From Lama guanicoe (lineage: Eukaryota), in assembly GCA_013239625.1 (NCBI GenBank), contig MU055744.1, positions 124,001 through 188,000 on the forward strand: DNA of 64,000 bases, written 5' to 3'. Under the pieces are notes generated by a model. It searched no databases. It had not been told where the DNA came from and saw nothing but the letters and a program-made list of their open reading frames with translations. The translations under genes were made by a program, and so were the position numbers. The number at the start of each line of letters is the position of its first letter. Within the stretch, counting starts at the first letter, position 1. Shown here one piece after another: positions 1 to 64,000 of the stretch.

Positions 1-16
1 CCAGGCTGTCCTGCAG

Positions 17-260
17 TGGGGCGGAGGACCGGCACGGCTACATCTGGGACCGCCACTACAACATCTGCCTGGCCAAGCTGCAGCACCAGGACGTGGTCAA
101 CTCAGTGGTCTTCAGCCCCCAGGAGCAGGAGCTCCTGCTGACAGCCAGCGACGATGCCACCATCAAGGCCTGGCGCTCACCACGCGCTGTACGTGTCCAT
201 CAGGCCCGGCGCCCCCGCCCACGCCCCTTCTTCTCCTGGTTTGCCAGCCAGCGGCGCTGA
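17..260 (+). CDS. FBXW5: F-box/WD repeat protein 5, last coding exon (gene starts upstream of window)
   Basis: Acceptor ctgcag ends at 16. The exon reads (S)GAEDRHGYIWDRHYNICLAKLQHQDVVNSVVFSPQEQELLLTASDDATIKAWRSPRAVRVHQARRPRPRPFFSWFASQRR* with TGA at 258-260. WD40 signature; matches the recalled FBXW5 C-terminus; tail-to-tail with TRAF2 as in human. Confidence 0.95.
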
Positions 261-767
261 GGGGCACTGGGACCCACCAAGGACACGACAGAGGCCCGTG
301 GCCCTTTGCCGGGCTCTGGGCTGCTGCCCCAAACACACTGGGTGGCAGAGAAACTTGCAGCAGTAATGCCTTAGGAAGGGGGGTCTAGCAGGGCCGCAGG
401 GAGGGGACGGCCCGGCCCCGCCACGCTCGCACATGCACACCCCCTCCCACAGCTGTGATGCTCGTACTGGGCAGCCAGGCTGTCTCCTGGCTGGCTTGGG
501 GTGCACAAGACACTGGGGGCCTCTGCCCTTCACCCACTCTCTTCCCCTGGGCCTGGGCCTGGGCCCTGGGCCGGTCAGTATGACATGTTCCAGTATGACA
601 TGTCCAGCCACCCTGCAGGGCCCTGCTGGTGTCTGCTGGGCCGAATGTGGCCCAGGCAGCCCAGGCTCCCTCCTCTGGGAACTGTCCAGCAAGCAGGGTC
701 GAGGTGCAGGGCAGGCTACAGTGGGCCCAGGGGACATGCATGTCACTGGTCACGTATTCAGGGTCTG

Positions 768-773
768 AATAAA
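768..773 (+). terminator. FBXW5 polyadenylation signal AATAAA
   Basis: First AATAAA I found downstream of the stop, about 510 nt after it. Confidence 0.7.
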
Positions 774-2399
774 CAGTTGGCAACAGCACATGGCCGTCCA
801 GTCTCTGTGCAGGGAGGGCCCGTGGGCTCTCATCCTGCCTGCTAGACAGGAGGCGGGATGCCCGAGGCCGCACTGGAGCTGCCCTGAACTGGCCAGCGTG
901 ACTCGAGTGTGTTCCTGGCTGCTGCTCCCACCGCCTCTGAGGAGAAGAGGCCCCGAGTGCAGAGGCCCCTGAGCACGTCCGCCACACCGTGCACACCCTG
1001 CCAGCAAGGGGACACAAAGGGACACTCAACCTGGCAAGTCTAGGCAACAAGCAGCGGGCTGGGAGGGGCCAGGTGGGGGAAGCAGGAGGGGCTGTGTCCA
1101 CCCGGTGAGGACAGGAGGGCAAAGTGCCCAGAAGAGCCAGCCACCAGCACAGGCCACACACCGAGGCTGGAGCCCCAGGCCCCTGGGTTTGTCTTAGAAC
1201 CAGCAGATAGGTGAGAACAGGGAAAGGGGGAAGCTGGAGCGCTCTGCCCAGGACACGCCTGGAACCATGGACAGGAGCCAGCAAGCCCCCAGGTGCAGCC
1301 GTGCTCCGGAGGAGCTGCAAGGTAGCACGATTTCTGGGAGAGACTTAAGATGTGTCTATAAAGCCAACAAGGAAACCTACAGAAGTCCCTAAAACAAAAT
1401 CAGGGGAACAGGAATCAAGAACACACAGAAGCTGAAAAATTAAGAAGGAACCAACGGAGAACATGTAGCGTGATCCAAATTAGCTCCGTGCAGGGGAGAG
1501 GGCTGGCCAGGCCTGCCTCATGTGACCACGGGGAAGCGGAAGGGAGGAAGAAGCAGATACGCTGTCGGGGGGCGGGCAGACGTGTGGACGCGGGCCTGAG
1601 CGTGTGAAGACGGACCCCAGAACACGTGTGCCGAGGTCTGACCGAGCAGGGGAACCACACGCTCAGTGCGGATGTGAGCCTGCGTCCCGGCACGGAGACC
1701 GAGGAGCCTCAGAGCTCGGAGCGGGGGCTCGGGGAGCAGACACGGGGCCCCGTGCCTCCCGCGGTGCCGCCGAAGGGCAGAGGCGAAGGGCGCTGCAGCA
1801 GGTGGGTCAGGAGTGGCAGCAGAGGCAGCACGTCCTGCAGGCACTCACCCCCTCACCCCGGTACCTGGCCCAGCCCAGCGCAGCCGTCAGCATGGAAGTC
1901 AGCAGCCGGGAGCAGCCTCGTGAAGCTGGGCGAGTGAGGAAGGGTCCCGGCTTTGTTGTGCCCCCTTTTCCTTTGGTGCCAGGTGATCCCCTGGGGCCGC
2001 GGGGACGCACAGGAGCCTTGCTTGCTGTGCGGACTGCTGCGAGTCCAAGAGCCCCTGTCCCTTTGCTCTCTGCTCTCCTGCTGCATGGGCCCAGGTGTGA
2101 CCGGACCAAGGACGGGCGCAACACAGAGGAGGGTAGTAAGAGCCAGGCCTCGGGCTGAGCCCAGACGCAGTGCCGGCACCCAGACCAGAGGCAGCAGCCT
2201 GGGAAACAGCCCACAAAGTGGTCCTGAGCGCCCAGGATTCCCCTCGGGCTGCAGGTCAGACCCCAGGCTCTGAGAGCCTCTGCAGAGCAGCACCTGAGTC
2301 CCAGCTGGGAACTGGGCCATGCACACGCAGGGCACAGCTCTGGGGCCTGGGCTGACACTCGGTCCGGCCCACAGATGGCAGTGGACGTGGGCCTGAGCC

Positions 2400-5300
2400 T
2401 AACCAGACCCAGGGCCTGTGAAGCAAAGGCATCAATCTTCTCCACAGGATTTCAACCAGACCCAGATCTGATGAAGTCACACTCAGAGCTGCAGAACATA
2501 CCCCACAGGTACTTACTAGCACGCAAAGAACTGAAAAGTCCAGCTCCAGAGAAAGGACGCTGAGCAGGTGCCAAGGGCCGCCAGGTTGTCTGAGACTCTG
2601 GTAGCCGTTACACACTGCTGGAACAGGCAATCGCACACACTTTGCAATGGATTTTAAGATGTAAACATCTCAGCAAAGAAACAAAAATTAAAATAACCAA
2701 AACTTAAAACTCACTAATTGACTCAGTAGCAGAACGGAGACATCAGAGGAGTCAGTGAACTCGACTAAAGACAGAACAACTGAAATTCTCCAACCAGTAC
2801 CAAGAGAAAAACGGATATCTAAAGAAAAATCAGTGCCGCAAGGACCTGTGGGACGAAAGTCAAGTTCTAACGTTTGTGTCACTGGAGCCTGAGAGGAGAG
2901 GAGGAAGAGCTTTGAAGAAATAATGGCTGAGAACTTCTCCAAATACAGCGAAAGACATAAACCTACAGGTTTAAGAAGCCGAGCAAACCTAACACAGGAC
3001 AAACCCAAAGACACCCACAGCCAGACACGTCACGCCAAACTGCTGAACGCTGAGACGAAGAGTCACGAAGCAGTGAGACATCACACCTAGGCCCAGGGGA
3101 GCAGCGGTGTGGGCGCCCGCAGGCTTCTCAGCAGCAGCCACGGAGGCCACAGGAAGCGGCACAAGACGTTTTAAACGCCGGGGAACAGGACAGGCTGTCG
3201 GCCCAGAATTCTGTATTCAGTGAAAACCACCTGCTTTAGTAGAACTGCCAGTGCTGGCTCTTCTGACAGGAAGGAAATGGTGTCAGGAGGAAACGCAGAA
3301 CGTCGCCATGAGGGAACCGCGGCACAGACGGTTAATGGACTCCGTCCTTTGGATGTGTCTGCGGCTGAGGGGAAGTCGGCTATGACATCGTCTGGTGACG
3401 CTGACAGCACGCACAGCGACATGGGGGGGCAAGAAGGGGTCCAGGGGTGGAAGGTCTCTACGTCCCAGTTAAGAGAAGAATACTCGTTCCAAGTCAACTG
3501 TCAAAAACGGAGGATGTCGTGACCCTTAGGACAACCACTAAAACTGCAGAGTCAGAGGCACAACAGATACACTAAAATTGAACACTAAAAAACATTCAAA
3601 AAATTCTACAACATTATAGGCAGGAAACGGAGAAACAAAACCAGAGATGGAACCAACAGAAAACAAACACAAAGTGGTAAAATTACATCCAGCATATCAG
3701 TAGTTCTGTTATTGTCACAGTAAAGCAAAACAAAACAAAACAACCCCTGCAGTCCAACCATGCCATCGGAAGCTGACTCCAATGTAACACAGGTTGGTTA
3801 TGAGTAAAGGGTGGGGACCCTTACGCCGCAAAAGCACCAGTAAGAACCAGCAGGACTGGCCATGTTGACGTCAAAGCACATTTCAGAAAGTTTCTCCCTG
3901 GGCAAAGAGGGGCACCGCGCGATGGCACAAGGGCACCCTCCCCAGGAAGAGAGAACCGGCCTCAATGTCTGTGCGCCTCGCTACGGGGCCTCAATCGCAC
4001 GAGGCGGACGGCGTCAGAACCGAGAAGGAATGAGACGCGTCCACGGTGCAGGCGGAGACTAAGCGCTCCTCCCTCAGCGGGAGAGGAACCCAGCAGGCGG
4101 ACAGGCCTCAGGATGCACAGGGACTGACACCCTCCGTGTTGGTGTGCTCAGCTGCCACAACGAAGCACCACTGACTGGGAGCTGAACACAGCAGGATTTC
4201 TCGTCTCATAGTTTGGAGGCCGGAAGTCCAAGGTGAGGGTGCTGACAGGGCCACACTTTCCAGGGCGAGACCCTTCCTTGTCTCTCCCCAGGCTCTGGTG
4301 GTTTGCTGGCAATCTTCGGTGCTCCTTGACTTGTCTCCACAGGGCCGTCCCCTCCCCGAGTCTCCTCACATCATCTTCTCTCAGGGCATGTCTGTGTCCA
4401 CACTTCCCCCTTTTAGGACACCCCCTAATGACCTCATTTTAACTTGATGACCTCTGTAAGGACCCTGTTTCCAAATTAAGGTCATGTTCTGAGTAACTGT
4501 GAGGTAGGACTTCAACATATCCTTTTAGGGTGGGGGGCATACGGTTCCACCCACAACAGTTACCAACCAGCTGAATCTAACTGGCGCGTTCAGTACAGTC
4601 CGCCCGGCAACAGAACACACGTTCTTTTCAAGTTCACGTGGGGCATCCGCCACAGCCTGTGTCACAGAACAAGCCTCGGCAAACATGTCAACACTTCCAG
4701 ACTCCTTCTATTTAAGACCAGCATGACCCCCAGACCAAAGCCAGGCAAAGGCTACAAAACAGAAATACAGACAAATACCCCTCACAGACAGAGCTGTGAC
4801 GTGCTCCACAAGATGCTAGTAAACCAAATCAGCAATGTGCAAAATGAACACCACACCACACCCAAGCGGGGTCTACCCCAGGAATGCAAGGCTGGTTCAG
4901 TATTTGGAGCTCGATCAGTGCAGCCAGCTTATCAACGGCAGAAACAGCATAGGAGAAAAGCCACTTGGACATGTCACTTGATGCAGTAAACGCAGGTGGC
5001 AGAGCATCTGGACATGATAAAAACTCAGCAAACAAGGAGTAGAAGGAACTTGCTCAACCTGATAAATGCCACTGACGAAAAATCTATAGGTAGCATTGTA
5101 CTCAGTGGTGGAAGAGGATGCCTTCCCCAAGCCCGCGAACACGGCGGGACCTCGGTCTCACCTGTTCAGGCTGGGAGGAGGGCTGGGCCCGAGGGACAAG
5201 GCAGATGAGAGGAATGAAAGGCACAGGGACTGGGAAAGAGGCATTGAAACTGCCCCCTTCACAGACAATCAGCTGAGGCATAAAATGCCCCAAACCCATA

Positions 5301-6200
5301 CACACAAATCCAGCCAGCTTCCAGAAACAGTGCGTTTTCAACCAAGCAGGATATAAAAACAGCACACAGAAGTCAATTGTGTTTCTGAACAACAGGAACA
5401 TGACTGGAAGCCAAAATTTAAAAATAACCCCTCTCTACAGTAGCTCGAAGAAGAAACGCTTCGGTCTAAACCTAACGAAACACGTGTAGGGCATGTGTGT
5501 CAAGTCCTACAAAGGGATGATTTACAAAAGAATCCAGAGATCTAAACGGAGACCAATTACGTTTCGGGACTGGAAGACTCAGCTTTGATGTCAATGTTTC
5601 CTAAATTCATCTACACAGTCAATGCAGTTCCAACCAAAATCCTAGCAAGTCTTCTCGTTACATAGATTCTGGTAAGATGATTCTAAAATTTATATCTATT
5701 GGCAAAGAAACAAAAACAGCTGGAACAATTCTGAAAGGCAAGAAGAAAGTTGGAGGAATCACACCAATTGAGTTGACCTGTAACACATACTCCTCAAGAC
5801 AGAGTGGTGCTGGAAAAGCAACAGGTGCACAGATTAATGGAACGACAGACCACACAAATGCGGTGACTGAGCACTTCTGTACAGATGCACGAAACAAGGC
5901 AAGAGGAAAGGGAGGCTACAGTGGAAGGTGTGGTCCTACAACAGGTACGCATCCACATGCAAGAAATGTGAACCCAGACTTACACCTCGCACCCCACACA
6001 AGGCCCAACTCAAAATGCGGCATGGATCGGAGCATAAATGTAAACAGCGCACGCTTCTGTGAGACACCCTGGAACCCCGTCGTAACCTGGTGGTAGGCAA
6101 AGAACTCTCAGGCGTGACACTAAAAGCATAATCTGTGTTAGGAAAAGCTGGTAAAACAGGACTTCATAAAAAAAGGCTTAAAAATGAGTAAGACACAGAC
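2400..6200 (+). mobile_element. Ancient L1M-type LINE relic (ORF1 then ORF2 remnants), interrupted by an MLT1 LTR
   Basis: A-rich plus strand. ORF1-like text gaagaaataatggctgagaacttctccaaa near 2915. RT-region motif PGMQGWFSI (ccaggaatgcaaggctggttcagtatt) near 4878. ORF2 C-terminal-like MILKFI near 5677. Many stops and frameshifts; boundaries approximate. Confidence 0.8.
4136..4558. mobile_element. MaLR solo LTR (MLT1-like) nested in L1
   Basis: Characteristic MLT1 phrases: tctcatagtttggaggccggaagtccaag, taatgacctcattttaacttgatgacctctgtaaggaccctgtttccaaat, and an end cccacaaca. Confidence 0.75.
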
Positions 6201-6349
6201 ACTTCACCAAAGATGTTCACCATCACTCGACGTCAAGGAAGCGCAGATCACAACCAGTGCAAACAAAACCCAGCGGCACCACGTGCTCCCGGACGTGGGA
6301 GCAACTGGGACCAAGACTTGCTCTGGTGAGAGCGGGAGGGTGCAGCCGC

Positions 6350-6675
6350 TGCCTCAGCCAGCTCAAGCTGCGTAACAAAACGCCACAGACCTAGCGGCTT
6401 ACAAACAGCAGACTTCTTCCTCGCAGTTCTGGAGGCTGAACTGAGAACTGAGGCTGCGAGTGGGAGCCGGCCTGGTAGGGTTGCAGACTAGGCACCAGGT
6501 CCCCGTGGGGAAGAAAGGGGCTTGTGGGGCCCGCTTTGGGGGTACTCGCCCCATCCCGAGGCTCTGCCCTCACAATCTCATCACCTCCCGAAGGCCTCCC
6601 CTCCATCCGCCGTCGCCTTGGGGGTTAGGTTTCAGCACGTGAATTTGGAAGGGACGCAAACATTCAGACCACAGG
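6350..6675. mobile_element. MaLR solo LTR (MLT1A-like)
   Basis: gctgcgtaacaaaacgccacagac, cagttctggaggctg, and ttgggggttaggtttcagcacgtgaatttggaagggacgcaaacattcagaccacag. Confidence 0.7.
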
Positions 6676-6679
6676 TTCT

Positions 6680-9060
6680 CATGCCTTTAAACTACACTGA
6701 CTGCACGAGCCAGCAGCCCGTGGGGAAGGCAAGCGAGCCCAGGCCCGGCGACAACAGAGCTGAGTCTCACAGCGGCTCTGATCGCACCTGCAGACGCCTG
6801 GGAAGCACTTGCTACCCTCCAGCAGCCGTGCAGACGGACTGCCTGTGGCCCATCCGCACCGTGGGTTGCCGCGCAGCCGAGGACCAGAATTCTAGTGACA
6901 TCACGTCGGACCCCAGAGGCGTTCGGCTGAGCAGAAGCAGCCAGTCTCAGAGGTTTCACACTACGACTCCATCTGTACAACGTCCTTGGAAAGACAGAAC
7001 TGCAGCGACGGAGAACAGGTTGTCACCATGGGGTCATAGGTGGGGGACCAAAGGGACAGCATCGAGACAGATGGTGGAGATGCCGTATTCTGGTCAGGGC
7101 GGTGCTGTCGTCAGCCTACACGTGTTAAACCTCAGAGCTGCACCCCAAGAGCATCGTGAGCCAGTTCTACTCTGTGATAGTATTTAAAAGCCCTTAGGGA
7201 GAAAACACATTTTACTCGTAAGAAGGGTAACAAACTAGCAGCAGACGTTTCATCTGCAACAGGCCCAGGTGACACTGGACCCGCAGCTTCAAAGTGCTGG
7301 GGGAAAAAACCACCAACCCAGAATTCTAAGCCCAGATAATCAGTATCAGAAGCACGGGTGAAATAAAGACACCCACAGTCACAGGAAGGTGGTACCCTTT
7401 CTCCAGACGAGGAACACCACGGGCACAGGTCAGCTTAGCTCAAACGGCACACACGAAGCTATGACCTTTGCTGGGTGTTTTTAACTAATTATTTTGTGCA
7501 GTTAAGAGATGAGATGGAACTAAGATTCTAGCAACCACATGGGGAAGACAAGGGAGTAGGTGGTCCAATGAAGGCGTAAATGAAAGATCGTGCCCCGGGG
7601 GAGAGGCAGGGGGTGCCACCTCTCTGGGAGATAACGGGGTGGGTGCTCCTCCAGCAGTTTCCAGGGGAGGCACCGCTGTCCATACTAAGATCTGCACGCG
7701 ACACCAGAGGGGGAACCACGCTCCAGTCCATTACCGTGTGTGGATGGAATGCGGCCCATCTGTACAACGGAGCATCGTTCAAGCTGCGGAACCTTGAAAC
7801 CTTGATGCTCCGAGAAGTCAGATGTAAAAGGCAGGCTGGATGCATCCAGCTATGTGAACGTCTGGAGGTGAGCAGGGCCTGCTGCTCCCTGGGCTGGGCC
7901 AGGTGCCATACCAGGCCTGCTCCTGGTCGCCCAACTGAGCACCCCTTTTCCCTGGGTCACTGGTTTCCCTGCGGATATGTCTCCATGGCAGCTCCCAGTG
8001 AGGGGAGAGGGGTGGCCCCCGCAGATCCGGGTGGAGACTCTGCTCCCTCCTCCCGAACCCTGACCCTGCCCTCCTGCGCATCACGATGCCTCTGTGATGC
8101 CTCTGCGAGCCCCCTAGATGGAGGACCCCCCCACTGCCTGCAGTACCCCAGCCTCCCTCCCAGCGCCGCCCTCCCCCCAGCCCCTCCGCGGGTGAGCACC
8201 TTGCTACTCCTCTCACTTCACTGCAGTTTCATTTTAAGGGTAAGGAAAAACACTCACTCATCTCCTTGGTCTAACCTGGACTGACCTAATGGAAAATACA
8301 TGCATCTATACATATACATATATACATATACACACGTGTGCACAAACACCATTACACAAATACATTTCCAATGTAAAAACCCAGAACGTTAAAAGCAAAA
8401 CTTTAAAACCATCAGAACAGTGTTTTTCAAGCCTGGGGAAGGTTAGGGTTTCTGGAACACGCGGTCGGCGGCAGCACTGTTGACAAAGGAGAGGGCCCAG
8501 CGCCGATGGTACAAGGCTCCCACCTCTGCACACACCTCCACACAGTTCAAGACACGCTCCAGGCCCAGGTCCCGGGAACAGTGGGGACTCCACCAGGAGA
8601 CGCACGGGACCCGCCCCCACAGGGGTCCCGGGGGAGCAGGCAGCCTGCAGTGCTGGGAACACTCCTCCTCAGGGAGGTCTGCGCTGGGGTGGGGACATGG
8701 AGGGAGGTGACAAGCCGGATGCCAACACGCCAGGCTTTACAAAGTGGAGGGGGAGCTGCCTGCAGGGAACTCGGTGTCCGAGACCCAGTCGGCTCACAGA
8801 TACGCACGTCTTACGAGTGCCCGCCAAGACGTACAGAAACAAAAATTACAGCTCAGAACCCTGTGAGGACGGTGCCGTGGGCAGCTTAGGTGAGACAACG
8901 GAAAGGGGGTGAAAGGACTTCAACTTTCCTGCAACGTTTCCTTTTAATTAAAATACGTACATGATTCAAAATGTGCACAACTGTTAGTTCCGGGAGGTGG
9001 ACACAAGGAGCTTTTTCACCGTTCTCCGTGCGTTTCTATGCCTAACTCCTCAAAATAGAG
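6680..9060 (+). mobile_element. Patchwork of degraded L1 3'-end and ORF fragments
   Basis: L1M 3'-UTR-like phrases near 6940-7190 and 7740-7870, and ORF-like A-rich pieces near 7200-7380 and 8370-8450. Low identity; boundaries approximate. Confidence 0.45.
8297..8345. repeat. Imperfect (TA/CA)n microsatellite
   Basis: tacatgcatctatacatatacatatatacatatacacacgtgtgcac. Confidence 0.6.
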
Positions 9061-9633
9061 AAGTGACTGACGTCGAGGGGAAGACCCCAGACTCTGGAGT
9101 CGCTCCCTCCTGGTCACCAGTGTGACCGGTGGGGACAGCTGCTGGCCAGCACCTGAGTGGAGCTGCACCCGCTCCACACCCCCAGCCAAGACCCAGCCCG
9201 GGCCCAGCAGATCCTCTGAGCTCAGGGCGCTGCCTGCAAGTCAGGGGCTCCCTGTCCTGGAGCAGCAGCCCTCGTCAGGTCCCCAAATGCAGCTGAAGCC
9301 ACTGGCCATTCTCCTAGGCCCAGGGGGTCCCTGCATGAAGGGACGGGCAGGCCAAAATGGGGGGCGCACATGTGGCCCTGCTGCAAAGACAGCCCCTAGG
9401 AGGGCCTGAGGGATGAAGAAGAGCGCCCAGCGAACAGCTCCAGGAGAGAGAAGGCCGATTTCACCAAGGCCCGCGGGAGCGAGCGTGGAGCGTCTGGGAA
9501 CCCACGTCACTGCTCAGGGAGCTGGGGAAACACAGCAGGGGTGTGGAGGGCAGGAAGCCAGGCGGCCCTGCCAGGGTCCCCACCGCCCAGGCCAGAGCCA
9601 ACCAGACACCACTCACCACAGGGATTTCAGGGT

Positions 9634-9639
9634 TTTAGT
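9634..9639 (-). terminator. Candidate TRAF2 polyadenylation signal, variant ACTAAA
   Basis: Minus strand reads CACTAAAACCCTGAAATCCC then GU-rich TGTGGTGAGTGGTGTCTGGTTGG, about 410 nt after the stop. I saw no AATAAA closer to the stop. Confidence 0.45.
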
Positions 9640-10049
9640 GACGCCTTCTCCACGCCTGGTGGGGCTGAATGCGGCCCCGTGTGCCGCCGGGCCAAGGACT
9701 CGAGGCGCCCTCCCCCACGGTGGCCTGGCCTGGTTGGCAGCCAGGCCTGAGACTGTCCCTCTCTCCACAGGCCCCTCACTGTGGCCGGGGGGCTGCCCAC
9801 CTCCCTCCGCTCACCGGCCCTGGCAGCCCCTGCGGCACCCCGAGCGCACTGAGCGCCCGCACTGACCGCCTGCAGAAGGCGCACGCAGGCCCTCGGCCCG
9901 CCTCCCGCAGCCCGGGGCTGGGCCCTCTCCTGGGAGGCAGCCCCTTCCCAGGAGGACATGAACTCGGCGGGCGCCCGCCCGCCCGCAGCGAGGCGCGGGC
10001 CCAGTGCACTGGCCCCTTCCTGAGCCGTGGCCCCGAGCAGGGGAAGTGG

Positions 10050-13000
10050 CTACAGCCCCGTCAGGTCCACGATGGCCTTGATGAAGATGGCGTCGTCACG
10101 CACGTAGGAGCTCTTGGCCTCCATCTTGGAGACGGGGCAGAAGAGCGGGCAGCCGCTGGCGATGTTCATGTCACTGACCGGCCTCTGGAAAGAGGACGAG
10201 GTCACGTCGGGCCTGAAGGCATCGATCACGTGCTCCCGGTTGTTCTGGTCGAGCAGCATCAGAGTCACCTGGGAGGACAGCACCCGTGAGCCCCAGCCGG
10301 CCCGCGCAGGGAAGCCCCTCGGCTGCTGCGTGCTGGGACCACGGCGTCAGCCCCTGTCCGGCAACCTGCACCTGTTCTGGTGCTTTCTGTGCGCTGACGC
10401 CAGGGACCCGAGCTGACACCCAGCACCACAGCCCTGCGTTCACCTGTGCTTTTTCTTAACAACACCCGACTGATGATGTTCTCTCACCAACGGGCTCACA
10501 CAGCCGCCCCCCAACCACCCCCTGGGCAGCACTCCTCAGGGAGAGGCGGGGCTCGGCTCGTGCTCTGCAATGTCACAGCGTCCGGCTGCCCTGGTCCCTG
10601 GAGCACCAGCCCCCACCCCAGTGGCTCCGCTTTCCAAGGGATACGGCTGCGCCCTCAGGTAACGGCTCCCTCCTTTAAAACAGTCTCTAGGGGTCACTTC
10701 TGACTGCTGGTCCTGACGGCTGTGAGGCCAGTAGCCGGCCTGGCGGTGTGGCCGGAGAAACGAGTGCCGCCCTAGCCCTCCACCGTGGTGACTCCAGAGC
10801 CTGAGTGCCTGCCCCACACCTGCCACCCTGAGGGCTTCCCAGGTGCCCCCAGCCTCGCGCACCTTCTGGTTGAAGGGCCACCGCAGGAGAGCGTCGTTGG
10901 GGCCCTTCATCAGCACGAAGAAGAGAGACAGGTGCGTCCCGCGCCCCGTGCCGTCCCCGTTCAGGTAGGCGCGCAGGCACATCTTGTAGCCGTACCTGCT
11001 CGTGTAGAAGGCTGCGGGGGAGGCACCGGTGAGCCCTGCCTGCAGGCTTGGCCTGCCCGCCACCGCCCCGGGCACACACTGGAAGGGGCCTTTTCCCTCC
11101 AGGTGTGCAAAGTTGGTTGCTAGTGAAAACAAGTTTCTTTCGGAAAGAAAAGTCACGATCAGCAGCAGCACTTTAAAACCCCTGCCTATTTGCCACACTG
11201 GCCGTGCTGTCAGCTGTGAGCCAGAGCTGCAGGGCCGCCAGGATGGCAGGTCAGCACCACCGGCTGGGGCTCTGGGCAAAGGGGCCGTGTCGGCCCAGGC
11301 CCGGCCCAGACACACCGGACATCCAACAGGGTGCGGAGAGAAGCAACTGCCAAACACCGTGACAGCTGCCTCTTAAGTAACAAGACACGACCCCGCGGGC
11401 AGGTGGCCTACAGACCGCATTTCTGACTGCTTTCCGGCGGCACCTCCGCAGCCCACCTCCCCTCAGGGCCCTGCAGCCCAAGTTCGCGCCCGAGATGCGC
11501 CAGGCAGGCCAGGCCAGGCAGCCTCTGCCAAAGCAGAGGCCCCTGCCCACCCGGACCCTCCCTTCCTGCCCCATCAAGTCACACAGGAGGAGCGCCTGCA
11601 CCCGCTCAGCCAGACTTGGGACATGCGACTCCAACAGCAGGTTCACTAGAATGAAGGGCACGTGTGCACAGCCCACCGACCGCGGGGTCCACCACCGGGG
11701 AGGCGTGAGCAGGGAAGACAACGGCCAGATGGCCGCCGTGCACACAGTTAGGGCCTCACTGGGGGCGCCGGGGGAGGGACTGGCAGGAAGGCAGGGGCCC
11801 CCTCTGCAGAAGTACCCTGAGAAAACCCCCCGAGCGCCCCCGACAGTCAGGGACGAGAGAGGCTGAGAAACGGTAGCACGTGAGCCTCGCCCAGCTGTCC
11901 TCCTCCTGGTCCCCATCACTCCGCCTGTGGCCCCACAGCCGGGGGGCGCTGAGGGGAGGCCGGCTCGCTGGGAGGGCCCGGCCTGGGGGACTTGTCACCC
12001 CTCACCCTCTCAGAGGCGCAGCTGCTCCTGGCCTCAGCAGGAGGCAGACTCTAGCCTGGGGGACACGGTGTCCGGGGCACCCAGTGTAGAGGGACAAGTT
12101 CCAGAATGGCACCTGGGGAGAAGATAGCAGGCGTGCGGCCTGCCACAGCTTCCTGGCGCTTCCTGGCGAAGTCAGAGATCTTCCAGATGAACACTCCATC
12201 GAAGGTGGACGCCTCCATCTCGTGGACCTTCTGCTCCAGGTCGGCCATCGCCAGGTCCTTCAGGCCAATGCTCCTCTCGAGTTGCTGCACCTGCAGCACC
12301 AGGGCCGTGAGGACATGCCTGCTGGGCAACGGGCCAGACAGGGCCTCCACGGAGACCACCTCCTGTCTCGCAGGAGTGTGGGTGCGCCCACCTCCCCCCA
12401 AGTCTGCCAAAGGAAGGGAGGGCCTCTCCCAGCACCCCAGCCTTCCCCTGGTTCAGTTTCTCTCAGATCAGCTCCACACCCACAAGACCCTCAACCTCAC
12501 AAGGAAACTCGCTCACAGGACCCACACAAAGCCCGAGGCACATTCCCACCGCTACATCTGCCCCCAGGTTGGAGAAGAGGCTCCACTGGCAGCCCGTCTA
12601 GGCCCGAGTCGGGTCCCTCAGGAAACGGGGCTCAGAGAGGGGCTCCGCTCAGACACAGGAGGCACAGCAGAGCACGGAGAGCGTGCTGGAAACCCAGGCA
12701 CTGCTCTGAAGCCCCGAGCCCAGGCACCTGCCTGACGGGGCCCGGGCACCGCAGGCAAGCGCCCCCCGCCCCTGGGCACCAACCTTGTTACTCAGGGCTT
12801 CGATCCGGTCCTGGTCCAGCCGGTGCTGCCGACCACAGGCCTCGGCGGTCACGGCCACCCTCTCCACCTCCCGGTTCAGCACGCAGACGATGTTCTCAAA
12901 GGTAGCCGTCTTACGCTCCAGGGCCTCGCACCTCTGCAGTAGCTCTGCGGCCGCGGAGAGCCCCATCCCCGGGCCCAGCGTGATGGCGTCCCAGCCACCC

Positions 13001-16000
13001 TGCTCGCCCTGGCCGAGGAGGGGGCGGCTGTTTCCGGGGCGGGGCCCGGCCTCCAGGAGGGCGCCCAGCAGCATGGACAGGTGCTCGCGGAGATGCTGCG
13101 CCTCATGCTCCTGCTGCTGTTCGCCCTCCACCTGGGGAGGCAGGAAGGAGAGGCTCACGACACTGTGCTGCGTTCAGCCCTGACCCAGGGACCCCTGAGG
13201 GGTCGTGGCCCTCAGCAGGCACCAAGCACCCAGAAAGTGAGGAGGATACGGGGAGTGACTTCTCCAGCACGTCTACCTGCCAGCATCTCGCGTGTCCCTG
13301 AACTCAATCGTGTTTGGAAAGCAAACCTCCCGACACTGCAGGTTGACAGGGAGGAACGTGCCATTACAAAAGCTGCCCACGGCTGGGGGCAAGGGGGAGG
13401 GGGTGAAACGCATCTTCCTCAAACAGTCCTTGTTGTACAGATCTGACTTGGCAGCCCAGTCTCTTCTAAGCCTCCACAACAAGTCTGAAAAAGTCAGAGA
13501 GTCTCAGAAAATCTGAAGGAAGAAAGTAAGGAACCTCAAGAGGCAAAGTGCTCAGAGCATCTGGGACCACCTGGGACCACTGGACGCTGACGTGGAAGGT
13601 AGGTCAACAAGGTCCATGACCTGCCCTCCGTGGGACCGGACACGTGACCAGCACCGCAATGCCCAGAAGCAGGAGGTCAAACACAGACCAAGGGAAAGGA
13701 GGGGCACTGGCCATATTCACCATCCGCAGAGAAAACAAAGCAAGACACTGCAGCCAAGTGTCAGGTCACCAAGTGACAACACCGCCAGGACTGCTGGCAC
13801 TGGAAACGCCACTGGGGTATTGCTGGGGCAGAGGCCATGTGCCAGTCTTTCTGGGCAGCCCTCGGGGGCGATGAACAGTCCAGGGAAGGAGGGCAAGGGC
13901 CAGGTGGACAGGCGGCTGCCTGGTGAGCATGCACTCAGGAGGCGGGTCAAGGCCCTGGGAAGGTCAGTGCCCTGGAGGACGACCAGGCTGGGGACCGGCA
14001 GAGGAGCGAGGACAGAGACAGCCGGGACACACCACGCAGGAAGGCCACGCAGGCCAGAGGTGAGGCAGTGGGCCAGGAGGGTCTGGGACCTGTCTGCAGG
14101 CAGACTGAACGTGACGTGGGACACACAGGGGAAGGGTCCAGAACGACCAATGGGCTTCTGGCTGGAGCAGCTGGGTGAGCTAAGGGGCTCTCTTGAGGGA
14201 GGTGGGAGGACTGGGCAGAGGAGGGCATCACTAGACCTCAGGGAGGCGCACGGTGTGCTGGGCGTCCTCTGCAGCTGAGGTGGCCAAGCCGGGCACCAGA
14301 GACCACCTGGACCACCTGGAGGATGAGTGGACAGAACCCACCCGAGGGCCAGGCTGGGGGTGGAGTGAAGACTGTGTCCAGGAGGATGCGGTCATGTCTG
14401 CCAACCTCTGCTCAGGAACCGGGAGCTCCCAGGGGACTGACTCAGCGCCCACCCAGCCCCAAGAGCCCCACCAGAACCAGACTCACCATCTCGGGGCAGC
14501 CAACAGCGTGGAATCTGCACGGGACTCGGCATTTGCCACATGTCCTGACGTGGTCCTGAAACTAAAGGGCCTGATGTCAACCGCCATCACTTCTCTGTTC
14601 CAGTCACTCACCCCTCCTAAAACCCAACCACCTGTTCCCAAAGCAGCGGTGCACACGCACACGCTCACGCATGTAACATATACGCACGTGCTTGGGTGTG
14701 CGTGTGTGGTTCGAAGCGGGCTGACAGCCCGGGCATCTGCAGACTGAGAGCCTCACACATGCAGGCCATTTCAAATGCCCTTGGAGACCCTGTCCCGTGC
14801 CTGTCCCAGAGAGGAACCTGCGTCTCATCCCTCACAGGTGAGTTTGACGCCCTGGGGCCCTGGGGCTGCCGGCCTGGGCCTCCAACCAAGCCCGGCATGA
14901 GGAGCGGCGTGACGCGGGGGCAGACACCCACCACGGGCCTGCTGGCCCACGACACCAAGACCAACAGAGCAGAACACGAGACCCAGATGGCAGCCAGCCA
15001 CACGGACACTTGGTTCTGACCCGGTCACACCATGGCCAGTGCAGACAGACAGACTGACACTGTCAGAAGTAGGGGGAAGCGGACGAGCAGCCACTGGCCT
15101 CTACCTGCCAAGGATGTCAAATGTGAGAAAATCAGACCTACACTCGCAGGAAAGACAGGCTCAACTCTGGGTCAAAATCCAGAAACAATGAAAAAAATCT
15201 TGAACAGTTCCCCATAACAAAACAGAAACGAAGCAAAGATACCACTCAGTAAAATACAAGGCTGAACCCCGGACACACACAGAGCTCCAAGCAGAGAGAA
15301 AAAAGAGGCCGGGAGCCATGCCAACAAGCAGGCAGGGGCACGAATGGGTCCCGGCAGGAGAGACGGATGAAATTTAGGCCAGAAAGCCCTCAGTCACAGG
15401 CACACCTTGAGAAACGCCCACGGAGCCCAGCCTGGACGCCGGGCGCGCCCACGTGTGGGGGCCCGCGGTGGGTCGGGCACGGCGTCTCCCTGCCGACGCG
15501 CGGGTCCCGGAGCCCCGAGCTCCACTCGGGCCGCGCGCCTCCCCAACTGCTCAGACGCGCCCTTTTCCTACTCTTCACCGTGGAGGGCTGTAACCATCTG
15601 ACAACCTACCCGACAATTACTCTTTAAGGAGCAATCTTAAGAGCTCAAAACAAAAGGAAAGAAACGAGCTTCATCGGATGCTGACAGCTGCCTCTCCTGA
15701 GAAAAGGCCGCTGGGCTGGGCTTCAAACAGGCTGCATGAGGAACATCCTCCCAGAGCGCCAAGGGCTGGAGGGACACCGGTCACCACGGAATGAACTCCT
15801 GGAGAGTCAAGAGTGACGCAGGGGCCATGCCCGTGAAGCTATCACCCAGCGGGACGCTAGATGCGCCCCACGCCACCACCACAGATGGACGTCCTGCAGC
15901 ACCAATGGCTACACACACGCGCGCGCGCGCTAGCAAACTTGGCAGGGACCAGACTCCAGCTCCCGGAGGCCAAGCATTTCAGGCGGGAGGCGGTGCCAGG

Positions 16001-19000
16001 CGAGGGGGTGGGGGCAGGAAGAGGCGAAGGGAACCCCGCCACCACCCCCTCTCCCCAGCTCGGCCACCTTTCACCCACGGGTGACTCCTATGACACCTCC
16101 CCCCAAACTGCTGGAGCCGTGGGCCATCCTGTAGGTGCCTCATCGGTCTGCAGGGACCACTCACTCTCTCACGCAAGATCTTCTTCTTGCCGCAGCCATC
16201 GCAGGTCAAGGGGAACTTGGGGCAGACCTGGTGGTGAGCCTGCAAGAGACACGTGGGTGTGTTGGAGCCCGAGGCGGCCGTGTGATGCGAGGGCCAGCGC
16301 CCATCCCCGGTGCTCTGAGACGGCTTGGCACCGGGGGGCTGCAGGTTGAGGGCATTCCCTCATCTGGCAGGGCCCTGGGACCTTGCCGCTCCACTCTCGC
16401 ACAGCAGAGCCAGGCAGACGGGGAGCGCCGGCCTGGCCTGAGGAAGGAACCTCAGGAGGCACAGAGTCAGTGGTGGGGCACCTGAGCAGCCAAGGTCTCC
16501 AGAGGGGCCTCATGAGGTGCGCAGGGCGGGCTCCCTGATGGGCTGGGCCCAGCTCTCTCCAGATCTGACGCTTCACGGGTGTAAAAGACACCTCGGGACC
16601 CAACTGGCCAAGTGCAGAATGACCCAGCTTCTTCAACAGATTAAAGAAAAGGAAAAAAAGACACCCACGGGGAACCACTGAAGATGGAGATCTGCAGACA
16701 GTGGGGGAGCAGTGGGTGTCTGGGTCCTGACGCACCAAGTCAACGGACAGATGCCAAAAGCGTGGGCACCACGTGAGCCGCCACCTCAGGAAGCACATGA
16801 AATTCCAGGCGTGACAGTAACATGTGGCAGCTCCACGGATGTACACCCCACCCACAATGCCTGAGAAACACACTCTGAAGAGTTTTCGGATGAAGCCTCA
16901 CGTCTGGGGCTGGTTCTGGGTGAGCTGAGGGAGGCCCGAAGCAGCCAGACACATGGCGAAGGCGGCATGAGAGAGAAAGGGTGATGTGGGTGACATGGCC
17001 TTGTGCCGCCACCCACTGCGCGACAGCTCCTCCAACACCGACAGCCTCGGAGAGTGGCTGGCCCTGCCCTCGGCCCAACCCAGCTCCCCTGGGGGCAGGC
17101 CGAGGCCCCTGGCCCTCACCCTCACGTCGGCCGAGCAGCAGGGCGCCCTGCAGTGCCTGCAGGTGAGGCTCCTCTCCGGACACTCGTGCTCCAGGTGCTG
17201 CTCCTTCTCGCCAAGACGGACCAGGCCCTTGCACGCTGGGCACTCGGTCAGCATGAATGGGCAGTGGCCCTCGTGGCAGCTCTGGCAACAAAAGGAGCAA
17301 GGCATTGACAGAGCGCACACAGGACTCAGGCCACCGCTGAGCCTGCAAGGCCCCGGGTTCATCCTCAGTGCTGGATTGCAGGTCCCCAGTCAGCCACGTG
17401 CCGCCCCCACTCCAGTACCCCCGCTCTGGGTCAGGGATCAGGGCCACATCCACTTGGGTGCACCCCACCCACAGGACACACAGGGGACAGTGAAGGGGCC
17501 ACCAGAGGGTGGGGACGAGCTGCAGAGGCGAGAGCAGAGGGAGCAGGTTCTAAGTGGACAGAGGGCAGAGGAGTGACACCGTGGGGGCCGCAGTGAGAAG
17601 CAGAAGGAAGCTAAGGAGCCTCGGGTCCCCACGCCAGGCTGAGAGTGCTGAGCCAGGGGGAGCCCAGCCCTCCTGGAGCTGAGGCGGGCAGGGCACACCT
17701 CAGGAGGCAGGGTCCCAAGCCTGGGGCTCTCTGGGACGGTCGGGCAAGGCCTGGGAGGGAGGAGCGCGAGGGTGCTGACTCCTCCCAGCCATGGGCTGAT
17801 GCTCAGCTTGGGAGGCTCAGCTCGTGAGTCGGGGATACAGACCTAGATCCGAATGCAGCCACGTCCGTGGCTGCTGCTTCACTGCCCAGAGTTGGCAATG
17901 CGCTGCTTCTGCGGCCCTGAGTGGCCAGTGCATGAGCGGGGAAGGTGGGAGGTGGCGGGCTAGGAGGTGAGAAAGGGTGGGGCTTGGATACGCAGGAGCC
18001 AAGGGCCAGGGAGCGAGGGGACCAAAGTTCTACAACCCTCCGGAAACAGAGGGCGCGGTGGAGAGCGAGGAACAGGAGACGAAGGTCTGTTTGTGGCCTG
18101 GCCCCCGGGACCCCACCAACACTCAGCCTGAGCACAGCCTCCCTGGAGCCCCAGGGCACCCACAATCTCCCAGCAGACAGGGCTCTGGCCTGGCCACACT
18201 GAGTACGTAACAGATACCAACGCGAACCAGAGAGGAGTCTCAAAAATGGCCATGGCTTGTGGAGCAAAAACTATACTTGGCTACATGGACCTGATTAAAG
18301 CATACGAAGGCGCTGGCGGGTGAGCGGCGGGCAGCTGAACAAAGACTGGAAAGTGAGGGGCGTGGGCCACCCCAACCACCCAGCCCGCACCGCTCACGTT
18401 CACCCTGCACATCTGACACCCAGGACGCTCCAGTTGCCCCGGGTTTGGACATGGGGCAGGATGAGCCCCTCAGCTCCCACTCCCGCCAGGTCGCTTAGAG
18501 CAGAGACATCAGTATTTATTCAACCAGAGTTCAAACTTAACGCCTAAGCATTTTCACTCTGGTTCCCTGGGACGTGTGGGGGACACAGCACCCGACTCTG
18601 CTCATCCTGCAGCTGCAATTCCCCATAACCTGGCCCTCCCTTCCTCCTTCCCTCCCAGCCGGCCAGGCCACCACCCCTGAAGCCCCAAAGCCCGGAAGAG
18701 AGGCCCTGTCCCCCTGCTGCTCCTTCCACTGCAGCCTGGCTCCTCTCTCCCAGAAGAGCAGCCCTGGGGCTGCTATGACGACTGGGCAGGTTCTCCATAA
18801 ACAACCTTTAACTGAACTGGAGTTTTTAATCACCGAGTTCTTAGAAACACTAGACATCACTGCAGAGGAAAAACTTATTCAAAGACTAAGCAGGATTTTC
18901 CCCATCTTTCCACACTTTCAACAGCTCGGCCCCAGCACCAGCCTTACCCAGCACCGCCCCAATTATGAGCAACCCAAAGGACGGACGTGCCGGCTCAGAG

Positions 19001-21865
19001 CTGAGAGTGGGGCCACCATCATGTCAAGGTGGCCACTCTCACCCCAGCCGGTAACCTTTACAGCCGGGAGAGGTTTATCAACACATCAGGGGCTGCGGCA
19101 GCCGGAGCAGTGCCGCCCCCACGTGACCAGAGCGCCCTCCCAGGGACTTTCCTGAGCTCAGGCGCAGCCAGGGACTTTCCAGCCTGCGTGCCTGCACCCC
19201 CCCACCAAGAACCACAGAGCCGCCACTAGCACCACCAGCCTGGAGGCGGCAGGAATGCTGGAGGAATCGGGGGGGGGGTCACCCCACCCATCCCCAGGGG
19301 TCTTTCAGTCCCATTGACAGCCTGAGGGGCTCCCCACCCTCCCATGAGAGACCCTACCCCAGGTCCGCCCTCCGTTCAACGTCACCTGCCTGCCCCTGGG
19401 CAGCACGGTGGCCCCTGGGCCATCAAGGCCTCTGTCCACGGACTCAGATGCCCCGCTCCCAGGAAGGGAATGGAAAGGGCGCAGGAGCCCAGAGCTGCTC
19501 CGCTTCCAGGCCCCAGCGCCTATCAGAGGAAAGCACAGGTTCCCATCCAGCCTACAGAGGCTCCTCCCAGACACAGCCTCAGGTTCTCCAGCCAAAATGC
19601 AGCTGAGAGCCGAGGTGGTCAAGGGACGCTCAGTGCACACGGCTGGGAGCACAAAGGGAGACGCCTGCCAGGAACCCAGGACCCCAACTGCAGACCCACA
19701 GGCCCTCCCCTGGGGTCAGGACTCAGTCACAGGCCAGTGCCCACCCCACGGCAGGGAGCCTTCTCCGTGGCTGGGGCAGCTCTGGGCGTAGGAGAGCTGG
19801 GGTCCCACACAAACAGCCCTGCCAGCCTTGCCAACCGGGGCTGCACTGGACGGCAAGGAAGCCTCCGCACTGTAAGGGCCCCATTCCTCTGAACACAGGC
19901 CCCCAGCCCCGAGGGCCCCACTCCACTTCCTGTCTCCATGGGTTTGACTCCTCTACGACCCTCACAGGGGTGGACCCCACAGGACCGGTCCTTCTGTGTC
20001 AGGCCCCCTTCGCTCAGCATGACGTCCTCCAGGTCCGTCCTCACTGTAGCCTGTGAGCTCCTTCCTTTTCAAGACTGAATACGGTTCCACGGAGTGACCA
20101 GCCCACATCTCGTTCATCCAGTCCCCAGCTGGTGGGCACTCGGCTACTGGGAACAGTGCTGCTGGGGACACTTGTGCACAAGCACCTTGGAGATGTCACT
20201 TTTAAAGGGCACTTGTTCATCAGTAGAGCCAGCGGCCAGCCTCCCAAGCAGGCTCTGGCAACTCGCGGCCTCCATGCCCAAGGTCCAGCCGCCGGAAGCC
20301 AATCACACAGAAGTGCCCGGGTGCTGACACAGGGGCCAGGCAGCCTCGCCTGGCAGGGGGACCAGTCGCATGAGAACGCACAGCAGCCACTGCCTGTCGC
20401 TGGCCAGGGGCACCTTCCCGTGACCGCAGGACGGTGTGCAGGTCACTTCTGCACCTTCCAGTGTCAACACCATCCAAGAGAGGAAAGCCCTCGTCTGAAG
20501 ACCACACAAAATCCTACCAGCGAGAAAGCTAGTTTCCCGAAGGCAAACGGCGCTCTCAGGGCCCACGCCAGGGCCCGGCCCACGCTGCCCTCCCTGCCCC
20601 GACGCCACGCAGTGACTTGGAGTGGGGAGTACTGAGCCCCAGGCCACACCGCCCAGCCCCACGGGGTCGGCTCCAGGGTCTAAGGGGACCTGCACCCTCT
20701 TCCACAACATCAGATGGCTCTGGGGGAGGGGGCAGCCCCAGGAGGCCGGTGGGCGCAGGGCGGCCCCTACCTCGTATTCTTTCAGGGTCCCCTTCCAGGT
20801 GCAGCCGTCGCTGGGACAGACGGCTGGCAGGCTCTCCACCTCCCTGCGGGCGGCATTGTCTGGGAAGGCCTGGGGGAGAGCGTCCCTGCAGGTCAGCCTC
20901 CTCCCTGTCCCCCGTTGCCCACCCTGCGCCCCACCCCACCAGCCATCGGGCTGGACTGGGTTGCCTCTCCACGCGACCTTCCGGAGCCCAGTCGCCCCAG
21001 CCACTTTGCTCCGTCAGCACTACTCAGGGAAAGGAGCGCTCTGCCCAGCCCACCGCCGCCAGCGCACTCACCGGCGCACTCACCGAGCTGCTCTCCAGGA
21101 TAGAGACGCCGTCCTCGTATATGCCCTCGTGCACGCAGGCAGCACAGTTCTGGGGCCCGGAGCTGGGGGGGGGCGGTCCCGCTGTGAGGCCCGGCGCGAG
21201 CTACGGATCGGGGCTCATTGGCCGCCGGCAGACAGCGAGCACGGAGCTCTCCCTCCGTCTGGGTGCCCCGCGAAGGTGGAGGCCCAGGACCGGGCCAGGG
21301 CCCGCCTCCCGGCCCTTCGGCTGCCACTCGCCAGGCGGGCCCTCTGGGGGACTTGGGGACTCACACGGCCAGCACAACGGGAGCAGGAGTCACAGGGCAC
21401 CTCACACTGTCCATTCCCATGTTAAAAATGAGGAGGGGGGAGGGTACAGCTCAAGTGGTAGAGCAGGTGCTTAGCATGCATAAGGTCCTGGGTTCAATCC
21501 CCAGTACCTCCTCTAAGAATAAATAAACCTAATTACCTCCCTCCAACAAAAAATTTTTTTAACTAAAAACAAAATAAGGAGCAGGGAAACTGACCTTCAC
21601 AAGATGCCTCATCACGCCCCACCCCCGGAGCAGGCCGTCCACACGGCCCCCATCTGCCCACCCACAGCGCCGCCTACCTCAGGATGCTGGTCAGGCAGCA
21701 GGAGCAGTAGCGGTGGCCGCACTGCGCCTGGAAGGGCCTGCGCAGGACGTTCTTGCAGGCCGAGCACAGGTACTTGTCCTCCAGCCTGGTCCCCAGGAGG
21801 GCCTTTGAGAAGCCGGGCTGCAGCAGGTCGAGGGAGCCGGGAGGGGTCACGCTGGCTGCAGCCAT
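10050..21865 (-). CDS. TRAF2: TNF receptor-associated factor 2 (RING, TRAF zinc fingers, coiled coil, MATH/TRAF-C), 523 aa
   Basis: Coding exons: 21865-21678 ([21 protein letters not shown]...RING), 21162-21084, 20869-20771, 17281-17120, 16239-16165, 14561-14487, 13131-12784, 12290-12113, 11011-10863, 10268-10050 (...[15 protein letters not shown]). All GT-AG with consistent phases; total 1572 nt. Confidence 0.98.
19890..20190 (-). mobile_element. L1MB-like 3'-end fragment in TRAF2 intron
   Basis: Reverse-complement L1 3' phrases such as ctccacttcctgtctccatgggtttgactcctcta, cttcgctcagcatgacgtcctccagg and gttcatccag. Confidence 0.6.
21435..21570 (+). mobile_element. tRNA-derived SINE (camelid vic-1-like)
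   Basis: Head gggggagggtacagctcaagtggtagag (A box), ggttcaatcccc (B box), then aataaataaacctaattacctcc and an A-rich tail. Near-TSD aaaatgaggag (21425-21435) / aaaataaggag (21571-21581). Confidence 0.85.
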
Positions 21866-22495
21866 TAGCGCCGCGGCCCGCGAACCGCCAAGCCCTAGGG
21901 GAGAGGACAGCGTGTCACCGCAGGGCCCGTGGGTGCTGGCTCCAGAGAGCCCTCCGGGAACCCTGCCTGGGTGGGGGTCTGGGCCATCAAGCCGACGCTC
22001 TGCAGAGCTAGTCCAATCTACTGCTACAAGTCCAGGAAGCAAGGCGCAGCCGGGGCGGCCTGCCTGCGTCACCAAGCAGGCACCCACATGCCCACCGCAG
22101 CCCTGGGACCGGCGGGCTGCGCTCAAGGCCGTCCAGCCCGGGCCTCTGTGCCCCGGCCAGCCTGCCGTGACCCACAGACTCGGCACGAGCCTGCCCCTGA
22201 CTGCGGTCACGGTCCGGGATCCCTGCACCTGTCTGTCCCAGAGGCCACTCAGTGAGCGACACACTGGCCTGGCAGGACCTTCCCTTTCCCACCTGGCAGC
22301 CCTGAGATTGGGGCGCAGCCTGCTTCCTGCCACTGCTCCTCACCCATCCCTGCAGCCAGTGTCCCTCTCACTTCAGAGCCACCCTCTGCCATCCACCAGG
22401 CCCTGGAAAGGCCCCAAGGCAAGGTAACTGGGCTGGGCGAGTAGGGGGAGCGGGTTCAGAGACTTGTTCATCACCCACAATCTTGAAAAGCAAAA

Positions 22496-22626
22496 GATGG
22501 GTATAGCTCAGCAGTAGAGCGCGTGCTTAGCACACACAAGGTCCTGGGTTCTACACCCAGCATCTCCATTAAAGATACACTGTGAAGACAAATAAGCCTG
22601 ACCCTCCCCCCAAAAAAGTTAAAGAA
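22496..22626 (+). mobile_element. tRNA-derived SINE, same family, more diverged
   Basis: gggtatagctcagcagtagagcgcgtgcttagcacacacaaggtcctgggttc followed by ctccccccaaaaaag. Confidence 0.8.
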
Positions 22627-24539
22627 ACTGTACCCACTAACCCTGGAAAAAGGACGAGCGTCTAGCAGCCCCCAATGCAAAACAGTCACCTCAGAGACAC
22701 TCTGGAGGGCACCCCGGGACACCCCACACGTCTGCTCAGGGATCTGTGCATGCTCAAGCCAGGAAGGAATGAAGGGGACAGGGGTCTGTCTGCCTGGGCA
22801 GCGACGACACGCAGGAGGCCGTGTGTACTGTCCCAAGCGGCCCTGACCCTGGGACAGCGCAGACGGCGCACCAGCGCCCGGCTGCTCTGACAGCTGTGGT
22901 GCTGCCACGTACGAGGCCTGACTCCGAGGGCACCCACAACGTGCAGGGCGTTTGCACAACCCACAGCCTTGCGTCCAGCCGCCCCACAGAGGGGCCGTGT
23001 GCCCAGGTTGCCCGGGGCGGGCACACCTGTCTGCTCTCCCGCACTCTCCTCACACGTGCGCACGTGCGCACACCTGGTCCCTGGGATGCATCCACCCCTT
23101 GGACAACTCGGGACTCCATCCCTGCAAGCCCGCAGGACGTGTGAGTGTGAGCACTACAAGGTGCCATCATTAAGACCTTTCGGTGGACGGTGTGAACAGA
23201 AAGTCCCGAGTGCTCAGTGACGCGCTCAGAGCGCCGGCCAGCGCGAGCTCCCGGCCAGGCTGTGCCCGGGAACTCTGGTCCCTGCAGGCGCTCCCGCCTG
23301 CGTGAGGGCCCCCTACGTTCCTGTCATCTTTTGTTCTGATCATCCTACTAAACTGACTTCATGAACCATGAAGTGGTTTAAAAACCACGGTTCTAAACTA
23401 CATGAGAGAGAGGATTTTATTTTTAAGTATCACTAGCTTAAAAAAAAGCCACCTCCTTTAAGTGAAAACTGTTATAAAATGTTAAATACGATGAAAACAA
23501 AGTGCAAAGGATTCTGACTGCAGCCCTGTTTACACGGGCAGGGCTAGAAGGCAAAATAAAAAATGAACCTCACACGGTGTGAGGATCAGGGGGACACTTG
23601 TCAGGCAGTTTCAAAAACTGTTCCCAGCAGATGTGTGGGGAGACGTTCGTGTCCCACCCTGACTTCCCGCCTGAAGGGGGCTGGCCTGGGAGAAGCACTT
23701 TTTGGCTGATGGACCACAGCTTCTGCCGCACACTGAGCGCATTTTATTAATCCATCGACATTTACTCCTGTTGGACATAAAAGAACCACAAAAGTGATCT
23801 CCTTCTGGAGCGATGAAAAGCGGAAAGGCTCCCCCCCACACACAGCGGGGCTCTGCGGTGGGGCTGGAGGGCGGTCAGATGCTGACAGCCCGCCGGTGCC
23901 CCTGCCACACCCTGGGAGGTCTCAGTGTTTCAATCCTTGAACGTTTTATTCAAGTCACACTCATAAAAACACTTCAGCCCTAAAAATTGTGATGAAAAAC
24001 ATCAGAGACTCAAAAGCGTTGCTGCCCGCCGAAACTGTGGAAGACACAGCGAGCCTCTGGTCCTCTCTGAACTTCTGCAGGGCCCACACACATCCACCCC
24101 CAAGATGACACAGGGCTGTGGCTGTCCTTCGTACTCAGGGGAACAGACGGGGAGGGTCAGATGCTCTGAGCCTCCAGTCTGGAACCAAAACCCCCTACTG
24201 GCCCTTCCAAGCTTCAGTTTATTTTCTAAATTCTGACTCTCAGCTGAGATGGTAAAAAATACGAACTCCATCCATTCAGAGAGACTCACCTGGGCGTGTG
24301 AACAAGTGTTTCCACAGCCCGGCCCCGACCTCACACCTAATTCACTCCCCAAACATGCTCCAGACGTGAACGCACTAACTTTATACAACTTACATCTTGT
24401 CAAAATGGCATTTCTACCAAATACGAACGATGATTTGCCGAGTCAGTCTGATATGTGAAGCATGAGGACAGGCAAAGCAAGTCTAACACAGCGGAAGCCG
24501 GGGCAGCAGCTGCCCGGGGTGTGACGTGTGACACGGGAC

Positions 24540-25160
24540 ACACGTGGTCTTCTTCCTGGCTCCCGACACCGAGCACCTGAACCCCGGGGCTTCCCGAGGG
24601 GTGGGGACGGGAGCCCCTCTCACCGCCACCCCTGTCTCCAGTGGGGAGGAGAGACAGAGCGACTTAATCGCTGGTGATTTAATCAGTCGTGCCTTCATGG
24701 TGGGGCCCCCACAAGCCCCTAAACGATGGGGCCTGCACAGCAGCACCTGGGGTGACCACGCTGAGGTGCTGGGAGGGTGGGGGCTGGAGGGCCATGGAGG
24801 TCGCGCCCTTCCCCACACCTGTCCCTGTGTCTCTTCATCTGGCTGTTACTCAGGACTCCTTTAAGTTCTGTGAGCCCTTCCAGCAAATTACTGAACTGCA
24901 GGAGGGGTCACGGAAGCCCTCAGCTTGTGGCCAGTTGGTCAGAAGCACGGGAGGTGCTGCCTCTGGCACCTCAAGCGGGTAGGGCAGTCTTGTGGGACCA
25001 AGTCCTCCACGTGAGGGGTCTGTGCTGACTCTGGTGGCCAGTACCAGAACTGAATTAAACTGGAGGACACCCAGCTGGTGTCCACCAAGAAATGGAGAAT
25101 TGATTGGTGTGAAAAGACATTTGGAGTCAGAAACGTGAGTAGACAAACAGGAGTTTTCCA
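24540..25160 (+). mobile_element. ERV LTR (MER21-like) in TRAF2 intron 1
   Basis: gaggtgctgggagggtgg, tctcttcatctggctgtt, tctgtgagcccttccagcaaattactgaac, and gaattaaactggaggacacccagctggtgtc. Family assigned from memory. Confidence 0.6.
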
Positions 25161-28100
25161 CTGAGAAGGGTCAAAGTTGGTGAGGGACCTTCCAGGGTGC
25201 TGGGATGACCATGTGCGGAGACAGGAGGGCACCAGCCACACGCTCAGGACGCGCACGCCCTGCTGCACATACACCTCATTTTAACAAGAAAAAGATGGAC
25301 TTTCTATTCCTGGAGAGTCAAAAAAGATGGTGAAATCCCTACGTATGGCAAACGGTACGTGTTTATCCAGAGTAACCCTGCCTCACAACGTTAACAACGG
25401 CAGGGCAACTTCAAACACAGGTTTTCACACAGAAGACCTGCCCCAGCGGGGGCTGGAGCTAGCTCCCACCTCCGCCCCCCAGGAGAGTGGGGGCGCCCAG
25501 CACCCCACTGCCACTCTGCCGTTTTCTTGGCTGCAGGCCCCCTTCACAAGCTGAGACCCCACCTGGGTGCAGGGCCGGAGGACCTGGGGGAAGGACCGTC
25601 CTTGCAGGAAATCATCGAGACCAAGGCTGAGCCAGAGGCCACCAGGCAGCGGGGCACCAGCGTCCTTGACCTGGTGGTGGGCATCGGTGACTAATTCTCA
25701 GAAGGGGAGGTGGCACTGTCACAACCCCCGCGTGCTGCCTGGCCGTGCATGGGCCCCGAGGCCTGGAGGCCCACTTGGGCACCGAACTCCTGCTTCGGCC
25801 CGCGCCGTCTGGAGCTCAGGTAAGGCCGGTGCGACAACGCGGGGCAGCATGCAGTCTGCTACCCAGTAACGCCGGCACCTGTTCCCGCCTGGCCGTCCCC
25901 TTCCTGACAGTGCCAGCGCCTGGTGCCTGGTTCCGGAAGCCATCAGCGTATTCAGCTTCTCTCATTAAAAGCTGGGCTAGCAACAGGGAGAAGGTAAGCG
26001 AGCACGAGGCCTCCGCCTCGCCTCGCGCCCACCGCGACCCAGTCAGGAAGCCCACCGGCTCTGCCCTCCACAAGCATCTGCAGCTTGATGCCGGGTCAGG
26101 TCGGGCTCCGGTCACTGCCACCGTGACCTGGCTCACCACAGGGGTCTGCTGAGGCCCCGCAATACATGACCAGGACCCAGGTTCCTCCCTCAGGCCTCAA
26201 GGCTTCCAGGCTGCTCTGCCATCCCCAGCTCCACCTGGGGTCCCCGCGCTGGGCAAGGCCTCCTGAGACAGCCCTCGCTAAGACGGAGCCATGCCAGCCC
26301 TCCTCCTGCGAGGGCACCCCCACCCCCGCTCTGCTTGGTACCAGGCACTGCAGGCCTGGAGGCAGGAGTGGGAGGGCGGGGAGGAGGGACCCAGGCCTGG
26401 GCAGGGCTGCGGGAGTGCCCTCTGCTCCCTGGACTCCCGCGGTCCGCTGACTCCCACACCATCTGTCTGGCCCTTCTGCCCCGCCCCACTCCAAGCAGGG
26501 CGCCTGAGGCACCCCATCCCTCCGCCTCGTCCTCCCACCCCTGCTGCGTATTCGCCTCCCCAAATCACAGAAGTCCACAACACCTGCCCCAAATGCCATC
26601 TCCAACACCTGCGGGGACCTGAAGGGGCTCGGTCTCCACTCTGCTAAGCCTGCTCAGAGCTGGCACATCTCAGCCCAGACCCAGGGGGCAGCTTCTCCTG
26701 AGCGTGCCTCTGCCCCTACCCCCAAGGCTCAGCCCCTCGGTGGCACAGTGACATGCCCTCCCTCTGGACACACAGCCCAGGTGTTTGGGGAGGACAGGCT
26801 CAATCACAGGAAAGGCACAAGGCATGCACCCCATTCTTGGCATGGCCTGTGGGACCCGTGGGTCATTTTTCCGGGTTTTCTCCTCTGGACTTTCCTCCCC
26901 TGCTCGTGTGCGCTCACCATCCCTCCAGGAAACCCACCTGTCAGGCTGCGATCAGTCCCTGCTGGGGCACTGACCACGCTGGCGGGGTGAGGGCTGGCAT
27001 CTTCCACTGCCAGGAAGGGGCCCAAACCTGACTCTCAAAGCAAAGTCAAGAGGCCTTTTCTTCCTGGACCGTGCTCTGGTCCGCAGGTTACAACCACTGC
27101 TGCAACAACCTGTTTCTTCAGGTCCCAGAGGAACGACATTCCTGTCTGTCTCCCCAGAGCTAGCGATCCAGTGAGGCACACACGTGACCTTCACTCTACC
27201 TGTCGCTCCGCACAGATGTTTCCAGGCCCCTGCCATTGGTCACATGTGGAGCTGGGGAGACCGAGGTGGCATGACTCCCCATGCAGTCCATGGACCAGGG
27301 CCACACGGCACAACGCAGCCTCAGGTGGCAGAGATCTAGGACACAGGGTGACCTTGGAAGGGCATGTGGTGCACGCAACCCCGGTGTGTTAGGAGGCGCC
27401 CACAGGGCTCTTTCAGGCAAAAGGACCAGAGGGCACAGAGGCCCAACTCCCAGCTCCTGCCTTTGGGAGCCGCAGCCTCAGCGGACTGGGCTACGCAGGA
27501 GGCAGAGGCCGAGGCGAGGGGACGGAGGTGGGGGGAGGCCAGGCTGAGGGCTGGAGGCAGAGAGGGCAGCTGCTCAATTGTGTGACGACACTGCTACTGA
27601 GTGCTCAGGGAGCTTCTGCTCCTTAGAAAAGACTTCAAAAAAGCGATTCTTACAATTTTTTTTTGTTTGAAATTCAAACAAAAGTGAACTTTGCGGTATG
27701 TAAATCAGACTGCAATAAAACTGTTGAAGGAAGAAAACCAAAACTCAAGCAGCAATTTCGGATTGGCTGGGACCTCCACCTAAAGCTAGGAACTGTGAGT
27801 CCTTAAACATCGCAGTCCTGGCCGATGACATGTGGCCCCTGAGTCACGCAGGGCCAGGCGTGGCCTGCGCGCCTCTGCTGTGGGCTGGGAGTCAGGCCTG
27901 GCACGCCCCCCTGCTCTGCTGGACTCGAGGCCGGGGGCAGCGTCTGCTGTCACAAGCGCAGCTGTCCCGGGTCTCCACTGTCCCGGCCCATCATGAGTCG
28001 CCGTGCCTCCAGAGAGCCTCTGGCCCCCCGACCGCAGAGTAGCCTTCTGAGTCGCCCCACTCCCGGCTCCATCCCTCCGGGCAGCTGCCAACTCTCCGGA

Positions 28101-28739
28101 TCCCGGAGGCACGGGTGCTCCGACCAGTGTCCTCATCTTCCTCTCCGCATCCACCTCGGGGCTCCTGTCCAGCATCGAACAGGCACGCGGCTCCCACAGA
28201 CATAGGGGCGGCGGCCCCAGCCCCGCTCGCAGGCTCCCCCGCGCGAAAAAGGCCGGACAGGCCCCCCGACGCCCACCCCACCGGCTCGGGGCCGCGGCCG
28301 GGAACTGCAGGGTGGGCGCGGGCGAGTCCCCGGGCGCAGAGGGACAACCGGCGAGCCCGAGGGCAGGCCGCCCGGGAGCCCGTCCAACCCCGAGCGGGTG
28401 GGGAGGCCCCCCGCGGCAGGAAGGCGTGGGGGCCGCGGGCTGCAGCCGAGGCTCCGTGCGGGCAGCGGGCGGCGGGCGGGGACCGCGCGGACCCCGGCCC
28501 GGGACGCCGTGGACGCCCCGGCCGTTCGCGAACTTTCCGGCGCCGGCCCCGCTCCGACTTTCAGTTTCCGGCTCCGAGAAATCCCCTCGGGCCCGCGGGC
28601 GGCGGCGGCGGCGGCCGTGCCCTCGCCCTGCATCCCGGGGCCGCGCGCCCCGCCGCCCCCGCCCCTCTACCCTGACCAGCAACCCCGACTCGCGATCCGA
28701 CCCGACCGGACCCGACCCGACCCCAGCGTCCAGACTCAC

Positions 28740-28810
28740 CAACGGTCGCCGCGCGCCCGGAACTACTCGCCCGCCCGCCGCCGCCGCCGCCGCCGCCGCT
28801 GCCGCCGGCC
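28740..28810 (-). other. TRAF2: TRAF2 non-coding exon 1 (5' end approximate), splicing to the exon 2 acceptor at 21894
   Basis: Minus strand TAGTTCCGGGCGCGCGGCGACCGTTG|GTGAGT with a strong donor at 28739-28738. Resembles the recalled human TRAF2 5' UTR. Exon 2 acceptor is cctctcccctag|GGCTTGG. Confidence 0.75.
28775..28807. repeat. (CCG)8 CTG (CCG)2 trinucleotide repeat
   Basis: Read directly from the sequence. Confidence 0.9.
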
Positions 28811-29364
28811 CGCCCCTGAACTCGCCTGACGGACTGACGCGCGGACCTACCAGGAGCGCGCAGGGAGCCGCAGCGGGCGCCGGTTGGCCAGACTTCTCCC
28901 CCGCCCCTGCCTCGGGCCCGCCCTCCTGACGGACTGACACAAAAGCCTACCAAGTGCGCGCAGAAAGCCATAGCGGGCGCCGACTGGTCAGATTTCTTCC
29001 CTGCCCCTCCCATCTCGAGCCCGCACTTCTAACGGACTGACACAAGAGCCTACCAGAATCGCGCAGAAGCCGCAGCGAGCGCCGATTGGTCAGGGCTACC
29101 GCGGCGTGGGTACTTAAGTCACCCCTCCGGTTGTTTCCGAGCAAAGCGCGCCGGGAGTGGGGTAGCTTCCCGCCTGTAGAGTTCCCGGGTTTCCAGGCTT
29201 CTTGCAGCAAGACCCTGACTTCTCCTCGCTTCCGCGGGAGGGTCAGCCCCAGACCAAGGGCACTTTGCGCGGCGCCCGGCGCGGAGTTGGGCCCCCATGT
29301 GCGTTACATTCATGAGAAAAAGCACAGAGACGCTGCTCACCTAAAGGGTATGAAGGCGTGTGCG

Positions 29365-29520
29365 GTCTCCTTCCAGGTAGTGAAACGTTCTGGAACTGGA
29401 GAGTGGTGATGGTTGCCTGACGTTGCGAACGTACAAATGACACTGAATGACACGCTTTAAAATGGTTTAAATGGTGACTTTCATATCGTGAGAATTTTAC
29501 CACCAAACGAAACTAAAAAT
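29365..29520 (+). mobile_element. L1MB-like 3'-terminal fragment
   Basis: gttctggaactggagagtggtgatggttgc...ctttaaaatggtttaaatggtgactttcatatcgtgagaattttaccacc. Confidence 0.65.
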
Positions 29521-32500
29521 GCACAACGTATGGCACTTGGAAACACACGGAAACATCTAGAAACGAGGCGGTGGTCTTGGCCAGAAAAGCGGGGACAGCA
29601 CCAGGAGGGCAGAGTGTTGACCCCACCACTGCTGCTAAGCATGTGACCAGAGGAGGGGCCGCTTCCTTATCTGCTAAAGGAGAGTCTGGACAAAATGGAC
29701 ACTCTACCGGTGAACATGGGCTTTCTGAATACCTGAGGACAGCGTCTCCTCTCATGCCAGCACCCAGCAATGTGGACGGCTCTCCTCATTTTGCAGAAAA
29801 GGAAACAGGCTCAGAGAGGCAAGATTCCTTACCCAGGTCACATAGCACACTGGGCACCGGACCTCAGGGGGATCATCTGAAGCCACGCGAACGTTTCAGG
29901 GACCGAGGAACCCATACCAGGCAGGCTTTGAAGTACACGTTTAAACCATCTGTACTTTGGCCAGCAGAGCTCACAGCACACTGCAAGATCATTCCTTGGT
30001 TTGGAGTCGGAATTCCCCCGTCCCAAACTCCCCCGGCCCTGGGATACAGCAGCGAGGCTACCCTGCGTCCAATACAGGTTCCATGAACTGAGGGATTGAG
30101 TTTGCCATGAGCAGCTGTGGAAAACCCCCTGCCTGGCCTCCGTCCCCACCTACAGGTTCCACGTGGTTTCCCTCCAGCCCCACGGCTAAGCGAGCTCTCA
30201 GGTGTAAGGAGTTTCTCCTCCCAGGGCCTGGGAGGCCAAGGCCATCCTGTGAACCCACCGGCATCCCAGAAGGAAATGATTCTTGCTGCAGAGAGGGTCA
30301 CCTGCAGCACTGCACCCCTCCTTCTTCAGGGCAAAAGCAAGAAGGCTTCGCCTGCCTTTTGCAGTGACTCCCTGGGGAGGGTCAGAACTCACTCACCCTT
30401 CCAGCATCGGGGACCGTGCGGGAGTGCTGGGCTCAGGGCCACCTCAGCCCCACTCTGCATCCAGAAGAGATTTCCTGGACGAAGACCTTGCTTCCTGGGA
30501 AGGCAGCTGCCTGCAGCCCTTAGCACTGACAGGCTAAGCCATTCCCCAAACACCTGCCCGTGCGTCCAGCATTAAAATGCTCCCACGAGTTCCAGACTGC
30601 CACTTACAGAGGATTTTCACGCATGCATTTTGTGTGTGAGTGTGTGAGAGAGAGATTCTGACAACAGGCCTGCAGAGTTGAGAACGGGACAGGGAGGCTC
30701 GGCAGGGAGGGGCTGCTGATTGAGAAGTGGCCAACCCACCCCGCCCGCCAGTGCGGGGGGGGGGGTGACACCTCGGTCCTGGCAGGCTGGAAAGGGATGA
30801 CTCATTCTGGTCGTCTGTGATTCAGGGGATTCCCACTCAGGTTCCTTCCTGCCAAAAAGAAAGCAAAACTCAGCCTGCTGAGGCAGCCGTGTGGGGAGGG
30901 GCTGAGGAGGTGGCGGGGACAGCCCCAGGCAGACCTGGAGAGACGGGCGCCCTCCTCCTGCTCCCTGAGGGCTGGGGTGTCAGGGGCAGAGGGCATGACA
31001 TTTCAGGCCTGGTGCCTCTGTCCTGCACCTTGGTGCCCCCCGGAGAGAGGCGTGGGCCTGGCTGCTGGTCCCGGTGGGTGCTGCGGTGGGCGCCGGCTGC
31101 CCATGGGCTCGTCCAGCCGAGAGAGAGGCCCCATCAGCTGCCCGTAGGTCTGCAGACACCCAGGGCGGGTGTTGCCCCAGGGCCCCTCTCCCAGGCCCCA
31201 GGCGGCCTTCCCCGCCCCCTTGGCTTTCCTTCCTCAGGTCATTGGCTCAGTCCAAGACACTTCTGAACGCTAGTGGCACCTCCACTCCCCACAGCGTGGC
31301 CAGTCCCCTGGACACCCTCACCTTGTGTCCTTTACTCACTCAGGCCTTTGGGAGAAGAGCACACAGGGCCAGGAGGCGGAAAGGCTGACGTGGACCCCGG
31401 CCATGGGATGCCCTGTTATGGTCAGTGCTGTCCCCAGAGCAGAGGCCGGCACTGGGCAGAGCCAGCCTCCCAGGACAATCTGCTTCCCATCCTAAGAATT
31501 CGTCCCTGCTTCTTTTCTCGTTTTTCAGACATTTGAAGGTCAAGCCTGGGCCACAGCTTCTGAAAGAACCCAGTTTCATTCTCACTGTAGTCACCTGATG
31601 GACCCATTTCCAGAAAGGCTGGCCTCAAGCCCTGCCCAGAATTCCCCTGCACCCACACCAGCCCCGTGGGGCTCCCCCGCTCCCCTCCGGGAAGTGCACA
31701 GCCAGCGCCGTCCCTCCCTCAGGGCAATCCCCAAGAAAAGGAGAAAGACACGGGTGGAGGCAGCAGCCAGCACTCCGGGACCAGGGCCCCTGCCCCCCAG
31801 CAATGTGAGCCCACCCTTGCCCAGGCCCTCACACAGACCGTAGACTGCACTGGGGAAGAGAGTCTGGTGGCGGCCAACATGTGCACACCGCGGCATTCTC
31901 TGCAAGCAAAGGTGGAAAAGGATGGTTTTCCCGTTCACGTGTGTTCTTGCAGACTTGGGAAGCACGCAGAAGAAAGTAATAAAAAAGTGTAGGGGGCAGG
32001 GAGTGGGGTGTGGTCCCTGTACCTCATCCCACAGGTTTTAAAACCACTGATTCAAAAACATTTGGTTTTCAGCTACAGAAGGACATTTCAGAAGCTCTGG
32101 AAAACACAGAAAAGTACCAAGAAGAGGGTAAAGGTCATCTCACATCTTGGTGAAAGGACAAGCTCTGCCAAGATTCCCCACTCAACACCCACCTCCCTTC
32201 CGCCAATTTCAGAAAACTGATGCCACCCCACACGCGGAGCCCAAGGCCTGAAGGACAGCATCGCAGGCAGCACTGCAGGTGCCTAGGCTGCCCTGGCCAT
32301 CCCGGGCCTCTGATCGCGGGGCTGACCTGGCCCCAGGGTCTTTGCCCCAGTTTCTCACCCGGACCAGCTCCCTCCCTCCCCAGGCGCTGGGCACAGCCTG
32401 GATCCTCGGCAGATCTTAGGGCCTCGGGATAGAGACGGTCTCTCTCCTGTTAGCCCTGAGTTAAGTGGGCCCCTCCCCCACGCCCCGTGGTGGCCTGTGC

Positions 32501-33229
32501 ACTTGTGTCCTCCCGATGTGGGTCCCTGGAGGGCAGCAGCGGCGGGTCCGCGCGCGCCCTCTGCCGGCCGCACCCGGAACTGCAGCCCTGGCCCCCTGAC
32601 TCCCTGCCGGACCTCCCGCCCAGACACCGCGCACCGGCTCCCCGTGGGCACCTCGCTCCACCGCCTCACTTCGAACCCGCAGACCATAAGATGGCCCTCC
32701 TCACACTCGGACCCAGCAAGTGAATCACTCGGCCGAAATCCAGGGCCCGTGTCCGGGAGGCCCGGGGTACTCCTCCGAGGATCTCCCCGCACTCACCTCG
32801 CAGCAGGTAGGTAATCCCCGCCACACTACTGCCACCTTCCTCAGTGGGGCTCCCACCTGTCCAGGACCCAGCATCCTTCAGCCCAACTGGAACCTGTGAT
32901 CCTCGTTCTGCCACCTGCCAACCATCCTTCCTTGCTTCCCCAGACCCCTGGCCCATCCCTGGCAGCCCCACCCTCTCCAGCCGCCCCCCCCCCACCCTGT
33001 GCCTGGCTCAGTCTAGGTGGTTCTGCCTTCTGCACCTAAAGGAAGTCGCTGCCAGTGCGCTTGAGAAGTTGGCGGCCTCCTCCACTGGCCGGTCCAGCCC
33101 CTGGCCCTCCTGGACCACAACCGCCCTCTCCTGCCACCTACCTGGCCTTTCCAGTCCTCACTGATGACCAGAGGGTGCCAGATGGATTTTCTAAACCCCC
33201 TTCTCCGTGGACCAGGTGTACTCAGTGAC

Positions 33230-34070
33230 AAGGACAGTGGCCTGGAGAGAAAAGCACGTTCTTGTGCTGAACTTCGTGTACCTAATCAGGAGAAGACAAA
33301 GTAAATACACCCAATAAACAGTGCAGGAAGGGGGAAGGTGGCGAAGCAAAACTTACGTTACGTTCGTGTACTTTTTCAAAAACAAGGGGAATACTTACCA
33401 ACATACCCTTTTCCACAGTAATGAATACAACTATTGACCAGTTTCTGGCTTTGAGCCTTAATATCTACAAATCTGACAATGATTTTTGCCACAATTGATC
33501 TTTTTCTTGTCTCGTTCAGTAGAGAGTTCAGCCATATTTGTCCATCTATTGTCACTTGTAGTTGACCAAAGAATACTTTCTATTAACCTTAATAAACTGT
33601 TGGTAATTTTTTTCACTCAAAACCACAGGTGCACAAAGTTAGGAAGAACCTCCACTTCCCAGTACATCCAAGAGACTGTGATTCTGTCGGTGTCTTTGGT
33701 TGAAGCCGATCCTAGTGCCTCTGAGACATCTCGCCTGTGGAAAATTGTAAATTCAAGTGAAAAACTACAAGTAGCTGTAAAGAATAATGGAATTGAAGTA
33801 ACTCGAGTGTAGTGGCCATGCTGACATCTGCTTTGCTTTAAGTGCAGGAGCACAGAGTTCCACCAGGGTCTGAAGTACACGCTGCACTCAAATGTTAGGA
33901 ACGTCCCCCTGAAACGTAGGGTGTAGCTGATTTCCACATGGGATACAAGGTGTGCGAAAGGCCTGCTATCCAGAGCATGCTGATGCCAGGGGCTGACAGG
34001 AGACATTTTGAGAAGGAGTATTTTATCACTGACAGCATTCAGGATCGCTAAATGAACCTTGGTTAACTGC
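33230..34070. mobile_element. AT-rich ancient repeat relic, possibly an internal hAT transposon fragment
   Basis: Abrupt AT-rich block in a GC-rich isochore, similar in composition to the hAT end at 39601-40162. No diagnostic motif is certain. Confidence 0.3.
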
Positions 34071-34450
34071 ATCATGTAAGGTCTACCCTTTGGGTCACAG
34101 AATGAGGATGATCATCATAGGTTAGCTGTCCTGGCTCTGTGCAAACCCAGAGGCCCAGGCTGGGCCGCAGGGAGGGGCCAAACCCTGTGTAAGGACAGCT
34201 GGACCCCAGATCCCCTACCAGCCCATATTGCCAGGCAACTTGTCCCTTCTCACTGCTATGGAAGGCAGGAGGTGATGGGTCCAAAGGACACAAGACTCAG
34301 TTCTTCCCCATGGCTGCCACCTAGCTAAGCAGGAAATGGTTGGCCAGATGTTGCTCTTTGGGACCCTCAGATGGCTCTGTCCCACCCTGATTGCCCCAAA
34401 GAAGAGCTCACCCTGGAACGGCCTACTCTGCACACAAGGCTCCCAGCTAC

Positions 34451-34600
34451 AGGGAGGGGACAGCTCAAGTGGCAGAGTACATGCCTGGCACGCAGGAGGT
34501 CCTGGGTTCAATCCCCAGTACCTCCATTAAAGTAAGTAAAAACCCAAATTACCTCCCCCACCAGCAGTAAAATTAAATTTTAAAAAATTAAAAAAGAAAA
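34451..34600 (+). mobile_element. tRNA-derived SINE (camelid vic-1-like)
   Basis: gggagggggacagctcaagtggcagag...gaggtcctgggttcaatccccagtacctcc...aattacctccccc followed by an A-rich tail. Confidence 0.85.
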
Positions 34601-34819
34601 CCAACAAACAAGGCCCCCAGCTCCCCCCAAGGACCACCCTCTTGGACAAGACAGCCAAGGGTCAGGACAGTTGAGTGAAAGAAGGAGACCAAAACTGATG
34701 ACAGGAGGGGAAGGATGATGTAGGCACTTGCAGAAAACATGACAAGAACTTAACTTGGTAACCTCAGAGGAACAGAGAAGGGAACACATGAAACAGGCCC
34801 TTGTGAAGCCCAGTGCCAC

Positions 34820-37212
34820 AGAAGGGACATCCAGAATGTAACAGGGAGCACTTACAAATCAAATATGTGATTCAGATTAAAGAAAAAAGTCAGTGAAAGG
34901 GTTGTAAGTTGAGGAAATCTCCCAAAAGTGGAGCAGAAATGAAAGGAGTTAACAATAGAAAAGATAAGGATAGTCATAGCCCCAGGAGGAATTCTAAGAT
35001 CTTAGTTACAGGAATTCCAGAAAGTCAAAACAAACAATGAAGGGAGGAAGTTACTGAGGGAATAGCACCAGGAAGCTGAAAGGTGTTAGTATCCAAATTT
35101 CTGAGGTCTAGATCGTGGAGCACGTGGGGGGGGGGGGGGGACGGGACACCAAGGCCATCACCCTGAGGTCACAGAGAAAGGAGAGCAAACAGAAGAAACT
35201 AAAACCTCCAGAGAGGGGATGGGGAGGAGAAAGAGGGAGGGAGGGGGAGGGGAGGGAGGGACAGACAGAGACAGCGGGAGGAGGGAGAGAGGAGCAAGAG
35301 CACACAGCAGAGCGCATGTAAAGGACAAACAGCACGAGACAGGGGACCTCTCAACAGGAGCATGGAAACTAGAAGACAACGGGACACGCCACTGAAATTC
35401 TAAGAGAAAAGTGTTCATGTTCCAACCTGTAACTTGTTGCTCAAACTGCCAATCAATCAGACTGAGGATGGGGTAAAGATATTTTCAAAAAAATCTCCTC
35501 CCATGCACTCGTGGTCTGGAAGCCCACCCTGACTTGGCTGGGGAGAACAGGCTGCAGAGCGTGAGGCCGGGGAAACACAGGGCTGGCCAGTCACCTGAGG
35601 GGTGGAGAGGAGATTTACACCTCTGACCGACAGTCAGGGGCCCAATCAACGGGGGTAAATAAAAAGGAAGCAGCAAACATGCAGCTAACCCCCCAAATTA
35701 GAGACACTAGTCAACACAAGGAAAACGTGATAAGGGAAAGGAAATAGAGTCGAATCAGAGTGTATTATGTGGATTTGCTGTGAACAATACTCATCAAAAT
35801 CCTGACAAAGGATGTAGTCAACAACTTTTCAGCTATCAGTGACAAGTAGCATGTTGGTCTGTTGATCCAACATGACGTCGTTAGCTTCCACAGGGTGTTC
35901 ACCCCTCCCTGTCCACTCCCTCTGTCCTGGTCAGTCCAGTTTACTGCCCATGCTCCCCCGAGCAAAGCCTCGACCCCATGTTCACAACCCCATCCTCCAC
36001 ACTGTGGCCAAAGGGCTCTTCCCAAAGGCAAACCTTAGTGGGTTACTCCTGCTCTCATCCCAAAAGGATTTCTTTTCAGAAAGTGTCTGTCTGGAGGTGT
36101 CAGACCTGTGACACCTTCCACATTGGAGATGGATCCCAGATATCACTTCCTGTGACACCTTCTTCAGTGGAGATGGAGCCTGGGTATGATATCTGAAATG
36201 AAAACTCTGTTTGGGTTTAATATCATATTGGAGATGGCAGAAACTAGGATGAGTAATCCTGAGGACAGAACCAAAGAAATTATCCAATTGAAAAACAGAG
36301 AGTAAAGACTGAAAAACAGAACTGTGAGAAGTAACAAGCAGAATTACATACGTACATTAGTTGGAGTTTCAGAAGAAGAAAATGAAGAGAATGGAGCAGC
36401 AAAATAAAAATGTTTGAATGCTAGTAAAAATTTTCCCAATTTGATGAAAAACATTCATATGTAGATCCAAGAAGCTCAGCAAACTCAAGCAGAATAAATA
36501 CGTACACTTGGGTGCATAATCGGAAACCCCAACCCCTCAAAAAAGGAGAAAACCTTGAAAGCAGCCAGAGAACATGTCACATCACGTGCAGGGGACAATG
36601 ATACAGGTGGATATGAAAGATGACTGATTTATCATTGGAAGCAATGGAAGTCAGAAGACAATGGGATGACATCTACAAAATATATCCTTCAAAAATAAGT
36701 GTGGCAGTTCCTCAAAAAGTTAAAAGTAGAATTTACATATGATACAACAGTTCCGCTCCTGGGAATATATCTAAATAATCGAAATTAAGGCCTTGAAGAG
36801 GTATATGTACATCCATGTTCACAGCAACACTATCCACAATAGCTAAACGTCAAAGCAATCCAAGTGTTCATCAGTGGATGAATGAGTAAGCNNNNNNNNN
36901 NNNNNNNNNNNNNNNNNNNNNNNNNNNNNNNNNNNNNNNNNNNNNNNNNNNNNNNNNNNNNNNNNNNNNNNNNNNNNNNNNNNNNNNNNNNNNNNNNNNN
37001 NNNNNNNNNNNNNNNNNNNNNNNNNNNNNNNNTGAGGTTTCTAGAATTAAGTCATAGAGACAGAATGGAGAATGATGGGTACCAAGGGCTAGGGGGAGGG
37101 GGGAATGAGTAGGCAGTGTTTCATGGGGACAGAGTTTCAGTTTTACAAGATGAAGAGTTCTGGAGATGGATGATGGTGATAGTTTCACAATACTACAAAT
37201 GTATTTAATGCC
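34820..37212 (+). mobile_element. Cluster of L1M fragments (ORF1 remnants and an L1MB-like 3' end spanning an N gap)
   Basis: ORF1-like text at about 34830-35100 and 36250-36690 (ttttcccaatttgatgaaaaacatt...gatccaagaagctcagcaaac). 3'-end text ggcagttcctcaaaaagttaaa...gagttctggagatggatgatggtgatag at about 36700-37210. Confidence 0.7.
36892..37032. other. Assembly gap (141 N)
   Basis: Run of N. Confidence 1.
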
Positions 37213-37529
37213 TCTTTCCAGGCAGGCTCCTCCTTCACATTCTTTGGGGTCCATTGCAGTGACCACAGGCATTTTTGGGACCCCACCAAGACGAGCGTGA
37301 GTTGGGATGCATTTACTCGGGGCTTATCGGATATTTTTACTCTGTTCACAGTCTTGCTGGCCTGTCCTGGGGCAGATATGTCTTCTATGGCTACCAACTA
37401 CCCACCTCACAACACCCGGAACTGGAAGTATGCAGGAGAGAAGGAGAAACAAGGTTTGTCCTATGAACCAGAAGGGAGACTGCAGAACTGTCAGCAGAGG
37501 ACTCAGTTCTCCAGACACCGGGATAGAAT

Positions 37530-38100
37530 GTGTTATTAACTACGGAAACCTCAGCCAAAGTTGGAGTCTGAACAGGCCCGCAGGGGCGTGCATGTCAATA
37601 AAGCCATCTCTGCCTACATTCCCCACAGGAAGGTGCCTCTACTTACTGTCCAGGAGGAGGAAGGAAACGTCCCTCTGCCCCAGGATGGCCCAGCTAATCA
37701 CAGACCTCAGCGGCCCAACCAATGGGAAGCCTCCATACTCTGGGACCCCAAACTCTCCAGTGGGCTCTTTGGTTGTCACAGCCCTTCCCAACTCCCCCTT
37801 TTCCCTATAATAAAGCAAGTTCTCACTCCTTGTTCTCTGGATTTGCCTTTTTTTTTTTTTCTGGGAGAATGCCTGGTTTATTTGGTTACATTCTTGGTTA
37901 TGGCCTTTCATGCCTCTTTTTTTTAAACATTTTTTATTGATTTATAATCATTTTACAATGTTGTGTCAAATTCCAGTGTTCAGTGGATTTGCCTCTTATC
38001 TACCATCATTCTCATATCCTGAATTGCAATTCCTTTGCTGTTCCCAAATAAATTTGCTTTTGTTGATAAAATAACCGGTATTATATTATTAAAGTTGGCA
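37530..38100 (+). mobile_element. ERV1 LTR copy A (MER34-like), carrying an L1 insertion
   Basis: TG...CA ends, CCAAT, TATA-like cctataataaag and AATAAA near 38047. Clearly homologous to the LTR at 39126-39600 (shared gaaacctcagc, gggaagcctccatact, cccaaataaa...tattaaagt). Confidence 0.8.
37849..37983 (-). mobile_element. Very short 5'-truncated L1 with 3'-transduced sequence, flanked by TSDs
   Basis: TSD tggatttgcct at 37838-37848 and 37984-37994. Minus strand: L1 terminus ...GAATTTGACACAACATTGTAAAATGATTATAAATCAATAAAAAATGTTT-A8, then 56 nt non-L1 containing AATAAA, then A12-13. Confidence 0.85.
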
Positions 38101-38149
38101 GTAACACACTAACGTTTGAGGCTTGCTAAGTGATGCCGGCACCTCTATG

Positions 38150-38860
38150 CCAATGAAGGAATCTGCAGGTACCATCACTCGTGTGGGGGCTTTATGTGTG
38201 TACACCCCCGTCACACTTCCATATGTGGAAGGTCTGTGAGCGGCCCTTATGTTTGGGCAACCTGTTGCCTTGCTGGCCGGAGAGCACAGGGCAGTGTGGC
38301 CCGCCATATTCACCGTCCCGTTCTCCCCACATCACTGAACAGAAGCCTCGTATGGATCCGTCCCATTAACCCTTTACAACTGCCTTGAGTGAGAACTTCT
38401 AGGAGGCATAAGCAGTTCTGGCTTTGCCTCCGTAGGGACAGCTTTCCCCCCACGGGTGGGAGTGAGCACCAGCGAACCAGGGATCAGGAGCCTGGGAGAG
38501 CCAGCTGACCCTGGAGCCCACGCAGTTTCAGCTGGGCGACCATCACTCCACACTCTGGCCACGGTGGTTTTGGGTAACCACGCAGCATGTGATCACCTGC
38601 TTGCTGAGAGGTGTCTGCAATCGTAAACTCGTCTTGCTGCAAGTGGTTAAATGCCTCTGGGGAGGCAGAGACTCAGTTACATACACTAAAGGGCAAGCAC
38701 ACTGGCCACAGCGAACACCACCCGACACCCTACTGCCTGTTCAACTGGACACCTTCATCTCTGGCTCCTGGCTTAGAACCACCTTGCAAACTGGGTTTAT
38801 TATGTTGTATTAATTCTGGTCTGGTATTTGTCAAGTTTGTCAAACCTTTATAAGAATGAC
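38150..38860 (+). pseudogene. Degenerate retroviral env (C-terminal SU and TM)
   Basis: 38543-38608 reads SLHTLATVVLGNHAACDHLLAE (immunosuppressive-domain-like). After frameshifts it continues GV..AIVNSSCCKWLNASGEAETQLHTLK (CX6CC region). Fusion-peptide-like ELLGGISSSGFASVG near 38392. Confidence 0.75.
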
Positions 38861-39125
38861 AGGCCTAATAAGATGATGCTAGCTCAGCACCTTGAGGTAA
38901 TTTCCAGCGCTTACAGCCCTGACTAACCACGGACTTTTAACACGGGACACCTGAGCGCGCTCCCTACACCTTTGCTTGTTACTCAACTGCAGGTGCGTGA
39001 GGCCTCTCACTTGTGTACTTTCCAAGTGCGCAGGGGAAGGTCCTTCCTGGCGCCGAGGGAGAAACCACTGTCATGCAGAGATCCTGACTCCTAATCAGCG
39101 ATGCTCTGATCAAAAGGGGAAAAAG

Positions 39126-39600
39126 TGGAACGAATGACAGAAACCTCAGCTAAAGTATGAGTCAGGACACTCCGAACACCAGGTGGGTAAAGGGCACTTG
39201 CGCATCACCAGGCACATCGATTACCCCGAACAGGAAGCGACCGCCGGTCTCCGCCTGTCTCCCACGGGAGGGCGCCTCTACCTACCATCCAGGAGGCAGA
39301 AGGAAGCTTCCCTCTTCTTCCCCCAGGACGGCCCAGCCCATCAGAGGTCTCAGCGGCCCTAACAGTGGGAAGCCTCCATACTTCGGACCCCCACCCCAAC
39401 TCCTCCAATGGATTCTGGTTATCACAACCCTTCCCCACTCCCCCTTTGCCCTATAAAAGCAAGTTCCTCCTCCATGTTCCCCGGTTTTGACTGCGACTCC
39501 CCCATAGTTCATAGATCCTGAACTGGAATTTCTCCGCTATACCCAAATAAACTTGCTTTTGCTGCTAAGATAACAGGCTATTACATTATTAAAGTCAACA
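39126..39600 (+). mobile_element. ERV1 3' LTR copy B (MER34-like) preceded by a polypurine tract
   Basis: PPT aaaaggggaaaaa at 39112-39124, TATA cctataaaag, AATAAA near 39545, end aaagtcaaca. Confidence 0.8.
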
Positions 39601-40162
39601 CATTTTCAGAATTCCTGTGTTGTGGAGCGTAAACCTGTAGGAATGCCACAGTGAGCACATCTAGGTGAAACCTCAAGTATTACCCAAATCAACGTCAGCA
39701 TTAACGATCAGATACACATCGGATCAAACACCTTGGAGAAACGTCTGAATTGTCTTTCTGTTGTTTCTATAATGCAATTCTGCAAAGTCACGATGTGGCA
39801 TTCAATGAGAACACAGCCAAAAATGTCAGCAAAAGCACTAGAGATGCATCCATTGATTCATGGAAATATCCTCCTCCGAATTTTGAGATGTGGCATGTCA
39901 GTTTTCAAAAATTCATAATTTATTGACTTATTTTCTCATTAAATAAATTATAAAATAACTAAAATATTAGTTATTTTAAATAACATTAACATTATATTAT
40001 GTATACATCATAGTACATTATTTTATCATTATGTATATATTTTTTAAAATGTTATACAAGAATATTATTTTCTGTAAGCAATTTTGTTTTTATAATTTTA
40101 TTTCCTTTGTCCTCCACATATTAACATGTGCTTCAGGCCCCACCAAACCTGCATCTACCCCT
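39601..40162 (+). mobile_element. hAT-Tip100 (Zaphod-like) DNA transposon right end
   Basis: LEKRLNCLSVVSI at about 39733 resembles the hAT C-terminal dimerisation motif RLNxLxxLxI. AT-rich tail ends gcttcaggccccaccaaacctgcatctacccctg, like the recalled Zaphod terminus. Confidence 0.6.
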
Positions 40163-40329
40163 GCCCCCACCATCTTGGCATCACCTGAGCACAACTCCAG
40201 AGAAACAAAACTTTGAATTGCATGAGGGGGACAAAAAAAAAAAAAAAGCATGAAACAGAAACTAATTTCACCTACAGAAAAATCAACGCAGCCACCTTTT
40301 CTCTGCATCCAGTTTGTGCACCCACTTTG

Positions 40330-41760
40330 CCTGCGCGTGGCGTGGCGGGGCCGAGGGCTGGTGACCCCCATCTCCACAGGGGCGGCCCGGATGCCAGTGT
40401 GGGGCCCAGTCTCCCTCCCTCTCCCTGCGCCCCCTCCTCCCCGGGTCTTTCCCTTCTCCCCGGTGCACAGCACCCCCTACTCGAATTCCTCCTTCCCCTC
40501 CCAGTACCCCTCCCCACGTCCTGAGCCCCCACTTCGTTAGGAGGGCCTTCCCGCGCTGCGCTGCCCCCACAACCGAGTTCCCCTGCTCCCACCCCCACGT
40601 CCTCTCTCCTCTCTGCCAGCGGAATCCCCACACCTTCGTGCCCCTCTTCGCCCCCTCAGTCCCCTCGTCCCTCCAGGCCCCTCGTCCCCCCTTCGCCNNN
40701 NNNNNNNNNNNNNNNNNNNNNNNNNNNNNNNNNNNNNNNNNNNNNNNNNNNNNNNNNNNNNNNNNNNNNNNNNNNNNNNNNNNNNNNNNNNNNNNNNNNN
40801 NNNNNNNNNNNNNNNNNNNNNNNNNNNNNNNNNNNNNNNNNNNNNNNNNNNNNNNNNNNNNNNNNNNNNNNNNNNNNNNNNNNNNNNNNNNNNNNNNNNN
40901 NNNNNNNNNNNNNNNNNNNNNNNNNNNNNNNNNNNNNNNNNNNNNNNNNNNNNNNNNNNNNNNNNNNNNNNNNNNNNNNNNNNNNNNNNNNNNNNNNNNN
41001 NNNNNNNNNNNNNNNNNNNNNNNNNNNNNNNNNNNNNNNNNNNNNNNNNNNNNNNNNNNNNNNNNNNNNNNNNNNNNNNNNNNNNNNNNNNNNNNNNNNN
41101 NNNNNNNNNNNNNNNNNNNNNNNNNNNNNNNNNNNNNNNNNNNNNNNNNNNNNNNNNNNNNNNNNNNNNNNNNNNNNNNNNNNNNNNNNNCCCAGTTCCC
41201 CGAAATCCCCCGCCTGCACCCCAGCGCCCCTTCAGCGCCCCCTAGTGGCCGCGTGCCCTAGCCCCGACCCCTCCCGCCCCACGTCGCGCACCCGCGGCGT
41301 TCCCTCGGACGAGCCGAGCGTGGATTGGTCCGAGCCGCGGGAAGTGCCCGCCCCCGTACCGCCGGCCAATGGGCTGAGGGGGCGGGTCGGCTCTGACGCC
41401 GGAAGCGCCCGAGCTACGAGGGGACGTCGCGTCGCCGGGTCTCGAGCAGCTGCCTCGGAGCCGCCGGTCGGACCTCCCGCCCCGCCTGCCCCGCCCGCCC
41501 CGCCTGCCCGCCATGGCTGAGAGTGACTGGGACACGGTGACGGTGCTTCGCAAAAAGGGCCCCACAGCCGCCCAGGCCAAGTCCAAGCAGGTGCGGGTGC
41601 AGCGCGGGCCTCGGGACCCAGGAGCGGCAGGGCGGGCGGGGCTGACGCGGGGCCGGGGACCGGAGTCGAGGACCGGGACGGGAGCGGAGAGGCGCCAGGG
41701 GCGGGGGCCGGGGCAGCGGTGGGAGAGGGGGCCCGAGCTGGTGGAAGGGTCGAGGCGGTC
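40330..41760 (+). promoter_or_regulatory. EDF1 CpG-island promoter (interrupted by an N gap)
   Basis: CpG-rich, with ATTGG near 41324, CCAAT near 41366, ETS-type cgggaagtg and gccggaagc, and GC boxes just upstream of ATG 41513. Confidence 0.8.
40698..41190. other. Assembly gap (493 N)
   Basis: Run of N inside the GC-rich promoter. Confidence 1.
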
Positions 41761-44609
41761 TTCGGGCTAATGATACCAGGCAGGGTCCCGAGGCCCTTGA
41801 GGCCCTCGACCTCTTAGTGGGGACAGGGACATTGGGAAGGGAGGGGAAGCGGGGCGACTTTGGCAGGGGAGGACCTCGGGGCGGAGATCCGTGGTGGGGC
41901 CAGAGAAGGGATAGGACAGGGGCAGTGTTGGCCGGCACCCTGCCCCAGGGCCTTCTTACTCCCTTTGCGGGGTGCCTGGGAGTCCGATGTGGCACGCTGC
42001 TGGCTGTCGGGAGCCCTTGGCCTAGGCTGGGGTGGCCTAGAGACGCAGCAGGCAGGTGGACCTTGTGTTCCCATCTCGCAAGGGTAGCCAGCATGCACTG
42101 AGAGGTACTTGGGACAGAGGGTTCCCGGTCTGGCTAACCCATCCAAGGTTCATCTGTGAGTCAGTGTAAGGGGGTGAAGGGCAGTTCAGTCATGAGGGAC
42201 CTCTGCTTGTTTCTTCTCTTAGGCCGCGTTGGGTCAGCCCGAGACACTTCTGGGCCATGACTAGCTTCAGCCCTGGTGACCAGCATTCATTGACCTGCCC
42301 TGGACTTAGCAATTGGTCAAAACCAAATTCACTCTCCTTTTTTTTGCTTTCCCGAAGAAAACTTAATAGCCACAAGCTAGGAGTCGTGAACAGTTCTAGA
42401 AAGCACCTGTGAACATGTGATACTTAGAACAAAACATCCCACAGTAACTTTGCGGAGGTATCAGAAGCTTCAGGAAATGCGTTGCGTTAACATTCGGCAA
42501 CTGTGGATGGAGGGGTATCACTGTCTTTGGTGATGTTTGGGGTGGGGCTTGCAGGTGTTGTGCGATGCGCCATCTTTTATTATGAGCCGGAATGACTGAG
42601 GAAGGCCCAACCAGGTCCTCACTCGATGTTCCTTCCTGTTTTTGCAGTGGAGTCTAGTAGAGATACAAATCTATTTCAAGTGTGGGTTTCTAAAAGGAAT
42701 CTATTAGCACGTCTTTCTCAACAGCAGAGGGGAGCTCTTTGTTTCCCTTAGCAGCAGTTTATTGAGAGTTGCCTGGTTATTTGGTTGTACAGGGATTTAT
42801 ATAGCAAGCTTTGGTCTAAACCCAGTGTTGCTTGTCAGTCCTTGAAAAAGCCCCAGGTACCTCAGCGCTTAAGGGGATGAGCTCCGAGCCTGACTGCCTG
42901 GGCTCACAAAACATGAGGCATTAGCAGTGTGCTGACTGACTGACAGCAGCCTGGATTGGCATTTGCCAGGTACTACCAAAGCTAATTTTGACCAAAAAAA
43001 TCTCCTAATTTCCTAGGCCATCTTAGCGGCTCAGAGACGAGGAGAAGATGTGGAGACGTCCAAGAAATGTAGGTACTTGTGTTTCCACTCGCAGAGCCGG
43101 GGATACCGCTGGGGCTCATATCTGCAGGTGCCTGCTTGGCGCCCCCAGGGGTGTCAGGACGGCCGCTGGCAGCTGAGGCCGCTGCAGAGCTGGGAGGTGT
43201 CTTGGATCTCATCGGAGCAGCTGTGGTTGGCATAGGTTGGGGGTACTTCCCGAGACTAGGAGGAAATTCTGGACTCCACATTCTTAGGTCTGTGAAGGTG
43301 CTGATACAGGGTGGCCTGGCTCAGCTTGTCTCCCTGGGTGCTCCCTGTCTGCAGTGGCTCAGCTTGTCACCCTGGGTATGGGCACCTGCTGGGCCTGGTT
43401 TCTCGTCTGCAGTGGCTCTTGATCGGGTTTGTTACAAACCCTCTCCTCTGGTTTTGCCTCATGCTGGTCCAGGGGCCGCTGGCCAGAACAAACAGCATTC
43501 GATCACCAAGAACACGGCCAAGCTGGATCGGGAGACGGAGGAGCTGCACCACGACCGGGTGACCCTGGAGGTGGGCAAGGTGATCCAGCAGGGCCGGCAG
43601 AGCAAGGGGCTGACCCAGAAAGACCTGGCGACGGTGAGCGTGCGGCCCCCTGACCCAGGATCAAGCAGGCGGGAGGACGGCCTTCAGAAGGCACCCGAGG
43701 CGCGAGCCCTGCTCCTCTGGGGACTTAGGGGGCTTCCGGGGGCCCTGAAGGCTCTGGGGAAGCCACGGGTGTTAGCTGTAACTTCCTCTTGCATGTGTCG
43801 TGGTTCTGAGACCCTAAGCCTCCGAGAGCTGCTGTCAGCGCAGGAACGCGGTGTCCAAGGCGTCCCACCTGGGTATGTCTGGGCCTCCCAGCATCTCTTT
43901 GAACTGAAATGTGCAAAGTACATGTTCTCTTTAGAAAATCAACGAGAAGCCGCAGGTCATCGCGGACTATGAGAGCGGCCGGGCCATCCCTAACAATCAG
44001 GTCCTGGGCAAGATCGAGAGAGCCATCGGTGAGTGCCCTGCCGGCCTTCGCTGGCCAGGCACGCTGACCTGGGTGGGGCTGGTGAGGACAGGCACAGGAA
44101 GGCCCCTGGGCCCCAGAATTCTCCAGAAACTTAAGAAAACTCTCACAAGTGAGTAGTGTGTGGGCTCTTTCCCCATTCTCTGCGCCGCAGGCTCGCACTC
44201 TCGGGTACTGGCCGCGGTCACATTTCGCTTCCCATGCCCCCAGGCTCCCCGAGCAAGGAGGCCTGGTTCTGGGAAGGGGTTTCCCCTCTCACCTCAAGGA
44301 TGGGGAGGCACGTGCTCTTAAAAACTCAACGTGAAGAATAGGTGTGTGGGGGCTGAGGGCCCAGTGGGGGCAGAGTGGGGCGTATTCCTCCCTGCCCCTC
44401 CTGCCCTGCCCCCACCCCCCCTCAAAGGAGGCAGGGAGCTGGCGCTCAGAGGTGGTGAGGGTGCCTGCTGCCGCCCCCGGGGCTGTGGCTGGGGTCCTCA
44501 AAACGCGAGTGGGCGTCGCGGCGCTCAGTGGGCTGCTGGTCTTTCAGGCCTCAAGCTCCGGGGGAAGGACGTCGGGAAGCCCATCGAGAAGGGGCCAAGG
44601 GCGAAATGA
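41513..44609 (+). CDS. EDF1: Endothelial differentiation-related factor 1 / MBF1 (HTH coactivator, collided-ribosome sensor), 148 aa
   Basis: Exons 41513-41590 ([26 protein letters not shown]), 43017-43068, 43473-43633, 43935-44028, 44548-44609 (...[20 protein letters not shown]). GT-AG, 447 nt in total. Confidence 0.98.
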
Positions 44610-44973
44610 ACACAAAGCCTCGAAGTCAGTGTGTCCGACTGACCTCGCCTGGCTGGTTCCCTGACCGCCACCGCCGGCGCGGGTCTCTCCACGTGGCCAA
44701 GTGGATCGCAGGGCGTCAGCCCTGCCCGGGACCCCTCCCCAAACCTGCTGTCAGACTAACAAACAAAACTTTGCAAAGTGTTTGCTTCTCCTGGTTTTTT
44801 CCTCCCTGCCCCCGTCCCTCAAATGGGGTGCGGAGCGCCACCTTCCTCTCCCCCGTGTCTGCCCAGCTGCGCGTGGCTCCCGGGGAGCCCTGAGGGGGAC
44901 CGCCTCACCGGGGGCGGGCGGCCTGGCCGTCTGGGAGAGGAGCTGTGTCTCCAGCCCGGCCCTTAGAGAAACG

Positions 44974-44979
44974 AATAAA
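44974..44979 (+). terminator. EDF1 polyadenylation signal AATAAA
   Basis: First canonical hexamer after the stop, followed by GU/U-rich sequence. Confidence 0.65.
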
Positions 44980-45409
44980 CGTTTGTCGCCCTTCCTGCTG
45001 GTGGCGCGTCGTGCTGTCCAGTCTCTTCTGTCGCACCTTTAGCACCCCCGCCTTTGGCCCACAGCGTGCCGAAGGGCTGATACCATGAGATGCCATGGCA
45101 GGTGGAGGGCCGAGGGGTGTGAAGGGCTCTGTGCGGGCTCTGGTCCTCGTCCCGTCTGCAGGGACCGTTAGTGGGCGAAGGTCAGCCTCTTGGCACCAGG
45201 CCCCTGTTCTCCCCTGCAGAACCCAGGGGCCGTAGTGCCAAGGTGGATCCCCCGGGCTGGAGGGGGCACCTAGCCATGGGCCGCCACTCTCCCCCAGGAC
45301 AGCCATTCCCCATAGAGCCTTCCAGACCCAGGCAGGGTGTGTCTGAAACTCCGGCACGGAAGGTCAGAGCCTGGGACCTTCTCTGGGTTAGAAAGACTCG
45401 GGGCTCCAT

Positions 45410-45415
45410 TTTATT
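45410..45415 (-). terminator. Distal candidate MAMDC4 polyadenylation signal AATAAA
   Basis: tttatt on the plus strand, about 850 nt past the stop. Confidence 0.4.
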
Positions 45416-46102
45416 AGAGGCTGGCGTGTGGGTGGGGACCTTGAGACACGTCTAGGGGGTCACCTTTGTCCTCAGGCCCTGGGAAGCCAGGAGGGCAGGA
45501 ACCTCAGCTTTGCCTACCAGTGACCTGCTCAGGGGCATCATGGGGACACTTAGTGACCTCTGCTTTGAGACAGATTCTGGGGACAGCTTAAACCCTTACT
45601 GTGAGATGTTGGACATGGGGATCTTGATGATGGAAGGGTGAACATGGGAACCTCTGGGGCTCTGGACAGGGGAACACTTACTATGGGACAGTGGACACAT
45701 CAGGGCACTTCCCCACCTTGGACTTGTTCATCAGCCCATCGCCTGCACCCGTGGGGGTTTCCCTCTGTCCTAAATCATGCAGAATCGCATAGCGAGGCAG
45801 GGGCTCGGATGGGCCCTGGGTCAGATTCCCACAAGGTTGGGCTGGGGCTTGCCTGGCCTGGGGCAGCGGCTTCTCAGGGTCCCACTGCATCGGCCTCCTA
45901 GTGTCTGTAGCCCCTGGCCCTGTATCACGCGGCCTGTTTCCTGTCAACTAAGTCACTGAGACACGCAGGAGGCGCCCCCATGCGCATCCTCTGGGGCAGG
46001 TTGGGTTGAGTCTGAGGATCCCCCCTTCCTGCTGATGGGCAGAGTAGGACACACAAACCTCGACCCTGCTGGCCAGCAGGGCATCCCTCGTGGGCCAGGG
46101 CG

Positions 46103-54433
<8,331 letters not shown>

Positions 54434-54678
54434 GGTCAGGCATCTGTGGATGCCGAGAGGCAGTGTGGATGCCGGCCAGCCTCGCAGGGACTTAGCCTGG
54501 TTATGGGCCTGGGGCCCCACAGGCCGACTGCTCTAACTGGAGAGCGAGGCTCAGCCCCTTTCCGTCCCTGCGGCCCCTGGCCCAGCCCCACCCTGTGCCC
54601 ACGAGGGTGAACATCCAGCTGTAAACGCCTCCAGAGGGGGCCCCGGCCCAGGTAGGCTCCCACCTGCCTGGCTCCTTT

Positions 54679-54691
54679 AGGTCAAAGGTCA
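54679..54691. promoter_or_regulatory. Perfect DR1 nuclear-receptor element AGGTCAAAGGTCA upstream of MAMDC4
   Basis: Exact consensus DR1 (HNF4/RXR/PPAR/COUP-TF class) about 250 bp upstream of the MAMDC4 ATG. Confidence 0.6.
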
Positions 54692-55896
54692 GGTCCTGGA
54701 CATCGTGCCCACGGCTGCACAGCTCTGGTGGAGAGGCCCCACTTGAGGCAACACTGAGTGGCACAGGTGTCCTGACACCTCCTGGGAGTTCAACTCAGCC
54801 CTGCCCAGGCTGCCAGGAGGAACCCAGCTCATGCAAACCCCACACCTGGCCCCTGAGTTCCCTGCTTGGGGGGGGCGGCCCTAGCACCAAGGACATCCTC
54901 CTGCTCCGTAACTCACACAGTCCTGCTCACTCGCAAGTGATGACTGTTTATTCATCAGCAAGTGTCCTGAGCAGCGAGGGCCAGGCACTGCCAGGCACAG
55001 TGTCCAGAGAAGCCCAGGGGCCCTGGGCCTTGTGGCATAGACCCCAGTGGAGGATTCAGAGCCAGGCTCTGTCCACAGTTTACCACCGTGTGGCCAAGCG
55101 AGCTCATCTCACCTGAGCCTCGGTTTCCTCATCTGTAAAATGTGGTCCCAAGAGTGCCTGTCTGGGGAGGCCCCTACAAAGCCCCTGGGAGCTCACAGGA
55201 GGCTGGCACAATGTGATCGCAGCCTCAGCAAGGGGCACCCACGCTCATGGTGAGCCACAGGGACAGCCGTGCCTGGTCCTGCCCTCCCCACATGCCACCT
55301 CTACTCCTCACGGCCAAGAAAAGGGGAACAGGCTCCTGGGAGTTCCAGCTCCAAGTCTGCAGTCCTGCTGTTCATTCTGAGTGGGAGTCTGTGACTCCAG
55401 GGTAGGGGCCGCGGGACCTGATCTGGGAATCAAGAGGTCGTGCACCACTTCACTTGTGACCTCAGCGGGCAGAGCACACGTGGATGCTGACATGAGGCAG
55501 CCAGGACGGTGGTGCTGGTGCCTGCGCTCCCCACACGTTGGGATGGGCCCCCGCCTCACCGCCCCAAGGGACTCGGCCCTAGCTCCTTGCGTAAGGGCTC
55601 ATCAGGCCTCCTCCCAGATGTCCTTGGGGAGAGCAGGTGCATGGAACAGCAATCAGGCCATAAACGGGGGCAGCAACCCGGGGGCCCCTTATCAGACCCC
55701 AAAGGGCTGAGTGTGCACTGCCCCTCCCTGGGCCCAGAGGTGGAGCCAGGTAAGGAGCAGCCAGGAGTGACCTGTGCCCCCAAGGCTGCCTCTGGCTCTC
55801 AACTACCCACCTACTCTCGTCAGGAGTTCAGAGGTAACCTAGGAACAGAAAAACCAAGACACACACCATCTGGGGACCAGCAGAGGTGATGATGCT

Positions 55897-55902
55897 TTTA
55901 AT
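55897..55902 (-). terminator. PHPT1 polyadenylation signal ATTAAA
   Basis: tttaat on the plus strand about 140 nt after the stop, followed on the minus strand by GU-rich GGTGTGTGTCTTGGTTTT. Confidence 0.7.
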
Positions 55903-56041
55903 GTTCCCTGGAGAGGTAATCCCGGGCACCAAGGCCTAGCCAGGGTGGCAAAATGCCAGGGGCTGCAGTCCAGCTCCTTGGAAGGGGCCTCGAGGGCAGA
56001 GTTCTGAGAGGGTCCTGGAGGCGGCAGGCCTCCGGTGGGCC

Positions 56042-57287
<1,246 letters not shown>

Positions 57288-57339
57288 GTTCCCGGAGGGC
57301 GCCCGCCCCTGAGGCCTGTGGCCCTTCCCATCGCGACCC

Positions 57340-57510
57340 CGGGGTGCACGTCAGCGTGGTGGGCGGAGCCTCGAGGCTCTTGACCAATCCCGTCGGGACA
57401 TGCTGCCCGGGCCCAGCGCCTCAGCCAATCGTGCCGCCAACGCGCAGCACGGACTGGCCAATCGCAATCCAGCTCTTTGCAGCCCAACACCACGCCGGCC
57501 CCATTTAAAG
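57340..57510 (-). promoter_or_regulatory. PHPT1 proximal promoter
   Basis: CRE-like cacgtca near 57347, GC box gggcggag at 57361, and three CCAAT boxes at 57384, 57425 and 57458. Confidence 0.65.
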
Positions 57511-59484
57511 GAGAACGTGGCAGCAGGAGTAGGTGATGGTTCAATGTAACCGAGTTTAAGTTCCTTACCAGTGGGGTCGGGAGTGGATGACAGGCCCCTT
57601 TGGAGGGGGCTCGGCGGCCCGTGATGCCCGAGGGAACGCGCGCCGGCCCTGGTCCCCTCTACCGTTACCGAAGGCCTCCCTTCCCATACCCCCCACGCTG
57701 TCCCATGGCCTCCCTCCCGGGCCCCCGCGCTGTGTCCGAGTCCCTCGCTCTCCCCCGCAGCCCCGTGCTGTCCTATGACTTTCCTCCCTCCCCCTTCCCC
57801 CATTGTGTCCGAAGATCTCCCCTGTCTCTCCGCCATTATTCCATGGTCTCCCCCGTTTCCGAAGCACTGCATCCTGCATCCCACCCACTCTGCACAATGA
57901 ACGAGGCAGCACTGGCTACATTCGAGTTCTATTTTCCTTGGTTCGAAAGCGCTCGCCCTCTGGAAGTAATCCCGGTCCAGGATCCTTCCTGGACCGCCGG
58001 CCCTCAGGCGTGGGGAGGAAGGCCGAGGCCCAGGGGCGAGGGGGCGCAGCGGCCAGGTTTGGGAGGCCGCGAAGGCCAGTGGGGCAAGCGGGGCACGTTG
58101 GCCTGTGCAAATGCGCGGAGCCGAGGCAGGCGCGCGGGCGTGTTGGGGAAGGGATGAGGGGAGATGGGCACGGGTGCAGTCGGGGGCGAGGACCGGGAAA
58201 GGAGGCAGGTGATTGGGGGGACGTCCGCAATTAAATTTAAATGGTGCCCCACTTGGCCCCGATGGGGGTTTGGGGGCTACAGGAGGGCCCTGGCGGGCGC
58301 CTGGCCTCACCCCCTCTGCAGGTCACTAACCATATTTGGAGCGCACCCCGGGGGAGGGCGGGATACGAGGGACACCGGAACTTGCGCTCCAGGGAACTGG
58401 AACCTGGCTGCAAGCCTCGCGTGTCCAGCCCTCACCACAGAGCGCGGCCAGGTCGCGCGGGCGCGCGCACGGGGGTGTTTATGCAATCATGCCCCCATCT
58501 CTCCGGATGGACCATCGCCCTGGCGGACTAGCTCGCTCCCTCGCCTGTTCCCATCTACGCTTCCTCCTCCCGGTTCCAAACTGGGAACGCCCCTCCTCTT
58601 TTGTCCTCTCTACTCCAGAGAATAGAGGCTCTCCTGGACGGCTTCCTCAGCCCCTCCCGCTCATCCATCCTTCACCTGCTTCCTGTCTCCCTGTGAGGTT
58701 AGGGCCTGCGCTGCCGTTTGCTCGCCCACCAGGTCTCAGCACTGGCCGGCGCCCCTACACATACCCTGTGCTTCCCCCGCCCAGGAACCCCTTCCTTCTG
58801 GCGGCGTGTCTTGTGCCTTGGCTGAAGACCCTCCCATGCCGAGTACCCCTTCACTGCCGCTAGCCCCAAACCCTGCAGCAGGGCGGGTAGCGCCGTCAAT
58901 GTGCGTGCTCAAGGTCTGGCACAGCGGGGGCCGGGAGAAACAAACCGCGGTTACACGCCGGCCCGGCCCACCAGTCTGGAGCATGCTCGTGACGCGAACA
59001 TACGGAGGCCAATCAGGGTGTCCTCTAGAGAGGAAAGGCCTCTGAGCAGGACGCATTCCAGACCACGGGAGGCGGGTGGGAGGGTGAGTTTAAAGGGACG
59101 GGATGAGGCTTTGGTCAACACGGGCTCCTGGACCAGGGCGAGCCAGGGTTGGGAAAGTTCCAGGGAGGCCCTGCAGATGGACAGGGGACGGACGAACCGG
59201 ATGTGTGCGGTGGGGTCTGCAGTAGTGACCCCTCTGCGTGAAGGCGGGGCGGAGCGGTCCTCAGACCCACCCCACCTCCCAGCGGGAAGCACCAAGCGGC
59301 CGAGGACCGGCCTCTGGGGAGGCCCGAGGGCGAGCTTAGGGAGAAAGGAAAGCTTGGGCGAGCCTTGGCGGGGTGCGGAATAATAGACGAGGGCTGGGAG
59401 GGAAAGGCGGGGCCTGTGGAGAACGCAAAGGGGCGGGACATGGGGGAGGCCTGGGGGACTCAAGGCGTGGCAGAGGCAGGGTTC

Positions 59485-59592
59485 TGGATGGACTGGGTGG
59501 GGTTCGGTGGGTGGGCCCTAGGTGGACTGGGCGGGGCTCAGGTGGACTGGATGGGGTTCAGGGTGGGCTCTGGGTGGACTGGGCGGGGCCAG
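59485..59592. repeat. Degenerate G-rich ~20-bp tandem repeat just after the AJM1 stop
   Basis: Repeated ggtggactgggcggggc / ggatggactgggtgggg units. Confidence 0.7.
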
Positions 59593-59607
59593 GACGCGCC
59601 CCCGGGT

Positions 59608-62565
<2,958 letters not shown>

Positions 62566-62662
62566 TCAGCCTTTTGGGGCTTTCGCCCTGGGGGAAGACG
62601 CGGGTCAGGGCAGCCCCTCTGCAGCCCAGGCCCCGCTAACCCCCAGCGCTGGCCCGGCTTAC

Positions 62663-62746
62663 CTGGGGCACAGTGGGCAGGGCAGCCCTGGCGCCGGGCC
62701 CTGGCCGAGGCCGCAGGCGCTTGTTCCATGCCGGCGTCAGAAGCAC
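62663..62746 (-). other. Probable AJM1 5' UTR exon (84 nt) followed by a 75-nt intron (62662-62588)
   Basis: Acceptor ttcctcctgcag|, donor CAG|GTAAGC, and downstream acceptor cgtcttcccccag| at 62587. Confidence 0.55.
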
Positions 62747-64000
62747 CTGCAGGAGGAACCCAGCTGTCCAGCCACTCAGATCCTGCCCCCGTATCCAGAC
62801 CATCCTTTCTGGGCCAGTTTCTGCTGGGATGAGGCAGGTGAGCCAGAAAGGGGATGTCACTGCAGTGGTTTCCGAGCTCCTGCACCCACTAGTGACCACT
62901 GGGCAGGTGTAGGTAGACATCTTTCTGGGAGGAAGAGTGGGAGTGTGGTCCCAGGACCACCACTGTGGTACCCACAGCTGGAATGACTGCTCATCTGGGA
63001 CCTTTACAGATTTCTTTATAGGTGTTGGCTCCATAAAGCCTGTAGGTGACCGAAGCCCCCTCCAGGCACCCAGTGCAGAGTGAGCCCTCCCTCCAATGGT
63101 GCAGTCTGAGGGCAGCCCCAGGCTCTACCCTTATCAGCTCTGCTCAGTCACCCGAGCCTCCCCTCTACCTGCTGACCAGGCTGGGCGTGGAATCCTCTCC
63201 CACACTGTGTCAAGCCCCAGTCCTGAGGCCCCAGGGGGCCCTGAGGTGGCCCCATCAGGTCCAGACATGGCATCTAAGCTCACAGACTTGCCTGCCCTAC
63301 TCTCAACTCTCCATGTGGCCCGGTCCAGAATGCATCCGAAGATCATACCTGGGCCCTCATGCCCCCCTTTCATTTGCAGAAACATTCTCTGACTCATCTT
63401 GGGGTGGTTGAAATCCACCAAGCTTTTTGGGGCTATCATGACAAACCCCAAGGAGAGACCCTCTCAGCTTTGCAGCCGGTGCACTACAGCCGGAAACCAG
63501 AACCCGGCTGTAGGACCACGTGGGGGCGTGTGAGCCGGAGCTCAAGGCTGCCCCTGGTTCCCTGAGCAGTGCACCAGGCCAGGAGTCTGCCAGCAGGGGA
63601 AGCAGGGCAGTGGGCGGGTAAAGCCCCCGCAGCCCACCCCTGATTCCCAGGAAGGCCCTCCCCACAGAAGCTCGGGAAGGCTCCATGGAAACCTGAGGTT
63701 CCACGCCCCCGCCTGCGGGCTGGGCTGGGATCCGCTCGTCCCAGCCAGGCTCACATTCAGACTTGGACCACCAGCTTCTCTGTGATGCCAGGAGCCTGGA
63801 GAGGCTGGGGAGGGGGGCTCAGTCAGTGGAAGCAGGGTCCCCTGTCCCTCCCACCGTCTAGGGGAGCATGCTCCAGGGTGAGATGGGGAAAGTGGAGAGC
63901 TGGACCCTCAGCTGGCAGGACCTCTGGTCTGGATGATCCTCCGTGTCCCAGGTGTGCAAGGGGCTTCCTGCTGGCAGGGCTGCCCTGCCCAATCAGGGCC

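Follow-up and report, generated by a model that had tools for sequence, protein, structure and literature searches.

A 135-nt insert within a long terminal repeat (LTR) is probably a partnered, "parentless" L1 3' transduction that came from a source L1 likely never to have been fixed. The insert is real and well formed, its source has been located, and the parent is absent. A target-site duplication (TSD) encloses the whole unit, paralogous LTRs carry the empty site, the 5' piece is L1, and the remainder, the tag, matches a unique source over 59 of 59 nt, with a native signal and cleavage spacing and with no L1 beside it. We use "the window" for the whole stretch of DNA that was analysed, 64,000 nt corresponding to G000:C6096:124001-188000 of a 2.05-Gb mammalian assembly, whose SINE and L1 ends suggest a camelid, and positions given without a contig are window positions.

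Anatomy of the insert and its host LTR

Read on the minus strand, the unit runs from one target copy (37997-37984) through an L1 3' end, a tract of eight A's, the tag and a run of 13 A's to the second target copy. Direct reading of the sequence places the exact 11-mer TGGATTTGCCT at 37838-37848 and 37984-37994, with 135 nt (37849-37983) between the two. The duplication extends to 14 bp with one mismatch (37838-37851 against 37984-37997). The sequence-only reading had described the duplication, the minus-strand AT/AAGA site and about 135 nt of enclosed DNA in these same terms. The 5' copy (37984-37997, minus strand) preserves the original target, AAGAGGCAAATCCA, with its nick at AT/AAGA, and is present as a single copy in the paralogous LTRs; the 3' copy (37838-37851, minus strand) is exact over 11 bp, and the G at +3 is read as A. 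The insert's site scores 5.36 on an endonuclease matrix, which is the median of 53 control sites. The 11-mer repeat is weak evidence on its own, since 82 of the 43,231 window 11-mers recur 100-200 nt downstream, and the TSD is supported by the empty sites of the paralogues.

The L1 piece is a 5'-truncated 3' end of 59 nt (37925-37983, minus strand) with its own AATAAA at 37938-37933 and no microhomology at its 5' junction. It is followed by the internal A8 tract (37917-37924, minus strand), whose final two A's also match the source locus, and by the 59-nt tag (37860-37918, minus strand), in which a second AATAAA lies at 37882-37877. The terminal poly(A), 13 nt long (37848-37860, minus strand), begins 16 nt past that second signal, and the source templates just one of its A's. 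In plus-strand letters the same parts are T13 at 37848-37860, a tag of 56 nt at 37861-37916 and T8 at 37917-37924; the coordinates proposed earlier for a 56-nt non-L1 tag and its signal were correct. There is no inversion in the insert, which rules out twin priming. An arrival of the tag first, with the L1 added later at the same nick, is ruled out because the 5' duplication continues as target and not as tag. Three Rfam matches in 37000-39000 are weak and far below gathering scores.

The host was rightly recognized as an LTR: it is the 5' LTR (37600-38100, plus strand) of an old two-LTR element whose second LTR lies at about 39260-39600, with about 1.1 kb between them, all boundaries being approximate. 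Its paralogues are 70-85% identical, and two of 24 paralogue loci align across the internal part (38101-39601) at 64-66%. The insert stands antisense to the LTR, approximately 25-30 nt after a TATA-like motif. Among the 24 paralogous LTR loci retrieved, from 39 non-self matches, 19 have contiguous flanks and one copy of the site, with an overlap of exactly 11 bp in 15 of these; the other five gave no clear reading. The empty site anticipated for the insert was therefore found in paralogues, whereas no joint to an orthologous empty site occurs in four DNA runs. A joint at 37848-38013 that might have passed for an empty orthologue was rejected, as its letters are those of a paralogue (L045). The assembly holds no near-identical second copy of the LTR flank (best other match 81%).

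Contigs of all four DNA runs, which bear four organism labels and of which three are marked as possible assembly sources, contain the junction of LTR, poly(A) and tag. These contigs, 741-754 nt in length, span the LTR through the poly(A) and 30 nt into the tag with zero substitutions (one has an extra T), and stop where the sequence becomes common to the source. Contig cover of the L1-to-LTR junction (37983/37984) is zero in all four runs, and the zero depth at 37990-37999 carries no information.

Pfam matches were obtained for 9 of the 101 open reading frames (ORFs) of the window. They are to TRAF zinc-finger, RING and MATH domains (10-22 kb), MBF1 (43 kb), MAM (47-49 kb) and Ocnus (56 kb). 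These domains, together with known synteny, suggest that the insert lies between genes that we take to be TRAF2 and EDF1. At 50833-51114 a unit of about 141 nt is repeated head to tail without any difference, the result of either a recent duplication or an assembly artefact. A 985-aa open frame without a Pfam match, in GC-rich DNA at 59611-62565 (minus strand), is possibly a large single exon.

The tag and its source locus

The identification of the 5' piece as an L1 3' end was borne out: an exact 50-mer from it occurs 3,792 times in the assembly (control pattern, 0), and an RVT_1 (reverse-transcriptase) ORF lies upstream of this 3' end in three of three long copies tested. The tag is found at two places only, the insert and G000:C3348:12,293,532-12,293,590 (plus strand), and the match extends over 59 of 59 nt (37918-37860), three more than the 56 of the sequence-only reading. 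Its absence from 97 L1 loci, 24 LTR loci and the other retrieved loci, together with the two occurrences in the assembly, rules out that it is part of an L1 or LTR family.

The expectation that the tag would identify its parent L1 held in one half: the source locus exists and is unique, but the assembly has no L1 directly upstream of the tag there. Upstream, the nearest L1-family 3' end on the same strand is 89 kb away and that on the opposite strand 11 kb; downstream, the nearest lies at 9 kb. Thus the match directly downstream of a longer L1 that had been predicted did not materialize. Sibling insertions, also foreseen, are missing, as a query of 1,151 nt around the source returns only the two known places. 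That query, together with the 81% best other match to the LTR flank, rules out siblings and a parent elsewhere in the assembly or on a second haplotype. With no L1 at the source and no siblings, the tag is likely the former address of the parent and not the parent element itself.

At the source, an AATAAA stands 36 nt into the flank, at a distance of 16 nt from the cleavage point that follows it, and UGUA motifs lie upstream. No A run follows the cleavage point in the source sequence, indicating that the terminal poly(A) was acquired at the RNA level. An endonuclease-type site, AG/AAGA, falls exactly at the tag start (score 3.6, top 2.1% of background), and a second, TC/AAGA, falls 3 nt upstream of it (score 6.58, top 0.3% of background and in the upper quartile of real sites). 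Where AAGA is present, 14.6% of background positions have a strong site within 3 nt by chance, so this site is weak support. Insertion by L1 machinery and the native spacing of AATAAA and cleavage point are as the sequence-only reading proposed; read-through by a parent we infer rather than observe.

Of the words sampled from the L1-less source stretch, each of the 15 listed DNA runs (five organism labels) contains 0.99. These runs are the best holders of source words, and so a selected set, and 14 of them are marked as possible assembly sources; they consequently carry little information on a rare L1 allele at the source.

A Pfam screen detected no coding exon within 430 kb around the source, although the screen is crude and small or non-coding exons would escape it; no gene from which a processed retrocopy might have come was detected. 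One of 138 ORFs had a match, to a piece of L1 ORF1 (138 of 151 long ORFs were screened), and none of 93 exon candidates did (93 of 115 splice-scored candidates were screened). Eight ORFs at the source gave one sub-cutoff match (E 0.011), and a codon-score screen around the source picked out only GC-rich repeats. With no coding exon detected in the 430 kb, an L1 promoter is the simpler origin of the tag RNA. The same contig contains near-perfect tandem duplications at C3348:12,226,032-12,237,640 (L149-L150; 4.7 kb and 1.5 kb at 99.7-99.9%, around a CpG-rich minisatellite) and at C3348:12,095,872-12,100,173 (L136; 2.15 kb at 99.9%), which are either recent or errors of assembly.

These observations point to the following history. 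An L1 probably once stood at G000:C3348:12,293,53x, and its transcript would have extended beyond the element's own poly(A) signal as far as the AATAAA in the flank. The read-through RNA was likely reverse-transcribed into the LTR at AT/AAGA, copying having ended after 59 nt of L1. The parent would then have been lost, either never fixed or sorted out of the lineage, and the tiny daughter persisted. We infer the former presence of the parent, its loss, and the origin of the L1 piece and tag in one RNA.

Control L1 copies and competing explanations

The controls are 97 of the first 100 listed L1 copies (25 search loci and 72 retrieved), taken in contig order and not at random. Their median length is 355 nt, and a length of 70 nt or less occurs in one of the 97, which makes the window copy unusually short, though otherwise typical. 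Convincing TSDs were found for 53 copies (54 target sites less one miscall). The 40 clean junctions have 5' microhomology of 0, 1, 2 and 3 nt in 18, 10, 8 and 4 copies, respectively, and 4 nt or more in none; another 12 junctions have extra bases and one gave no resolution. In six of the 53 controls (L065, L085, L095, L097, L121 and L125), one of the first five letters of the target has changed from non-A to A in the 3' TSD, for which primer trimming, a shifted nick and homogenization of the tail are possible readings.

The control L097 (L097:3051-3145; G000:C1064 near 1,561,430) is a second parentless 3' transduction, of about 78 nt and classic architecture, the tag source of which (L133, C2616:5,310,186) is 92% identical and has no L1 upstream. 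Control L104 (L104:2690-3245; G000:C1064 near 3,987,700) consists of TSD, L1, A tract, a 14-nt target copy, A9, about 135 nt with an AATAAA, poly(A) and TSD. It is best read as two insertions that re-used one endonuclease site, and its inner piece has a best match of 83% (L131), so that the source is uncertain. In the tail of L099 (G000:C1064 near 2,829,450), within a 10-bp TSD, two A tracts are separated by about 14 letters other than A, possibly a very short transduction. The copies L063 and L064 (G000:C895, 407-410 kb), neither of them among the 53, are 1.9 kb apart with identical flanks, likely a local duplication, and hence are not independent controls.

Several features of the insert argue for transduction. 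A single 14-bp TSD at an endonuclease-type site encloses, in order, the L1 3' end and A8, a non-L1 tag in the same orientation, AATAAA, 16 nt and an untemplated terminal poly(A); the signal falls 10-30 nt before that tail, and the tag has a unique match elsewhere. The same architecture, with an L1-less source, recurs in this genome in L097. The change of G to A at the tail, which the TC/AAGA site needs and which the insert's own 3' TSD displays, has its counterpart in the six controls just cited; every reading requires that a non-A letter beside the tail has become A in the 3' TSD. A source L1 directly upstream of the tag, typical of partnered transductions, is absent from this assembly, and that absence defines the "parentless" subtype. 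Counting against transduction are the lack of a parent at the source and of any sibling, the L1-less source stretch in 15 of 15 selected DNA runs, and an identity, unnoticed in the sequence-only reading, that a parentless transduction does not explain.

The tag begins with AAGAGGCA, the same 8 nt with which the 14-bp target duplication begins; one outer TSD encloses the unit, but an internal copy of the target start is present as well. Among the 54 control target sites, 2 of 1,431 pairs have at least six letters in common after the A run (mean expectation, 0.0012), which puts the coincidence of tag and target at about 1 in 700 control pairs. The identity leaves a two-RNA origin allowed. In a rough weighing rather than a computation, it is about neutral to moderately favourable to two RNAs, and base rates favour transduction.

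The better placed of the two-RNA explanations, though still unlikely, supposes two insertions at different times. A solo L1 of 59 nt would have inserted first with a 14-bp TSD, and the 3' end of a second RNA, a polyadenylated RNA from C3348 (a non-coding transcript or an orphan transduction), would then have entered its tail at TT/AAAA, duplicating the 14 bp A8-GAGGCA. The 5' end of this second insert would have been joined through 8 nt of AAGAGGCA microhomology, the remains of the L1's own 3' TSD. Such a history accounts for the 8-nt identity and for the G that is preserved behind the internal A8; a consensus TT/AAAA does exist in the L1 tail, the implied 14-bp TSD is typical in length among the controls, and the tandem architecture (TSD-L1-An-partial TSD-X-An-TSD) has a precedent in L104, one of the 53 controls. 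In five RNA-type runs (X16-X20), 5-12% of the source words are present, which is no evidence for or against a transcript. However, the 8 nt would be unusual here too, given that 5' microhomology in the L1 family did not exceed 3 nt (0 of 40 at 4 nt or more). A8-GAGGCA would fit a 14-bp TSD, but 8 nt of it have their template at the source locus and the G is missing from the 3' copy; two events are required, with loss of the same G. The crude 430-kb screen found no gene near the source, and no L1-only, tagless allele was seen in the four DNA runs, all of which have the tag junction and none of which covers the L1-side junction.

Tandem and nested non-LTR insertions at one target were reportedly described by El Sawy and Deininger in 2005, the usual order being the later insertion 5'. 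The insert has in common with them, as does L104, a partial target copy flanked on both sides by segments that end in poly(A). Unlike them, the middle copy here is 8 nt long and source-templated, and the later-insertion-5' order, the re-use of the same 5' site that L104 fits, is excluded by the window sequence. A literature search on combined terms returned no paper on tandem insertions.

A still less probable explanation is a single event with two RNAs, under which the insert never had a parent and is a reverse-order chimera of L1 and host RNA. ORF2p would have begun on the poly(A) of a separate RNA and made a copy of 59 nt, at which point the cDNA end spelled the same eight letters as the nicked target strand; the cDNA would then have paired again with the target and been primed anew on the poly(A) of an L1 RNA. 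This would explain together why there is one TSD, why tag and target start with the same 8 nt and why no parent is found, and template switching is, in the available text of 10.1101/2025.02.02.635956, one proposed route to L1 chimeras. The U6/L1-type chimeras described there likewise join L1 and non-L1 sequence within one TSD, but they carry the non-L1 RNA 5' of the L1 3' end, whereas here it is 3'. The transcript at the source is presumed, and we have one case, for which odds of the order estimated above under the ordinary model are set against many transductions genome-wide.

An assembly chimera, or a tag that is simply L1 or LTR family sequence, is scarcely credible: the uncovered L1-to-LTR junction would permit a chimera, but contigs cross from the LTR into the tag in four of four runs without substitutions, the TSD and untemplated poly(A) make sense mechanistically, and the L1 and LTR copies examined lack the tag.

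Known transductions and what the insert means

Most likely the insert is one more short parentless transduction of the kind known from dogs, in which, as far as the accessible parts of the two reports go, 17 of 18 (PMC7980453) and 24 of 27 (PMC13141329) transductions were parentless. In both (PMC7980453; PMC13141329), an L1 3' end, poly(A), unique tag and second poly(A) lie within one TSD, and the tag locus is L1-less, as here. The dog cases are dimorphic insertions, whereas the tag junction of the present insert is in four of four runs with four organism labels; it looks as though the daughter is widespread while the parent is gone. The 8-nt identity of tag and target seen here is unmentioned for the dog cases in the portions available (PMC7980453; PMC13141329). 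Short tags are common elsewhere: in the available text of a long-read tumour study, tags of less than 100 bp make up 71% (PMC13009371), and its short partnered transductions resemble ours, a 59-nt tag between two A tracts with an AATAAA 10-30 nt from the end. Those events are somatic and human with sequenced sources, whereas the present one is germline and its source element unseen (PMC13009371). Our literature search found no paper on transduction in camelids; PMC8605555 mentions transduction once, in general terms only.

Reverse-order chimeras, if they occur, would mimic 3' transductions, so that some "parentless" tags now counted as signs of hidden active L1s would be false leads. If the two-RNA explanations were true, parentless tags would not all be evidence of unseen source L1s, and the idea can be checked across the genome by setting the start of each tag against that of its target site. 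If the insert is the parentless transduction that we favour, it marks a probable former site of an active L1 (C3348:12,293,53x), and it may serve as a presence/absence marker.
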